A DNA stretch of 35,234 bases, taken from assembly GCA_048938445.1 (NCBI GenBank), contig JBHLME010000037.1, forward strand, positions 1 to 35,234, written 5' to 3'. Positions 1 through 35,234 of the stretch are shown here, in pieces. Under the pieces are notes generated by a model, which searched no databases, was not told the DNA's origin, and worked only from the letters and a program-made list of their open reading frames with translations. The stretch is from Promethearchaeota archaeon (lineage in GTDB: Archaea; Asgardarchaeota; Lokiarchaeia; Sigyniarchaeales; SOKP01). How positions within the stretch are numbered: the first letter of the stretch is position 1; each line of letters begins with the position of its first letter. Made by a program: the position numbers and the translations under genes.

Positions 1-58
1 CTTGGCATCCGAGGCTTTCACCCTCGTGACCCGGGTTCGAATCCCGGCGGGAGCACCA
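1..58 (+). tRNA. tRNA-Glu(TTC), 5' end truncated by window edge
   Basis: Anticodon arm CGAGG-CT-TTC-AC-CCTCG, T arm CCGGG-TTCGAAT-CCCGG, 3' acceptor strand ending in encoded ACCA (55-58). Confidence 0.93.
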
Positions 59-81
59 ATAACCAGAGTACATAAAAATGT

Positions 82-242
82 GCCTCCGTAGCTCAGTTAG
101 GTAGAGCACCGCCAAGAATGGTGTGCCGAAAGCACCCGGCTAAGATAAGTATATCATACTCTATCTCCGGAAGTTAACCGGGCGGTCGCATGTTCGATTT
201 TCTCCTTGATTTCCAAGGAGAATGAAAACCATGCCGGGGGCG
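82..242 (+). tRNA. tRNA-Asn(GTT) with three introns (about 105-130, 142-172, 199-228)
   Basis: Acceptor GCCTCCG/CGGGGGC plus discriminator G. Removing three BHB-flanked inserts gives GCCTCCGTAGCTCAGTTAGGTAGAGCACCCGGCTGTTAACCGGGCGGTCGCATGTTCGATCCATGCCGGGGGCG, a typical archaeal tRNA-Asn. Confidence 0.9.
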
Positions 243-314
243 CTAATTCAATTATTACAGATAGCTCTAAAAAAATTATATTATTTAAAAATATTTTTAA
301 AAAAACAAGAACTT

Positions 315-845
315 CTAATTTTCTTCTTGATCAGCATAATAAATTAGCCATTTTGCCATAGCTTGAAAGGATTCATTAATATTAATATCTTCTTTTGAGG
401 AACAAAAAACACATTGATTACATTTAGCTTTGTCAGCATAATCGTTAGCAACATCATTATCCACTTCATGATCTGCTAAATCCCACTTCATTCCTAAGAG
501 AATAATTGGTATGAATCCCGCTTTTTGCCTAATAATCTTTAACCATTCTGGAACTTCCTTGAAAGTTTCATAGTCAGTAAGGTCAAAACAGATAAATGCA
601 CCGCTTGCACCCTTGCAATAATCAGGTAATAACTCCCGAAAACGTTTTTCACCAGCAAAATCCCATAATTGCATTTTAACAGACTCTCCTGTATCAAGAA
701 TTTCAGATTTCGTATGAAATCCTGCACCTATAGTCATTTTATAACCTTCTTCGAATTTTCCTGTACAATAGCGAGTAATCATTGCGGTTTTACCAACACC
801 TCCCGCTCCAGCAATGACAACTTTAAAAATCCATGAACTCTGCAT
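315..845 (-). CDS. Rab-like small GTPase (Ras superfamily, Asgard eukaryotic signature protein)
   Basis: G1 GAGGVGKT, G2 YKMTIG, G3 LWDFAGE, RFRELLPDYCKGA, G4 MKWD, G5 CSSK; 176 aa with no C-terminal prenylation motif. Confidence 0.9.
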   Translation of the reverse strand: MQSSWIFKVVIAGAGGVGKTAMITRYCTGKFEEGYKMTIGAGFHTKSEILDTGESVKMQLWDFAGEKRFRELLPDYCKGASGAFICFDLTDYETFKEVPEWLKIIRQKAGFIPIILLGMKWDLADHEVDNDVANDYADKAKCNQCVFCSSKEDININESFQAMAKWLIYYADQEEN

Positions 846-1037
846 TTTAAAATTTACTTCTAATTATATTTTTATTATAATGATAATAATTATTATATCT
901 TGGTTTGGAAATTTATATTTTTTTTTTTAAACAGTAATAAAATAAAAAAGATTTTTATAAGATTTTATTCTATTATTTTTTAGTACTTGAGTTTAAATAA
1001 TATTTGATCATAATAAGAAAGGTTGTGAATATAGCCT

Positions 1038-1361
1038 ATTAAAGACGACGACATTTGTCCATTATGTAGTTTTCCAAAAGAGCTTTGTATTTGTAATAGT
1101 CTAAGTGCAGATGAACAACAAATAATAATATCTAATGATCGAAGAAAATGGGGTCGTATTGTCACGGTCATTACATTTGAGGGTAATTTTGATGCAAATC
1201 TTAAAGAAATTTTAACTGAAGCAAAAAGAAAATGTGCTTCGGGCGGAACTGTGAGAGGGAATGAAGTTGAACTTCAAGGTGATCATAAGTTTAAAATTAA
1301 AAGATTTTTAGTTGATTTAGGCTTTCCCGAAGAAAACATTACAATTAAAGAGACAATCTAA
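1038..1361 (+). CDS. sui1: Translation initiation factor aIF1/SUI1 (not in ORF track; probable ATT start)
   Basis: Manual translation: IKDDDICPLCSFPKELCICNSLSADEQQIIISNDRRKWGRIVTVITFEG...KRKCASGGTVRGNEVELQGDHKFKIKRFLVDLGFPEENITIKETI*. Has the archaeal N-terminal Zn knuckle and the SUI1 ELQGDH motif. In-frame TAG at 1032-1034. Confidence 0.92.
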   Translation: MKDDDICPLCSFPKELCICNSLSADEQQIIISNDRRKWGRIVTVITFEGNFDANLKEILTEAKRKCASGGTVRGNEVELQGDHKFKIKRFLVDLGFPEENITIKETI

Positions 1362-1443
1362 AAATTAATCCATGTTTTTATATATAAAGGTTTTTTACTG
1401 ATAATTAAATATTTATTTATCCGGATCATTAAATCATAATTCT

Positions 1444-1887
1444 ATGAAAAACATAAATTATAAAGTATTTTTCAAGGGATGGAATAAAGAAGAGCCTTTA
1501 GATTTAGTTTTAACTTTTAAAAAAATTAACTTCAAAAAAAAAGTAAAAATCCCCTTTAGAATTATATCAGATCTCAAGAACTTGAGTGATAAGAATCCAA
1601 TTATCGTTGTTTTTCAAAATATTGAAGATGTATTAACGATAGGAGATTATCCAAACACAAATGATTATATAAATTATTATGTTATATTATATTCATCAAA
1701 ATTAGATGGAAAGAAGGAAGGACTTTTAATTGGAAGCGAAAAGAAAGAAAGCGACCTTGTAATATTAGGTCTATGGCCTTTTAACAGCTTTAAAGATGAT
1801 TTTTCAAAAGAACAAATTTTAGAAATATTCAACTGTTTGATTAATATGACAAATAATTATGAAAGTATTAGCTTGATTTCTTCATGA
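1444..1887 (+). CDS. Hypothetical protein
   Basis: 147-aa ORF that fills the space between neighbours; no motif recognised. Confidence 0.6.
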   Translation: MKNINYKVFFKGWNKEEPLDLVLTFKKINFKKKVKIPFRIISDLKNLSDKNPIIVVFQNIEDVLTIGDYPNTNDYINYYVILYSSKLDGKKEGLLIGSEKKESDLVILGLWPFNSFKDDFSKEQILEIFNCLINMTNNYESISLISS

Positions 1888-1914
1888 CATCTTTCAATAA
1901 GATATAAAGAGAAA

Positions 1915-3633
1915 TTAAATCCCTAGTTCTTTAATGGTTTTATTTAATTCTTCACTTACATTCACTTCTTGAAAATTATTAGCAATTAATTCATAAGAAG
2001 AATTAAAGTCGCTGTATTTTGATTTTCCTCGTATTATCAAATCTTTTCCTAAAAGCTCTGCAGATTTATTCTCCAAGAATTTATCAAAATCAGGAGTATC
2101 TTTTATCTTCAAGATTGTATTCGTATCATTTCCGATTAATTTCTCAGCAATTTCACCAATGAAAGTTGTTCTTATTGTAGCACTTTCGTCATCAATTATA
2201 AGATTAAGAATCATCCTGTGAGTTGTTGTTGTTTTTTCTTCACAAATACAATTACTAATTTTTTTAAAACAATTTTTACAGGCTTCATATAATGTAATAT
2301 TCTTAATTTCTTTAGCGATAAAGCCCTTAATTTCATAAGTACCCGTTGAATTAATTGAATTAATACTTGTATAATTACCTGAAATTTCATTCCTCGATTT
2401 ACCAACTCCATTTTCACTACTTTTTACATTATCTAATTTTAAATCAATTAATTCCAAGGAAGAATCATTTAAAAAAGAGATTTCATTTCTATTTGAAAAA
2501 TTACTATATCTTGTCATGACGTCTTTTAAAAAAATCCCCTTTCCTTTTTTTAAAATTTTTGAAAATTCTTCTGCCTTCTCACGCCATAAAGTCACTCGAA
2601 TATAGTCAGTTTCATCACTTACAACAAATCCTAATAAAGCTACTACTTCCTCGGTTTTAAGAGTGATGTTTTTTAAATTATCTATTGAGCTCACTATTCC
2701 CGTAAAAGAAACATAAGTATTTTTTTCTTTTTGTAATTGTTCTATTTTGTCAACAATTTCACTTTGAAATACATTATCTTTTTTACTCATATTAATAATT
2801 GTATTTCGACTTGCATACAAGTCAATTGATTTTTTATCAAGATTATTTAATCTTGGATTTAAACTAGAAATTGAAACGAAATCTCCCATCTTATAATTTT
2901 CTATTTTACTGGTATCTTCATTCCAGAAAGTAACTCTTATCGTACCAGTACTATCTGCTAAGACTAAAGAGCTTATCTCACCAGTCTCGCCATTACTTCT
3001 TGAGAACTGTTTTATCGGAAATTTTTGTATAATTTTTCCCTCTATCATGATCGATTTTTGATTTAAATTGATATCTTCAATTTTAGCTATCTCATCTTTT
3101 ATTTTTGGATATTTTTTATAATCTACATCTTCGGGAGCAAGTATTATCTTCCCTAATCTACCAATTTGAACTTCAATTGTATTATTCCTTCCCTCTTTTG
3201 CATAACCATTGATAATCTTAACCAATTCATTCTTATTAAAATTTTTTTCATTAAATATATTCACGTGCTCATCCCATAAGACAATTCGAATATCTCCAGT
3301 ATTATCATGTAATAAAAAAGATCCAACATATCCAATGTTCCCGTCATTTCTTTTAAAAGTGTTGATATTGTAAACGTCCTTGATTCTCCCAATTAACGTA
3401 ATGTTTTTCATTTTTGAAGTTATATCTGAAATATTTATGTCAATTTCACTTAATAATGACTTATTTTCCTCTTTGACATCAACACCTAGATCTTTTGCTA
3501 TGATAAATAAGGCACCCTCCTCAGAAATAAGTCCTTTTAGTTCATCCTTTTTTTTCTTTACTAAATCCTCAATTTCTTTTTTATTTAATCCCGTTTTTTC
3601 AATTATTTTGCTAATATATAATTCCGTTTTCAT
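1915..3633 (-). CDS. rpa1: Replication protein A large subunit (RPA1/RPA70-like, multi-OB-fold ssDNA-binding protein)
   Basis: N-terminal helical domain (GLISEEGALFIIAKDLGV), repeated OB motifs (D-x-TG-x-IR-x-xW), C-terminal OB fold with Zn finger CKNC..CIC; SD-like GGTGA upstream. Confidence 0.88.
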   Translation of the reverse strand: MKTELYISKIIEKTGLNKKEIEDLVKKKKDELKGLISEEGALFIIAKDLGVDVKEENKSLLSEIDINISDITSKMKNITLIGRIKDVYNINTFKRNDGNIGYVGSFLLHDNTGDIRIVLWDEHVNIFNEKNFNKNELVKIINGYAKEGRNNTIEVQIGRLGKIILAPEDVDYKKYPKIKDEIAKIEDINLNQKSIMIEGKIIQKFPIKQFSRSNGETGEISSLVLADSTGTIRVTFWNEDTSKIENYKMGDFVSISSLNPRLNNLDKKSIDLYASRNTIINMSKKDNVFQSEIVDKIEQLQKEKNTYVSFTGIVSSIDNLKNITLKTEEVVALLGFVVSDETDYIRVTLWREKAEEFSKILKKGKGIFLKDVMTRYSNFSNRNEISFLNDSSLELIDLKLDNVKSSENGVGKSRNEISGNYTSINSINSTGTYEIKGFIAKEIKNITLYEACKNCFKKISNCICEEKTTTTHRMILNLIIDDESATIRTTFIGEIAEKLIGNDTNTILKIKDTPDFDKFLENKSAELLGKDLIIRGKSKYSDFNSSYELIANNFQEVNVSEELNKTIKELGI

Positions 3634-3831
3634 AACAATTCACCATCGAAAACCTCATATTTGATTTGATCACAATACTTTAGATATAGTTACTTTAAAA
3701 ATTATATTAGTTATTAATTAATAATAATAGATCTATTTAAAAAAAAAGAGGCTCCTTTAATTTTAAGAATTATTAAATACTCTTAGAAATTATCCACGAT
3801 TTAACCAATTATCATACTTTTTCATGATATC

Positions 3832-4575
3832 ATGAATACTTTTAAGGTTATTCCTGTAGTTGATATTCTAAATTCCGAAGCAGTTCATGCAATAAAAGGG
3901 AAAAGGACAGAATATAGGCCGTTAAAATCAAATTTATTTAATACAACAAATCCCTATAATATAATTCAAGTACTTAAAGAAATATATTTCTTTAATGAAT
4001 TTTATCTTGCTGATCTTGATTCTATTTTGAGAAGGAAACCAAATATTGATTTATTATCACAAATATTAGAAACTTTAGATGTAAAAATAATGTTAGATCC
4101 TGGGATCATTGATGATAAAGATATTACACTTTTTTCTAATTTAAAATTTAATAATTTAATATTTGGATTAGAAACAATTAAAAATTTCCAAGTTATAGAG
4201 AATGCTTTACAAGTTTTTGATTCTAATTCAATTATTTTAAGTATTGATATGTATAAAGGAAAAATCCTCTCAAGAATGAAAGATCTAAGTAAACAACATC
4301 CCTTAGAGATTATGAAAAGGGTAGAAAACTTGGGTATTAAAAATTACATTCTTTTAGATTTATATAGAGTGGGTCAAAAAATTGGTAAAGTACCCCAATT
4401 GTATTTGGATATAAGGCAAAAATTTGATGGAAACTTCATTGTAGGTGGAGGAATTAAAGATCTTGGTGAGATCATATCATATAAAAATTATAACTTTTCA
4501 GGAGTTTTAATTGCAACAGCTTTATATGATGGTACTATCAAAATGGAAGAATTAAAAAGATTAAATATTCTATAG
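3832..4575 (+). CDS. HisA/HisF-related TIM-barrel protein (type associated with H4MPT/methanofuran C1 genes)
   Basis: IPVVDI...AVHAIKG.R.EYRP, YLADLDSI, LDLYRVG, VGGGIK, GVLIATALYDG; lies near mfnB. Confidence 0.8.
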   Translation: MNTFKVIPVVDILNSEAVHAIKGKRTEYRPLKSNLFNTTNPYNIIQVLKEIYFFNEFYLADLDSILRRKPNIDLLSQILETLDVKIMLDPGIIDDKDITLFSNLKFNNLIFGLETIKNFQVIENALQVFDSNSIILSIDMYKGKILSRMKDLSKQHPLEIMKRVENLGIKNYILLDLYRVGQKIGKVPQLYLDIRQKFDGNFIVGGGIKDLGEIISYKNYNFSGVLIATALYDGTIKMEELKRLNIL

Positions 4576-4578
4576 GAT

Positions 4579-5106
4579 TCACTCGTAATAAATCATTCCT
4601 GTACTCGAAACATTTAATGCTTTTTTACATACTGGACAAGAATGTTTCATTTTTATCCAGTCCACAAGATGATCTTTATGTGCTTTAGATTCACATATTG
4701 GACATCCCGCCCATTCATCAAAAATCTCGATGGGTTTACCACACACGGAACATTTAGCTTTAGATTCGGTAGAAATTTTTATCATTTCTTTTTTTAAATC
4801 AAATAACACGGTTTCCGTGTTTTCTGGCGAAGGATTAACCTGTTTTAGTTCAGACTTAGTATCAATACAGAAAATAGTTCCTTGACTATCATCTTTTTTA
4901 TTTCCAATCCAAACAATCTTTCCATTAAGATATCTAGTACCTTGTCGTTCTAATACTAATTCTAATTTACGATCTTCTAAAACATATGTCTGTATTACTT
5001 TTGTATAACTAATTGGATAATGTGATTCTATTTTTTTTATGAGTTCATTAGGATCTTTAAAAACATCTTCAGTTATATCTACTTTTGTAATTTCTTTAGG
5101 TGACAT
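4579..5106 (-). CDS. Hypothetical protein with C-terminal RING-like zinc finger
   Basis: C-x2-C-x13-C-x2-C-x4-H-x2-H-x3-W-x6-CPVC; the W..CPxC end is typical of RING domains. Confidence 0.7.
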   Translation of the reverse strand: MSPKEITKVDITEDVFKDPNELIKKIESHYPISYTKVIQTYVLEDRKLELVLERQGTRYLNGKIVWIGNKKDDSQGTIFCIDTKSELKQVNPSPENTETVLFDLKKEMIKISTESKAKCSVCGKPIEIFDEWAGCPICESKAHKDHLVDWIKMKHSCPVCKKALNVSSTGMIYYE

Positions 5107-5279
5107 TATATCATCATGCTTTTTTTCTAATACTAATAAAAACGATATAATTTAAATCTTTATAAAATGATTTTTAATAAATAAATACAAAATTAATCTC
5201 AATTTAATTATAATACGATATTATTACTCTATTTCATAATAGTTTTTTTATAATCATTATTTTATATTCATGAATAAAA

Positions 5280-6014
5280 ATGCTTGATAATAAAATTAGA
5301 CTTTTAGTAAGCCCTAGGAATATAGAAGAAGCCAAACTATTAGTAAATGCACCGCATGTGGATTATATAGATTGTAAAAATCCTCTAGAGGGGTCTCTCG
5401 GAGCAAATTTTCCCTGGATAATTAAAGGGATGAAAGCTTTAATTCCAAAAAATAGCCATCAATTTTTAAGTGCAACAATTGGAGATTTTCCTTATTTGCC
5501 AGGTTCCGCTTCTTTAGCTGCTTTAGGTGCTGCTTGTTCTGGTGCAGATATTATCAAAGTTGGATTGAAAGGACCAAGAAATGAGGAGCAAGGTATACAT
5601 TTAATGAAAAATGTAGTAAAATCCGTAAAAGAGTATAACAAAAAAATCCAAGTAGTTGCGGCAGGTTATGCTGATAATGTTCGAATGGGATCATCACCCG
5701 GATATCTTGAAATCCCTAAAATAGCAGCCAAATCAGGAGCAGATATCGCAATGCTTGATACATATATTAAAGATGGCAAGGGTTTATTTGATTTTTTAAA
5801 TGAGGAAGAATTAATGAGTTTTACAGATCAAGCACGAGAATTAAACATTAAAGTTGCTTTAGCCGGTAATTTGATGGAGCAAGATTTAGAAAAGATAAAG
5901 AAAATTAAACCAGATATAATTGGTGTCAGGAGTATAGTATGTGAAAATTATGACAGAACTAAATCAATAAAACTAAAATTGATTGAAAACTTACAGATTG
6001 AATTATTTGGATAA
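5280..6014 (+). CDS. mfnB: (5-formylfuran-3-yl)methyl phosphate synthase (methanofuran biosynthesis)
   Basis: LLVSPRNIEEA, IDCKNPLEGSLGANFPW, SATIGD, IKVGL, MLDTYIKDG, ALAG, PDIIGVRS motifs. Confidence 0.9.
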   Translation: MLDNKIRLLVSPRNIEEAKLLVNAPHVDYIDCKNPLEGSLGANFPWIIKGMKALIPKNSHQFLSATIGDFPYLPGSASLAALGAACSGADIIKVGLKGPRNEEQGIHLMKNVVKSVKEYNKKIQVVAAGYADNVRMGSSPGYLEIPKIAAKSGADIAMLDTYIKDGKGLFDFLNEEELMSFTDQARELNIKVALAGNLMEQDLEKIKKIKPDIIGVRSIVCENYDRTKSIKLKLIENLQIELFG

Positions 6015-6024
6015 GTAATAAAAC

Positions 6025-6549
6025 ATGGATATAAAAAACATTAATGGCTCTGAAATTGAGATTAAAATTGCTAAAAATGAAAGCATATATGATTTTAACT
6101 TATGTGCTAGTGACTTTATTGAATTTATTGATAATTTTGAAGAATTATTTTTAAATAAAAAATTGTTTATTCTCACTGCGTATTATCAAAAAACATTAGT
6201 TGGAATTGTGGTTGCAGAAGATAAAACCAAAAAAGTCGATTCTATTGAGAAAATCGTACCAATAATGATCTTGCATCTAATATATGTTAATCCAAATTAT
6301 AGAAATAGAAAAATTGGACAAAATTTATTAGTACATTTTATAACTATTCAAAAAAAGAATGGTATCGCTGCGATTCACTCTATTCTACCTCAAAAACATG
6401 TGATTGGTATAAATTTTCTTGAAAAAAATGATTTTTATCAAAAAGAAAGGAAAGGAAATAAAATTTTACTAGAATTAAAATTATGGAATGATTATGGCAT
6501 AGGAGATTGTCATATAATAGGCGATAATATAAATGATTTGTTAAGTTAG
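6025..6549 (+). CDS. GNAT family N-acetyltransferase
   Basis: Motif A IYVNPNYRNRKIG and motif B-like FLEKNDF. Confidence 0.75.
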   Translation: MDIKNINGSEIEIKIAKNESIYDFNLCASDFIEFIDNFEELFLNKKLFILTAYYQKTLVGIVVAEDKTKKVDSIEKIVPIMILHLIYVNPNYRNRKIGQNLLVHFITIQKKNGIAAIHSILPQKHVIGINFLEKNDFYQKERKGNKILLELKLWNDYGIGDCHIIGDNINDLLS

Positions 6550-6641
6550 AGGGAATCTCTTTTCTTATTATTAGATGAATCTCCACTTTCAAAAAATCAG
6601 AATAATAAAACTTATTTTAGAAAGAAGGATGTTATTATTTT

Positions 6642-7448
6642 ATGTCAACTAAACAAATTGGCTTGATTGGAATTGGTAACATGGGTACTGCTTTATTAAC
6701 TGGTGTTTTGAATTCAGAAATTGAGAAAAATGACAAAATAATCATTTATGATGTTAACCAAAAATTATTGGATGAGAAAGCAAAGGAATTTAACGTGGGT
6801 AAAGCTAAAAATAATGCTGAATTAGTTAAAGAATCCAAATATATTATACTAGCTATAAAACCACAAGTAATTGGAAGTGTATTGGAAGAAATTGCTCCTT
6901 TGATTAACGAAAATCATGTAGTTATATCTATTGCTGCAGGTGTTACCATAAAGAACATTCAAAAAATCATTGGAAAAAACGTGGGTATAACTAGGGTAAT
7001 GCCAAATACTCCTGCTTTAGTTGGTGAAGGCGCTTCTGTGATTGCTACTAATGGATTTATAAAAAATAACGATTTGGAATATGTTAAAAATATTTTTACC
7101 GCAGTAGGGATTGTTTTTGTCATGGATGAAAAATATATGGATGCAGTAACTGGATTGTCTGGAAGTGGTCCTGCATATATTTTTATTATCATTGAAGCTT
7201 TATCAGATGGAGGTGTAAAAATGGGTTTACCTCGTGATATCGCATTAAAACTTGCAGCTCAGACAGTATTAGGATCCGCTAAGATGTATTTAAAAACCGA
7301 AAAACATCCAGGAACATTGAAGGACATGGTGACTTCTCCTGGAGGCACTACAATTGCCGCACTCCATGAATTAGAGAAAGGAAAATTGAGATCAACTTTA
7401 ATAAGCGCTGTTGAAACTGCTACTCTAAAATCAAAATCACTAAATTAA
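6642..7448 (+). CDS. proC: Pyrroline-5-carboxylate reductase
   Basis: GIGNMG, LAIKPQ, SIAAG, RVMPNTP, TGLSGSGPAY, VTSPGGTT. Confidence 0.96.
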   Translation: MSTKQIGLIGIGNMGTALLTGVLNSEIEKNDKIIIYDVNQKLLDEKAKEFNVGKAKNNAELVKESKYIILAIKPQVIGSVLEEIAPLINENHVVISIAAGVTIKNIQKIIGKNVGITRVMPNTPALVGEGASVIATNGFIKNNDLEYVKNIFTAVGIVFVMDEKYMDAVTGLSGSGPAYIFIIIEALSDGGVKMGLPRDIALKLAAQTVLGSAKMYLKTEKHPGTLKDMVTSPGGTTIAALHELEKGKLRSTLISAVETATLKSKSLN

Positions 7449-7485
7449 ATAAAATAATAGTAATACTTTAATTAGGAGGAAAATA

Positions 7486-8193
7486 ATGGGAGAAAAGATT
7501 GTAATAAAAATTGGAGGTTCTCTGTTATTTAAAGATGATAATACAATTGATGTGGAAAAAATCACAGAAGTGTGTAAAGTACTCCAAAATAGAAAAAAAT
7601 TTGAATCAATTGTTATTATATGTGGAGGAGGTATAATTGCCAGAGATTACATTAATGTAGTCAGAGAATTTAGTGATAATGAAGCTTTATGCGATATAAT
7701 GGGAATTGAAGTATCAAGAATTAATTCAAAATTATTTATATCAAATTTAGGAGATGAAGCTTATCCTCAAGTTCCAAAAACTATAGAAGAGCTTTCTAAA
7801 GCAATGTTATTTAAAAAAATTATTATAATGGGAGGATTACAACCTGGGCAGTCTACAACATCTGTAGCAATTGAGGTTGCTGAATATATAAAAGCAAATA
7901 AAATCGTCATTCTTACGAATGTAGACGGTATTTATGATAAAGATCCTAAGAAATTCAAGGATGCGAAATTATTTAAAAACATTACTTATGACCAATTACA
8001 AGAATTAATTTTAAATTCTTCTGGAAATAATCAAGCTGCTGCTGGAGAATATAGAATTTTTGATACGGTTTCATTACAAATATTGAAACGATGTAATATT
8101 CCTCTTTTTTTAATGAATGGGAAGGATTTAACTGGATTTAAAAAGGTTTATGAGGGACAACAACACACAATTGGGACCCAGATTTCAAACTAG
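7486..8193 (+). CDS. pyrH: Archaeal UMP kinase
   Basis: KIGGS, GGGIIARDYI, GGLQPGQSTTSVA, TNVDGIYDKDP. Confidence 0.93.
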   Translation: MGEKIVIKIGGSLLFKDDNTIDVEKITEVCKVLQNRKKFESIVIICGGGIIARDYINVVREFSDNEALCDIMGIEVSRINSKLFISNLGDEAYPQVPKTIEELSKAMLFKKIIIMGGLQPGQSTTSVAIEVAEYIKANKIVILTNVDGIYDKDPKKFKDAKLFKNITYDQLQELILNSSGNNQAAAGEYRIFDTVSLQILKRCNIPLFLMNGKDLTGFKKVYEGQQHTIGTQISN

Positions 8194-8268
8194 TACGAGT
8201 CAATAAACTATTTTTATTATTACAGATTTAATATATCAAAATATAATCGAGTAAACTTGTAAAAAAAA

Positions 8269-8508
8269 ATGTCTCAATCTTCATGGAAAGATCAAATCAA
8301 ACAAAAATGGGGTCCTCACCTTCATTGTCCAATATGTGGAAAAGCAATGCCATCAGATAAAAAACTTTGCAGCCAAGCATGTAGAGATAATTATATAACT
8401 GCTGAAAAAAAACAAAAAAAGAAAGGTAGGTATCAAATGATTTTTCTCGTAGTAATGATGGTAGTAATGTTTATAGTCATGATATTTTTGCCAATGCTTG
8501 GTGGTTAA
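8269..8508 (+). CDS. DUF2116-type Zn-ribbon protein with C-terminal transmembrane helix
   Basis: PHLHCPICGKAMP..LCSQAC, basic stretch, hydrophobic C-terminal tail. Confidence 0.82.
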   Translation: MSQSSWKDQIKQKWGPHLHCPICGKAMPSDKKLCSQACRDNYITAEKKQKKKGRYQMIFLVVMMVVMFIVMIFLPMLGG

Positions 8509-8517
8509 GGAGGAAAA

Positions 8518-8669
8518 GCAGAGATAACCAAGCCAGGTCAAAGTACTAATGAACATATCAATGTTATGAATTAGTACGGCTATCGGTGTCGGACTCAAGA
8601 TCTTCTTTTTAAAAAAAATAAGACATCCGATCTCATAGGAGTACGGGGGTTCAAATCCCTCTCTCTGCA
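8518..8669 (+). tRNA. tRNA-Leu(CAA) with two introns (8542-8583 in D loop; 8600-8624 at 37/38)
   Basis: Acceptor GCAGAGA/TCTCTGC plus A; anticodon arm TCGGA-CT-CAA-GA-TCCGA after splicing; long variable arm CTCATAGGAG; T arm GGGGG-TTCAAAT-CCCTC. Confidence 0.9.
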
Positions 8670-8691
8670 TCTCTTATAAGATAAATCATCT

Positions 8692-9063
8692 CTAATTTTG
8701 ATTTTTATCTTTTATGACCTCATCTAAGATAGTGTTTAAAAATTGCGATAAGGGTTTTGCGATCTCATCTTCTTCATTAATATTTTTAAGAAAAAGGAGT
8801 GATAATACAGGGGCCTTAAGCATATTTGATGCCTTTTCGGCAATTATTTTACTTAATAATTTTTCTTTCATACCAAATAGGTTATATGATGCAGATGTTG
8901 AATTTAATCCTTCTATTGTTGGAGGACTGCTCAAGGTAACGTTCCCAATACCCATATTCTCTTGATCAGAAATAAGTAAGAGATAAGATTTATACATTTG
9001 AAAAAGTGATAAATAAATTATATGGTTATCATATGAAAAATTCTTTTTTTTTAATAGAATCAT
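8692..9063 (-). CDS. Hypothetical protein, possibly proteasome assembly chaperone 3/4 (PAC4-like) fold
   Basis: 123 aa; beta-rich N-terminus (YLLLISD..IGNVTLS), then LFG...SKIIAEKASNMLKAPVLSL, resembling the PSMG4 LLG..LAQRLARK..QVFVS pattern. Confidence 0.5.
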   Translation of the reverse strand: MILLKKKNFSYDNHIIYLSLFQMYKSYLLLISDQENMGIGNVTLSSPPTIEGLNSTSASYNLFGMKEKLLSKIIAEKASNMLKAPVLSLLFLKNINEEDEIAKPLSQFLNTILDEVIKDKNQN

Positions 9064-9098
9064 TTTTTTTTAAACATTATTATATATATAATATTTTA

Positions 9099-9902
9099 TT
9101 ACAACTTGGATTCTTTAATAGCTTCTTCTACCTCATAATCTTCATGTACTATTAAATATAAAGCTCTAACAACTTTAGAGGGATTATCTGCCTGAAATAC
9201 ATTTCTTCCATAGGCAACTCCAGCACCTCCTACTTCAAGAGATTGTTTAGTTATTTCCAAAATCCCTCTTATACCCGCTTTTTCTCCTCCTGCGATTATT
9301 ACTGGTGCCATACATCCTTCAACGACTTCTTTAAAAGAATCCGGATCTCCTGTCCAATTAGTTTTAACAATATCAACACCTAATTCTGCAGCAACACGTG
9401 CTGCTATTTTGACCACTTCTACATCATACTCATCTTTAATATTTTCTCCCCGTGGATACATCATTGCTAGTAATGGCATCCCATATTCCCTGCATTCTCG
9501 CGATACGGTACCTAAGGTTTCAAGCATTTCCGGATCTGATTTTGTACCTATATTTATATGCAAGGAAACGCCATCTGCTCCTAGTTTAACAGCCTCTAAC
9601 ACGGTATTGACCAAGACTTTATAGTTTGATTCAGGACTTAATGATGTTGAACCAGATAAGTGTATGATTAATCCTATATCTGGGCCATAACCCCTGTGAG
9701 CATAGAGGGGAATTCCAATATGGCCCAATACAGCATTAGCCCCTCCTAGAGCAATCTTATTTACTATTTCCCCCAAATCTTTATCTATGCCCTTAATAGG
9801 ACCGACAGTTAAACCATGATCCATCGGAACGATAATGGTCCTTTTATTTTCCCGGTTTATTATTCTCTCTAATCTAATTTGTTTCCCTATATAGCCCGAA
9901 AT
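9099..9902 (-). CDS. aroA': Class I aldolase (DhnA type), probably 2-amino-3,7-dideoxy-D-threo-hept-6-ulosonate synthase; true start upstream of the tracked ATG (probable ATT at 9902)
   Basis: PMDHG, GLIIHLSGSTSLSP, MMYPRG, ELGVDIVKT, IAGG, GRNVFQ. The conserved IGKQIRLERIINRENKRTIIVP reads in frame upstream of 9824; SD GAGGTG at 9915-9910. Confidence 0.85.
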   Translation of the reverse strand: MSGYIGKQIRLERIINRENKRTIIVPMDHGLTVGPIKGIDKDLGEIVNKIALGGANAVLGHIGIPLYAHRGYGPDIGLIIHLSGSTSLSPESNYKVLVNTVLEAVKLGADGVSLHINIGTKSDPEMLETLGTVSRECREYGMPLLAMMYPRGENIKDEYDVEVVKIAARVAAELGVDIVKTNWTGDPDSFKEVVEGCMAPVIIAGGEKAGIRGILEITKQSLEVGGAGVAYGRNVFQADNPSKVVRALYLIVHEDYEVEEAIKESKL

Positions 9903-9993
9903 ATATATACACCTCTTTAGTAAATACTTTTACTTCTATTCTTATTTTCAATTTTATTAATTTTAATGTTTCTTTGATTTTCATTATACCAAT

Positions 9994-11061
9994 TCATGAA
10001 GGAAAATATCCAGGAAATTCAAGACCCATCGTTTCTGGAAAATTACACATAAGATTCATACATTGAATAGCATTGCCTGCTGTTCCTTTGACCAAATTAT
10101 CAAGTGCACTTACGACTACTATTCGATTTATATTATCATCTAATTGAAATCCAACATCAACAAAGTTGGTTCCAATTATTATTTTAGGATCTGGCAATCG
10201 ATATATTCCTGTTTTTTGATTTATTAACCGCGTGAAAGGTTCGTCCTTAAAAGCGGTTCTATATGCTTTAAAAATTATTTTTTCATCAATATTCTTTGAT
10301 TCATCATAGAAAAGATGTGAAGTTGATAAAATTCCTCTTACAAGATTGACACCATGAGCAGAAAATCCAACTTTAACTTCATTGCCTTTATTCAATAATG
10401 TTAATTCTTGCTCAATTTCAGCAATGTGTCTATGTCCTGTCAATTTATATGGACGAATGCTATTTGCCCTAATAGGATGATGTGAAGCTTCGTTATGGCT
10501 AGCACCTGAACCTGAGGATCCTGTCTTGGAATCAATAATTATATTATTTACTTGAACTAATCCTTCTTTAATTAAGGGATATAATCCATAAATAGCACAA
10601 GCCGCTTGACAGCCTGCAACTGCGATTAAATTAGCTTTTTTTATTTCCTCCCTATGTAATTCTGGGATTCCGTATACTGCTTTATCAAGAAAAGCTGGGT
10701 TAACATGTTCTTTTTTATAATACTTTTTATATATCTCCTTATTTTTTATTCTAAAATCAGCACTCAGATCAATTACTTTTAATCCTACTTCGAGTAATTC
10801 TGGGACCATATCTTGTGAAACTTTATGTGGAACGGCTAAAAAAACAATATCGCATTTTTCTTTCGCTTTTTCAGTACTGAATTCTTCAAATTTAAGTTTA
10901 GAGATATTTCGAAAATTAGGATAAACAGAATGAAAATACTTTGTAATTAATTTGCGAGAAGTTACATAGTTTAAATTTACATTAGGATGAAAACTTAATA
11001 ACCTTACAGCTTCTCCTCCCGCATAACCAGTTGCTGCTATGACTCCTACATTCAATTCCAT
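9994..11061 (-). CDS. lysY: LysY/ArgC family [LysW]-aminoadipate/glutamate-phosphate reductase
   Basis: ATGYAGGE, IDLSADFR, YGIPE, AGC catalytic Cys, HHP.R..SIRPY..TGHRH.AE, RLPDPK..GTN, DNLVKGTAG (LysY-type signatures). ATG at 11061 preferred over TTG at 11070. Confidence 0.85.
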   Translation of the reverse strand: MELNVGVIAATGYAGGEAVRLLSFHPNVNLNYVTSRKLITKYFHSVYPNFRNISKLKFEEFSTEKAKEKCDIVFLAVPHKVSQDMVPELLEVGLKVIDLSADFRIKNKEIYKKYYKKEHVNPAFLDKAVYGIPELHREEIKKANLIAVAGCQAACAIYGLYPLIKEGLVQVNNIIIDSKTGSSGSGASHNEASHHPIRANSIRPYKLTGHRHIAEIEQELTLLNKGNEVKVGFSAHGVNLVRGILSTSHLFYDESKNIDEKIIFKAYRTAFKDEPFTRLINQKTGIYRLPDPKIIIGTNFVDVGFQLDDNINRIVVVSALDNLVKGTAGNAIQCMNLMCNFPETMGLEFPGYFPS

Positions 11062-11179
11062 ACAATTCAAAAATTTAAATAAAATTATAAAGTTATCTAT
11101 AAAAAATTAAGTTAAAATTATAGGAAAAAATATTTATCACTAATTTTATCACATTTTTTATACCTTACCTTACCTTAAA

Positions 11180-11803
11180 TTAAAGAGAATCCTTTGATTT
11201 ATCAGCTTGAATGAAGAAAGTTTTTGGGAATTTCATTGGAAAAATAATAAATAATAGATTAATACTTACTATTATTATCAAACAGATAAATACAAGAAAC
11301 AGAGTAAAGTCATTATTCAATAAATGAATAAATGTTAGATCTAGCATAAATATAATGCTAATTGCAGCAATAAGACAATTAAGTATCGCTAATTTCCACA
11401 AGGTTAACCGTGTAGACAACTTTTTTTGAAGTTCAATAGATATATCATAACCTTTTAATTGTTCGTAATTTTTAGTTAATTTTATCTTAAAAGATGAAAG
11501 ATTTTTTCTCCTCTTTTCAATAAAAGACCTTGGTAATCTATTTAATATTTCCTTTTTAATCTGTGCAATTTTTAAATTATCTGTCTTTTTTATATCTAAA
11601 TCAGTTATGAGGTTAAAAGACATACCTTTAAACTTTTCATCGATTATCTTCTCAACTTCTTTTGCGGTTATTTCATCCATCTCAATTGCGTTTGTTCCTT
11701 TCCAGATATAACCCGCGATACCGTCAATGATAAATACGATGTCCTCTTGAAATAATTTATTAGATAGGAGTAATCCATTATTTTTTATTTTATAAAATTC
11801 CAT
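11180..11803 (-). CDS. Putative gelsolin-like domain protein with two C-terminal transmembrane helices
   Basis: N-terminal FYKI...EDIVFIIDGIAGYIWKGTNA..DEITAKEVEKII fits the gelsolin-repeat pattern (D-x-FIxD..YxWxG-x-NA plus helix); two hydrophobic segments at about aa 137-161 and 166-189. Confidence 0.55.
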   Translation of the reverse strand: MEFYKIKNNGLLLSNKLFQEDIVFIIDGIAGYIWKGTNAIEMDEITAKEVEKIIDEKFKGMSFNLITDLDIKKTDNLKIAQIKKEILNRLPRSFIEKRRKNLSSFKIKLTKNYEQLKGYDISIELQKKLSTRLTLWKLAILNCLIAAISIIFMLDLTFIHLLNNDFTLFLVFICLIIIVSINLLFIIFPMKFPKTFFIQADKSKDSL

Positions 11804-11964
11804 TTATCTTTACTCCAATTTAAGTTATAATGTGTATTATTCGGATAAACATGTAATTAAATTTTACTAATTAGAACAAGAATATTTATCTTATCTAATA
11901 AAGATATAAAATCTCATGTTAATTTAATCCAAGTTTTAAAAAACCAAAAATATAATTAGAAAAT

Positions 11965-12600
11965 TTAGACTCCAAAAATCTGTCGTAATTCGCTATATAC
12001 TTGTGCTAGTGCTGAAATTATTTGAGCATTATTTTGATCTATATAATATTTGATATATCCTGCAAGGCCTTCACTGTCTTTTATCCAATCTAAAAAAGCT
12101 TGAATTTCTCCCTTTAATTGAGGATCCAAACTGCCACTACTTACAGAAGATCCTCCTGTTGAAGCTGAACCGCCCATCTGTTGGGCTTTTTGTCCTAATT
12201 GAGCAGTATCCTCCAAATATGTTCCTTTAGTACTCATGTCTCCTATTGTTCTTTGAACGTCCATTTGTGCACCTAATAAATTTCCATCTGGTTCTAAGTA
12301 GGCAATTAATCTTCTTTCTTCATCTTTTGCGCCAACTATGTGTCCTTCTCCCCGAATTGACGTTGCAGTAAATCCTTCTGGGGTTTGTGCAAGCATTGAA
12401 TATTTTACTCCAGAAATCATGATAAATTGAGCATTTAAAGAATTCCAACTAGACATGACTCTTCCAATATCAGGGGTAATGTCCCAGTTATCAGTAGAGT
12501 AAATAATATTGTTTCTAGGATCAATAACAGCTGCAGCAATAATGCTAGGATCTCGCTGCATCAAATTATATACCGCAGTTTCAGGATCTATACCAGGCAT
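11965..12600 (-). CDS. Asgard-type profilin with about 90-aa C-terminal extension
   Basis: IIYSTDNWD, ISGVKYSMLAQTPE, ATSIRGEGHIVG, LIAYLEPDG match recalled Loki/Odin profilin motifs (QTxNWD, GIKYSxLQxTPE, ATN..G.IVG, IAY..P.G). Confidence 0.85.
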   Translation of the reverse strand: MPGIDPETAVYNLMQRDPSIIAAAVIDPRNNIIYSTDNWDITPDIGRVMSSWNSLNAQFIMISGVKYSMLAQTPEGFTATSIRGEGHIVGAKDEERRLIAYLEPDGNLLGAQMDVQRTIGDMSTKGTYLEDTAQLGQKAQQMGGSASTGGSSVSSGSLDPQLKGEIQAFLDWIKDSEGLAGYIKYYIDQNNAQIISALAQVYSELRQIFGV

Positions 12601-12732
12601 ATTCTTACCTCATAAAAGTAATTATTATATTTTTTTATATTTTAATAACAAGATAACAACAATCTAATATTAATATAATTATAATAATCTTATAAAAAAT
12701 TTTTTAATACTCAAAATATATATAGCTTTAAT

Positions 12733-13188
12733 TTAAAATGAATCACTTTTTCTCTCTTTAACAGTAATTCTACCAAATTTTGGTCTATTTTTAAAAGGTT
12801 TTCTATTAATAATTCCTTGATTTTGTAAATAATGTTTAGATTCAAAAAAGAACTCGTGAAGATTATCACTCTTTTTTACTTGTTTTAAATGTTCTAATAC
12901 ACCACCTTCGGATTTAAACAATTTCCCACATGCGGGACAACTTGGTGATGCCTTTATTAAGATTTTATTCGGACTTTTAACTATAACAGGATATTTTTTC
13001 TTCTTATTTTTAGCTGTAATCCCCCGACAATAATGTTTTATCAATTTTCCATAAGGGGGATAATTAAAAAACAATTTACTCCCATGAGTACATTCCCAAT
13101 ATAATACTTCCGACCCACATTTCCTACAATTAGTTTTAAAAGAACGTAGATAGCAATGTTTTCCGTGTATTCTATAATTATGTCGCAT
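12733..13188 (-). CDS. Hypothetical zinc-finger protein (Zn ribbon plus C2H2-like finger)
   Basis: CRKCG..YWECTHG..HYC and CPACGKLF...LEHL. The ATG at 13188 is more plausible than 13260, whose upstream stretch is AT-rich promoter sequence. Confidence 0.65.
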   Translation of the reverse strand: MRHNYRIHGKHCYLRSFKTNCRKCGSEVLYWECTHGSKLFFNYPPYGKLIKHYCRGITAKNKKKKYPVIVKSPNKILIKASPSCPACGKLFKSEGGVLEHLKQVKKSDNLHEFFFESKHYLQNQGIINRKPFKNRPKFGRITVKERKSDSF

Positions 13189-13359
13189 CAAATAAATTAT
13201 TAAATTCATTCTATTAAAATTTTTCCTTATAATTTGAAAAAAAATAAAAAAATTATGCATTTTTTATTAATAGACAAATCTTTAAAACGCAAACATTTAA
13301 AAATGCTATTTTAATAATAGAAATTAAAGAACAGTAGTTTTATCTATAACTATGTAAAA

Positions 13360-14277
13360 ATGTCTCAAAATGATTTAAGTTATTGCATTGAATGTGGAAA
13401 TGAAAATTTAATTCATGATGAATCACGCGCCGAGCTGATTTGTGATGTATGTGGCTTAGTATTAAACCAAAAAATCATTGATTCTGGTCCAGAATGGCGA
13501 GCATTTTCTTCTGAAGAAGTTAATCGTAAAGTACGTGTTGGTGCTCCATCAACTCTAACACTACATGATAAAGGATTAAGTACTATGATTGGTTGGAAAA
13601 ATAAAGATGCTTTTGGGAAAAATATTAGTCCAAAAATGAAAGCCGAAGTTTATCGGTTAAGAAAATGGAATGTAAGAACAAGAACAAATAAATCGATTGA
13701 TAGGAATTTAGCATATGCTATGAATGAATTAGATCGCTTCTCTTCTCAAATGAATATTTCTAAAGATATTAAAGAATCTGCGGCTTATATTTACAGAAAA
13801 ATGGCAAATAAAAATCTTATTAGAGGGCGATCAATAGAAGCGATGTTAACAGCATCAATTTATCTTTCTTGCAGGCTTAATCACGTTCCTAAAACATTAG
13901 ATGATTTTTTAGAGTTTGCATCTGTAGATAAAAAAAAAATCGCTCGATGTTATAGATTGATATTACAAGAACTAAAAATGACTATTAAGGTATCATCTCC
14001 AACTAATTTTGTACCAAGATTTTGTGCTGAATTAAACTTATCTGGAAGAACTCAAAATCGAGCAGCTCTGATCTTAGAATTAGCAAAAAAGTCAAGAATT
14101 ACTGCAGGAAAAGCTCCAACAGGATTAGCTGGAGCGGCATTGTATGTTGCAGCCATCCAAGAAGGAGAAAGAAGAACACAAAAAGAAATTTCCATAGCAG
14201 CGGGAGTAACGGAAGCCACCATTCGAAATCGATATAAAGAACTAATGAAGAATTTAAATTTTCAATTAAACATTTGA
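13360..14277 (+). CDS. tfb: Transcription initiation factor IIB (TFB)
   Basis: Zn ribbon CIEC..CDVCG, B-reader IDSGPEWRAF, LHDKGLST, cyclin repeats RGRS and GKAPTG, GVTEATIRNRYKEL. Confidence 0.97.
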   Translation: MSQNDLSYCIECGNENLIHDESRAELICDVCGLVLNQKIIDSGPEWRAFSSEEVNRKVRVGAPSTLTLHDKGLSTMIGWKNKDAFGKNISPKMKAEVYRLRKWNVRTRTNKSIDRNLAYAMNELDRFSSQMNISKDIKESAAYIYRKMANKNLIRGRSIEAMLTASIYLSCRLNHVPKTLDDFLEFASVDKKKIARCYRLILQELKMTIKVSSPTNFVPRFCAELNLSGRTQNRAALILELAKKSRITAGKAPTGLAGAALYVAAIQEGERRTQKEISIAAGVTEATIRNRYKELMKNLNFQLNI

Positions 14278-14317
14278 AAATAACTATTATATTTAGAATA
14301 AAAAAAAGTTACTTACC

Positions 14318-14467
14318 TTAACGAACTTTTAAGCGCTTAATTATTTCAGGTCGTTTTTTATATAGGATTCTAAATCCACAGTGGCTACATTTAATGCCTG
14401 GAAGGGCATTTAATTCCTTTTTAGATACTTCTTTTCCACAACTTTTTCTCGCGCATACATAGCTCAT
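14318..14467 (-). CDS. rpoP: DNA-directed RNA polymerase subunit Rpo12/RpoP (49 aa, below ORF-track cutoff)
   Basis: Manual translation MSYVCARKSCGKEVSKKELNALPGIKCSHCGFRILYKKRPEIIKRLKVR*; has the CxxCG.RILYK.RP signature. Confidence 0.93.
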   Translation of the reverse strand: MSYVCARKSCGKEVSKKELNALPGIKCSHCGFRILYKKRPEIIKRLKVR

Positions 14468-14532
14468 AATATCTAATAAATATAACATCGTTAAAATATT
14501 TTATCTAAAAATAAGAGATAAATAAAGTAAAA

Positions 14533-15360
14533 TTAAATATATAATGATTTTCTTTTATCTTCTGCATCAGAAGAAACTAGTTGAAAAGTATCAAGGTCTT
14601 TTTCTAGCTGATCTCTTTTGGTTTGAAGACTTTTTGTAATACTATCTAAATTATCAAGAGAATATTTTTTCTTGATAGGCAATGCAAACGATTTTTTAAG
14701 CATCTCTAGTAAAGTTATGGATGCTCTTAAATCAGTAATGTCTTCATTAATCATGGCAACATTATCAGTTTCAGCAAGAAAAACAATTCCTTCAATCCCA
14801 AATCTTGCTTTTGCTAGCGTTGGTATGAGTCCATTAGCACCGATTATTACACCTTTTTGAATTTTTTCACAATTTTCATTTAAAATGAATTTTTCTAACA
14901 TTTCTCTATTGGTTGAACTAGTAAAAATTTTTGGTATTTTTGAAATCATTTTCCTAGTTGATACTGGATATGCTCCAAGTGCAATAACCAATGTTATTCC
15001 AAGTTCTTTAAGAATTGAAGTTATGAAAAAAGATATTCTATATATTCCTTTAGGGGTTAATGATTGAGCATCAGCAGTTATTAAAACTATATCTTTCAAT
15101 TGGTCGGGATCTTTCCAAATTAATATCTCAGCTTTAGGTGCGGAAAGAATGCTATCATCCACGATAGCTCCTGCGGGATAGTCATCAAATATAATATCCA
15201 TGTAGCTCTTGGCATTAAGTTGACCTATTAGCGAATCTAAAGCAAATTTTCCAACATCTGCAATGCCAGGCATTCCTAATATGCAAATGGGATTAATAAA
15301 ATCGGTTTTATTAAAATCGGTGTGTTTTATTATTCTAATCCCATCATCATCATCTATCAT
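14533..15360 (-). CDS. PAC2 family proteasome assembly chaperone (PbaA/PbaB-like)
   Basis: GMPGIADVGK, ITADAQ, IALGAY, GVIIGANGLI, C-terminal SLYI. Confidence 0.85.
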   Translation of the reverse strand: MIDDDDGIRIIKHTDFNKTDFINPICILGMPGIADVGKFALDSLIGQLNAKSYMDIIFDDYPAGAIVDDSILSAPKAEILIWKDPDQLKDIVLITADAQSLTPKGIYRISFFITSILKELGITLVIALGAYPVSTRKMISKIPKIFTSSTNREMLEKFILNENCEKIQKGVIIGANGLIPTLAKARFGIEGIVFLAETDNVAMINEDITDLRASITLLEMLKKSFALPIKKKYSLDNLDSITKSLQTKRDQLEKDLDTFQLVSSDAEDKRKSLYI

Positions 15361-15568
15361 TTTTCTAGTACGAATTATGTAAGTAAGTTATTATTATGAT
15401 GATTTTTTTTTCTTCTTTTATAATCATGTATTATCCCCGTGAGAGTGCTATAACAGTAATTTATACACGAATACACGGATAACACTTTTTACCAATTATT
15501 TATTCTATTAACCATAATTTTAAGTATATTGATAATCATATCATCTTTAAATTTTCTAATGATTATAA

Positions 15569-16180
15569 ATGGATGACTTAAAGTATGGATGTCTAAAATG
15601 TGGTACATGTTGTCATGAAATTCCCGGTTCTCCTGGTGCAAAACGAATACCCTTATATCCAGAAGAAGTAGATCGATTAATAGAAATTGCAAAAGAGAGA
15701 GGAATTGAATTTGCAGTAAGAGAGGATTTAGTGTTTCCTGACGAGATGAATAAAAAAATTCTAATTTTAACTTATCGCATCATTCTTAAACCTCTTGGAC
15801 ATTGTCCCTTTTTTAATTCAAATGAAGGTTGTTCTATTCACGATAAAAAACCATTTGCATGTAAAGCTTATCCCTTGTCTTTAAAAAGCTTAGATGCATT
15901 TAAGTTTGAAATAACTATTGATCCTCTATGCAATTTTGTAATTTTTAATTATGATGCTTTAAAGGACATCAAAATTGATGATTTAAAATCGATTTTTTTT
16001 GATGAATATCCTAAAGCTGAAAAATTCTTTCGAAAAAATAAAAAATTACAATTTAAAATTAAAAAACTTGAAGCGGAAAAAAAAATTAAGATTACTCGTA
16101 GTATTTCTTTAGAAGATTTTAATAAAGCTTTAGAAACATGGGAAAGGGATGAAATAAGAGCAGAACTTAAACAAGATTAA
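15569..16180 (+). CDS. YkgJ-type cysteine-cluster (CxxCxxCC) protein
   Basis: CLKCGTCC, CPFF, CSIHDKKPFACKAYP. Confidence 0.85.
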   Translation: MDDLKYGCLKCGTCCHEIPGSPGAKRIPLYPEEVDRLIEIAKERGIEFAVREDLVFPDEMNKKILILTYRIILKPLGHCPFFNSNEGCSIHDKKPFACKAYPLSLKSLDAFKFEITIDPLCNFVIFNYDALKDIKIDDLKSIFFDEYPKAEKFFRKNKKLQFKIKKLEAEKKIKITRSISLEDFNKALETWERDEIRAELKQD

Positions 16181-16187
16181 ATTTAAG

Positions 16188-16832
16188 GTGATTAAAATTA
16201 ATTCGTTCATATCACTCCTTTCAGGTGGTTTAGATAGTCCAGTGGCTCTCTATTTAATGGCAAAAAGAGGCTTAAAACCAATTTGTTTGTCGTTTTTAAC
16301 ATCCGATGATAGTTCCCATTCAATGAAGAATAAAATTATCAATATTCTCCAAGGTCTAACACTCCATACTGATTATAAATTAAAAGTTTATTTCATTGAT
16401 CATGATTATAGTTTATCAAATTATATACAAAAATGTGACCGAAAACTCACATGTGTATTATGTAAAAGGTTAATGTTAAGAATTGCAAAAGAGATTGGGA
16501 AGAAAGAAGGAACCAATCTTATTGTAACAGGAGACATTTTAGGTGAGCAAGCAAGTCAAACCCTTGACAACTTATATGCTTATAATGACATTATTAATGA
16601 TCATGTTATATTAAGGCCTTTAATTGGATTTAATAAAGAAGATGTCATTAAAATTAACAAAAAACTAGGATTATATGACATAATTTCTCAAAAATCTGCT
16701 GGTTGTCAATATAATCCCCAATATCCTGAAACACATGCAAAAAAAAATGAGATCTTTGATGGAGAGTCTAAAATTAACATTGAGTCTTTAATTAAAAAAG
16801 CATTAGATAGAGCTATTATATTAGAAATATAA
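16188..16832 (+). CDS. thiI: ThiI-like tRNA sulfurtransferase, catalytic PP-loop domain only (no THUMP)
   Basis: SGGLDS, CVLCKR.M, TGD.LGEQASQTL, RPLIG..K, late Cys; 214 aa. Confidence 0.8.
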   Translation: MIKINSFISLLSGGLDSPVALYLMAKRGLKPICLSFLTSDDSSHSMKNKIINILQGLTLHTDYKLKVYFIDHDYSLSNYIQKCDRKLTCVLCKRLMLRIAKEIGKKEGTNLIVTGDILGEQASQTLDNLYAYNDIINDHVILRPLIGFNKEDVIKINKKLGLYDIISQKSAGCQYNPQYPETHAKKNEIFDGESKINIESLIKKALDRAIILEI

Positions 16833-17222
16833 TTTCAAATCCTCGATATAATTATAAAATTCTTTATCTTTCAATTCAACTATATTGTAGTTGTCTAATG
16901 CTTCACATATTGTTTGTGCTAAAATATGCTTGCAAAATTGACGTTTTTTTTCAATTACAACTCTTTTATAGAAATCCCAACAAGAACAATATAATTTTGG
17001 ATAAATTAAGTAAATTTTTTTATTATCTTTTTTAGTAGGAACAGTCCATATATTTTTTTTTGAAGGATAAAACGTATATTTAGAAAAACCTCGCTCTATT
17101 ACCTCTAAAACGTCATTTATTCTTTCTGAAAATAAAGAATCCAAGTACTTTATTAATTCATCGTCGAGGAATCCTTTATCTTTCACTTTATTATATATTG
17201 TTAATAATAAATCTTTTGACAT
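16821..17222 (-). CDS. SWIM zinc-finger protein
   Basis: YCSCWDF...CKHILA. The ATG at 17222 avoids overlap with the divergent glycosyltransferase. Confidence 0.8.
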   Translation of the reverse strand: MSKDLLLTIYNKVKDKGFLDDELIKYLDSLFSERINDVLEVIERGFSKYTFYPSKKNIWTVPTKKDNKKIYLIYPKLYCSCWDFYKRVVIEKKRQFCKHILAQTICEALDNYNIVELKDKEFYNYIEDLKLYF

Positions 17223-17263
17223 ATGTTTCTTATATATAATTAAATTGGATATATAAAAAGAAT

Positions 17264-18583
17264 TTGATTTATGACTTGAAATATAATATCTTATATCTAC
17301 CAACGCGATATTTTCCTTCAATTTCAGGAGCAGAATTTTATCTACAAAGAATGGCAGAAATATTAACACGAGATTATGATTATAATATAGATATATTCAC
17401 TTCAAATGCTATAGATTTTAGGGCTCTCAGAGATCCTAAAGGAAAAACAATCAACGTTAACGATATATATTATAATAATGTGAATAATTTAGAAATAAAC
17501 AGGACTTCAATTAATTATAATATTTCAGATGAAGATAAACTAAAATATCTCAAGCAATTTGATGAATTTAAATCATTAAAATTATCAGATGACCTCCTCA
17601 TGGAAATTTTTAATAATGGACCCTATCTGCCAAATTTAATCGACTTTTTTTTAAATTCATCAAAAAAAAAGTATCACCTCATTCATACAACTTTTTTTCC
17701 ATATTTTAATTTAGTAATTAGCCTATTAATTGGAAAAAAATTAAACATCCCGGTAATAGTGACCCCATTTTATCATTTTTCAAATCCAAGGTACATAAAT
17801 TCAATAATTTCGGGACTTTTAAGAAAATTTGATCTTATAATTGCATGTACAAATAAGGAGAAAGAGGTTTTAACGAAGGAACTAGGAATTCAAGGTGAAA
17901 AAATCGTTGTAATTCCGATGGGTGTAGATTACGAGAAATTTATGGTATCTAAAGCAGCAAAAAAAAATATCTATAGTTTTAAAGCAAATTATTTCAATAA
18001 AAAAGAGAAAAACCATAAAATGGTCTTGTTCTGCGGATATAAGAATTATGAAAAAGGGGCGCTTTCATTGCTTAATGCAATACCAAGCATCTTAGAAAAA
18101 AAAAGAAAAACCAATTTTGTATTTATCGGACCCGCTACAATGGCATATAATAGGGAACTTTCAAAAATAAAAAAACATACCCCTGCTAGAATTATAAACC
18201 TTACCCCAGATAATTTAAATGGCTATTATGACAAAAAAAAAATTTCAGCATTTAAAGAAACAGATATTTTTGTCATGCCTAGTAGATCAGATGCTTTTGG
18301 AATTGCCTTTTTAGAAGCTTGGGCTTCAGGAAAACCGGTTATAGGCGCAGATATAGGTGCTATATCTGAAGTGATAATGAATAATGAAGATGGCTTATTA
18401 GTAGAATTTGACAATCCTTTAGAATTAGCTAAAAAAATAATTTACTTATTGAAAAATAAGTCTATTAGAAAAAGATTTGGTACTACTGGAAGAGAAAAAG
18501 TAAAAAACAAATTCACATGGACAATAATAGCTAAAAGGACTCATGAAATTTATCAAGATATAATAAATAACAAGCTTAAATGA
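17264..18583 (+). CDS. Glycosyltransferase family 4
   Basis: YFPSISGAE, VIPMGVD, FVMPSRSDAFGIAFLEAWASGKPVIG, FTW. Start may instead be the TTG at 17276. Confidence 0.9.
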   Translation: MIYDLKYNILYLPTRYFPSISGAEFYLQRMAEILTRDYDYNIDIFTSNAIDFRALRDPKGKTINVNDIYYNNVNNLEINRTSINYNISDEDKLKYLKQFDEFKSLKLSDDLLMEIFNNGPYLPNLIDFFLNSSKKKYHLIHTTFFPYFNLVISLLIGKKLNIPVIVTPFYHFSNPRYINSIISGLLRKFDLIIACTNKEKEVLTKELGIQGEKIVVIPMGVDYEKFMVSKAAKKNIYSFKANYFNKKEKNHKMVLFCGYKNYEKGALSLLNAIPSILEKKRKTNFVFIGPATMAYNRELSKIKKHTPARIINLTPDNLNGYYDKKKISAFKETDIFVMPSRSDAFGIAFLEAWASGKPVIGADIGAISEVIMNNEDGLLVEFDNPLELAKKIIYLLKNKSIRKRFGTTGREKVKNKFTWTIIAKRTHEIYQDIINNKLK

Positions 18584-18590
18584 TTGAATC

Positions 18591-19811
18591 ATGAAAATAC
18601 TTGCTGGGAATAAATATTTAATAAAGGATGATAAAACTCTTACAATTGATAAAATCCCTATTTTCGATTTTTTAAGAAAATCAGATACGCCAATGATGAT
18701 ATTTCTGGAAGATAAAATAAGAGATAATATTAAATCATTCATTGAAGTATTTAATTCAGTATTTTCTAATTTTGAATGTTTTTATTCTTTTAAAGCTAAT
18801 TTTCTTCCAGAGATCTGTGAAATTGTGAGATCAGAAAATATTGGTGCGGAAGTAGTTGGATTACCCGAACTCAATTTAGCCTTAAAAGTAGGCTTTCCTC
18901 CGAATAATATATTGGTTGGAGGTCCATATATCCCGAATGATCTTATAAAGAAGAGTATTGAAAATGAGATAAAAGAAATAATTATCTATAACTTGAATGT
19001 ATTGGAAAAAATTAATGAATGTGCTAAAACTCATGGTATTATTCAAGATATTTGCCTTAGAGTTAATTCGACAAAATATAATAGTAAATTAGGTGTCAAT
19101 TTAAATGAAAGTAATATTATAAAGCTCATTAGAATAATAAAAAGCTGTAAAAACATCAATTTCAAAACAATCTTGTCTCACTTTAGCACTCAAATGAATA
19201 ATTTAGATCGATTTAGAATAAACGTGGATTCTATTATTAAAAATCTAACTATATTGAAAAATAATGAGATTAATATTGAAAATATAAATCTTGGGGGGGG
19301 ATTTCCTGAAGCAACCGTGATGAATCAAACTCAATTAGAGAAGATTGCTATTGGGATAAAAAAAAAACTTAAAGAAGCAAATATATTGCATGAAAAGATA
19401 TACTTTGAACCGGGACGATACTTTATTGGTGATGCTGGAATATTTTTATCAAAAATTGTCAATGTAGATGATGAACGATGGGTTTTTTTGAACATTGGGA
19501 ATCATATCTGCCCTAAATTTGCTAAATGTTCTTTACGCTTTTATAACGTATCTCAAATTGATCAACCACATAAATTTGAGACTTCTTTTGCGGGGATAGT
19601 TCCTACAGATCAAGATGTATTGGCAAAAAATTATTTCTTCACAAAAGAATTAAAAGAAGGAGATCTTGTATTAGTTTCAAATGTAGGGGCTTATTGTATA
19701 ACTTTTTCAAATCGTTTTCCATATTCACTACCTAATATTTATCTTGTAAGAAAAGAAAAAATTAAGCAAATATATAATAATGCTAGTGGTTATGATTTGT
19801 CATTAAAATAG
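18591..19811 (+). CDS. PLP-dependent fold-type III decarboxylase (diaminopimelate/ornithine decarboxylase family), substrate uncertain
   Basis: YSFKAN (PLP lysine), SKLG, NLGGGF, FEPGRY, NVGAY; the usual GPxCES motif is replaced by GIVPTDQD. Confidence 0.8.
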   Translation: MKILAGNKYLIKDDKTLTIDKIPIFDFLRKSDTPMMIFLEDKIRDNIKSFIEVFNSVFSNFECFYSFKANFLPEICEIVRSENIGAEVVGLPELNLALKVGFPPNNILVGGPYIPNDLIKKSIENEIKEIIIYNLNVLEKINECAKTHGIIQDICLRVNSTKYNSKLGVNLNESNIIKLIRIIKSCKNINFKTILSHFSTQMNNLDRFRINVDSIIKNLTILKNNEINIENINLGGGFPEATVMNQTQLEKIAIGIKKKLKEANILHEKIYFEPGRYFIGDAGIFLSKIVNVDDERWVFLNIGNHICPKFAKCSLRFYNVSQIDQPHKFETSFAGIVPTDQDVLAKNYFFTKELKEGDLVLVSNVGAYCITFSNRFPYSLPNIYLVRKEKIKQIYNNASGYDLSLK

Positions 19812-19940
19812 CTTATTTAATTGTTATTTACATTTTCTATAAATAATTATCCAATATTACACTAATATCACATCTATTTTTTTACATTCTTATTTATTTT
19901 TTACGTAGTCATTTTTTAGTTAAATTAATTTTTAAATCAC

Positions 19941-21047
19941 GTGTTTCAAATGGAAAGAATACTTAGAGAAGCAAGAAAAAGAGAATTAAAACACCCAAAT
20001 TACAACGCTATAGGTTATGCAAATATTAAAATAATAGGTTGTGGAGGTGCAGGAAATAATACCATAAATAGATTGATGAAAATTGGAATTATGGGTGCAC
20101 AATGCATTGCTTTAAATACTGATCATCAACATCTTGAAATGGTTGAGGCTCATAAAAAAATCTTGATTGGAAAAAATTTAACAAGAGGATTAGGTGCTGG
20201 AGGGAATCCGGAAATAGGTCGGGCCGCTGCAGAGGAATCTAGAGAAGAATTAAAGAGTATCTTAAGAGAATCTGATCTAGTTTTCATAACCTGTGGTGAG
20301 GGTGGGGGAACAGGAACAGGTAGTGCTCCAATTGTAGCTGAAATAGCGAAATTAGAGGGGGCTATAGTTGTTGGAGTAGTGACTCTCCCTTTCAATACGG
20401 AAGTCGGGCGAATTGATATTGCACAAAGAGGTTTGGAAAATTTAAAACAATTTGTTGACACATTGGTGGTAATTGATAATAATCGGTTGCTTGATATTGC
20501 TCCGGATTTGCCAATTTTAGAAGCTTTTAGTGTAGCTGATGAGGTGTTGTCAACGATGGTTAAAGGAATAACTGAAACTATTTCTTTACCATCCTTGATA
20601 AATCTGGATTTTGCCGATGTTCGAACCATTTTGGGCACGGGAGGTGTGGCAATCGTTGGAATTGGTGAATCGAATGGAAATGAAAATAGAGTAGAAGAAG
20701 CTATAAGAGATGCATTAAACACGCCTCTTTTAGATGTTAGTATCGAAGGAGCAAAAGGCGCTCTAATACATGTTTGCGGTGGTAATGATATGACCTTATC
20801 AGAGGCCAATTCTGTTGCAAATAAAATTTATGAAAAAATGGATGTTAATGATTCAATGGTTATTTGGGGCGCTAGAGTTTCAGAAGAATTCGACGGATTT
20901 TTACGCGTAATGCTTTTAATAACAGGAATTCACTCCCCCCAAATATTTGGTAAAACTCAATCAATAAATCAAGTAAATAACAGTTCAAATATACCTAGAC
21001 AAAAACTAAATCTTTCTGATGATCTTTTTGATATTGGAGAAATTTAA
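19941..21047 (+). CDS. ftsZ: Cell division protein FtsZ
   Basis: GCGGAGNN, GLGAGGNPEIG, GGGTGTG, INLDFADV, VIWGA. Start may instead be the ATG at 19950. Confidence 0.97.
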   Translation: MFQMERILREARKRELKHPNYNAIGYANIKIIGCGGAGNNTINRLMKIGIMGAQCIALNTDHQHLEMVEAHKKILIGKNLTRGLGAGGNPEIGRAAAEESREELKSILRESDLVFITCGEGGGTGTGSAPIVAEIAKLEGAIVVGVVTLPFNTEVGRIDIAQRGLENLKQFVDTLVVIDNNRLLDIAPDLPILEAFSVADEVLSTMVKGITETISLPSLINLDFADVRTILGTGGVAIVGIGESNGNENRVEEAIRDALNTPLLDVSIEGAKGALIHVCGGNDMTLSEANSVANKIYEKMDVNDSMVIWGARVSEEFDGFLRVMLLITGIHSPQIFGKTQSINQVNNSSNIPRQKLNLSDDLFDIGEI

Positions 21048-21101
21048 AAATAGTTTACATAAAATATCTATGTTTTTATTTATCTTTAAAAATTAATTCA
21101 T

Positions 21102-21467
21102 ATGGAAAATAAATATCAAGATGATATTCAAAAAGAAATCAATTTAATTTTGGAGAGAATTCGCTCATGGAAAAACTTATTTTTCATTGCTAGTGAATAC
21201 TATTTTGATGGATGGTCAATTATTCTTAAAGAAAAAAATGCTTATCCTCGAAGAATCGTAATTTTTAAATCTTACTTAACAAATTCATATTCGATTAAAA
21301 GTTTTGAAATTCATTTCGATACAAATCATAAGGAAAAACATGAAGAACTCTATTTCGTTGATAAGATTAGAACACCAGAGGAGGTTTTAAGGGAGATAAA
21401 AGAAATCATTTATGGAAAAGATTTGTTTAAATGTATTAAAAAAGAGATGATTCAAAAATTATCTTAA
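21102..21467 (+). CDS. Hypothetical protein
   Basis: 121-aa ORF directly downstream of ftsZ; no motif recognised. Confidence 0.6.
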   Translation: MENKYQDDIQKEINLILERIRSWKNLFFIASEYYFDGWSIILKEKNAYPRRIVIFKSYLTNSYSIKSFEIHFDTNHKEKHEELYFVDKIRTPEEVLREIKEIIYGKDLFKCIKKEMIQKLS

Positions 21468-21471
21468 TTTT

Positions 21472-22032
21472 TTAAAACTCTGGTTTGTATAGCTGTTTAA
21501 ATTCTTCTTTCTTTTTTTCGTTATATTTATTATCTAAATACTTTAATACCGTGTGATGGGGCATTCCATTAATTAACATACTAATTGCTTTTCGACCAAC
21601 TTGTAAATTTTCGTAATTCCCGATAATTGCCACGTTCTTTCCATAAACTGAAATAAGACATTCTGAATATCTTTCAATTGATTTACGCATTTCTCCATTT
21701 CTTCCTATTATTCTCCCCTTAATCCTCTTTATTCGATTTTCGGATTTACCTAATATTATCATGAGATTAAATATTTCAAGATCATGGTCTTCATCCAACA
21801 GTAACATTGCTTTTTGAGGATTAAAACCTCTATTAATTGCTGAAATAATTTTTTGTGCTGTAAGCACGTTCAAAGGATTATAATTAGCATCATTTAAGCT
21901 TGGAATAACTTCACAATCACCTGTTTTGCTATTTAGATCTATTTTTACTCCAAGTTTCTTCTCAATTTCTTCTTTGGTTTGCCCATTTTTTCCAATTACA
22001 ACAGCTATCCTAGCTTTTTGAATTTTAAACAA
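21472..22032 (-). CDS. KH-domain rRNA-processing protein (Dim2/Pno1/Krr1 family)
   Basis: RIAVVIGKNG, AINRGF.P..A, RIKGRIIGRNG, ISVYGK; follows rio1. Confidence 0.92.
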   Translation of the reverse strand: MFKIQKARIAVVIGKNGQTKEEIEKKLGVKIDLNSKTGDCEVIPSLNDANYNPLNVLTAQKIISAINRGFNPQKAMLLLDEDHDLEIFNLMIILGKSENRIKRIKGRIIGRNGEMRKSIERYSECLISVYGKNVAIIGNYENLQVGRKAISMLINGMPHHTVLKYLDNKYNEKKKEEFKQLYKPEF

Positions 22033-22118
22033 TACTATTCTTTCTCTTTTTACAATTTGTACTATTTTAATTTCTTTTTTTATTAAAATATTTAATTATT
22101 TGTCTTTTATCTCTTTTT

Positions 22119-22976
22119 TCAATAGTTAATAACTTCATAATAAAATGATTCAGGATCAAGGTTTTTAAGTCCAAATTTAAAGAAAAAATTATATATATTT
22201 TTTATATCTCTTACCAAGTATATTTCTGCTTTGGGATGCTGAATTGAAACAGCCTGAGATATATCAATCATGACGGGTTTTTGATTGTGATATAAAATAT
22301 TAAATTCACTTAAATCTCCATGAACCAAATTCGCTTTTTGATAAAGTGTTTTTATAAAAAATGAGATTTGTTCTAAAACGGAAGATGGATCTTTAATATT
22401 TTTAATATCCTTTAATTTTGGAGCAGGAATTGCCCCAAATCCTATATACTCCATTATAAGAATATTATTCTTTATATATATAGGTTCAGGTACTCTTAAT
22501 CCGGCCTTGTATGCTCTTTTAAGATTTTTAAATTCTTTACTTGCCCATAAAAATATAATTTTAGAAATATTGTGTGGAATTTTCTTAAATCTTGGATCTC
22601 CAATAATATAATTTCTCATCCACTTAGAAGTATTACTATCAATCTTATATATTTTTATGGCTACTTCTCTTCCATTTCTATCATATGCAAGATAAACATT
22701 TGCTTCTTTTCCGGCTGAAATTACACCTTTAATACTTTCTAGAGGGCCATTTCTTAATAGTTTATTTAATTGGAATATGGTCCGTTCATCAAAAACAGAT
22801 TCTATAGTAGCACGTTTTTTGGATTCATCAATTTTTCTAATACGTTTATTATCAATACTTCTTTTTTGTAAATCATCTATGCTAGAACTCAATTTATCCT
22901 CAATACGATTATCAAATAACTCCTCATCGTCATCTACTCCCATATCTAGATTTGAACTATTATTTTTATGTCCCAA
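22119..22976 (-). CDS. rio1: RIO1 family serine kinase/ATPase
   Basis: ISAGKEANVY, AIKIY, YIIGDPRF, WASKEFKNL, LVHGDLSEFNIL, IDISQAV. Confidence 0.95.
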   Translation of the reverse strand: MGHKNNSSNLDMGVDDDEELFDNRIEDKLSSSIDDLQKRSIDNKRIRKIDESKKRATIESVFDERTIFQLNKLLRNGPLESIKGVISAGKEANVYLAYDRNGREVAIKIYKIDSNTSKWMRNYIIGDPRFKKIPHNISKIIFLWASKEFKNLKRAYKAGLRVPEPIYIKNNILIMEYIGFGAIPAPKLKDIKNIKDPSSVLEQISFFIKTLYQKANLVHGDLSEFNILYHNQKPVMIDISQAVSIQHPKAEIYLVRDIKNIYNFFFKFGLKNLDPESFYYEVINY

Positions 22977-23903
22977 TTAAAGATCCTCTTGTTGATTTTT
23001 ATTCATCACATTTTTATTAAAGAAATATTCATAGGTTTTAATCAATTTAGAACCATTTTTGTTTCTTAATATTATCTTATTTTTAGAGATATTCTCTACT
23101 ATAAACTCATCATCATCAATCAAAATCTCATCATTTCTATTAAATGGTAAAAATTTTAGTAAAACTTTTTGTCTATATATATTTTTTCCCCTTTGGGAAT
23201 CGCGACCTACTAATTTTTTCGACCTCTTTAATAGAAAATGATATTTTCCCTTTAAAATTCTAATAATATAATTCAATAATTCATTCGTGCTTAAATAAAG
23301 GTCAATACCATATTTTGCATCAACAGTTTTAGTAATGTATTGTCTATGGTCTGTATCGAATTTATCTTCAACACTCTTATATATGTAATCTAAAACCTCT
23401 TTAATTAATCCAAAATGTCTTTCATCCTTGACTCTAAGTTGCATGATAGATATGAAATACATTCCTCCTCTAATATTGGTACAATTTTTACATAATTCAT
23501 AATTAATGTTTATTGTAATCTGATGTTGGTGGAATATTTTTTCATTATTTCTTAAAGAACCTCTAATGAATAATTCTAGAGATATAAGTAAATCTTTAGA
23601 GGAGAATTTTAAACTCTCTTCATTAAAACTGATATCAAAGTCAAATTCATTTTTTTTAGAAATTGTCTTTAATAAAAATCGATGAACTGCTTCATCAATT
23701 ATTGAATAAATTTCATTTTCTTCGGGTTTAATCCATTCTTCTTTTATGGAAAAACTTCCACAATCAAGACATGTCCTAAAAGTGAACTTTTTTGGTAATT
23801 CAAAAAGGTCTTGTTCTTTCAAATAACATTCAAGACACATACCAAAATGGGGTGCATCTCCATTTAAATTTTTTCCACAAATAGCACAAAATCGATGAAC
23901 CAT
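22977..23903 (-). CDS. nmd3: NMD3-related large-subunit biogenesis protein
   Basis: Four CxxC pairs, YFISIMQLR, GIDLYLS, SKKLVGRD..GK.IYR. Confidence 0.9.
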   Translation of the reverse strand: MVHRFCAICGKNLNGDAPHFGMCLECYLKEQDLFELPKKFTFRTCLDCGSFSIKEEWIKPEENEIYSIIDEAVHRFLLKTISKKNEFDFDISFNEESLKFSSKDLLISLELFIRGSLRNNEKIFHQHQITININYELCKNCTNIRGGMYFISIMQLRVKDERHFGLIKEVLDYIYKSVEDKFDTDHRQYITKTVDAKYGIDLYLSTNELLNYIIRILKGKYHFLLKRSKKLVGRDSQRGKNIYRQKVLLKFLPFNRNDEILIDDDEFIVENISKNKIILRNKNGSKLIKTYEYFFNKNVMNKNQQEDL

Positions 23904-23905
23904 GT

Positions 23906-24202
23906 TTATAACATCATTTTCATTGCCATTGGTACACCATTTATAACTTGAACACCATCTTTAGAAAGGAGTTTGCAACTTATGGCGTGATTAATTATAT
24001 TTTCACCTACTATATTAAAATTTGAGGCATCGCTTAAAATTTCAATAGCTTCCTCTAGATTAACTAATTGTCCACCATAAAATTGTTCAGTAATTTCAAT
24101 CCTCAAATTTCCTTCCTTAAAAACTCTTTTTAATAATTCCTCATCACAACAAGCAACACAATCCATATCATTTCGAACATGTAATTTTATATATACTTTC
24201 AT
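23906..24202 (-). CDS. DUF424 family protein
   Basis: VACCDEELL, FYGG, NIVGE, INGVP.A; usual position next to aIF2-beta. Confidence 0.88.
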   Translation of the reverse strand: MKVYIKLHVRNDMDCVACCDEELLKRVFKEGNLRIEITEQFYGGQLVNLEEAIEILSDASNFNIVGENIINHAISCKLLSKDGVQVINGVPMAMKMML

Positions 24203-24226
24203 GAATTATTCAAAACGTTTTTAATT

Positions 24227-24640
24227 CTATTTTTCTTTTATTTCTTCCCTTGCTCCACAGGCACCACATTTTAAAAACAATTTCTTACCTTCTCTCTGTA
24301 TTTCCGTATCTGGTTTATTACATATACTGCAAAGTACATATGTTTTTGTATAATTTTCAATCAATCTATTTAAAACCTGCTCTTTATAAAGAGACTTCAT
24401 AAATAATTGCTGGCCCCTGATTTCTCCGAAAGTTCCTGCTTTCTTTAAAAAGATAGTTAAAAAATGGTTTCTATCTCTATTTAAAATGTATATTATTTTA
24501 TTAAAATTTGTAATATATGTGTTTTTACTTTCAAATCTTAATTCTACTTTAGGAATTTCGAATCTTTTTGATTTTTTAACATTATCAGGTATTTTTTCAT
24601 ATGCCTTGTCAAGTAATTTATCATAATCGTATAAATCCAT
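24227..24640 (-). CDS. eif2b: Translation initiation factor 2 beta subunit
   Basis: YDKLLDKAY, RFEIP, TNF, YVLCSICNKPDT, CGACGA. Confidence 0.95.
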   Translation of the reverse strand: MDLYDYDKLLDKAYEKIPDNVKKSKRFEIPKVELRFESKNTYITNFNKIIYILNRDRNHFLTIFLKKAGTFGEIRGQQLFMKSLYKEQVLNRLIENYTKTYVLCSICNKPDTEIQREGKKLFLKCGACGAREEIKEK

Positions 24641-24733
24641 TATTGAACAACTTTTTTTATTTTACTTGTGATATAAAACTCTTTTTAGAATTAATTTTTT
24701 ATCATTTTTTTCATGATAAACAAGTATGTTGCA

Positions 24734-25471
24734 TCAATAACTTTGAAAAATATTTTCTTCTGACTGATATATTCTCGATTCCATTTCTAAATCTCTAATA
24801 CAACTTTTTAAATCCTCATCTGAAATATTTAAATTTTGTTTCAAATCATTAAAACTTATTCCATTATGGTGTTCTTCTATTAAAGTGAATATCTTTTCTT
24901 TAATATCATCCGTTTTGGAGCCTGCTTCTTCCTCATATAAATTATTTAAATCAATTTCATCGGGAATCACGTCAATTAGATCAATAGTGTTTTCATCCTC
25001 TGGAATTTCTTTTATATCTCCCGTTTTGATCTTTTTTATTATTTCTGCATTTCTTAATAAAAGTAAATTGGGATCTATGACTTTTTTCATTATTTCGGGA
25101 GAAATGGAGATATAACCATTCCAATAACGGATTAAACCAACAATATCTACTAGATCTCCTTCTTTATAATTCATATATTTTTCTGGATCAACGCGCCAAA
25201 TAATTGCTCTTATAGTATCCGTGCCATCATCTAAATCAAAATCTATTCTCGTGTTAGAAACATCATCACTTTCAATGAAGTCATCTTCTTGAGCCACTTG
25301 ATTCATTATGCTTTCCCTTTTTTGAACAATCGTTGCTATAATTCTAATTCTCTTGATCTTCCCAAATATCGTAAATAAAGACCTTGTTTCTTCAGAATAT
25401 TTTCCCTCTACAATATGGTGAATCCAGCAACGAATTGCGGGTTTTCTTTTATACCGTTCAACTTCAGTCAT
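24734..25471 (-). CDS. rpa2: RPA2/RPA32-like protein (OB fold, acidic linker, winged helix)
   Basis: KRKPA, RIRIIATIV, LDDGTDTIRA, VDIVG; C-terminal wHTH GISFNDLK..IRDLEMESRIYQ. Confidence 0.82.
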   Translation of the reverse strand: MTEVERYKRKPAIRCWIHHIVEGKYSEETRSLFTIFGKIKRIRIIATIVQKRESIMNQVAQEDDFIESDDVSNTRIDFDLDDGTDTIRAIIWRVDPEKYMNYKEGDLVDIVGLIRYWNGYISISPEIMKKVIDPNLLLLRNAEIIKKIKTGDIKEIPEDENTIDLIDVIPDEIDLNNLYEEEAGSKTDDIKEKIFTLIEEHHNGISFNDLKQNLNISDEDLKSCIRDLEMESRIYQSEENIFQSY

Positions 25472-25572
25472 GGGTAATAATAAGGATGTGTTTTATTAAT
25501 TTTTTAATCATATATATATAAAATTCAATAAAATTTAGAAATAACTATTAAGTTATAAATAAAAAGAAAAAA

Positions 25573-25716
25573 TGGTAGCGGGGGTTCGATTTTCAGCTTA
25601 CTGGATACCAGTATTTTTTAACCTTTGAACGAACGATCTCAGGGTTTCTTCATGATAAAGAACAGCCTTCACCATTTATGAGCCCTGCGGCATAAACCAG
25701 GCTAGCCCACCCCGCT
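25573..25716 (-). tRNA. Initiator tRNA-Met(CAT) with two introns (25646-25676 at 37/38; 25590-25623 at 59/60)
   Basis: A1:U72 acceptor AGCGGGG/CCCCGCT plus ACCA; three consecutive G-C pairs in anticodon stem CAGGG/CCCTG; T stem GTTCG/CGAAC with BHB TTCA/TGAA. Confidence 0.9.
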
Positions 25717-25885
25717 AAAATTTGAGATGTATATAATGCTAATCTGGTAATTATAAATTAATATTCTAATCTTTTAATTTTTTACTATTATTTTAGGTAG
25801 TATTATAAATAATTTATATTACTCTTAAATATACTAAATTTTTACACTCTCTTTATATAAATTATTAAATTTTCATTATTTTATT

Positions 25886-26641
25886 ATGGCAAAAACACAT
25901 AATTATTCATTTTTTGGTCAAAACACGGGATTATTAATTAATAACCCTTCAGATAAAGAACTTTTTTTCTTTATTCGAAGCATAAAAAGGAAACCTGACG
26001 GTAGTTGGGAAAAACCTTCTAATGGAGAGGGGAAAGTTATCAAAATTTCATTAGATGAAACGGTAATGATCTTAGAAGTACTAAATCATAATACTTTAAA
26101 TTGGACTAGTTACCACACGTTTAAAGACGATAAAACCCAGATATCATTTGGTTGGGAAGATAAATCTACGAAGACTTTATGGATAAAAATAGCTAATTAT
26201 TCAAAAATGTTAAATTTTGCACAAGCAGAAATTCTAAGAAGATTATTAGAACATTTCTTAAATGAGAAGATTAAAAATGCCACCATAATGAATAATAATG
26301 GAAAAAGCGATCAAGAACAACTGAAAGATGTTTCACATAATTCTCAAAAAAGTAAAAATAGTAATCAAGAAGATGTTTGCCAAATTAATCTCGGAGAATC
26401 TCAATATGAGCAAAACTTGGATAATGGCACAAATGATAAGAATCTAATGAATGAAATTAGCCAATTGAATGGAATAATTCAAGGAGAAACTGAAAAGGCA
26501 CTACTTATTAATTTTAATTCAGGACAAGAAATTTGGGTTCCCAAATCTACTATTCACGGAAAATACACTCCAAGAAAAAATCTTGAACAAGAATTCTTAA
26601 TTGATGATTGGATTTTAAAAAGGAATAAAATAATATCATGA
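25886..26641 (+). CDS. Hypothetical two-domain protein; N-terminal Whirly/PC4-like putative ssDNA-binding domain
   Basis: Duplicated beta-sheet/helix pattern (W..KISLDE..L..YH...LNFAQAEILRRLL), N/Q-rich linker, C-terminal ETEKALL..WVPKS..DWIL module. Confidence 0.5.
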   Translation: MAKTHNYSFFGQNTGLLINNPSDKELFFFIRSIKRKPDGSWEKPSNGEGKVIKISLDETVMILEVLNHNTLNWTSYHTFKDDKTQISFGWEDKSTKTLWIKIANYSKMLNFAQAEILRRLLEHFLNEKIKNATIMNNNGKSDQEQLKDVSHNSQKSKNSNQEDVCQINLGESQYEQNLDNGTNDKNLMNEISQLNGIIQGETEKALLINFNSGQEIWVPKSTIHGKYTPRKNLEQEFLIDDWILKRNKIIS

Positions 26642-26759
26642 TTTTTTTTTTAAGAATTTATTAAATTCTAATTCTTATTTTACCTAAAAAAAATAAACTT
26701 ATTTTTCCTTTCTTAATTAAATTAGATAATTATTATTTATAAAAATCAAAATCGATTAA

Positions 26760-28625
26760 ATGGAAATTCTATTAAGTCTGTTACCTTGGATTATCATTAG
26801 TGTAATATTTTGGGGTTTTGTTTTACTTGCCGCCTATTTATTGAGAAATAAAAAGGATGCAGTATATGTTTTTTTCCCCCTTCTAGCAATGTTTAAGACA
26901 AAGAGACTAAATAAGATTATTAAAAAAATTTCAAGTAAAGCCCCTCGATTTTGGCGGATTTTTTGGACAATTGGAATATTTGTCAGTTTTTGTTTCACTA
27001 TTTATGCGTTCTGGTTTTTTTTTACGAATTTTATAGATCTTATTTTTAGACCTCAAATTACTAACGTGATTGCTCCATTAATTCCCGGAGTTACCATTTC
27101 TCTTCAATCATTTGTTTATTTAATTTTACCCTTAATAATAATTATGACCACTCATGAATTAGCACATGGGATCTCAGCTAATGTTGATGGATTAGAAGTT
27201 AAATCATCTGGAGTCTTAGGTGCAGGATTATTTTTTTTAATTGGTTTTGGAGCTTTCGTGGAAGTTGATGAGAGAAAATTAAGGTCTTCAAAATATAAAA
27301 GGTCTACAAGATTACGAGTAGCAACTTCGGGGACATTTGTAAATGCTATAACAGCAGGTATTGCATTTCTCTTGTTTTTTTCCTTTCCTTACTTGATATC
27401 ACCTTATTATCAGAAGACAATTCAGGTTGAATCTGTTTTACTTTCAGATGATGGAGGTTTTAATTATGGAAATTTGACTAAAGGTGATGTAATAGTTGCA
27501 GTAAAAGAAGGTTCGGGTGATTATGTATATATTGATTATAATTTTGATATAGGCCTCTATATTTCTGTTTTCCAGAATAAAACCATTATTTCTTGTTCGG
27601 TTGGAGATATTTTAACAGTCCTAACTTATAATCCCATATCTGACACGATACAAGAAAAAAATATTACTCTCGGTCCTTCCTATTATTATGGCATAGAATT
27701 TGGAAAATTTAATGAAAGTGCTATTACTATTACACGAATTTATACTAAAGTTGAAGGTGGGAATAATTATGATAAAGGATTAACAGTGGGACAAATTTTT
27801 ACTGAAATTAATGGAACTGCGATTAATTATACCACTAAAAATACTTTAGAAAAATTTTTAACAAATTACAATCTTCAATCATTAAATTTAACAGCATTAG
27901 ATTCAACGCAATATTCTCTTAATATTACAAATATCGGGATTCGTCTTGGAGTGATATGGAATGATTATTATTATTGGATGCATAAAAATGATTTTGCAAA
28001 ATTTTTTACCCCAGCTTGGCCAGATTTTTTATATAAAACGGTTTTTTGGTTATTAGCGATCTCTTTTAGCATTACGCTTTTTAATATGCTTCCATTACCA
28101 ATTTTTGATGGAGATCGAGCCGTTAAAGAAGTAATTAATGGTGTCATAGGAGAAGGGAAATATACCATAAAAAAGAAGAAAAAAGAAAAATTTTACTATA
28201 AAAAGGGTGATAATAAAATACATTTATCAGAATTCCGTGTGGAAAATGTCGATTATATCAAAATAAATCTGACTAAAGATAAATCTACAGAAAAACCATC
28301 AAAAATAATTAAAGATAATTTGACAAATCAAAATGATCTATCAAAAGAAAAACCCCATGTTCTTATAGGAAAAGAAAATTACAACCTTATTGATGATTTA
28401 GGAGATGGATTTAAAGATACAATATTGTTAAACCTACCAGGCGAGACAGATTTAAAAGAGGATTCCCTAATTGAAGTATCATATGAATATTGGCAAGATG
28501 AGAGGACTAAAATTAAGAAATCGATATTATATACCCTTAGATTAATCACGTTATTTATAGTTGTTGGGAATTTTGTACTTTCTTATGTAAAATTTGGATT
28601 TGGGCTATTCTGGATTAATTTATAA
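26760..28625 (+). CDS. Site-2 protease (peptidase M50) with PDZ-like domains
   Basis: HELAH zinc motif, GAFVE, FNMLPLPIFDG, several TM helices, two PDZ-like segments (LTKGDVIVAV; LTVGQIFTEING). Confidence 0.9.
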   Translation: MEILLSLLPWIIISVIFWGFVLLAAYLLRNKKDAVYVFFPLLAMFKTKRLNKIIKKISSKAPRFWRIFWTIGIFVSFCFTIYAFWFFFTNFIDLIFRPQITNVIAPLIPGVTISLQSFVYLILPLIIIMTTHELAHGISANVDGLEVKSSGVLGAGLFFLIGFGAFVEVDERKLRSSKYKRSTRLRVATSGTFVNAITAGIAFLLFFSFPYLISPYYQKTIQVESVLLSDDGGFNYGNLTKGDVIVAVKEGSGDYVYIDYNFDIGLYISVFQNKTIISCSVGDILTVLTYNPISDTIQEKNITLGPSYYYGIEFGKFNESAITITRIYTKVEGGNNYDKGLTVGQIFTEINGTAINYTTKNTLEKFLTNYNLQSLNLTALDSTQYSLNITNIGIRLGVIWNDYYYWMHKNDFAKFFTPAWPDFLYKTVFWLLAISFSITLFNMLPLPIFDGDRAVKEVINGVIGEGKYTIKKKKKEKFYYKKGDNKIHLSEFRVENVDYIKINLTKDKSTEKPSKIIKDNLTNQNDLSKEKPHVLIGKENYNLIDDLGDGFKDTILLNLPGETDLKEDSLIEVSYEYWQDERTKIKKSILYTLRLITLFIVVGNFVLSYVKFGFGLFWINL

Positions 28626-28631
28626 ATAGAA

Positions 28632-29621
28632 GTGACAGAAATTACTAACTTTCAAGTTTTTTTTAAACAAGGAATTTGTACAATTTGTAAAAAAGATGCG
28701 TTCATAATTCATAGAAAGCACTCGGGAGATAATTTTTGTTCAAATTGTTTTACAGAAAGTATTGAAAAAATCATATACAAGACAATTTCAAAATACAAGA
28801 TGCTCCAACCGAGAGATAAAATAATTGTTGCTATCTCTGGCGGTAAAGATTCTTTAGCTCTATTATATAACCTTATAAAAATACAAGAAAGAAATTATCA
28901 TGCTGAACCTCTAATAGCATTATCTATTGATGAAGGCATTCATGATTACCGGGAGAATAGTCTACAAAATGCAAAGCAATTCTGTAAAAAATATAATATT
29001 GAACATATAATCATCCCATTTAAAGAGAAAATAGGAGTTACACTTGACCAAATTAACGAAATGATAAAAAAAACGGATGATTTTAGATATACATGTAATT
29101 ATTGTGCTGTAATACGCAGGAGATTGATTAATGATGGAGCAAAAGAACTAGGAGGTAATGTCATAGCATTAGGTCATAACCTTACAGATCTTGCTGAAAC
29201 ATATCTTATGAATATTTTATTCAATAGATTTCATCTCATTTCTAATCAATACCTATTCAAATCTGAAAGTTCAGAAATAAATAGGCATTTCTTAAAAAAA
29301 ATAACACCATTAATGAAAATCCCTGAAGAAGAAATCTTTTTATATTCCAATATTAAAAAGATTGATTATCATACATCTCACTGTCCTTTCAGAGAGGAAG
29401 ATCCGATATTAAGAAAGAGAGTATTAAATTTTATTGAAGAATGCAAGCAATATAGTCCAGAAATAGAATTTAATCTCTTTAACGGATTTTTAAAATTATC
29501 AGAATTGCTATACAATCAACTCGATTTAAAAGAGTATGATTCATGCGAACAATGTGGATATCCAAGTGGCGGTAATAATCTATGTAATTTTTGCCAATAT
29601 ATAAATAAATTTAGAAACTAA
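28632..29621 (+). CDS. ttuA: tRNA 2-thiolation protein (TtuA/Ncs6/CTU1 family)
   Basis: N- and C-terminal Zn fingers, SGGKDS, CNYCAVIRR, GHNLTD, HCPF. Confidence 0.88.
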   Translation: MTEITNFQVFFKQGICTICKKDAFIIHRKHSGDNFCSNCFTESIEKIIYKTISKYKMLQPRDKIIVAISGGKDSLALLYNLIKIQERNYHAEPLIALSIDEGIHDYRENSLQNAKQFCKKYNIEHIIIPFKEKIGVTLDQINEMIKKTDDFRYTCNYCAVIRRRLINDGAKELGGNVIALGHNLTDLAETYLMNILFNRFHLISNQYLFKSESSEINRHFLKKITPLMKIPEEEIFLYSNIKKIDYHTSHCPFREEDPILRKRVLNFIEECKQYSPEIEFNLFNGFLKLSELLYNQLDLKEYDSCEQCGYPSGGNNLCNFCQYINKFRN

Positions 29622-29623
29622 TA

Positions 29624-30613
29624 TTATTTTATTAAATACTCGCCCATTTCTTTTAGTTTAGCATATTTTCTTATTTCTTCCTTGAATAAAGGAACTTCAA
29701 TGAGATTTATTTTCATTCTTCTTCCGAAAATGTCCTTAATTTTTTCTAAATTCCTCTGTTGCATTAATCTTCGAGATTTACAGAAATCACATAAATCCGT
29801 ATTATCTGGGTATAATTGATTTACCACGATATTAGAATGTGGTATCTGGTATTTTACTAATTCATTGATCAGTCTTCCTGTTTCAGTGATTGCCATTTCT
29901 TCTGGTATCATGACAATGACGAAATTATTTTTTGAAGGATCTATCAAATCATCACGTGCATTTATAATGGAATCATTAAATTTTTCTAATAATTCTAAGG
30001 AATTATCTTCCTCTTTTTCTTCCCTTGAAAACATCCTCTTTAAGGCACCAAACATCTTTCCGATTTTCATCCTCATTTTTAAGATTTTTCCTATCCATCC
30101 TGAAAGGGTCTCAGGTAATCCCAGAAATCTTAATGTATGTCCGGTGGGTGCTGTATCAAAAATGATTAAATCATAATCATGCTCTGTTTCAATAAATTCT
30201 AATACTTTCCCAAAAGCTAATGCTTCATCTATCCCTGGAGGATTCATTGAAGCTAACTCTTGGATATCACCCATACCAAATCCTTCCATGATCCCGCCCA
30301 TTCCAGGTAATCCCATGTCTTCCATGGGATTTATACTTGTTAAACCCTGAAGTTCTGACATATTAGCCTTAGGATTTATTTCTAACGCAGTTAAATTCGG
30401 AACACCTATTACAGGTGTAGGTTCTCCTGGAGGCAAGTCCATTCCCAAACTATCACCTAAAGAATGAGCAGGATCCGTACTAATAATTAAAGTATTGCGT
30501 CCTTGTTCTGCAGCCCAAATAGCTGAACTTGCAGCACTACTCGTTTTTCCAACCCCTCCTTTACCCCCAAACATGACCATTTTTAAATTCAATAATGCGT
30601 GTTTTAAGTCCAT
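29624..30613 (-). CDS. get3: Get3/TRC40/ArsA family ATPase
   Basis: GKGGVGKT, STDPAHSL, PGIDEA, DTAPTGHTLRFL, Met-rich insert, CDFC..R dimerisation motif. Confidence 0.9.
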   Translation of the reverse strand: MDLKHALLNLKMVMFGGKGGVGKTSSAASSAIWAAEQGRNTLIISTDPAHSLGDSLGMDLPPGEPTPVIGVPNLTALEINPKANMSELQGLTSINPMEDMGLPGMGGIMEGFGMGDIQELASMNPPGIDEALAFGKVLEFIETEHDYDLIIFDTAPTGHTLRFLGLPETLSGWIGKILKMRMKIGKMFGALKRMFSREEKEEDNSLELLEKFNDSIINARDDLIDPSKNNFVIVMIPEEMAITETGRLINELVKYQIPHSNIVVNQLYPDNTDLCDFCKSRRLMQQRNLEKIKDIFGRRMKINLIEVPLFKEEIRKYAKLKEMGEYLIK

Positions 30614-30672
30614 TATGAAAAATACCTCATCAAATTATTAAATTTGGAAGTTATTTATATTTAATATCAATT

Positions 30673-31941
30673 TTAATAGCTAACTTTATATCGTAGAAGA
30701 GCCACAATCCCTCCAAATGTACTATATAATGACTCTCCTAATTCCGTCTCTGTAGAAATGATTTCTACATCTGTTCCAGTAGTTTCTGCGATATCACCAA
30801 GCTCTTCAACTATAGATTGTTTTTTTAAAATATTGAATGTATTTGAACTGCATTTTGGACATATTTCATCCTGAATTTGATTTTCTACATTTAATAGTTC
30901 TTGCTCTCTAGCAAGTCTATTATCAGTATAATCACAATTTGAGCATCCCAATTCTAAATTATATGTATCTATTTTTTCAGAAAGGATCAAAATATCCACA
31001 GCACCATAATTTAAAGCTTTTTTTACTTCTTGATAACCATAGATAGCCAAATCATTATCTTTAGTTAACTCTTTCATGAATCTGTTCATGATTTGTGATT
31101 CACGGACATACTTGATATCCTCCATTTGGTCTTTAACTTTTTCTACTAATGCTCGGAGACCTTCTGTTCCACCATAACCCAAATCAACTACATCTAAAAT
31201 TTTTTCTCTTAAACGGTAATCTAAGCTCTCATCGCTAACAAATTTTTCTTTTGATGGACCTGGTCCACCAATAAAAATTCCATTTAATTCCTCCATGTTT
31301 AAAAACAATTCATTTATTTCATCTGAAATCCTTCTATAAAAATTTTTTTCACCCTCTTCAATTAATCGTTCAAACCTTCTTTGTGACTGACCTCCTGCTC
31401 TGTGTTTACCGTGAATTCCTGAAGTAAATTCTCTTACTATCTCCATGTGATTACCTCTCACGTAGCCTACGGCAGATTCCTGTCTTCCGATACATAATAA
31501 TCCATATGTTTCTTTCGGCTCGAGAGTTTCCTCTAAAGGCCATAATAAAAATTCACTTGCACAATGATACCTGAAAGTTTTTACTTTCTCTGGAGGATCA
31601 ACTATATACTTTTCCATTTTTTCAGTTCCTGGAGTGTTATTCTGAGGAATTGCACCCGCAAACATTACTACACCATTTTCCGGTACGTCTTTATAATTTT
31701 TTAGCATGCCTAATAACGTTGAAATTCCATCCAGTACATTTTTTCTTGTTAATTTTGACTTTATATTCTGGCTTTCACTTATCTCATTTTTAAGATAATT
31801 GGTTACATCTGATAATTTCCGATCGTGGGGGATATAGAGTGAGATTAGTTCTGTATGGAAGCCTTTTTTTGCTTTGAGCTCTTGTATTAATTTTTTAGCT
31901 TTGTATCTCTTTAAATCATTGCTTTTATGTTTTTCTTCCAT
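30673..31941 (-). CDS. prf1: Peptide chain release factor aRF1
   Basis: TELISLY, NIKS, YHC, GGQSQRRF, Zn minidomain CSNC..CPKC, FGGIVALLRY. Start most likely MEEKH (31941) rather than 31971. Confidence 0.95.
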   Translation of the reverse strand: MEEKHKSNDLKRYKAKKLIQELKAKKGFHTELISLYIPHDRKLSDVTNYLKNEISESQNIKSKLTRKNVLDGISTLLGMLKNYKDVPENGVVMFAGAIPQNNTPGTEKMEKYIVDPPEKVKTFRYHCASEFLLWPLEETLEPKETYGLLCIGRQESAVGYVRGNHMEIVREFTSGIHGKHRAGGQSQRRFERLIEEGEKNFYRRISDEINELFLNMEELNGIFIGGPGPSKEKFVSDESLDYRLREKILDVVDLGYGGTEGLRALVEKVKDQMEDIKYVRESQIMNRFMKELTKDNDLAIYGYQEVKKALNYGAVDILILSEKIDTYNLELGCSNCDYTDNRLAREQELLNVENQIQDEICPKCSSNTFNILKKQSIVEELGDIAETTGTDVEIISTETELGESLYSTFGGIVALLRYKVSY

Positions 31942-32131
31942 ATTCATCACTTTCAACAAGAAATATAACATTTCACAAGATTAATAGTTTTTCCTCTATG
32001 AATAAACATTTTCAGAACTATTTGGTCAAATAAATATCCTCTTTAATTTTGATAATATTTTATTAAAAAAAGTTGAAACCATTTTAACTAATTAACTAAA
32101 TTTTAATATTTTAAACGTTATTAGTATAATT

Positions 32132-32656
32132 ATGGGAACAGATAAAGAAATAAGATCACCCCCTTATGAGAATGATATTGACCGCTCATCTTTTATTATT
32201 AGAGAATGTTTACTTGAAGATTTAGAAGGGGTAATAGAAGTTAATGAAAAAGAATTACCAGAAGATTATCCTTATTTTTTTTACAAGAGCATTCTTGATA
32301 ATTTTCCAGAATCATTTCTTGTCGCAATTAATAATAATGGTAAAATAATTGGCTATGTAATGTGGAGAGTTGAAAGAATTCCTTCAATGAATAGTCTTAA
32401 AATAATTAATAAAGGACATTTGGTTTCAATAGCAGTTTTAAATGAATATAGAAGAAAAGGTATTGCAACAGAATTGCTCGCAAGAAGCATGCCAAAAATT
32501 AAGGAAAGAACCATAATAGAATATGTACTTGAAGTAAGAGTATCAAATTACGCAGCATTAGACTTGTATAAAGGATTAGGGTATAAAATCGATAGTATAA
32601 AAAAAAAATATTATCGAGATGGTGAAAATGCTTATTATATGATAAAAAAAATCTAA
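32132..32656 (+). CDS. ard1: Ard1/RimI-type N-terminal acetyltransferase
   Basis: LPEDYPY.F, GHLVSIAV..YRRKGIA, LEVRVSN..A..LY, YYRDGENAY. Confidence 0.9.
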   Translation: MGTDKEIRSPPYENDIDRSSFIIRECLLEDLEGVIEVNEKELPEDYPYFFYKSILDNFPESFLVAINNNGKIIGYVMWRVERIPSMNSLKIINKGHLVSIAVLNEYRRKGIATELLARSMPKIKERTIIEYVLEVRVSNYAALDLYKGLGYKIDSIKKKYYRDGENAYYMIKKI

Positions 32657-32678
32657 TTAATACTTTGTCTACTTTCTC

Positions 32679-33548
32679 TCATTTTATAAATTTATCTAGA
32701 CTCGTTTGATTTTTTGCCACTGTTCCTGATTCCTTTTTAATTTGTAAAAGATCAACCTTTTTTGGATTTATTCTTGGTTCAAGATTTAATTCTCTCATCA
32801 TCATCAAGGAATTTTTAGCAGCATACCCAGAAAAATGGTTGTTAAAATAAATTCCAATTTTATCAGCTTTATTAATAATTTGCTTTATTGATACTGCCCA
32901 ATTGTGTATTTCGTCCTCTGTAAAACAATAATTAAACCAAGGTTTCTTGCCATAACCATGGAATCTAATATATACGAACGCTGGATTTGTAATGTCCATT
33001 CTAGGAGGAAGTAAGGGTTCAATTACAGCACAATACGTGATAGAATTCTTAGTTAAGTAATTAAAAATAGAATCTTCCATCCATGAATCGTGCCTGAATT
33101 CAACTGCAAGATGATAACCATCTTCTTTCATATCACCAGGCCAATTTTTAATAAATTCTCTCAAGTTTCCAAAGTGATCCTCCTTTGTAAATGATGGAGG
33201 CAGTTGAATTAAAAAAGAAATTAACTTCTTGGATGTTATTAAGGGTTGCATGGCATCTAAATACGCGTTTAAATTGGAAAAGCACTTATCTAAATCTAAT
33301 TTATGTTCATGCGTTATTGATTTAGGAAGTTTAGCTGTAAAGTAAAAATTTGAAGGAGTGCGGGTTACCCAACTATTTACAATCCATTTAGTTGGTGTAT
33401 TGTAAAAGGTAGTATTAATCTCGTTTGTATAAAAAATTTTAGAATAAAATGTTAGAAAGTCTTTTGATTTTATCCCTTTTGGATAAAAGGGACCAATCCA
33501 CTCGTCATAACCCCATCCAGACGTGCCCACTAATATTTTGTTTTCCAT
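32679..33548 (-). CDS. DUF72 (YecE-like) protein
   Basis: VGTSGWGY..W.GPFYP, EINTTFY, ITH, QLPPSF, VEFRH.SW, YIRFHG, YFNNH. Confidence 0.92.
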   Translation of the reverse strand: MENKILVGTSGWGYDEWIGPFYPKGIKSKDFLTFYSKIFYTNEINTTFYNTPTKWIVNSWVTRTPSNFYFTAKLPKSITHEHKLDLDKCFSNLNAYLDAMQPLITSKKLISFLIQLPPSFTKEDHFGNLREFIKNWPGDMKEDGYHLAVEFRHDSWMEDSIFNYLTKNSITYCAVIEPLLPPRMDITNPAFVYIRFHGYGKKPWFNYCFTEDEIHNWAVSIKQIINKADKIGIYFNNHFSGYAAKNSLMMMRELNLEPRINPKKVDLLQIKKESGTVAKNQTSLDKFIK

Positions 33549-33842
33549 TTACAATACCTGTATTAAAAGGTTTTTCCAATCCACGATAGAAATATCTTTT
33601 TTTTTATTTAAATACATAGTCCCCCTTAATCATTATTGTTTCTTAAATTTTAATGAATTGATCTTGATTATTCAGATCTACAATGTCTCCTTTTAAAGTT
33701 TATGGATTTGAATAGTAAAATTTTTAACAAAGCATTTACTCTTATATTTTGTCGTTGATGATTTTTTCTAAAATGAAAATGATACGACAATTGTTATTAA
33801 GGAAAAAAATATCTCATCACGTTGATGACATATCCTATATAA

Positions 33843-33993
33843 CTGGCAAGGGCCCCGGGAAAGTACACCATTAAGAACCTTCGAGCTTTAATCAAGGTAA
33901 TGGTGATATCATATATGATATTTGAAAAAATTAACGGACATCATTACTGTTCTTGAAATCTTGCCGTTAATAATACGGGAACCGGGATACCAG
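33843..33993 (+). ncRNA. Structured RNA element, probably in the pre-23S rRNA leader
   Basis: Nested pairings CTGG/CCAG and CCCGG/CCGGG enclose hairpins CACCATTA/TAATGGTG, ATATCA/TGATAT and TTAACGG/CCGTTAA; locally GC-richer than flanks. Confidence 0.4.
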
Positions 33994-34234
33994 ATGTCAA
34001 GCATTAAAAAAAATGCTCATAGGAACATTCTCCCTATTATAATATGAGTCTTCAAATTATGGTATACAATTATATTTTTAATTGTTGTAATTTGTAATGT
34101 CTCGAATCGTCAAGGTTGATACTTGCTTTACTATTAAAATTATAAAGCAAAAGTAATGGTAATTTAAAGACCAAACTGAATCTTACAAGCTTTTGTACAA
34201 GCAATCTGAACCTTTCCTTTATTAGACGCCAATA

Positions 34235-35234
34235 CGCCTCCGCTATTTGGTGGATATCTTGGCTTGGGCACCGATGAAGAGCGTGGCAAGCTGCGATAAG
34301 CTTGGGTTAGTCGCATGCAGACGCAGACCCCAAGATCCTCGAATAGGACATCCACTTGCGAACCAATAATTCGCAAGATTCCCGGCAGGGAAGGGGAACC
34401 CTGGGAAGTAAAACATTTTAGTACCAGGAGGAAAAGAAAACAATAGTGATTCCGTGAGTAACGGCGAGCGAAAGCGGAATAGATCAAACCGAATCCTTAG
34501 GGAAACCTAATGGAAATGTGGTGTATGGGCCTCGTACGACCTAACCAGCTAAGGTGAATACCTCTGGAATGCCGAACCATAGAGCGTGATAGTCGCGTAG
34601 CTGTAAACTGGAAGGTTGCTGCGGGAGTCCCTGAGTAGTGCGGGATGGTTTTCTCGTACGAACGTGCCAGACACACACTGGCAAATCTAAATATGTCCCA
34701 AGACCGATAGTGCAATAGTAGCGTGAGCGAAAGATGAAAAGTAACCCGGAAGGGCCGTGAAAAGTGCTTGAAACCAAATAGCTTAATAAGGATGCAGCCT
34801 GAAAGGATAGATTCTGGGCGAATGTGTTCTGGTGACGGAACAACAGAGTTCAGAGGACTAGGGTTGCATCATCAGTCTGGAATCATTGGCCAGGGAGTTT
34901 ATGGTTGAGGCGAGCTTAAGTGTCGTGCGACACGTAGGCAAAGGGAAACCGATATTCTTGCAGCTCAATTATCACATTGGAATAGTCCTCTCGACCGCGA
35001 GTGGTTCTGCCACTCAACGTCGTTTGGATGGGTTCCTCTAAGGGATTGAGTCAGAAGAATGGTCTCAAAGGGCCAAGAGTCTCAGCCATAATACCCGAAG
35101 CCGGTCGATCTATTCCTGGGCAAGATGAAGTCGTCCGAAAGGGCGATGGAGGTCTGCAGTAGTGCTGACGTGCAATTCGCTTACATGACCTGGGAATAGG
35201 AGCAAAAGGCTAATCTAGATCGGTGTTAGCTGGT
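34235..35234 (+). rRNA. rrl: 23S rRNA, 5' portion (start approximate; truncated by window end)
   Basis: Conserved LSU motifs GGTGGAT, CGATGAAG, CTGCGATAAG, GAAGTAAAACATTTTAGTACC, AGTAACGGCGAGCGAA, GACCGATAG, ACCCGAAGCCGGTCGATCTA, GCTAATC. Confidence 0.96.

Follow-up and report, generated by a model that had tools for sequence, protein, structure and literature searches.

Positions 82–242 (+) of the window, by which we mean the whole 35,234-nt stretch of DNA that was analysed, hold a tRNA-Asn(GUU) gene of 161 nt that is divided into four exons by three introns of 26, 31 and 30 nt, the introns together accounting for 87 of the 161 nt. Exon 1 (82–104, +) supplies the 5' strand of the acceptor stem, positions 8–9, the 5' strand of the D-stem, a 9-nt D-loop and G22, and it aligns to the intron-less orthologues at loci L013, L016 and L018. 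The 26-nt intron 1 (105–130, +) interrupts the D-arm, where placements from 22/23 to 28/29 are equivalent and the best is 104/105...130/131, corresponding to 22/23 in Sprinzl numbering. Exon 2 (131–141, +) contributes A23–C25, position 26, the 5' strand of the anticodon stem, C32 and U33, and is separated by the 31-nt intron 2 (142–172, +), which lies at 33/34 in a relaxed HBh' motif, from exon 3 (173–198, +). The latter carries the GUU anticodon, A37, A38, the 3' strand of the anticodon stem, a 5-nt variable region, the 5' strand of the T-stem and positions 54–59 of the T-loop. The 30-nt intron 3 (199–228, +) is found at 59/60 in a strict hBHBh' motif, and exon 4 (229–242, +) completes the gene with C60, the 3' strands of the T-stem and acceptor stem and the discriminator base G73. 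The 37/38 site is left unoccupied by all three introns, and the CCA end is not encoded, the letters directly 3' of position 242 being CTA.

When the four exons are joined, the resulting 74-nt sequence is called by ARAGORN as tRNA-Asn(gtt) with a standard cloverleaf, in which all 21 stem pairs are formed (20 Watson–Crick and 1 G–U) and the anticodon is a sense anticodon. The same gene was recovered by a blind cloverleaf search of window positions 41–290, which used no orthologue input, left the start point and the cloverleaf unrestricted and allowed as many as four jumps across BHB-like candidates. All 12 of its solutions were variants of the tRNA-Asn gene, with the top score shared between the solution of an earlier, sequence-only reading and a variant in which intron 3 lies two bases upstream (197–226); both form 21/21 stem pairs. 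The precursor has a predicted folding energy of −62.8 kcal/mol (z = −4.89), which was equalled by none of 200 shuffles, and its MFE fold shows the acceptor and T stems together with a 9-bp hairpin at intron 3 and, at intron 2, CCGG paired with CCGG next to a 3-nt bulge. BHB-like motifs often arise by chance (an average of 3.0 strict and 16.5 one-flank motifs per shuffle of the 161 nt), so a motif by itself proves little and the weight is placed instead on the blind search, the stability of the fold and the intron-less orthologues described below. The locus at 82–242 is confirmed as a genuine interrupted tRNA-Asn(GUU) gene. Each structural element that the sequence-only reading had proposed is present, namely a 26-nt D-arm intron near 22/23 with an ambiguous boundary, a 31-nt intron at 33/34, a 30-nt T-loop intron at 59/60 with a 9-bp stem, an empty 37/38 site and a gene more than half of which is intron.

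That reading had also anticipated that standard scanners would miss the gene, and this is the case. ARAGORN found no tRNA in the window, nor any on the contig when introns were allowed, and the Rfam tRNA model (RF00005) gave no match over 82–242 either at the gathering threshold (29 bits) or at E ≤ 10, the only Rfam tRNA match in the window being a cut tRNA at 1–55. The introns keep the unspliced gene below the RF00005 threshold, and the missing match is therefore no argument against a tRNA. A neighbouring tRNA-Glu(UUC), seen at window 1–58 and continuing upstream at 85–196 (−) of contig C110 of the same genome (G000), has a D-arm intron of ~36 nt and, unlike tRNA-Asn, encodes its CCA end.

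Directly downstream of tRNA-Asn, positions 315–845 (−) encode a 176-aa small GTPase of the Ras/Roc family (Pfam Ras, E = 1.2e-38), a kind of gene that is typical of Asgard genomes. The window also encodes an RPA-like protein and eRF1, and it closes with the 5' part of an archaeal LSU rRNA (34226–35234, +; Rfam, 755 bits), which is truncated where the window stops; small-subunit rRNA was not matched anywhere in the window. The genome amounts to 4.63 Mb with 29.6% G+C and an estimated bin contamination of 8.17%. It belongs to an Asgard archaeon (Promethearchaeota), and the lineage is probably Lokiarchaeia-type.

Splice motifs at the three introns

The BHB motifs sit exactly at the boundaries which restore the cloverleaf. 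If such a motif is defined by two 3-nt bulges around a central helix of 4 bp, flanked on one side or both by a further helix, it is present at introns 2 and 3, and at intron 1 in a relaxed sense only. At intron 3 the flanks TTCG-AT^T (193–199) and TGAA-AA^C (223–229) provide a central helix of four pairs (TTCG/TGAA) between 3-nt bulges AU^U and AA^C, with an inner helix of 9 bp (TTCTCCTTG/CAAGGAGAA, 200–208/214–222) and the 5-bp T stem as the outer helix. At intron 2 the flanks are CCGG-CT^A (136–142) and CCGG-AA^G (167–173), the four central pairs being formed between CCGG(136–139) and CCGG(167–170) and the bulges being CU^A and AA^G. Here, there is an inner helix of 5 bp and no outer helix, as in the relaxed HBh' type. 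Because its central helix borrows the 5' strand of the anticodon stem, the cloverleaf and the splice motif of intron 2 compete with one another.

The boundaries of intron 1 are less sharply set. The hexamer AGCACC occurs at 105–110 and again at 131–136, such that seven placements of the 26-nt intron yield an identical product. Among these seven, a BHB-like fold with at least three central pairs is formed at 104/105...130/131 only, and the motif at this 22/23 position comprises three of four central pairs, an A–G mismatch, an inner helix of 6 bp and one outer pair, making it a relaxed motif only. The central helix pairs G18, G19 and U20 of the D-loop with the intron's GCC. The MFE fold offers an alternative at the D-arm, in which the 5' strand of the D-stem is paired with G104 and the intron's AGC.

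The orthologues described in the next section allowed the pairing of each intron to be compared across genomes. In intron 3, 96.3% of cells pair across nine orthologues, compared with 25–49% when the partner strand is slid, and two pairs are changed on both sides, giving a covariation score that was reached by 1 of 500 shuffles. The figure for intron 2 is also 96.3%, across six orthologues, and four of its five inner-helix pairs show compensatory changes, a score reached by none of 500 shuffles. In the eight orthologues available for intron 1, 95.3% of cells pair (14–67% when slid) with no compensatory change among them; the changes are all one-sided and to G–U, and 500/500 shuffles equal the observed score. 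These sets are small (6–9 orthologues) and related, and the numbers are thus supportive but short of proof. Given the weak pairing and the lack of covariation at intron 1, it is geometry that places its BHB and cut site. The central A–G mismatch is replaced by an A–U pair in five of the eight orthologues, producing 4/4 central pairs, and the segment GCC-N-AAA, which comprises the central helix and the 3' bulge of intron 1, is invariant among the orthologues except at N.

Direct repeats are seen at two of the intron borders. AGCACC opens both intron 1 and the exon that follows it, which is not demanded by BHB geometry, and a second border repeat is formed by CCGG-CT (136–141), closing exon 2, and CCGG-AA (167–172), closing intron 2. 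In orthologues, the intron copy of AGCACC drifts (AGCATC, AGCACT, AGTACC, AGCGCC) and the exon copy is invariant. It is conceivable, if quite doubtful, that the border repeats are footprints of insertion (target-site duplication), or else that the intron copy acts as a placeholder strand which keeps a D-stem in the precursor, as in the MFE fold. The main text of a recent census of Asgard tRNA genes leaves the mechanism of intron insertion open (bioRxiv 10.64898/2026.10.13.758758). If the idea were true, a locus with 0 to 4 introns in 17 genomes would provide a natural series for how introns arrive.

Orthologues and the distribution of introns

The gene was compared by BLAST with 40 related genomes, 24 of them from the same family, with three other families of the order also represented. 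Within the family, 17 of these 24 genomes yielded orthologue pieces; this search found none in the other three families, nor in five genomes of the same genus (68–94% complete). Introns were parsed by BHB-constrained splicing together with a hand check of gene length, the copies of G020 and G021 being parsed manually. Free-gap alignment to an intron-less orthologue was dropped, since it either fused introns 1 and 2 or broke exons around mismatches.

The 20 complete copies contain between 0 and 4 introns distributed over five sites (D-arm, 33/34, 37/38, 59/60 and 63/64), and orthologues both with and without each intron of the present gene are found. There is no intron in G014, G009 and G023, a single intron in G016 and in both copies of G018, two in G019, G007, G012, G011 and G013, and three in G006, G024, G010 and G021 as in G000. 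Four introns (D-arm, 33/34, 59/60 and 63/64) are present in G008, where they occupy 117 of 191 nt (L002, 1501–1691, minus strand), and in G020, where they occupy 124 of 198 nt (L006, 1505–1702), while a copy in G015 that is cut by the contig end has at least two. Intron 1 is missing from 7 of the 20 complete copies. A length of exactly 30 nt is shared by 4/9 introns at 59/60 and by 3/5 at 63/64. The three intron-less copies score 66–71 bits against the Rfam tRNA model (cut-off 29).

Full-length orthologues numbered 14 in this comparison, and in 13 of them the exons match the predicted G000 product at 68–74 of 74 positions. Identity is complete (74/74) in G008 and in one of the G018 copies, the latter with a different intron, and reaches 73/74 in the intron-less G014; ten others fall at 68–72/74. 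The lowest value is 63/74, in G012, and the copy of G015, cut by the contig end, matches at 57/58. The introns that are shared have diverged, with 17–25 identical positions of 26–31.

In G000 and eight other genomes, tRNA-Asn and eRF1 are found on one contig at a distance of 29–54 kb, and this linkage identifies the copies as positional orthologues. On an eRF1 tree (a quick IQ-TREE run on a single gene, with several weak forks and 16–17 genomes), the distribution requires a minimum of 3, 2, 3, 3 and 2 changes at the five intron sites, which amounts to at least 13 gain or loss steps in total. G018 was omitted from this count on account of its two copies, and G015 was omitted for the two T-arm sites. 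DNA contigs from four sediment metagenome runs contain alleles which pass from 107–110 directly to 173, with 5–8 letters between (shorter side of the join 25–28 letters, likeness threshold 85). These alleles without introns 1 and 2 probably come from related organisms. A search for sequencing runs that contain window positions 1–3000 turned up none of RNA.

A rearranged copy was seen at one locus of G016 (L011), where an inverted partial duplicate of tRNA-Asn begins at 995 (+) and extends from the 5' end through the T-loop into the 59/60 intron, of which it includes the initial 8 nt. This duplicate directly abuts another tRNA-like gene, ~500 nt from the complete one-intron copy, and may be a pseudogene or the scar of a rearrangement.

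Splicing enzymes, a second tRNA-Asn and alternative readings

Two tRNA-intron endonuclease genes (PF01974) are present in the genome, on contigs C26 and C80. The C26 product (202 aa) is alpha-like, contains both Pfam domains and keeps the catalytic Tyr, His and Lys; its best match among solved structures is the 186-residue chain of PDB 3p1z/3ajv (3p1z_B; E = 1.8e-35), which is the EndA of Aeropyrum pernix according to PMC5829648. The loop PLGIAKPR of C26 is aligned to PLDVEKPR, placing K60 of the query opposite K44, the lysine described as lying behind broad specificity (PMC5829648), and the alignment also spans a His which is Ala in the 3ajv chain. The nearest named records to C26 are from Promethearchaeota and Promethearchaeia MAGs and are at most 87% identical. 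The C80 product (204 aa) has its best match in the EndA of M. jannaschii and carries Ser at the position of the catalytic His, which makes it beta-like and probably the structural beta subunit. Asgard archaea are described as having an (alpha-beta)2 EndA with an L1 loop that confers a broad substrate range (PMC5829648), and we infer that C26 and C80 form an (alpha-beta)2 heterotetramer able to act on relaxed motifs. An RtcB ligase is also encoded (E = 3.5e-169).

In the pathway that we propose, a precursor of ~161 nt would be transcribed in which the acceptor and T stems have already formed. An (alpha-beta)2-type endonuclease would then cut within the 3-nt bulges, acting on a strict motif at intron 3 and on relaxed motifs at introns 1 and 2, and in doing so would remove 26 nt from the D-arm (most likely by cutting at 22/23), 31 nt from 33/34 and 30 nt from 59/60. 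RtcB would join the four exons and CCA would be added afterwards. For this pathway we infer from sequence that cutting and joining take place in the cell, and likewise where precisely intron 1 is cut and in which order the introns leave. Overall, 82–242 is very probably the chromosomal tRNA-Asn(GUU) gene that the cell uses, its three introns being cut out by a two-subunit EndA and its exons joined by RtcB.

The genome also contains a tRNA-Asn gene of a different kind. At 8001–8074 of contig C215 there is an intact, intron-less 74-nt tRNA-Asn(gtt) with G73 (Rfam, 53.4 bits), which is identical to the spliced core gene at 56/74 positions and has a G+C content of 51% as against 65%. It belongs to an array of 26 intron-less tRNA genes, arranged in two blocks (~6480–9000 and 13600–15110 of C215 in G000; L028 and L029), which includes tRNA-Asn(GUU) and tRNA-Ile(UAU) and is flanked by cellular genes. 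Of the 40 other genomes searched, two have arrays with an identical gene order, on contig C54 of G020 and contig C266 of G008; none was found in the remaining 38. The base composition of C215 (30.1% G+C, compared with 29.6% for the genome) and an ORF between its tRNA blocks, which has a homologue of 67% identity within the genus, indicate that the contig probably belongs to the lineage. The array may be accessory, and possibly mobile, in a lineage whose core tRNA genes are rich in introns. We read it as an addition and not as a substitute for the core gene, in which constraint is visible on both exons and splice helices.

The presence of this second gene raises the question of which copy serves in decoding. 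The array tRNA-Asn(GUU) could in principle do so, as it is intact, has G73, scores 53.4 bits and lies on a contig that is probably of the same lineage; the interrupted gene would then be a decaying or silent relic. This is very improbable in view of the conservation at the core locus, where the exons are retained at 68–74/74 across genera against diverging introns and the helices of introns 2 and 3 keep their pairing through compensatory changes. Nearly frozen exons combined with compensated helices in these two introns point to selection for splicing. Moreover, the core gene, either interrupted or compact, is found in 17/24 family genomes, whereas a comparable array occurs in only 2/40 other genomes and its tRNA-Asn is the divergent one (56/74 identical, 51% versus 65% G+C). 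The sequence-only reading had reckoned with another intact tRNA-Asn supplying the function. Such a gene does exist, on C215, but the conservation argues that the interrupted gene is the working core copy.

Two further alternatives concern the gene structure itself. The same functional gene might have its D-arm insert cut at another of the seven placements, or by way of another fold, to give an identical mature product. The AGCACC repeat makes the placements indistinguishable in the product, the 22/23 motif contains its A–G mismatch and shows no covariation, and the MFE fold pairs the 5' strand of the D-stem with G104 and the intron's AGC instead. In addition, the D-arm inserts of G020 and G021 showed no fit to a simple BHB in the scan, and canonical BHBs are reported at 33% only of D-arm inserts in the main text of the Asgard census (bioRxiv 10.64898/2026.10.13.758758). 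We nonetheless think a different cut unlikely, since of the seven placements only 104/105...130/131 achieves three or more central pairs, the mismatch gives way to A–U in 5/8 orthologues to complete the central helix, and GCC-N-AAA does not vary apart from N. It is far less credible, to the point of being negligible, that the structure is an assembly artefact produced by a chimeric join or by collapsed strain variants at a contig end. The gene does lie 82 nt from the start of its contig (C131), contig C110 stops inside it at window 142, where intron 2 begins, with one base differing at window 71, and in the two best DNA runs (X1 and X2) contig cover is absent over 121–160. Against this, the 142-nt overlap of C110 and C131 is otherwise identical, intron 1 included, contigs from runs X4 and X6 span 81/82–196/202, and the D-arm and 33/34 introns are found at identical sites in independent assemblies of seven other genomes.

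With the core tRNA-Asn invisible to both ARAGORN and Rfam, automated annotation would list only the divergent array copy, or none, and the genome would then look incomplete in its tRNAs or dependent on an accessory element. Outside C215, many expected anticodons are missing from the ARAGORN list, which also has some odd entries, Phe(aaa) and a 'Stop' tRNA among them. This suggests that many more of the tRNA genes of this genome are interrupted. A first census, in which spliced subsets of the top 12 BHB candidates in each GC-rich island were given to ARAGORN, called the known gene 'Ser aga' with two introns and was discarded on this failure of the positive control. Its place was taken by a cloverleaf search that proceeds depth-first and may jump at BHBs; run in full, this gave the correct result on the control. 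The fast version required U8 and A14, was limited to class I tRNAs and to jumps from base 14 onwards, and covered 408 GC-rich islands. It returned 16 tRNAs, including an implausible three-jump call inside the C215 array, a tally that is far from complete and gives no genome intron burden; a null run on reversed sequence produced no match in the first 108 of 671 islands.

Some individual loci from this partial search can be described. At C18 13288–13391, C155 5849–5959 and C210 3738–3870 (G000) it recovered tRNA-Val(UAC) and tRNA-Glu(CUC) with D-arm introns, as well as tRNA-Pro(GGG) with two introns. Some of these loci receive wrong labels from ARAGORN, Phe(aaa), Tyr(ata) and Ser(cga) being examples. 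The D-arm introns of Val(TAC), Glu(UUC) and Glu(CUC) all begin after the position that precedes intron 1 in tRNA-Asn.

Comparison with known multi-intron tRNA genes

Multi-intron tRNA genes of the Thermoproteales were reportedly described by Sugahara in 2007 and 2008 and by Fujishima in 2010. They resemble the present gene in that a single gene can contain as many as three introns of BHB or relaxed-BHB type outside the canonical site, and in an (alpha-beta)2 EndA with the Crenarchaea-specific loop. The Thermoproteales belong to another phylum, however, and the genome analysed here is low in G+C (29.6%). Transposed intron families of the Thermoproteales type, recurring across tRNA genes, were not seen here: a blastn-short search of the genome for a second copy of the three introns returned only self matches and the overlapping contig, the best other match having E = 0.25.

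The pre-tRNA-Glu(UUC) of Methanopyrus kandleri is comparable in that its D-arm contains an intron with a relaxed HBh' motif and is served by an (alpha-beta)2 enzyme (PMC5829648), and the neighbouring tRNA-Glu(UUC) here likewise has a D-arm intron. The M. kandleri enzyme is without the specific loop and has a narrow substrate range (PMC5829648), whereas the alpha subunit of the present genome carries the loop lysine.

The multi-intron tRNAs of other Asgard archaea share with this gene both the phylum-level group and the presence of several BHB-type introns at non-canonical positions in the D-arm and T-arm, as two studies show (PMC11291895, on Atabeyarchaeia and Freyarchaeia; bioRxiv 10.64898/2026.10.13.758758). 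In three Asgard genomes, introns were found in 92–95% of tRNA genes, with several introns in more than half of those and many at non-canonical positions (PMC11291895). The census covers 90 Asgard genomes and reports up to five inserts per tRNA gene, the D-arm inserts being those missed by annotators and the T-arm inserts those with a canonical BHB (bioRxiv 10.64898/2026.10.13.758758). The same text describes repeated gains, with no intron families common to different tRNA genes and 1.5% in cross-type families, and EndA as two paralogues in most Asgard genomes (bioRxiv 10.64898/2026.10.13.758758). All of our observations agree with this picture, and the likeness extends to T-arm motifs that are mostly strict, relaxed D-arm motifs, an EndA of two paralogues and the lack of shared intron families. 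The claim of the sequence-only reading that triple-intron tRNAs are rare and best described in Thermoproteales is thus out of date, since the host is an Asgard archaeon and multi-intron tRNA genes are common and published in that group. The studies differ from ours in their focal families, which are Freyrarchaeaceae, Jordiarchaeaceae and Atabeyarchaeaceae, the nearest named relatives here being Promethearchaeota and Promethearchaeia MAGs. Neither 'Lokiarchae' nor 'Promethearchae' occurs in the main text of the census (bioRxiv 10.64898/2026.10.13.758758).

The interrupted tRNA-Asn(GUU) gene is a sound further example of a documented Asgard trait and not a new kind of element, and the knowledge of how tRNA introns work is unchanged by it. 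What it adds to the known cases is a single syntenic locus at which 0–4 introns occupy five sites across one family within exons that are nearly frozen. Furthermore, because one 161-nt RNA combines three kinds of BHB (strict, HBh' and mismatched), it offers a compact substrate for probing the range of the Asgard endonuclease.

Follow-up and report, generated by a model that had tools for sequence, protein, structure and literature searches.

Reading frame and product of the aIF1 gene

Which codon starts translation of the aIF1 gene in this Lokiarchaeial genome, and does the choice of that codon serve a regulatory function? The window, by which we mean the whole stretch of 35,234 nucleotides that was analyzed, lies on contig C131 and contains a SUI1 frame whose 5' end has no canonical start codon (ATG, GTG or TTG). 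Frame 0 of the contig reads TTG (1023), TGA (1026), ATA (1029), TAG (1032), CCT (1035), ATT (1038), AAA, GAC, GAC, GAC, ATT and TGT (1056). In-frame stops precede the ATT at 1026–1028 (TGA) and 1032–1034 (TAG), and the aIF1/SUI1 frame is open on the forward strand from CCT 1035 to TAA 1359–1361. The gene and its downstream flank showed the following features.

1038..1361, forward strand: aIF1/SUI1 coding sequence, 107 codons plus TAA
1056..1094, forward strand: N-terminal zinc knuckle CPLC-x6-CIC, from the translation
1113..1328, forward strand: SUI1 domain, Pfam PF01253, E 2e-16, 60.6–60.9 bits against a cut-off of 25.5
1375..1396, forward strand: two T-runs (1375–1379 and 1391–1396) read from the sequence, a possible archaeal terminator

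The initial annotation had described a complete SUI1 ORF with a stop two codons before the ATT and with no ATG, GTG or TTG ahead of the zinc knuckle. The frame reading, together with matches to Pfam, NCBIfam and the M. jannaschii aIF1 structure 4mo0, bore out the former point. The latter also held, as the earliest canonical in-frame codon was GTG 1251, which is codon 72 in a stop-to-stop frame of 108 codons and lies about two thirds of the way into it. The product scored 107 bits against NCBIfam NF002096, above the cut-off of 98, and 75.8 bits against TIGR01158, under the cut-off of 111.65. Structure 4mo0 matched the product with an E-value of 6.5e-24, query residues 5–103 aligning with chain residues 3–101. 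Because residue 3 of the 102-residue 4mo0 chain pairs with residue 5 of the product, the N-terminus would be complete if the ATT is the start. Alignment of 23 Asgard aIF1 sequences revealed that C5, C8, C15 and C17 of the knuckle were invariant. The product thus has the hallmarks of an archaeal aIF1, namely a SUI1 domain, a CxxC...CxC knuckle and similarity over its full length to an aIF1 of solved structure, and activity in start-codon fidelity on the 30S subunit is assumed for it by homology.

Among the window ORFs of at least 100 codons that were not shadows of longer genes, all but aIF1 had a canonical start within the first 35 codons. Codon usage was also used to look for coding sequence ahead of each ORF's first canonical start; shadow ORFs dominated this screen, and the SUI1 ORF was not among its best 40 candidates.

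Conservation of the ATT codon in the Lokiarchaeial family

One genome per species was scanned, which yielded 80 orthologous loci with 78–88% protein identity, most of them titled Promethearchaeota or Promethearchaeia; one locus was cut by a contig end. In none of the 79 informative loci did a canonical in-frame start lie after the upstream stop and before the zinc knuckle, and the feature is therefore not a chance occurrence. The column corresponding to ATT 1038 held ATT in 76 loci and ATC in three, never ATG, and the architecture shared by the 79 loci was GGT[T/C/A]GTGA, 9 nt, ATT or ATC, and AAA. When the loci were reduced to 73 unique sequences, the column held ATT 70 times, ATC three times and ATA not at all, and the second codon was AAA in 73/73. 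Elsewhere in their first 30 codons, these genes encode isoleucine by ATA (180), ATT (131) and ATC (16). The start-column codon is constrained beyond the need for isoleucine. A single substitution would turn ATT into ATG, yet ATG is absent from the family column.

We also searched a second set of 41 relatives, of which 36 gave a match. It contributed 29 loci besides the window's own contig, and 20 of these were without any canonical in-frame start; some genomes are probably common to the 79-locus and 29-locus sets, and related genomes do not count as independent observations. In sister families of the same order, the column was ATA, TTG, GTG or ATG before CCA AAA. This homologous series within the order identifies the column as the start codon. 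AUU 1038, led by a Shine-Dalgarno-like sequence, is very probably the translation start, no other candidate in the frame being plausible. A near-cognate start would accordingly be fixed throughout this Lokiarchaeial family, represented by no fewer than 79 species-level genomes, and in two paralogues.

The missing canonical start could also reflect an error that destroyed an ATG, or a pseudogene accompanied by a normal aIF1 elsewhere. The source genome (4.6 Mb) is an assembly of 256 contigs with 8% estimated contamination, and public contigs of four runs over 900–1450 were without cover at 995–1032; upstream of 1037, the public-run contigs carried relatives' versions only, as loose ends. A single-base error, ATAG for ATG, had been raised as a possibility in the initial annotation. 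It fails, because two close relatives (L012 and L082) read ATG TAG CCT ATT; the TAG persists behind the ATG and the stop is real. No intact ATG-initiated sui1, the other escape considered there, was present elsewhere in the genome. The only other SUI1 match, on contig C95, was 61% identical, likewise had no canonical start and carried the conserved ATT; there was no third match. The same architecture recurs in 79/79 separately deposited loci, and the protein is conserved with knuckle and domain intact. We regard an artefact or a dead gene as extremely improbable.

Upstream region of the proposed start codon

The region ahead of the ATT was annotated as follows.

992..999, forward strand: TATA-box-like TTTAAATA, read from the sequence, a possible promoter element
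1021..1028, forward strand: Shine-Dalgarno-like GGTTGTGA, identical to GGAGGTGA at 6/8 positions with two internal mismatches
1025..1042, forward strand: out-of-frame GTG mini-frame GTG AAT ATA GCC TAT TAA, whose TAA overlaps ATT-AAA
1029..1037, forward strand: 9-nt spacer, non-coding, which includes the in-frame TAG 1032–1034; the TGA 1026–1028 lies just before it
1038..1040, forward strand: ATT, proposed near-cognate start codon, based on conservation and on NCBI models starting at the same codon

A Shine-Dalgarno-like sequence 9 nt upstream of ATT 1038, as initially noted, was confirmed at 1021–1028, and the motif was near-invariant across 73 unique orthologous 150-mers. The anti-Shine-Dalgarno comparison used the 16S rRNA 3' ends of two relatives, which read ...GGATCACCTCC; a search of the source genome for its own 16S rRNA did not find one. 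GAGGT, GTGAA, TGTGA and GGTGA were enriched 2.7–4.1x ahead of first ATGs in this genome. Its Shine-Dalgarno spacing peaks at 4–7 nt, and 9 nt is at the long end, within the observed range. The imperfect Shine-Dalgarno GGUUGUGA, 9 nt upstream, would position the 30S subunit on AUU 1038. The spacer occurred in 25 variants among the 73 unique orthologues, and the four codons before the ATT contained one to three frame-0 stops in 73/73.

A hairpin that could mask the Shine-Dalgarno sequence (1020–1026/1031–1037) was considered and rejected. Its z-score was −0.79, 48 of 200 shuffled sequences folded as well, and its spacer is not conserved; because the fold is not significant and the spacer varies, we do not claim it.

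We further examined the GTG at 1025, which lies within the Shine-Dalgarno-like sequence and opens a frame of five codons. Translation of its mini-frame, followed by a +1 frameshift or by reinitiation into the aIF1 frame, would provide a canonical start. The GTG stands at a fixed distance from the ATT, its frame is open to a TAA overlapping ATT-AAA in 70/73 unique orthologues, and the base before the ATT is T or C, save for A in the three ATC loci. Archaeal TATA boxes sit about 26 nt before the transcription start site. The TATA-like box at 992–999 would possibly put the transcript start near GG 1021–1022, and therefore close to this GTG. However, the GTG has no Shine-Dalgarno sequence at a usable distance, with GG only 2 nt upstream. 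The codons before the stop vary and no slippery sequence is conserved; in the three ATC orthologues the stop is absent and the frame runs on, and at locus L014 a TAG closes the GTG frame earlier. No comparable GTG frame exists in the families with ATA or CTG starts, and re-pairing of tRNA-Tyr or tRNA-His from xAU to AUU would be poor. Translation through the mini-frame is thus very unlikely.

The arrangement bears some likeness to prfB (RF2), a translation-factor gene with a short upstream frame whose stop overlaps the main frame. The aIF1 locus differs in having neither a conserved slippery codon nor a Shine-Dalgarno sequence 3 nt before the shift site, and in its ATC orthologues, which have no stop. 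A prfB-like programmed +1 frameshift was rejected; the codons before the TAA vary, and L014 has the earlier TAG.

Public gene models

Of 16 public protein models, eight, all from NCBI, begin MKDD[DE]IC, which corresponds to the ATT codon. The NCBI pipeline already places the start at this codon, without comment. ENA and JGI models are either shortened or read TTG-TGA as MW. The initial annotation had stated that gene callers would miss the gene. This was only partly correct: NCBI models start at the ATT, whereas the ENA and JGI models were shortened or misread.

Two ENA models, P0003 and P0004, begin MWKK[TS]IKD, that is TTG-TGA-AAA-AAA with TGA as Trp. They represent a further reading of the 5' end, which takes TTG 1023 as the start and assumes readthrough or recoding (Trp or Sec) of the in-frame TGA. 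A second stop follows in the window at 1032–1034 (TAG), and this reading would need recoding of both stops. Two or three stops, TAA and TAG included, precede the ATT in 39/73 unique orthologues, and the spacer is not conserved as protein. We therefore consider this reading almost certainly wrong. The MW models were most likely produced by gene calling on short contigs with TGA translated as Trp.

Callers limited to ATG, GTG and TTG shorten or lose aIF1, an essential marker gene, and probably tens of other genes. Starts miscalled in this way affect completeness estimates, the N-termini chosen for expression, and phylogenies.

Near-cognate starts in other genes of the lineage

The genome was screened for unshadowed ORFs whose first canonical start lay at least 40% into the frame, giving 166 candidates. 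The two aIF1 copies were among the six longest. Pfam searches of the 20 longest other candidates identified three probable fragments and three genes that lacked a canonical start but seemed intact: those for TFE-alpha, for an Lrp/AsnC regulator and for a small protein with a zinc ribbon. The TFE-alpha start column in 21 family loci was ATT in 11, ATC in two, TTG in five and ATG in three. For Lrp, ATG was mixed with ATC, ATA, ATT and CTG among relatives. The zinc-ribbon gene carried ACG in two species, and a further 16 loci showed canonical codons.

In long ORFs, we then compared near-cognate codons with other codons in the stretch ahead of the first canonical start, counting those preceded by a Shine-Dalgarno 5-mer at 4–10 nt. 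Near-cognate codons were preceded by such a 5-mer in 112 of 3592 cases and other codons in 392 of 18566 (OR 1.69, p 1e-5), and the excess was absent at three control spacings. The Lokiarchaeial lineage uses near-cognate starts for several genes, and AUU-type starts are not peculiar to aIF1. Such usage lends credibility to an AUU start in aIF1. For the same reason, a weak start alone is no proof of feedback.

A weak start without feedback is therefore a serious rival to regulation. AUU would be the start codon here, serving like other weak starts to set a low fixed rate or being tolerated under AT-biased mutation. ATT, ATC, ATA, CTG or ACG starts in other genes of the genome and family are consistent with this, as are the genome-wide enrichment of Shine-Dalgarno-associated near-cognate codons and the tracking of weak codon choice with base composition. 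An Asgard tubulin gene with "a rare ATT start codon", mentioned in a 2026 paper (PMC13394414), adds to the same side. On the other hand, no 30S subunit initiates without a need for aIF1, and merely low output would be an odd target for such a factor. Its codon is fixed, with 0/79 canonical, whereas that of TFE-alpha flips among ATT, ATC, TTG and ATG. ATA, the favourite under AT bias and the commonest isoleucine codon, never occupies the aIF1 start in the family, and weak aIF1 starts recur in unrelated lineages. We regard an ordinary weak start without feedback as possible but somewhat doubtful. Selection of the weak codon in aIF1 can be argued from its family-wide fixation, the avoidance of ATA, its presence in both paralogues and the weak codons of other lineages.

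aIF1 start codons in other Asgard families and other archaea

The initial annotation had suggested a comparison of the sui1 5' ends across Asgard genomes for conserved ATT, ATA or ATC. The comparison supported the idea, with ATT or ATC in 79/79 family loci and ATA, CTG or ATT in seven other families. In the phylum survey, 301 genomes were searched and 282 matched, and 60 loci were taken from 26 other Asgard families. Thirteen of these loci, in the seven families, were without a canonical start; ATA, CTG or ATT stood at Shine-Dalgarno distance, often right after an in-frame stop. The weak codon varied with GC content: ATT or ATA was found in loci of about 24–37% GC and CTG in three loci of family f12 with 42–56% GC, although CTG was also found in two f9 loci of 30–35% GC.

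Related loci outside the family were searched for with an 8-sequence alignment as the seed. Among 80 loci around Bathyarchaeia, Methanomethylicia and others, four were without a canonical start, all of them titled Baldrarchaeota or Odinarchaeota, and in each of the 70 loci without an Asgard name in the title, a canonical start lay no more than 12 codons from the knuckle. A further 77 loci (Hadarchaeota, Thermoplasmata, DPANN, Thermococci, Methanomethylicia) included five without a canonical start. Two of the five were titled Hodarchaeota or Wukongarchaeum (CTG) and one Hadarchaeota (GGAGGTG...CTG); the remaining two, one labelled Aenigmatarchaeota and one unlabelled, read GGAGGTGA AAAGAA ATA. 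The pattern extends beyond this archaeon to several Asgard families and to a small number of other archaea. Weak aIF1 starts are recurrent and commonest in the sampled Asgard genomes, but not universal.

Nineteen Methanomethylicia-type loci among the 77 had a TTG start, all with AGGTGA or GGTGA and 9 nt. They resemble the gene in the window in the AGGTGA, the 9-nt distance and a weak start before S-E-I-C. The difference is that TTG is a canonical though weak archaeal start, which poses no gene-calling problem.

aIF1A, a translation factor comparable in size, served as a control. In the same 41 genomes, 30/30 aIF1A loci had a canonical in-frame start before the domain, the first canonical codon being ATG in 24, TTG in four and GTG in two. 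In the source genome, both aIF1A and aIF2-beta start at ATG.

Possible self-limiting control of aIF1

Feedback of a fidelity factor on its own poor start is textbook knowledge for bacteria (IF3) and established for eukaryotes (eIF1). In 1987, Butler reportedly found that the AUU start of E. coli infC underlies self-repression by IF3 and that changing AUU to AUG abolishes this autocontrol. Ivanov et al. are said to have described autoregulation of eIF1 through a poor AUG context in 2010. We propose that the AUU start may make aIF1 self-limiting in a comparable manner. Initiator tRNA, which pairs with AUU at two of three positions, would decode the start. Initiation on the aIF1 mRNA would drop when free aIF1 rises and increase when it falls. 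Such feedback would be expected because aIF1 destabilises initiation complexes on non-AUG codons. A role in start-codon fidelity is described for aIF1 of S. solfataricus and P. abyssi (PMC4705826, PMC6237735). As summarized in these sources, the 30S complex of S. solfataricus binds both AUG and AUU mRNAs without aIF1 and AUG mRNAs only with aIF1 (Hasenohrl 2009 via PMC4705826; PMC6237735). The negative feedback would resemble that of infC/IF3 in bacteria and, via a different cis-feature, that of eIF1 in eukaryotes.

ARAGORN predicted 39 tRNAs in the source genome (44 with introns allowed), with no recognisable archaeal initiator among them. The public sequencing runs containing the locus comprised 16 DNA runs and no RNA run. 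That self-limiting feedback is the function of the AUU start, a view taken by analogy, seems to us an evenly balanced proposition. The complete statement, a functional monocistronic aIF1 gene with an AUU start and homeostatic feedback, may be given about the same, middling credence. ATG is the start codon of many aIF1 genes in Asgard and other archaea, and feedback of this kind would therefore not be universal.

Comparison with infC and eIF1

The gene resembles infC in that the gene of a fidelity factor, as aIF1 is taken to be from homology and the literature, starts at a conserved AUU behind a Shine-Dalgarno sequence, and in that related lineages have different weak codons in this place. For infC the feedback is proven, whereas for aIF1 it is suggested by analogy. 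AUU starts are said to be extremely rare in E. coli, but the source genome shows several AUU-type starts. In addition, aIF1 and IF3 are described as unrelated proteins (PMC4705826).

The likeness to eIF1 is one of descent as well as of logic: aIF1 is its orthologue (SUI1 family), and the fidelity factor's own start site is poor in both. Here, however, the start is a non-AUG codon behind a Shine-Dalgarno sequence, with no scanning and no Kozak context. The eIF1 type of control involves an AUG in a conserved poor Kozak context and scanning; no AUG is present at this locus.

The principle is known from IF3 and eIF1, and for aIF1 the anatomy of an AUU start has good support, whereas a regulatory role is plausible. 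If true, the feedback would link the bacterial and eukaryotic mechanisms via the closest known relatives of eukaryotes.

The near-cognate starts in several genes lead to the further idea of a gene set that depends on the aIF1 level. A poor start on the fidelity factor could be an old, general rule of stringency, with Lokiarchaeial aIF1 governing a "stringency regulon" and the eIF1 feedback descending from it. We consider this broader scheme unlikely as a whole. If true, aIF1, its paralogue, TFE-alpha, Lrp-type regulators and tens of other genes would be under the control of the aIF1 level. The eukaryotic eIF1 feedback would then be a descendant with a new cis-signal, and Asgard aIF1 would have been repeatedly fixed at AUU, AUA or CUG.

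Searches of openly available literature, including two reviews on initiation in archaea (PMC7531240, PMC6412873), returned no non-AUG start or autoregulation of aIF1. A −1 frameshift had at one time been thought to interrupt the SUI1/aIF1 gene of S. solfataricus; according to one account (PMC8211752), re-sequencing showed that gene to be full-length, which is a separate matter.

Conflicting gene models and start codons of aIF1

The public models of the orthologues of the window aIF1 gene (proteins P0003, P0004, and P0035-P0098) were in conflict. NCBI models started at the ATT codon and carried the product name "stress response translation initiation inhibitor YciH", while ENA models began with MWKK, which is TTG-TGA with TGA read as Trp. 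Models from JGI and others were shortened to 65-90 residues and lacked the zinc knuckle.

The source genome had a second aIF1 paralogue, 61% identical to the window aIF1; it was considered together with loci L024, L335, L342, L343, and L018.

C95, 25-369, reverse strand: aIF1 paralogue 2 (L002)

This gene likewise had no canonical in-frame start and read ...CTT ATT AAT.... In the paralogue-group genes of other genera, a perfect GAGGTGA was followed after 8 nt by ATT or ATA AAA, and the GTG inside this Shine-Dalgarno-like (SD) motif was in frame. Among other archaea, TTG was the aIF1 start in all 19 loci labelled Methanomethylicia/Methanosuratincola (within L263-L283), each preceded by AGGTGA or GGTGA plus 9 nt, and GTG was the start in Thermococcus-labelled loci.

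Probable near-cognate starts in transcription-related and zinc-ribbon genes

Three further genes of the source genome were compared with their relatives.

C111, 11713-12309, forward strand: TFE-alpha gene (Pfam TFIIE_alpha, E 5.6e-13; relatives L394-L423)
C214, 46709-47134, reverse strand: Lrp/AsnC regulator gene, HTH from residue 3-4 (relatives L442-L465)
C152, 31-297, forward strand: small zinc-ribbon (RPB9-like) gene (relatives L424-L441)

The first canonical start of TFE-alpha did not occur before codon 157, and its 5' region showed AGAGGG, 9 nt, and then ATT AAA at 11728. Among 21 loci of the same family, the corresponding codon was ATT (11), ATC (2), TTG (5), or ATG (3), and ATT was also present in three sister-family loci. 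The Lrp/AsnC gene had no canonical start ahead of codon 83; its start position was ATC, compared with ATG GAT GTx ATx GAT in seven relatives (L444-L447 and L450-L452), and other relatives had ATA, ATT, or CTG at the position equivalent to ATG. The start position of the zinc-ribbon gene was ACG, shared by one species of the same genus, with ATG, GTG, or TTG ahead of (K/R/Q)-F-C in 16 related loci.

Genome-wide scan of near-cognate codons

For ORFs of at least 150 codons in the source genome, the stretch from the upstream stop to the first canonical start was scanned for ATT, ATC, ATA, CTG, ACG, AAG, and AGG with an SD 5-mer 4-10 nt upstream. The 5-mer preceded 112 of 3592 near-cognate codons versus 392 of 18566 codons overall (OR 1.69, p 1e-5), and this excess was absent at control spacings of 16-22 and 25-31 and downstream. 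This enrichment suggests that tens of near-cognate starts in this genome have been left unannotated.

Three other ORFs without a canonical start had Pfam matches beginning inside the profile. For these, a frameshift or truncation of the gene is more probable than a near-cognate start.

C111, 36052-36444, reverse strand: PAP2 match
C94, 23969-24289, forward strand: MGS-like match
C4, 7486-7749, forward strand: FlpD match

Genes near aIF1 and a tRNA cluster

The window aIF1 gene was accompanied by a divergent GTPase gene and an RPA-like neighbour, with aIF2-beta farther along.

Window, 315-845, reverse strand: Ras/Roc-type small GTPase (Pfam Ras, 1.2e-38)
Window, 1915-3633, reverse strand: RPA-like protein with several OB folds
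Window, 24227-24661, reverse strand: aIF2-beta, starting with ATG

Elsewhere in the genome, three tRNA genes of high AT content, for Ile(GAT), Met(CAT), and Ile(TAT), were packed within approximately 700 bases (C215, 8265-8983). They differed in appearance from the remaining tRNAs of this genome and possibly represent a mobile element or contamination.

Follow-up and report, generated by a model that had tools for sequence, protein, structure and literature searches.

The class I aldolase gene on the minus strand of this 35,234-nt stretch of DNA (the whole of which is called the window here) raises the question of where its translation begins. Both the reading of the frame and the ORF list gave no in-frame ATG, GTG or TTG from the upstream stop TAA (9932-9930) to the Met codon at 9824. 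A sequence-only reading of the window had proposed that the gene starts at ATT 9902, and its coordinates and letters all proved correct, with the frame of ATT 9902, the TAA at 9932-9930 and Met 9824 found on the minus strand as described. From the comparisons set out below, ATT 9902 is very probably the start codon of the aldolase gene. The features of the locus are as follows.

9099..9902, minus strand: class I aldolase gene of the ADH-synthase (AroA') type, a coding sequence that runs for 267 codons from ATT 9902 to the stop TAA at 9101-9099
9900..9902, minus strand: ATT, the inferred initiation codon; the sole codon at Shine-Dalgarno (SD) spacing, with start-type codons in the orthologs
9910..9915, minus strand: SD sequence GAGGTG, a perfect 6-mer complement of the 16S 3' end, followed by a 7-nt spacer (9903-9909)
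9930..9932, minus strand: in-frame stop TAA upstream of the aldolase frame, which it closes
9822..9824, minus strand: internal Met codon (residue 27), the first in-frame ATG, very probably not a start; ATA/TTA in 5 of 21 orthologs
9994..11070, minus strand: upstream neighbour, an argC-type semialdehyde dehydrogenase from the ORF list, with Pfam Semialdhyde_dh and its dimerisation domain

The minus-strand letters run TAA(9932-9930) AAG TAT TTA CTA AAG AGG TGT ATA TAT ATT(9902-9900) TCG GGC TAT ATA GGG AAA CAA, and end with GTT CCG ATG(9824-9822) GAT CAT GGT at the internal Met. The open frame is translated as K Y L L K R C I Y I S G Y I G K Q I R L E R I I N R E N K R T I I V P M D H G, and its ATH codons in this stretch are ATA 9908, ATT 9902 and ATA 9890, with more internal Ile codons. 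The gene is flanked by the argC-type gene and by unrelated genes, and the stop of the argC-type gene lies 91 nt from ATT 9902. Translational coupling to argC by stop-start was rejected because this gap is too long, and a frameshift from an upstream ORF was rejected because there is no upstream ATG-started frame and nothing of the kind is conserved. A search for RNA runs containing the aldolase start stretch listed none.

The 16S rRNA of the assembly (4.63 Mb in 256 contigs, 29.6% G+C) was located on contig C110 and its 3' end reads ...GGATCACCTCCT, therefore GAGGTG is a perfect 6-nt SD. To place it among the genes of the same genome, a calibration set of 1760 genes was used, in which the first ATG is at most 8 codons from the upstream stop. 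These genes show an excess of G from -14 to -8, their start most often lies 7 nt from the G of GGTG, and an SD match of at least 6 nt is present in just 72 of the 1760. The SD ahead of ATT 9902 is thus within the top 4% by strength at optimal spacing, its 7 nt being the genomic modal spacing, which bears out the strong SD proposed earlier. No SD precedes ATG 9824.

The comparison of start codons in related genomes, which had been suggested as a check, was carried out on 39 orthologous loci (the window and 38 others with at least 83% identity). The codon preceding the conserved SGY-I/Y-GK was ATT in 21, ATA in 1, ATG in 10 and TTG in 7, so that it is AUG or a single-base neighbour of AUG in every locus. 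A smaller set of 21 loci in related genomes, which overlaps this one, has ATT ahead of S-G-Y in 8 loci and ATG in 13. The Ser, Gly and Tyr codons that follow vary synonymously, and are therefore translated. In ten loci (L060-62, L064-68, L070 and L071), which read ggtga(a/t/g) TAA ACT/TCG ATT TCT, a stop lies only one codon upstream of ATT, and L043 reads TGA GGC TAT ATT, where the frame opens three codons before. Distant orthologs, in Bathyarchaeota-labelled MAGs, methanogens and deltaproteobacteria, have mainly ATG, with GTG or TTG in a few (L073, L074 and L076). All 22 ATT/ATA loci have a spacing of 6-8, with a mean longest SD match of 5.6 nt, compared with 3.5 nt in the ATG loci (p 0.0003, Mann-Whitney), a value which, like the ortholog counts, overstates the support as related genomes are non-independent. 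Canonical in-frame alternatives near the SD exist in a few orthologs (TTG in L004/L035 and L005; GTG in L011/L053, L054 and L069); these overlap or adjoin the SD and are not common to the orthologs. This interchange of codons, with in-frame stops directly upstream, supports both ATT 9902 as the start and a wider use of ATT.

As ATA serves as a start elsewhere in the genome, initiation at another non-canonical codon, ATA 9908 or ATA 9890, was considered; it is highly improbable. ATA 9908 is only 1 nt after the SD, varies among the orthologs (TTT, ATC, GGC, TTA, AAT) and lies beyond the stop in the ten loci above. ATA 9890 is 19 nt from the SD and is TAT in L039, and the S-G-Y codons preceding it evolve synonymously.

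The protein itself covers the region in question. The 276-codon open frame scores 372.6 bits against NCBIfam NF005556 (cut-off 241), with profile position 4 aligned to residue 14, and 335.2 bits against the ADH synthase model TIGR01949 (cut-off 299.45), with profile position 1 aligned to the same residue, the fifth codon after ATT 9902. It therefore passes the whole-protein equivalog cut-off of ADH synthase AroA'. Pfam DeoC (PF01791, the DeoC/LacD class I aldolase fold) is matched with 194.5 bits against a gathering threshold of 23.8, from 5 residues ahead of Met 9824. Among solved structures, the nearest is MJ0400 of Methanocaldococcus jannaschii (PDB 2qjg, 2qjh, 2qji), in which residues 10-270 of chain 2qjg_A align to residues 5-265 of the ATT-started protein (E 3.6e-91), so that the protein is collinear over its full length with a solved ADH synthase, the segment before Met 9824 included. 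Because the family profiles and the MJ0400 chain cover them, the 22 residues ahead of Met 9824 belong to the folded family protein, and the claim that this N-terminus is family-conserved held. It had also been claimed that a start at 9824 would delete the first TIM-barrel strand. The loss of folded sequence stands, from the DeoC boundary and the alignment with MJ0400 from residue 5, whereas the strands could not be assigned, the AlphaFold2 model from 16 close homologues being poor (mean pLDDT 55, below 50 at the N-terminus); the segment probably includes the first barrel strand. The likeness to MJ0400 in alignment and equivalog score is accompanied by one difference, in that the window genome carries a second ADH-synthase paralogue (C175:12183-12980, with a TTG start), which also passes the cut-off with 353.7 bits. 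Either copy may be the one that makes ADH, and one of them, if either, may be a fructose-bisphosphate aldolase.

Translation from ATG 9824 would yield a 241-residue protein and leave the upstream frame as an untranslated leader. It is the first canonical start in the frame, and some public ortholog calls do begin at internal ATGs (253, 257 or 260 aa). This is nevertheless highly improbable, as the amino acids encoded by the 26 codons upstream are conserved across Asgard archaea, methanogens and bacteria, and align with the family profiles from positions 1-4 on and with residues 10-35 of the MJ0400 chain. The Met codon is also ATA or TTA, encoding Ile or Leu, in five of the 21 orthologs (L004, L016, L017, L018 and L019), and it lacks the SD that precedes ATT 9902. 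A sequencing or assembly error hiding an ATG, or a decaying pseudogene, is close to refuted, with nothing found in favour, as Logan contigs of 4 runs, drawn from 2 studies, show the same letters throughout 9737-9989 (0 differences, where one run may be the assembly's own source and contigs cannot reveal rare variants), ATT is at the same codon in 21 independent assemblies, and the frame is intact and scores over the curated cut-offs.

A start at ATT 9902 raises the further question of whether such codons are used elsewhere in the genome, for which a scan for SD-led ATH codons had been suggested. In 4874 stop-to-stop frames of at least 100 codons, a candidate start was defined as an in-frame codon that follows the G of GGTG by 5-9 nt, within an SD match of at least 5 nt, at most 25 codons from the upstream stop and with no in-frame canonical start upstream; non-canonical candidates were also required to have no canonical start among the next 8 codons. 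The counts were as follows.

SD match of at least 5 nt: ATG 312, TTG 88, ATT 45, ATA 35, AAA 25, GTG 21, TTA 20, TTT 16, TAT 12, AAT 11, ATC 9
SD match of at least 6 nt, for the six codons with a count at this length: ATG 90, TTG 33, ATT 18, ATA 18, AAA 10, GTG 8

Together, ATT and ATA made up 80 of the 373 non-canonical candidates, against 8.8% expected from the same SD-anchored positions deep inside ORFs (binomial p 8.5e-14), an enrichment of about 2.4-fold where the SD places the start. The five A/T-only control codons, with 11-25 each at the SD position, were at expectation (83 of 373 against 23.2%, p 0.71). The ratio of ATT plus ATA to ATG was 44:222 at 5-nt SDs and 36:90 at longer ones, and thus doubles with SD strength (p 0.005). 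The excess above the control level amounts to roughly 45-50 genes; it depends on a simple k-mer SD filter and some of the ATT/ATA candidates are noise, and it is a lower bound because genes with a weaker SD, such as sui1, escaped the scan. ATA was used about as often as ATT, an observation overlooked in the sequence-only reading.

Broader scans, which accepted SD-like 5-mers as far as 60 codons inside ORFs, yielded mainly noise and an ATT/ATA enrichment of only 1.3-1.4-fold, and their ATA, ATT and AAA counts were inflated by codons beside a true ATG; the filtered scan was substituted for them. Several of the non-ATH candidates were the codon beside an ATT or ATA (AAA at C83, AAC at C135 and ACT at C171), and two 5-nt ATT/ATA candidates, C117:2148 and C20:4732, were in-frame TGA read-through contexts and not starts.

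Homology upstream of the first canonical codon was then used for validation. For an unbiased set, Pfam was run on every ORF in which a non-canonical candidate follows an SD of at least 6 nt; of these 71 ORFs, 34 had a family. In 15 of these 34 the domain precedes the first ATG, GTG or TTG, and 13 of the 15 carry ATT (7), ATA (5) or ATC (1) at the SD position. These are, with their contigs:

ATT: Arf/Roc GTPase (C5), Roc GTPase (C30, marginal, by 2 residues), LysW-type amino-acid kinase (C83), aroA', uS10 (C135), PanE-like reductase (C221) and ABC-2 permease (C242)
ATA: ABC ATPase (C51), CobS (C108), Thr-tRNA editing domain (C109), winged-helix regulator (C137) and FumB (C243)
ATC: TFE (C111)

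For DUF166 (C44) and MetX (C137) the domain is upstream of the canonical start, yet neither ATH nor NTG is at the SD position; in MetX an ATT directly follows the stop. In 10 of the 22 Pfam-annotated ATT/ATA candidates with an SD of at least 6 nt, the domain begins downstream of the first canonical codon. A further nine candidates with 5-nt SDs, hand-picked by eye and hence not unbiased, gave seven validated genes, with ATT in an RmlA-like enzyme, DnaJ, a MinD/CbiA ATPase and PadR, and ATA in the HMA domain of CopA, a response regulator and TauE. In total, 20 genes have a Pfam domain beginning upstream of the first ATG, GTG or TTG, including uS10, DnaJ, the CopA-type ATPase and aIF1.

Full-length NCBIfam models begin 1-4 residues from the proposed ATT or ATA. 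For uS10, residues 2-100 align to positions 1-99 of the 99-position profile; for the others, the first aligned residue and profile position are 2 to 1 (RmlA), 4 to 3 (FumB), 5 to 2 (kinase), 2 to 2 (editing domain), 1-2 to 1 (PanE), 4 to 3 (flavodiiron protein) and 4 to 2 (aIF1). The window was also taken as an unselected sample, in which 40 of the 53 open frames of at least 90 codons were scanned, the 13 dropped being short frames that mostly overlap longer ones. A Pfam family was found for 29 of the 40, and in two of the 29, sui1 and aroA', the domain lies before the first canonical codon; the KH protein at 21475-22095 is borderline in this respect. The proposal that SD-assisted AUU initiation is used in this genome is therefore strongly supported by the interchange in the 39 orthologs and by a genome-wide scan that agreed with the Pfam and NCBIfam checks, ATT and ATA being enriched and domains lying upstream in 15 of 34.

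Interchange was also seen in other genes. In 30 loci of uS10, the codon before Q-K-A-R-I-R-L was ATA in 9, ATG in 7, GTG in 6, ATT in 3, TCG in 2, and TTG, ACA and GTT in 1 each, and inside the window's genus it was ATT in two genomes and ATA in three. The TCG at this position in two relatives means that the start-codon rule is incomplete. Three genomes of the genus start DnaJ with ATT (2) or ATA (1), and nearly all others carry ATG ahead of S-S/T-x-K-R-D-Y-Y. FumB begins with ATA in the window genome, in one genus-mate and in one other genus, with ATC in a second genus-mate and with ATG elsewhere. That AUU and AUA behind a strong SD serve as start codons lineage-wide, exchanging with AUG, UUG and GUG, is strongly supported by such sequence comparisons.

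As for how the codon could be read, the 3' end of the 16S rRNA would pair with GAGGUG and place AUU 9902, 7 nt downstream, in the P site, where we infer that the initiator Met-tRNA is accepted despite the mismatch at the third position. The aldolase would then begin Met-Ser-Gly-Tyr-Ile-Gly-Lys and have 267 residues. AUU, AUA and sometimes AUC behind a strong SD are very probably ordinary starts in this Loki-type Asgard family, though probably weaker ones. The likely drivers would be the strong A+T pressure, at 29.6% G+C, and a tolerant proofreading of start codons; the A+T pressure would act on the third base of ATG, while SD strength would compensate. Aragorn, run both with and without introns, gave no initiator tRNA, and none came from a search by an anticodon-arm pattern or from the 50 Rfam tRNA matches, which says nothing on mechanism because the tRNA set of the assembly is incomplete.

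The other gene of the window with a proposed ATT start encodes the initiation factor aIF1.

1038..1361, plus strand: sui1 (aIF1) gene, with ATT 1038 as the inferred start; Pfam SUI1 and NCBIfam NF002096

No in-frame ATG, GTG or TTG was found ahead of the zinc ribbon of this gene, which scores 107 bits against NF002096 (cut-off 98), with residues 4-103 aligned to profile positions 2-101. Within the family, the aIF1 start codon is ATT in 20, ATC in 2 and ATA in 1 of 23 loci, and in most of these the frame is closed by a TGA within the conserved upstream element AAAGGTTGTGA; in sister families the codon is TTG or ATA. Across the order, an in-frame ATG before the zinc ribbon is absent in 29 of 30 loci, and a second SUI1 paralogue in the genome (C95) likewise has no canonical start before its zinc ribbon. 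Judged on these alignments, the non-AUG start of aIF1 appears near-invariant across the order and is different in kind from the flipping starts of aroA', uS10 and DnaJ. By analogy with the AUU of infC and the poor AUG context of eIF1, this is what a feedback device would be expected to show.

Two readings of this pattern were weighed. In the first, which we hold tentatively and at a little short of an even chance, the Loki-type family runs a relaxed third-position stringency, under which AUU, AUA and sometimes AUC are routine in several per cent of genes, uS10, DnaJ and TFE among them, while aIF1 is permanently non-AUG and sets the stringency of this AUH set through an infC/eIF1-like loop. The second was implied by the earlier suggestion of a set of genes whose output depends on the level of aIF1. 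Here the ATT/ATA starts would form a regulon, in which aIF1 rejects AUU, the genes rise as aIF1 falls and the AUU of aIF1 itself closes a negative feedback. In support of such a regulon, aIF1 in 29 of the 30 loci keeps its lack of ATG far more steadily than aroA', uS10 or DnaJ, and its paralogue shares it. In addition, the available texts of two sources (PMC4705826 and PMC6237735) report discrimination against AUU in vitro, the 30S complex being made to reject an AUU mRNA by Sulfolobus aIF1, and describe the feedback loops of infC and eIF1. A dependence of the ATT-started genes on the level of aIF1 would be mechanistically reasonable. Against this, the start codons of aroA', uS10, DnaJ and FumB differ among genus-mates, and the gene set is functionally miscellaneous. 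Because the codons flip and the functions are miscellaneous, drift under relaxed stringency fits better than a selected regulon, which is possible, at a probability distinctly below even. For aroA' itself, the ATT may be tolerated rather than selected because it flips among close relatives; its flipping would fit tolerated drift as well as regulation.

The kind of initiation proposed here, at a near-cognate codon led by an SD, is known, and what appears to be new from these comparisons is its lineage-wide use, AUA included. ATT, ATC and ATA are listed as rare starts in NCBI table 11, and AUA and AUU starts are used in animal mitochondria; these are third-position near-cognates of AUG, read by the initiator tRNA. 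In well-studied bacteria, ATT, ATC and ATA starts are confined to a few genes in each genome. Eukaryotes are more restrictive in their start codons than archaea are usually described to be. A review of archaeal initiation names, in its available text, AUG, GUG and UUG only (PMC7531240). The literature searched, in which few subscription journals are covered, contained no systematic account of archaeal or Asgard genes started at AUU or AUA, and the one mention was a remark on a tubulin. In the Methods of that study, as far as its available text goes, the Kariarchaeaceae tubulin AtubA "likely" uses "a rare ATT start codon" (PMC13394414). The case is alike in that the deposited protein of an Asgard gene is without its first beta strand and an ATT near a ribosome-binding site restores the conserved N-terminus. 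It differs in being a single, anecdotal case from another Asgard class that is called rare, presented in the same text with no census and no ortholog comparison.

The closest bacterial parallel is infC of Escherichia coli, which encodes IF3 and is described in the available text of PMC4705826 as having an SD-led AUU start and being autoregulated. The aldolase gene shares sequence features of that type, having no canonical start before the conserved N-terminus, an SD matching its own 16S rRNA at functional spacing, and orthologs with ATG (10 of 39) or TTG (7 of 39). The likeness extends to the near-cognate AUU behind an SD and to the gene of a fidelity factor being itself weakly started, which here is aIF1 with ATT, ATC, ATA or TTG. 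In contrast, infC is a bacterial, single-gene device and IF3 is unrelated to aIF1, whereas in this genome dozens of unrelated genes start at ATT or ATA, the codon changes from one relative to the next, and a feedback loop is hypothetical. The eukaryotic eIF1, with an AUG in poor context and autoregulation (PMC4705826, available text), is a homologue of aIF1, and it too has a weak initiation signal on the mRNA of the proofreading factor. Its weakness lies in the Kozak context and not in the codon, and it works via the scanning mechanism.

Gene callers limited to ATG, GTG and TTG would trim the N-termini of a noticeable share of Asgard proteins, and trimmed N-termini mislead structure prediction, expression constructs and domain annotation, as the available text on the published tubulin (PMC13394414) also illustrates. 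A lineage near the eukaryotic root in which AUU and AUA are free to serve as starts, a ribosomal protein gene included, and in which the homologue of eIF1 would itself be started from a non-AUG codon, could offer a natural system for studying what sets the stringency of start-codon choice and how autoregulation of the eIF1 type arose.

In the public protein collection, a 267-aa entry beginning MSGYIGKQ... differs from the window protein in the first residue only. The NCBI records of ATT-type orthologs include proteins of 267 aa, and others are cut to 253, 257 or 260 aa. Judging by the 267-aa records, some annotation source already calls ATT starts.

The search for genes that open without a canonical start codon (ATG, GTG or TTG) was carried beyond the aldolase of the window to other genes of the same assembly, G000, and the following features bear on it.

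Contig C137, 1014-2129, minus strand: MetX gene (482.6 bits on NF001209)
Contig C95, 28-333, minus strand: second SUI1 paralogue
Window, 1019-1029: element AAAGGTTGTGA, 5' of sui1
Contig C111, 11785-12309, plus strand: transcription factor E gene (TFIIE-alpha domain)
Contig C44, 11514-12221, minus strand: DUF166 gene
Contig C175, 12183-12980, minus strand: second ADH-synthase-type paralogue (TIGR01949, 353.7 bits)

The MetX gene was found to have no canonical start across 75 codons of its frame, which opens TGA ATT AAA TTA with the stop overlapped by a Shine-Dalgarno (SD) sequence. The second SUI1 paralogue, like the sui1 gene of the window, also lacks a canonical start, and the element AAAGGTTGTGA upstream of sui1, which is an imperfect SD with an in-frame TGA inside it, is kept family-wide.

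For transcription factor E, no ATG, GTG or TTG occurs over more than 130 codons of the frame. As GCA ATC comes after AGGAGGAG in this gene, the sequence suggests a candidate ATC start, with an N-terminus that is not fixed by the NCBIfam alignment. In the DUF166 gene, the homology extends 5' of all the start candidates listed. The second ADH-synthase-type paralogue, which is 60% identical to the window aldolase, starts with TTG.

In two related genomes, G012 and G022, the open frame of the ribosomal protein gene uS10 (loci L242 and L243, respectively) contains no ATG, GTG or TTG anywhere, and a TCG lies at SD spacing ahead of Q-K-A-R-I-R-L. The single ATT, ATC or ATA codon in this frame is an ATT located 15 codons upstream, without an SD.

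The tRNA genes of the assembly are distributed unevenly, with one cluster identified by Rfam matches (RF00005).

Contig C215 (21 kb), about 6484-15106: tRNA gene cluster

About 28 closely spaced tRNA genes are carried here, while only about 22 were detected in the remainder of the assembly. The sole tRNA-Met(CAT) detected in G000 is inside the cluster, adjoining tRNA-Ile(GAT) and tRNA-Ile(TAT). One possible reading of the cluster is a tRNA array of viral or mobile origin, and another is that the contig is a contaminant.

In-frame TGA codons were also found in a pair of paralogous genes.

Contig C117, just 5' of 2148, plus strand: in-frame TGA
Contig C20, just 5' of 5274, minus strand: in-frame TGA

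Neither is a start site. The TGA is in a Cys-x-TGA-Gly context in both genes, and the frame continues open on either side. The translations, judged by eye, resemble MvhD/HdrA-type iron-sulfur proteins, and these TGAs are probably selenocysteine codons.

Follow-up and report, generated by a model that had tools for sequence, protein, structure and literature searches.

The window analysed here is a stretch of 35,234 nucleotides from a contig of a Promethearchaeota archaeon, whose metagenome-assembled genome comprises 256 contigs, with an estimated contamination of 8% and a GC content of 29.6%. On the minus strand, the gene aroA' for 2-amino-3,7-dideoxy-D-threo-hept-6-ulosonate (ADH) synthase occupies positions 9099–9902 and consists of 267 codons when read from an ATT triplet at 9902 (9900–9902) to the stop codon at 9101–9099. 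The frame is opened by an in-frame TAA (9930–9932), read directly from the sequence, and the following 35 codons contain no ATG, GTG, or TTG up to the ATG at 9824–9822, which is the first canonical start, encodes residue 27 inside the Pfam DeoC domain, and probably serves as an internal Met codon. The near-cognate codons in that stretch are ATA 9908, ATT 9902, ATA 9890, ATT 9878, ATA 9863, ATA 9860, ATT 9836, and ATC 9833. A Shine–Dalgarno (SD) motif, GAGGTG (9910–9915), is followed by 7 nt (TATATAT) and then by ATT 9902; it is complementary to the 16S rRNA 3' end of this genome (...GATCACCTCCT; ...GGATCACCTCCT). The minus-strand positions on which the original prediction was built, namely those of the stop codon, ATG 9824, ATT 9902, and GAGGTG 7 nt ahead of it, all hold. 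The upstream neighbour on the same strand is argC (9994–11070), taken from the list of open reading frames (ORFs) and encoding a semialdehyde dehydrogenase of the N-acetyl-gamma-glutamyl-phosphate reductase type (Pfam Semialdhyde_dh and Semialdhyde_dhC_1). Translational coupling of aroA' to argC was considered and rejected in view of the 91-nt gap between argC and ATT 9902.

Profile searches identify the predicted product as the ADH synthase AroA', a DhnA-type class I aldolase. It matches the NCBIfam models TIGR01949 (335.2 bits against a cut-off of 299.45; 2.8e-100; model positions 1–255 of 255) and NF005556 (372.6 bits against a cut-off of 241; 1.1e-111; model positions 4–265 of 267), and the MJ0400 structure 2qjg_A (3.4e-91; query residues 14–274 to chain residues 10–270). 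Both NCBIfam alignments start at the first Ile of IGKQIRLERI, which corresponds to position 1 of TIGR01949 and to residue 10 of the MJ0400 chain. The homology therefore begins 22 codons upstream of Met 9824, in agreement with the original prediction that a family-conserved N-terminus precedes this residue. The archaeal fructose-bisphosphate aldolase model NF040816 gives 200 bits only against its cut-off of 430, which favours AroA' over fructose-bisphosphate aldolase activity for the putative enzyme. The public names of the orthologues are split between AroA' and fructose-bisphosphate aldolase. A paralogue elsewhere in the genome (C175; 60% identical) is not of the ATT type, and its relatives start with TTG or ATG.

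The original prediction also stated that initiation at 9824 would remove the first strand of the TIM barrel. The Pfam DeoC domain begins 5 residues ahead of Met 9824, and the alignments to the Pfam, NCBIfam, and PDB entries are consistent with the claim. An AlphaFold2 model built from a 20-row alignment places a strand at residues 21–26 (RTIIVP), right before this Met; the mean pLDDT of the model is 58, with values below 50 for residues 1–93. Because the pLDDT is below 50 in this region, the modelled strand itself is tentative, and the partial support for the claim on the first strand comes from the alignments to Pfam, NCBIfam, and PDB.

We compared the start codons of aroA' orthologues among Promethearchaeota genomes. 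From 110 loci examined, 8 identical duplicates and 55 loci below 75% identity were removed, leaving 47 non-identical close orthologues. The codon aligned to ATT 9902 is ATT in 24 of them, ATG in 14 (plus one whose ATG stands a codon earlier), TTG in 7, and ATA in 1, so that ATT shares a single aligned codon with ATG, TTG, and ATA, and the same ATT is found in 23 other genomes. In every one of the 47, SGY(I/V/Y)GK comes next after the aligned start codon. The codons for Ser2 (TCG, TCA, TCT, TCC, or AGT) and Gly3 (GGC, GGA, GGT, or GGG) vary synonymously, and 20 sequences show no variation at the residues S2, G3, G6, K7, R10, E12, R13, I14, and R17. At ten loci (L058–L060, L062–L066, L068, and L069), an in-frame stop codon is located two codons upstream of ATT; since just one codon (ACT or TCG) lies between the two, ATT is the sole possible start there. 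In the gene tree, the ATT forms are scattered through a 32-row clade (24 ATT and 8 ATG), at least 12 start-codon changes are required overall, and two genera (g3 and g6) each hold both ATT and ATG forms.

The SD motif of aroA' matches the 16S rRNA 3' end over 6 nt, at the modal spacing of the ATG starts in the source genome. Since 2.7% of random genomic positions have a match of at least 5 nt at a spacing of 4–11 nt, a chance match at aroA' is unlikely. Among the orthologues, a correctly spaced match of 4 nt or more was found for 24 of 24 ATT, 1 of 1 ATA, and 7 of 7 TTG forms, in contrast to 5 of 15 ATG forms; in the ATT forms it lies at a spacing (d) of 6–8 nt in all 24, and 22 of the 24 match over at least 5 nt. 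When relatedness is allowed for, 1–2 independent pairs on well-supported branches remain (p = 1); this comparison has little power, and covariation of the SD with the start type is not established by it. The SD-assisted AUU initiation proposed at 9902 is supported by the codon swaps among the orthologues, the loci with ATT as the sole start, the synonymous variation at Ser2 and Gly3, the SD at all ATT loci, and the agreement between assemblies of two studies.

The original prediction further held that non-AUG initiation may be more general in this genome. This is borne out by a genome-wide scan, by Pfam support, and by the relatives, and extends to ATA as well. In the SD-anchored scan of the source genome, covering 61 triplets at d = 6–8 with correction for multiple tests, ATA (28 observed against 9.8 expected; p = 5.7e-7) and ATT (28 against 12.7; p = 6.8e-5) are the only enriched non-canonical triplets, and none other of the 61 survives correction. 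In 17 of the 28 test ORFs with Pfam hits, the domain begins ahead of any canonical start, as compared with 5 of 20 controls, four of which have near-cognate options alone and the fifth (L181) is marginal; the other 11 test ORFs are uninformative, the domain beginning past the first canonical start. An unbiased sample of 282 ORFs contained 2 firm and 1 weak near-cognate cases, so near-cognate starts are a minority phenomenon, in which at least some 1% of genes take part. The frequencies of ATA and ATT are roughly equal, and ATC or ACG occurs occasionally. In the genes for uS10, DnaJ, a tRNA-Thr-ED-like protein, and the initiation factor aIF1, ATT or ATA alternates with ATG, GTG, or TTG at one aligned codon among the relatives. 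SD matches of 5 nt or more are present at 11.7% of ATG starts versus 2.7% of random positions, the spacing peaking at d = 7–8 (55 ATG starts at d = 7 and 2 at d = 1). Most genes are without an SD, and the near-cognate starts are concentrated in the SD-bearing minority. Two candidates from the SD scan (C117:2148 and C20:4735) were rejected as starts, a TGA being located four codons upstream inside GCTGAGGT; they look like read-through ORFs of the selenocysteine type. A change of the genetic code, with ATA or ATT read as Met everywhere, was likewise rejected, because the orthologues have Ile or Val opposite the internal ATA, ATT, and ATC codons of aroA'. Literature searches found no prior report of ATT or ATA starts in Asgard archaea or of the aIF1 start codon.

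The sui1 gene for aIF1 is encoded in the same window on the plus strand (1038–1361; stop codon at 1359–1361) and is itself ATT-initiated as judged from its context: TAG at 1032 and CCT are followed by ATT 1038, and the next canonical start lies deep within the SUI1 domain. An SD-like element, AAGGTTGTGA, is located upstream (1019–1028) and is nearly unchanged in the orthologues of family f1 (L258–L264, L268, and L384–L392). The aIF1 gene carries a conserved suboptimal start, ATG being present at none of the 41 loci of this order (31 plus 10 further); most have ATT, two have ATC, and ATA or TTG is found in the sister family. Outside this order, ATG was read by eye in about half of 47 loci, and elsewhere in the phylum the start is often GTG, CTG, or ATA. 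A review describes that aIF1 keeps 30S complexes off AUU mRNA in vitro (PMC4705826), and a similar point is made in a passage of another article (PMC6237735). It is plausible that the output of the AUU and AUA genes would be tied to the aIF1 level, as had been suggested from the sui1 and aroA' starts together; the in vitro discrimination and the lack of ATG at the aIF1 gene would both fit such a link.

Taken with these comparisons of sequences, it is very probable that aroA' is translated from AUU 9902, and that this lineage uses AUU and AUA starts in about 1% of its genes, beside AUG, UUG, and GUG. In the proposed mechanism, GAGGUG would pair with the 16S rRNA 3' end, so that the AUU lying 7 nt further downstream comes to occupy the P site, where the ordinary initiator Met-tRNA with the anticodon CAU would take AUU via a third-position mismatch. 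The product would be the full-length ADH synthase of 267 residues with the N-terminus Met-Ser-Gly-Tyr; a public 267-residue call of the same gene (P0002) starts with MSGYIGK. No RNA run was found to cover the locus. In every case examined, the near-cognate starts of this AT-rich lineage lie behind an SD. We infer that AUU is read by the initiator tRNA, with Met as residue 1, and that this start is less efficient than AUG and responds to aIF1. The relatives, including family f1, have a standard initiator anticodon arm with CAU. In the source assembly, a chromosomal tRNA-Met(CAU) was not recovered with ARAGORN (with and without introns), an anticodon-arm regular expression, or the Rfam tRNA model. 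A GGGCT-TAT-AACCC hit in a relative (L323 in genome G014) was considered as an initiator tRNA and rejected, since neither ARAGORN nor visual inspection shows a tRNA there.

Three other accounts of the start region were weighed against initiation at ATT 9902. Use of another near-cognate codon in the same frame (ATA 9908, ATA 9890, or ATT 9878) is very unlikely. Such codons are present, ATA is enriched behind SDs across the genome no less than ATT, and position 1 of TIGR01949 falls on the residue of ATA 9890; however, ATA 9908 lies 1 nt from the SD, a spacing rarely seen for ATG starts (see the counts for d = 1 and d = 7 above), and the codon aligned to it is unconserved (ATA, TTT, ATC, GGC, and others), whereas ATA 9890 lies at d = 19, is a plain Ile/Val codon in the ATG-initiated orthologues also, and is preceded by Ser-Gly-Tyr codons conserved at the protein level. 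ATA 9908 and ATA 9890 may act as minor additional starts. Slightly less probable still is a start at ATG 9824, giving a protein of 241 residues with the upstream homology as a relic. This ATG is the one reported by standard ORF finders, and the public calls of ATT-type orthologues range from the correct 267 residues down to 253–260, some being cut at internal Met residues. Against it, 26 residues would be dropped, including the invariant positions and the first 5 residues of the DeoC domain, from an N-terminal extension under constraint at the protein level, and no SD-like motif was seen by eye just upstream. Moreover, L002 and L014 have ATA at the aligned position and L015–L017 have TTA, and hence a start at this position is absent in these orthologues. 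The least credible account is that an ATG is concealed by an error in the reads or their assembly, that the gene is a decaying pseudogene, or that ribosomes reach it by frameshifting from an overlapping 36-codon ORF. In its favour, the source is a metagenome-assembled genome in many contigs and with some contamination, and by our own reading an ATG-initiated ORF (ATG 9984 to TAG 9876) overlaps the start in another frame. Nonetheless, independently assembled contigs from 4 runs in 2 studies span the site and agree in every letter, free of gaps, which speaks against the concern, raised with the original prediction, that a read-level error conceals an ATG at 9902 or 9908; the ATT recurs in the 23 other genomes; and the remainder of aroA' is intact, with 83–93% identity to the orthologues. 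As to a frameshift, the ATG-initiated orthologues begin exactly at M-SGY, and a longer N-terminus is thus not needed.

A different question is why the ATT exists, rather than whether it is the start. The ATT of aroA' might have been selected as a regulatory device: the AUU and AUA genes would then form a set with higher output under scarce aIF1 and lower output under plentiful aIF1, and aIF1 would adjust its own level by its own weak start. We consider this doubtful for aroA'. The in vitro exclusion of AUU mRNA by aIF1 speaks in its favour, as does the lack of ATG at the 41 aIF1 loci, compared with ATG as the first canonical start in 2409 of the 3353 ORFs of the source genome. On the other side, ATG is the start in 15 and TTG in 7 of the 47 aroA' orthologues, and both ATT and ATG occur within the two genera mentioned above; given how frequent the ATG and TTG orthologues are, ATT appears to be tolerated rather than required in this gene. 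The near-cognate genes have no visible common function (a ribosomal protein, a chaperone, transporters, cofactor enzymes, and regulators), and strong AT pressure alone, at 29.6% GC, would push ATG to ATA or ATT where an SD makes the change tolerable. For the phylum as a whole, we tentatively entertain the possibility that Asgard archaea contain a third independent weak-start circuit in which a fidelity factor limits itself, beside those of bacterial IF3 (AUU) and eukaryotic eIF1 (poor context), aIF1 being started on AUU, AUC, AUA, CUG, GUG, or UUG, and, in the family of the source genome, the AUU and AUA genes (about 1%, including those for uS10, DnaJ, and AroA') responding to its level. If this were true, the eukaryotic type of control over start-codon stringency would be older than eukaryotes themselves.

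With initiation at AUU 9902 as the preferred reading, gene finders limited to ATG, GTG, and TTG would truncate or miss such genes, and about 1% of genes in genomes of this kind are likely affected, including that of the phylogenomic marker uS10. A lineage near the eukaryotic stem would tolerate near-cognate starts that differ in the third position, provided that the codon is put in place by an SD, and the ATG-free aIF1 gene together with the near-cognate starts may offer a testable way into the question of whether eIF1-type stringency control predates eukaryotes. As compared with MJ0400, the AroA' of Methanocaldococcus jannaschii, the protein matches over its full length (residues 10–270 of 2qjg) and is otherwise ordinary, the difference lying in the start codon alone.

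In E. coli, AUU-type starts are found in two or three genes per genome, as against about 1% of genes here. The best-known bacterial parallel is infC, encoding IF3 of E. coli. There, the ordinary initiator tRNA accepts an AUU preceded by an SD, and a review (PMC4705826) describes how this start depends on the factor that proofreads the start codon. The aIF1 gene of the source genome resembles infC in being the gene of a fidelity factor with an ATT start. The present case differs in having archaeal (Asgard) machinery of the aIF1/aIF2 type, in AUA being as frequent as AUU, and in the free swapping of the start codon with ATG and TTG among close relatives; any autoregulation of aIF1 would be a matter of analogy. 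In an analysis of 36 prokaryote genome triplets, 1 switch from AUG to AUU is reported among 61,358 ancestral AUG starts (PMC5622118). A likeness may also be drawn to eukaryotic eIF1, which is described as autoregulated through a poor start context and, with eIF5, as controlling near-cognate initiation (PMC6237735, PMC4705826): aIF1 is the homologue of eIF1, and in both systems weak starts would report the factor level. In the archaeal case, which is known by sequence comparison, the weakness would lie in the codon, and SD pairing would position it instead of scanning and Kozak context. Finally, the SD cores (GGTGA and GAGGTG) and their modal spacing are the same as in canonical SD-led archaeal initiation at AUG, GUG, and UUG. 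Passages of two reviews (PMC7531240, PMC12993045) give these three as the only archaeal start codons and describe SD motifs as not widespread in the Lokiarchaeal genome under study; the predicted AUU and AUA starts, with AUA as common as AUU and about 1% of genes concerned, lie outside this list.

The frame of aroA' (ADH synthase; 9099..9902, minus strand) is opened by an in-frame TAA (9932–9930), after which 35 codons without ATG, GTG, or TTG lead up to ATG 9824, its first canonical start. The near-cognate triplets in the frame are ATA 9908, ATT 9902, ATA 9890, ATT 9878, ATA 9863, ATA 9860, ATT 9836, and ATC 9833. A Shine-Dalgarno (SD) motif, GAGGTG (9915–9910), stands exactly 7 nt ahead of ATT 9902 and constitutes a 6-nt match, since the 16S rRNA of the window's genome ends in ...GGATCACCTCCT. 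Frame, motif, spacing, and ATT 9902 had been described in the original prediction and were confirmed by re-reading the minus strand. The translation matched NCBIfam NF005556 (1.1e-111; 373 bits, cut-off 241) and TIGR01949 (2.8e-100; 335 bits, cut-off 299), both representing 2-amino-3,7-dideoxy-D-threo-hept-6-ulosonate (ADH) synthase, the enzyme of the AroA' step in the aromatic pathway of archaea, as well as the solved MJ0400 structure (2qjg; 3.4e-91). These three alignments share their first residue, the Ile of IGKQIRLERI, which precedes Met 9824 by 22 codons, and Pfam DeoC begins 5 residues upstream of that Met; an AlphaFold model, with pLDDT <50 over residues 1–93, is uninformative on the first strand. 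The upstream neighbour of aroA' is argC, at a distance of 91 nt, beyond which come unannotated ORFs and a TFB gene; on the opposite strand downstream are amino-acid kinase, proC-like, GNAT, and 4-HFC-P synthase genes. In a different frame, a 36-codon ORF with ATG (9876–9984, minus strand) runs from 9 nt past the argC stop to TAG 9876, across the SD and ATT of aroA'. Contig C131, which constitutes the window, belongs to a 4.63-Mb assembly (256 contigs; 96.5% complete; 8.2% contamination; 29.6% GC); a tRNA fragment lies at the window's start (1–55, plus strand), and at its end (34226–35234, plus strand) an archaeal 23S rRNA gene is cut off after its 5' third.

Two locus searches gathered 110 aroA' loci (30 + 80), each aligned to the window's protein. 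Eight identical duplicates were set aside, as were 55 loci below 75% identity (distant orthologues and a paralogue), which have ATG in nearly all cases and TTG or GTG in a few. Among the 47 close orthologues retained (76–100% identity), the codon aligned with ATT 9902 is ATT in 24, ATG in 14, TTG in 7, ATA in one (L037), and ACA with ATG one codon further up in one (L007), and it is followed by Ser-Gly-Tyr-(Ile/Val/Tyr)-Gly-Lys in all 47. In ten ATT loci (L058–L060, L062–L066, L068, and L069), an in-frame stop lies two codons up and only ACT or TCG precedes the ATT, which is therefore the sole possible start. The stretch after the ATT is translated, as judged from the synonymous variation at Ser2 (TCG/TCA/TCT/TCC/AGT) and Gly3 (GGC/GGA/GGT/GGG) and from nine residues invariant in a 20-sequence alignment (S2, G3, G6, K7, R10, E12, R13, I14, and R17). 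In a maximum-likelihood tree of the 47 proteins, built with the first six alignment columns omitted, ATT is scattered through a 32-row clade (24 ATT, 8 ATG), and the sister clade alternates TTG with ATG; at least 12 start-codon changes are required overall, few of them forced by well-supported branches alone. A survey of 36 prokaryote genome triplets gives one reconstructed AUG-to-AUU switch for 61,358 ancestral AUG starts (PMC5622118).

Other readings of the locus were weighed against an ATT start. A read-level error hiding an ATG at 9902, named beforehand as a possible refutation, was not seen: contigs from four public runs of two studies, one of which may itself be the source of the window's DNA, span at least 9750–9989 with 0 differing letters and 0 gaps. 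All listed runs holding the locus are DNA, with no RNA run among them. Initiation at the internal Met 9824 (residue 27) is ruled out as the family start, because the codon there is ATA in two orthologues (L002 and L014) and TTA in three (L015–L017). A change of the genetic code is likewise rejected, since internal ATA, ATT, and ATC codons of aroA' align with Ile or Val in orthologues. On the sequence evidence, in which the orthologue comparison is decisive, aroA' is judged to begin at ATT 9902 and the finding to be real, and SD-assisted AUU initiation, as originally proposed for this gene, is upheld.

In the 47 orthologues, SD matches of 4 nt or more stand at correct spacing before 24/24 ATT, 1/1 ATA, and 7/7 TTG starts, but before only 5/15 ATG starts (the match reaching at least 5 nt in 22 of the 24 ATT types). 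This association is descriptive, because phylogenetically independent comparison left just 1–2 usable pairs (p = 1). In the window's genome, the SD is a minority feature: matches of at least 5 nt occur at 11.7% of ATG, 11.8% of TTG, and 6.3% of GTG first starts, and at 2.7% of random positions, in agreement with reviews stating that SD motifs are not prevalent in Lokiarchaea (PMC7531240, PMC12993045). ATG starts behind a 5-mer of GGAGGTGATC number 36, 27, 55, 49, and 22 genome-wide at spacings (d) of 5–9 nt, peaking at d = 7–8; ATT 9902 is at d = 7. When GGTGA stands at the modal d = 7, the TGA within it falls in frame, three codons ahead of the start, so that the SD also closes the upstream frame. 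Many near-cognate candidates genome-wide show this in-frame TGA (for example, window 9910–9915 and 1025–1028).

The suggestion that non-AUG initiation is more general was borne out by a genome-wide scan, in which every triplet behind an SD 5-mer was tabulated on both strands at each spacing, provided that it opened at least 100 codons, had an in-frame stop within 30 codons upstream, and had no canonical start earlier in frame or within 8 codons downstream. At d = 7, ATT (17) and ATA (18) outnumbered the commoner AT-rich triplets AAA (4), TTA (7), TAT (4), TTT (3), and AAT (2). Against expectations from the triplet composition of all positions passing the ORF filters (17,046 non-canonical triplets), ATA at d = 6–8 was observed 28 times versus 9.8 (p = 5.7e-7) and ATT 28 times versus 12.7 (p = 6.8e-5); CTG ranked next (3 versus 0.7, p = 0.03), and no triplet besides ATA and ATT was near significance after correction for 61 triplets. 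The same filter gave 131 ATG, 50 TTG, and 12 GTG.

Homology extending upstream of the first canonical start was found for both codons. Among 51 ORFs (27 ATT, 24 ATA; d = 6–8) whose first canonical start lies at least 12 codons downstream, 28 had a Pfam match at 1e-5 or better; in 17 of these the alignment begins upstream of that start, often at model position 1–2 and a few residues from the ATT or ATA, and the other 11 are uninformative. The supported genes are CobS, tRNA-Thr_ED, HMA P-type ATPase, HTH_34, TauE, Fumerase_C, Response_reg, and ABC_tran with ATA, and AroA', uS10, NTP_transferase, ApbA, ABC2_membrane, DnaJ, Arf-family GTPase, AA_kinase, and CbiA/ParA with ATT. The same filter supplied 73 control ORFs whose triplet is not near-cognate; 20 had a match and 5 an upstream alignment (17/28 versus 5/20, Fisher p = 0.02; over all ORFs, 17/51 versus 5/73, p = 2e-4). 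Four of these five also lack a canonical start ahead of the domain, their only options being ACG (L168), ATT/ATA (L176 and L220), and ATC at d = 6 (L204), and they add to the near-cognate pattern rather than contradict it; the fifth (L181) is marginal. L168 (contig C113:34400, plus strand), a pyridine nucleotide-disulphide oxidoreductase, shows its Rossmann motif from residue 3 of the open frame, and the ACG, its single option, lies 10 nt past AAGGTG. Two related ORFs with FAD/NAD-binding domains (C117:2148–2684, plus strand; C20:4735–5274, minus strand) were rejected as starts; an in-frame TGA lies four codons upstream inside GCTGAGGT, and they look like selenocysteine-type read-through.

An unbiased sample was drawn from the 20 longest contigs (20 kb per contig) and comprised 282 non-overlapping ORFs of at least 150 codons, of which the 74 with a first canonical start at residue 10 or later were scanned. 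Domains matched in 43, and in three of these the domain begins upstream of that start. One case is weak; the two firm ones are an ACS-alpha-type CoA_binding protein and a 4Fe-4S protein that reaches its first canonical codon only 82 residues in, both with an SD-like AAGGGT or AAAGGT upstream, as judged by eye. The scan excess of ~33 genes per 3,353 ORFs of at least 150 codons agrees with the ~1% floor from this sample.

The same alternation recurs in the uS10, DnaJ, tRNA-Thr-ED-like, and aIF1 families, which show interchangeability and not frequency, because they were picked for a near-cognate start in the window's genome. Thirty uS10 loci, with GGTGA ~7 nt upstream, were compared at the codon ahead of Q(K/R/N)ARIR: nine have ATA, three ATT (the window's genome among them), five GTG, two TTG, and nine, mostly from sister families, ATG, the codon being displaced upstream by one position in one TTG and two ATG loci; the remaining two have an ambiguous TCG. 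In the TCG loci (L304 and L305, from genomes G012 and G022 of one genus, g8), TCG lies 7 nt past GGTGA, and no stop interrupts the frame over the preceding 20 codons. To the 26 DnaJ loci the window's genus contributes three, two with ATT and one with ATA, behind GAGGTTGA or GGAGATTGA, and the rest have ATG in 19, GTG in one or two, and no clear start in two or three; the 11 tRNA-Thr-ED-like loci divide into 2 ATA and 9 ATG.

The window's own aIF1 gene, sui1 (1038..1361, plus strand), reads TAG 1032, CCT, and then ATT 1038, with its first canonical start deep inside the SUI1 domain. None of 31 aIF1 loci of this order has ATG: 22 have no canonical codon in the open frame before the ICPxC knuckle (mostly ATT, with ATC in 2 and ATA in 2), 5 have GTG within an SD-like element, and 4, all of a sister family, have TTG. 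Ten further loci of the window's family gave ATT in 9 and GTG-in-SD or ATA in one, so that ATG is absent from all 41 (among L257–L286 and L384–L440). The element AAGGTTGTGA, its TGA in frame, precedes the ATT nearly unchanged family-wide. By contrast, ATG is the first canonical start in 2,409 of 3,353 ORFs of the window's genome, a comparison of raw counts in which kin are not independent. By eye, 47 loci in other families of the phylum show ATG in ~22–23, GTG in ~9, CTG in ~9–10, ATA in 3–5, and ATT in one. The frame opens just one codon earlier in four of the CTG types, and one other family has either GTG or CTG at a shared start position, no more than 1–2 codons after the frame opens. A second SUI1/aIF1 paralogue (L032; C95:28–333, minus strand), 61% identical, has no canonical start before the knuckle, its options being ACG, ATA, and ATT; another genome, G002, has the corresponding paralogue (L278).

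Mechanistically, SD pairing would fix the AUU or AUA in the P site, and we infer that Met-tRNAi would read it through a third-position mismatch, since the initiator tRNA gene of relatives is of the standard archaeal type (5' AGCGGG..., anticodon arm GGGCTCATAACCC, 3' ...CCCGCTA). Five genomes of the window's family, one of them in its genus, contain the anticodon-arm motif. The only family copy looked at (L332; G009:C37, ~position 1500) seems interrupted in both halves, with its 5' half and T arm separated from the CAU anticodon arm; such an interruption would account for the missing ARAGORN call. The window's assembly yielded no chromosomal tRNA-Met(CAU). A dense array of ~27 tRNA genes occupies ~6.4–15.1 kb of a 21.5-kb contig (C215; 30.1% GC) and may represent a mobile element, a virus, or mis-binning of the contig; outside this contig, the assembly has only ~23 tRNA matches, tRNA-Met(CAU) being absent among them. 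According to published work covered in a review, archaeal 30S complexes bound AUU mRNA without aIF1 and only AUG mRNA with aIF1 (PMC4705826; also PMC6237735). Given this discrimination, any AUU/AUA gene would be predicted to be sensitive to the aIF1 level.

Near-cognate AUU initiation is already known from infC. The ATT start of the window's aroA' is itself already called in P0002 (267 aa, MSGYIGK...), as is that of an ATT-type orthologue in an NCBI record (P0043); other ATT-type orthologues are shortened to 253–260 aa in public calls (P0113, P0120, P0084, and P0061). A full-text literature search gave no account of ATT/ATA initiation in Asgard archaea or of the start codon of the aIF1 gene. 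New here is the lineage-wide pattern: SD-led AUU and AUA starts at ~1% of genes, which relatives freely exchange for canonical ones, and an aIF1 gene without ATG. The pattern is of interest for specialists in translation and eukaryogenesis, and its regulatory reading is offered as a hypothesis. Since close relatives mix ATT, ATG, and TTG, the aroA' ATT is probably not a device maintained by selection; it would instead be tolerated under AT pressure, with the SD making up for it. In aIF1, ATG is missing throughout this order, and this absence speaks for selection, as in the analogous cases of infC, with its AUU start, and eIF1, with its poor context.

Follow-up and report, generated by a model that had tools for sequence, protein, structure and literature searches.

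We report that an ADH-synthase-type gene of an Asgard archaeon is very probably translated from an AUU codon (ATT 9902), giving a full-length 267-residue class I aldolase whose conserved N-terminus lies ahead of the first canonical start codon. The start codons generally ascribed to archaea are AUG, GUG and UUG; in this genome AUU and AUA, and occasionally AUC, make up roughly one fifth to one quarter of the strong-SD-class sites examined.

The window is the whole stretch of DNA that was analysed, 35,234 nt of contig JBHLME010000037.1 (GCA_048938445.1) from a Promethearchaeota archaeon, and all coordinates are those of its forward strand. The host genome has a G+C content of ~30% and belongs to an Asgard (Lokiarchaeia-type) lineage; contamination of the MAG is 8%. 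The locus contains the following features:

9994..11070, minus strand: argC-like semialdehyde dehydrogenase gene (PF01118, PF22698), upstream on the same strand and ending 91 nt before ATT 9902
9930..9932, minus strand: in-frame TAA that closes the aldolase frame upstream, as read from the sequence
9910..9915, minus strand: Shine-Dalgarno (SD) motif GAGGTG of the aldolase gene (genome SD consensus GAGGTGA)
9900..9902, minus strand: ATT, proposed start codon of the aldolase, separated from the SD by 7 nt and aligning to orthologue starts that include ATG, TTG and ATA
9822..9824, minus strand: ATG (Met27), first canonical codon of the aldolase frame, internal and directly after strand beta1
9099..9902, minus strand: ADH-synthase-type coding sequence (aroA'-like, DhnA/DeoC class I aldolase) of 267 codons, starting at ATT 9902 and ending with TAA 9101-9099

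Downstream of the TAA the minus-strand codons read AAG TAT TTA CTA AAG AGG TGT ATA TAT ATT TCG GGC TAT ATA GGG AAA and so on to CCG ATG (9824). From TAA 9932-9930 to ATG 9824 the frame holds no ATG, GTG or TTG, in agreement with an earlier note on this DNA that had named ATA and ATT as the only start candidates there. Within the leader itself the ATH codons (ATT, ATA or ATC) are just ATA 9908 and ATT 9902, and further ATA and ATT codons lie within the conserved part. The strong SD claimed in the same note was confirmed: GAGGTG at 9915-9910 is separated from ATT 9902 by a 7-nt gap (9909-9903), and GAGGT begins 13 nt before the ATT, a distance that is the mode at ATG starts of this genome (13, range 12-15).

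Profile searches placed the protein in the ADH-synthase family and extended the homology upstream of Met27. With the ATT 9902 start, the protein scored 372.7 bits against NF005556 (cut-off 241) and 335.4 bits against TIGR01949 (cut-off 299.45), exceeding both family cut-offs, compared with 332.6 and 303.7 bits from ATG 9824; thus, the 26 upstream codons add 40 and 32 bits, respectively, and the profiles are matched from position 1 (TIGR01949) and position 4 (NF005556). PF01791 is matched with a score of 194.7. The structure of the M. jannaschii ADH synthase MJ0400 (2qjg) aligns over residues 5-265 (E 3.6e-91), bearing out the proposal of a family-conserved N-terminus ahead of Met 9824. In an AlphaFold2 model (mean pLDDT 83), the first strand comprises residues 22-26 (TIIVP) and directly adjoins Met27, and a start at 9824 would thus remove this predicted strand, as had been anticipated for the first strand of the barrel. 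Only with the ATT start are both the complete (beta/alpha)8 barrel and the N-terminal GK.(I/V)R(L/M)ERI segment present. G6, R10, E12, R13 and I14 are invariant in 37 aligned sequences, and so is K180, the lysine of the DIVKT motif, which aligns to chain residue 184 of 2qjg and which we take to be the catalytic Schiff-base residue of ADH synthase; MJ0400 (PDB 2qjg, 2qjh, 2qji) shares both the N-terminal segment and this lysine with the aldolase. The genome also encodes a type II dehydroquinate synthase, the pathway partner (PF01959, 354 bits, C8:21312-22391), and, on contig C175, a further ADH-synthase paralogue that starts with TTG. Because this paralogue outscores the ATT-start copy on TIGR01949 (353.7 bits), the exact enzymatic role of the ATT-start copy is uncertain, as is which of the two is AroA'.

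The comparison of orthologous start codons that the earlier note had called for revealed turnover at the proposed start. In 38 close orthologues, which come from a species-representative collection and as relatives are non-independent events, the codon preceding SGYIGK is ATT in 20, ATG in 10, TTG in 7 and ATA in 1, and no other codon is found; in 17 family genomes, which partially overlap with this collection, it is ATT in 8 and ATG in 9. Where this position is Leu-coded, the codon is TTG in 7 of 7 cases and never TTA or CTN. Conservation of amino acids ends exactly at the start-position codon, and the ATG-start orthologues set the N-terminus at M-S-G-Y. The frames of the 20 ATT-carrying orthologues, all from MAGs, are intact, without stops and with 83-93% identity. 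Codon 27 is other than Met in 3 of the 38 orthologues: L177 has TTA, and L149 and L165, which both start with ATT, have ATA. The ATT-start orthologues L002 and L014 (with PIDHG) possibly represent the same two genomes. Four of the 21 ATT/ATA-start orthologues (L149, L167, L168 and L183) also have a TTG or GTG in frame 3-5 codons further upstream, where it overlaps the SD.

The strength of the SD follows the start codon. All 21 ATT/ATA-start orthologues retain an SD, which is a match of at least 5 nt in 20 and a 4-mer in one, and their mean duplex energy is -7.9 kcal/mol, whereas only 3 of the 10 ATG-start orthologues have a match of at least 5 nt and their mean duplex energy is -4.2 kcal/mol (Mann-Whitney p = 4e-4, for related and therefore non-independent genomes). 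SD spacing is also tighter in ATT-start than in ATG-start orthologues. Because no SSU rRNA was found in the MAG, the anti-SD was deduced from the SD consensus, and the duplex energies were calculated with an assumed 8-mer.

We also located an initiator tRNA of the conventional type:

25574..25716, minus strand: initiator tRNA-Met, anticodon CAU, with two introns (exons 25716-25676, 25646-25624 and 25592-25574)

Because of its two introns, this gene was found only by comparison with a relative: ARAGORN, a whole-genome motif scan and Rfam at the gathering score did not detect it. Its exons are identical to the intron-less initiator tRNA of family relative L230. Across 31 family genomes, no tRNA was found that combines an initiator-type anticodon arm with a non-CAU anticodon; pattern matches in which position 34 is T or G were without tRNA context at L229 and L236, the two loci inspected. 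Our working hypothesis is that the 30S subunit would be positioned through SD/anti-SD pairing, that Met-tRNAi(CAU) would pair with AUU despite a third-position mismatch and that the protein would begin with Met, the weak codon being offset by the strong, well-spaced SD. AT mutation pressure probably eroded ATG to ATA or ATT where a strong SD keeps initiation workable.

Other readings of the locus were weighed against AUU initiation. Initiation at ATG 9824 would give a 241-residue protein and leave the conserved upstream frame untranslated or a relic. ATG is the strongest start codon, Prodigal-type callers yield this form and 241-aa forms are present in JGI/IMG, Logan and ENA-derived collections; however, no SD precedes ATG 9824, 38 of 38 close orthologues keep the frame upstream of it open and its protein sequence conserved, and such a start would lose strand beta1 and the 26 residues with positions invariant or near-invariant across archaea (G6, R10, E12, R13, I14 and R17). 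Moreover, ATA stands in place of this ATG in the ATT-start orthologues L002/L149 and L014/L165, and we regard the short form as very improbable. Nearly as poor a candidate is another codon, with either ATA 9908 or ATA 9890 as the start, or an Ile codon read by an elongator tRNA to give an N-terminal Ile. ATA 9908 is in frame two codons upstream of ATT 9902, and ATA starts are about as frequent as ATT starts elsewhere in the genome, but ATA 9908 lies just 1 nt and ATA 9890 19 nt after the SD, and the preferred distance suits ATT 9902. The codon at the 9908 position varies among orthologues (TTT, ATC, GGC, TTA, AAT, ACA and others), showing that start capability is not conserved there. The M-S-G-Y N-terminus of the ATG-start orthologues and the CAU anticodon on the sole initiator-type tRNA found also speak against these alternatives, and we consider the group very improbable.

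There is very little to suggest that the ATT reflects an assembly or sequencing error or that the gene has lost its ATG and is decaying into a pseudogene, although the contamination of the MAG and the higher-scoring TTG-start paralogue on C175 would be compatible with it. Positions 9750-10050 are identical in assembled contigs of four public runs from two studies (this DNA may itself stem from two of these runs), which argues against an error. Against both error and decay stand the same ATT, in intact frames, in 20 of the 38 MAG orthologues and an SD that is conserved and strengthened in exactly the ATT-carrying lineages. Finally, a short ATG-started ORF of 36 codons runs in a different frame from 9984 to about 9874, across the SD/ATT region, and could in principle feed a programmed +1 frameshift into the aldolase. 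The sequence upstream of the aldolase is not conserved among orthologues, a conserved slippery motif was not found, and 12 of 38 orthologues have a stop in frame one codon ahead of the ATT position, with an SD directly upstream (L169, L174-176, L178-182 and L184-185 with TTG or ATT), which makes a frameshift scarcely credible. AUU initiation at 9902 is thus the reading that we carry forward.

To what extent such starts occur across the genome was addressed by counting codons behind an SD 5-mer in ORFs that are open for at least 100 codons, have a stop within the 12 codons upstream and contain no other ATG, GTG or TTG between this stop and 5 codons downstream. At offsets 12-14 (247 sites, counted as sites with genes not de-duplicated, as for the other genomes below), this class contained ATG 97, TTG 40, GTG 8, ATT 23, ATA 22, ATC 5 and CTG 1; ATT, ATA and ATC thus account for 50 of 196 start-like codons, or about one quarter. 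ATT and ATA together occurred 45 times at SD-proper offsets compared with 13 for the five AT-only control codons AAT, TAT, TTA, TTT and AAA, and 9 times compared with 37 at flanking offsets (odds ratio 14, p 3.7e-9). Decoys gave no enrichment (3 vs 8 with the reversed motif and 1 vs 11 with a G>C motif). Among 54 candidate ORFs, 32 match a Pfam family: the first canonical codon cuts the domain in 12 and makes a small cut in 3, 2 fit the canonical start and 15 are uninformative. The 12 cut domains are Arf/Roc, Response_reg, ABC_tran, AA_kinase, CbiA/ParA, CobS, the ThrRS editing domain, the present aldolase, Ribosomal_S10, ApbA, Fumerase_C and DnaJ. In total, ~700 ORFs of the genome have their first canonical codon more than 20 codons in. 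The scan for an SD plus ATH codon with homology upstream of the first canonical start had been put forward in the earlier note, together with the ideas that SD-assisted AUU initiation is used in this genome and that non-AUG initiation may be more general. Orthologue codon turnover, the stronger SD and the genome-wide excess of ATT and ATA with its Pfam-backed genes are three independent lines of evidence, and we conclude from them that these ideas are right and that the phenomenon is broader than had been stated, involving ATA as much as ATT and extending to other genera.

The companion case that the note had drawn from sui1 likewise held up:

1038..1361, plus strand: aIF1/SUI1 gene, likely start ATT 1038, with no ATG, GTG or TTG before codon 73 of 108

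The aIF1 start is ATT, ATC or ATA in 23 of 23 family loci, its leader is conserved as AAGGTTGTGA-N9-ATT, and the 5' end of a second aIF1 paralogue is without any ATG, GTG or TTG. A KH-domain gene (21475-22095, minus strand) was considered as a third case in the window and left out of the count, as a TTG at codon 22 is a plausible start for it. In relatives, start codons also turn over at both aIF1 genes and at ribosomal protein S10, for which 21 family loci have ATA in 9, GTG in 5, ATT in 2, TTG in 2, ATG in 1 and no recognisable start in 2. In 720 kb of a genome from another genus of the same family (G021), the 34 sites of the class include ATG 13, TTG 3, GTG 1, ATT 5, ATA 4 and ATC 1, and 800 kb of a genome from another family (G032) has ATT 0, ATA 3 and ATC 1 of 35. 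These sequence comparisons support the view that ATT and ATA would serve as common starts in other genera of the family; ATH totals of 4/35 in G032 and 10/34 in G021 are too few to tell the families apart.

In archaea, aIF1 is described as destabilising non-AUG initiation complexes (PMC6237735), and the output of AUH-started genes would on this basis be expected to be aIF1-sensitive. By reasonable analogy, the AUH genes may thus form a set with an output dependent on the aIF1 level, as the earlier note had suggested. More speculatively, start reading may be relaxed at the third base family-wide and to a lesser extent order-wide, AUU and AUA being ordinary SD-dependent starts of genes that include S10, DnaJ and both aIF1 genes. 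Because aIF1 is itself always AUH-started in the family, it would then form an infC-like negative feedback that sets the output of the AUH set. We regard this wider proposal as tentative and, taken as a whole, rather doubtful.

The E. coli genes infC (IF3) and pcnB are AUU-initiated. The likeness to the present case would lie in a near-cognate AUU read by a normal initiator tRNA on an SD-led mRNA and, for infC, in a fidelity factor (IF3 in bacteria, aIF1 in archaea) that discriminates against AUU and has a weak codon on its own gene. In contrast to the handful of AUU genes per bacterial genome, about one quarter of the strong-SD start-like codons of the host are of this kind, including those of the housekeeping genes for S10 and DnaJ; the host also uses ATA as much as ATT, is an archaeon with eukaryote-type factors, and any autoregulation there would be by analogy. 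Mitochondria read AUA via a modified C34 of tRNA-Met. In the literature searched (main texts, with few subscription journals covered), we found general ATT/ATA initiation described neither for Asgard nor for other archaea, the sole match being a remark on the tubulin AtubA from a Kariarchaeaceae (Heimdallarchaeia) MAG, for which the authors assumed a 'rare ATT start codon' with plausible spacing from an RBS (PMC13394414). This is a single-gene Methods remark on a different Asgard class, with no comparative or genome-wide analysis.

A lineage in which SD-tied AUU and AUA starts are common would be a natural system for the control of start stringency by aIF1, aIF2 and tRNAi and would allow testing for an aIF1 feedback loop. 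Replacement of ATG by ATA or ATT at ~30% G+C with a compensating SD would, in addition, clearly illustrate how mutation pressure can remodel a signal for translation. Searches for eukaryote-like proteins and structure prediction both draw heavily on Asgard proteomes, and both are distorted when a first strand or helix is missing; in one published case, that of the tubulin, the Asgard gene model needed manual repair (PMC13394414).

Because ATT and ATA appear to be regular starts across the genome and its relatives, standard gene finders would clip the fronts of many proteins, and aIF1 may be missed entirely by callers restricted to ATG, GTG and TTG since its first canonical codon comes so late. 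The start sets of the mitochondrial tables and of NCBI table 11 include ATT, ATC and ATA, and pipelines that allow them recover the long forms. The NCBI-sourced call for the identical aldolase protein starts at MSGYIGK and has 267 aa, and one NCBI-sourced orthologue call uses an upstream TTG instead (P0006, 272 aa); Prodigal-type calls are shorter, with 241 vs 267 aa for the aldolase and 85 vs 101 aa for S10.

The ADH-synthase-type (AroA', class I aldolase) gene occupies a 276-codon open frame on the minus strand of the window, which has a G+C content of ~29%. The elements that bear on its start are:

9994 (-), end of a same-strand argC-like gene that precedes the aldolase gene, 91 nt upstream
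9932-9930 (-), TAA, after which the open frame begins
9915-9910 (-), GAGGTG
9902 (-), ATT, the proposed start codon
9824 (-), ATG, codon 36 of the open frame (Met27 counted from ATT 9902)
9101-9099 (-), TAA, end of the open frame

The first ten codons after the upstream stop are AAG TAT TTA CTA AAG AGG TGT ATA TAT ATT, and no ATG, GTG or TTG occurs earlier than codon 36; the sequence thereby confirms what the earlier note had observed, an ATT candidate start with a Shine-Dalgarno (SD) motif 7 nt before it. Contigs from four public runs of two studies (assembled contigs only, two of the runs possibly representing the source DNA) are identical over 9750-10050.

From ATT 9902, the aldolase has 267 residues and scores 372.7 bits against NF005556 and 335.4 bits against TIGR01949 (ADH synthase; cut-off 299.45 bits), and from ATG 9824 it scores 332.6 and 303.7 bits, respectively. 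The profile match of the ATT-start form begins at position 1 of TIGR01949 and position 4 of NF005556, and the alignment to the solved structure of M. jannaschii MJ0400 (2qjg; E 3.6e-91) begins at query residue 5. Across 37 aligned orthologues, residues G6, R10, E12, R13, I14 and R17 never vary, and the AlphaFold2 model generated from this alignment (mean pLDDT 83, pTM 0.86) has pLDDT values of 86 for residues 11-20 and 80 for residues 21-30. Because the predicted first strand (residues 22-26, TIIVP) directly adjoins and precedes Met27, a start at 9824 would delete the first barrel strand, as had been claimed.

A search of 41 related genomes identified close orthologues (77-93% identity) in 17 genomes of the same taxonomic family, all of which match beginning at query residue 1-2. 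The codon immediately 5' of S-G-Y-I-G-K is ATT in eight of these (G000, the genome [MAG] of the window, and G002, G004, G018, G010, G007, G020 and G008) and ATG in nine; ATG is also the codon in the three orthologues that follow in similarity, all of them from other families. The comparison of orthologous starts suggested by the earlier note was extended to 38 close orthologues (83-93% identity) from a species-representative collection, which overlap the 17-genome set in part and come mostly from MAGs titled Promethearchaeota archaeon, the Asgard group containing Lokiarchaeia. Here, ATT (20) alternates with ATG (10), TTG (7) and ATA (1). Could this column instead be an internal Ile, Leu or Met codon? 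Because it holds start-capable codons only (where Leu-coded, TTG in 7/7 and never CTN or the far commoner TTA), because protein conservation stops precisely at the proposed start codon, because an in-frame stop lies one codon 5' of the column in 12/38 loci, and because the "internal Met" at codon 27 is not kept (ATA in L149 and L165, both with ATT starts, and TTA in L177, an ATG-start orthologue), we conclude that the column is the start codon. Translation of the aldolase very probably starts at ATT 9902.

In nearly all of the 21 ATT/ATA-start orthologues, 5-8 nt separate the start codon from the end of a GGTGA, AGGTGA or GAGGTG motif. An SD match of at least a 5-mer is present in 20/21, with a mean predicted duplex energy of -7.9 kcal/mol, but in only 3/10 ATG-start orthologues, with looser spacing; the mean energy of the ATG-start group is -4.2 (Mann-Whitney p 4e-4, which is not a clean statistical test because the genomes are related); TTG-start orthologues are intermediate (-6.7). 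Because a search across the MAG found no SSU rRNA, the anti-SD 8-mer used for these energies was assumed, not read from this MAG. The SD consensus of G000 itself is GAGGTGA, and GAGGT begins mostly 13 nt before ATG. At the end of the window, an archaeal LSU rRNA begins at 34226 (34226-35234, +) with no SSU rRNA in front.

Next to the aldolase, the earlier note had considered that non-AUG initiation may be more general. The scan for such sites was anchored on all SD 5-mers of the 4.63-Mb genome (15,650 anchors); triplets were tallied at fixed offsets for sites, not de-duplicated genes, with an ORF that stays open for 100 codons or more, a stop in the same frame at most 12 codons upstream and no other ATG/GTG/TTG between that stop and 5 codons downstream. 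At the modal offset of 13 (105 sites) we counted ATG 31, TTG 18, ATA 16, ATT 14, ATC 3, GTG 1 and CTG 1, and for the control codons AAT 1, TAT 1, TTA 2, TTT 0 and AAA 0. Offsets 12-14 (247 sites) gave ATG 97, TTG 40, GTG 8, ATT 23, ATA 22 and ATC 5, i.e. 45 for ATT+ATA versus 13 for the five control codons together, while the flanking offsets 9, 10, 17 and 18 gave 9 versus 37 (odds ratio 14, p 3.7e-9). There was no excess with decoys consisting of reversed SD 5-mers (3 versus 8) or a G>C motif set (1 versus 11). The excess of ATT+ATA at SD-proper offsets and its absence with decoys bear out the more general use of non-AUG starts. De-duplication left 54 ORFs with ATT, ATA or ATC (ATH) at offsets 11-15, and a Pfam family (E ≤ 1e-5) was found in 32 of them. 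The first canonical codon (ATG/GTG/TTG) would cut the domain in 12, the cut is small in three more (C30, C134, C137), a canonical start fits in two (C96, ATC; C242_-), and the match is uninformative on the start for 15.

ORFs of G000 in which the first canonical codon would cut a Pfam domain (contig; ATH codon; domain; codons downstream to the first canonical codon)
C5_-_13191; ATT; Arf/Roc from 126; 153
C47; ATA; Response_reg 4-114; 22
C51; ATA; ABC_tran 24-169; 69
C83; ATT; AA_kinase 4-247; 24
C95; ATT; CbiA/ParA from 10; 28
C108; ATA; CobS 11-271; 32
C109; ATA; ThrRS editing domain 2-139; 45
C131 (aldolase under study); ATT; DeoC 22-238; 26
C135; ATT; Ribosomal_S10 5-99; 16
C221; ATT; ApbA 3-150; 17
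C243; ATA; Fumerase_C 6-181; 86
C254; ATT; DnaJ 8-70; 30

Among 39 ORFs scanned in the window, only aIF1 and the aldolase need a non-canonical start; a KH gene considered as a third case was borderline, with a plausible TTG present. In the aIF1/SUI1 frame (1038-1361, +), the companion case of the earlier note, the first ATG/GTG/TTG is codon 73, and the codon before K-D-D/E-D/E-I-C-P is non-canonical in 23/23 family loci (ATT 20, ATC 2, ATA 1), so that this case also held. A conserved AAGGTTGTGA usually lies 9 nt before this codon, with an in-frame GTG inside the motif in 4/23 loci; this motif is similar to an SD that has gained one T, and it could have a regulatory role. In the other family, aIF1 has TTG, GTG or ATA. 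The second aIF1 paralogue of G000 (C95:28-333, -) has a 5' end without ATG/GTG/TTG.

For ribosomal protein S10, the codon before QKARIRL in 21 family loci is ATA in nine, GTG in five, ATT in two, TTG in two and ATG in one, and two loci (genus g8) have no recognisable start codon; in 8/9 other-family loci ATG is at that position or one codon earlier, and L146, from another family, has ATT there and ATG 8 codons upstream. The two g8 loci (L136, G012:C7; L137, G022:C131) have TCG at the start position, 7 nt after GGTGA, and a leader with no in-frame ATG/GTG/TTG and a sole ATH 15 codons upstream, without an SD. S10 of G010 (G010:C135:24551-24883, L138) is a full-length match with three in-frame stops (two TAG, one TAA) inside a ~30-nt insertion, which may represent either an intervening sequence or an error of assembly.

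SD tallies of two further genomes, both partial and too small as samples to settle fading versus persistence outside the family, gave ATG 13, TTG 3, GTG 1, ATT 5, ATA 4 and ATC 1 for G021 (same family, another genus; 720 kb, 34 sites) and ATG 19, TTG 3, GTG 2, ATT 0, ATA 3 and ATC 1 for G032 (another family; 800 kb, 35 sites). Based on the G021 tally, the ATH-start trait is therefore common to the family. We conclude that G000 and its family regularly use ATT and ATA as SD-dependent start codons, which supports SD-assisted AUU initiation in this genome, the main inference of the earlier note, and extends it to ATA and to the family. In bacteria, infC and pcnB start at AUU.

ARAGORN detected no host initiator tRNA in G000. 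Using a 13-nt anticodon-arm pattern, canonical initiator tRNAs (A1...U72 acceptor end, GGG/CCC anticodon stem, CAU anticodon), several with introns, were found in 9/31 family genomes, and comparison with a relative's gene located that of G000 inside the window:

25716-25574 (-), initiator tRNA-Met (CAU) gene with two introns and exons identical to the relative's

The introns are ~29 nt at or adjoining the anticodon loop and ~31 nt in the T arm; Rfam did not pick up the gene at gathering score, and relatives (L230-L240) have the same gene with introns at varied positions or none. Because G000 has this ordinary CAU initiator, nothing points to a dedicated initiator for AUH codons. In the simplest mechanism, Met-tRNAi(CAU) would pair with AUU/AUA as near-cognate codons, with assistance from the SD. 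One study describes aIF1 as destabilising non-AUG initiation complexes in other archaea (PMC6237735), from which we hypothesize that ATH-start genes may depend on the aIF1 level. Elsewhere in G000, C215:6400-15100 holds ~28 tRNA genes within ~9 kb, with a G+C content of 42-56%, unusually low for archaeal tRNAs; they include the sole ARAGORN-detected tRNA-Met(CAU), a tRNA-Ile(UAU) and several with an A1:U72 end pair, and the array has the look of one carried by a virus or mobile element, or else of a mis-binned contig. At its own start (1-55, +), the window carries the 3' fragment of a tRNA.

Exact look-up in public collections returned both long and short forms of the aldolase and S10. The NCBI-sourced annotation has a 267-aa aldolase (MSGYIGK...) and a 101-aa S10, and JGI/IMG, ENA and Logan have truncated calls (241 and 85 aa). 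Given the long calls, ATT/ATA starts have already been chosen gene by gene in homology-guided annotation, and the ATT start of the aldolase is implicit there. In full-text searches, we found no description of ATT/ATA as general start codons in archaea, Asgard or other; the sole related text was a Methods remark that an Asgard tubulin gene 'likely' has 'a rare ATT start codon' (PMC13394414), and a term search for AUU and AUA gave no hit in a 2020 review that discusses SD use in a cultured Lokiarchaeon (PMC7531240). What thus appears undescribed is the use of ATT/ATA across the lineage, the link of this use to SD strength, and the weak start codon that aIF1 has without exception.

By family scores, the aldolase is a predicted ADH synthase (AroA'). 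The lysine of its DIVKT motif, K180, is conserved and corresponds to residue 184 in the alignment to 2qjg, and G000 encodes a type II dehydroquinate synthase at another locus. A second ADH-synthase paralogue (G000:C175:12189-12980, -; 60% identity) has a TTG start and scores 353.7 bits against TIGR01949, slightly above the window copy, and both copies are present in most family genomes. Either paralogue is a candidate for the AroA' role in aromatic amino-acid synthesis. The window also contains, at 5274-6011 (+), a gene that matches 4-HFC-P synthase (PF04476, 257.6 bits) over the full length, an enzyme family linked to methanofuran biosynthesis; such a match is not obviously expected in an Asgard genome.
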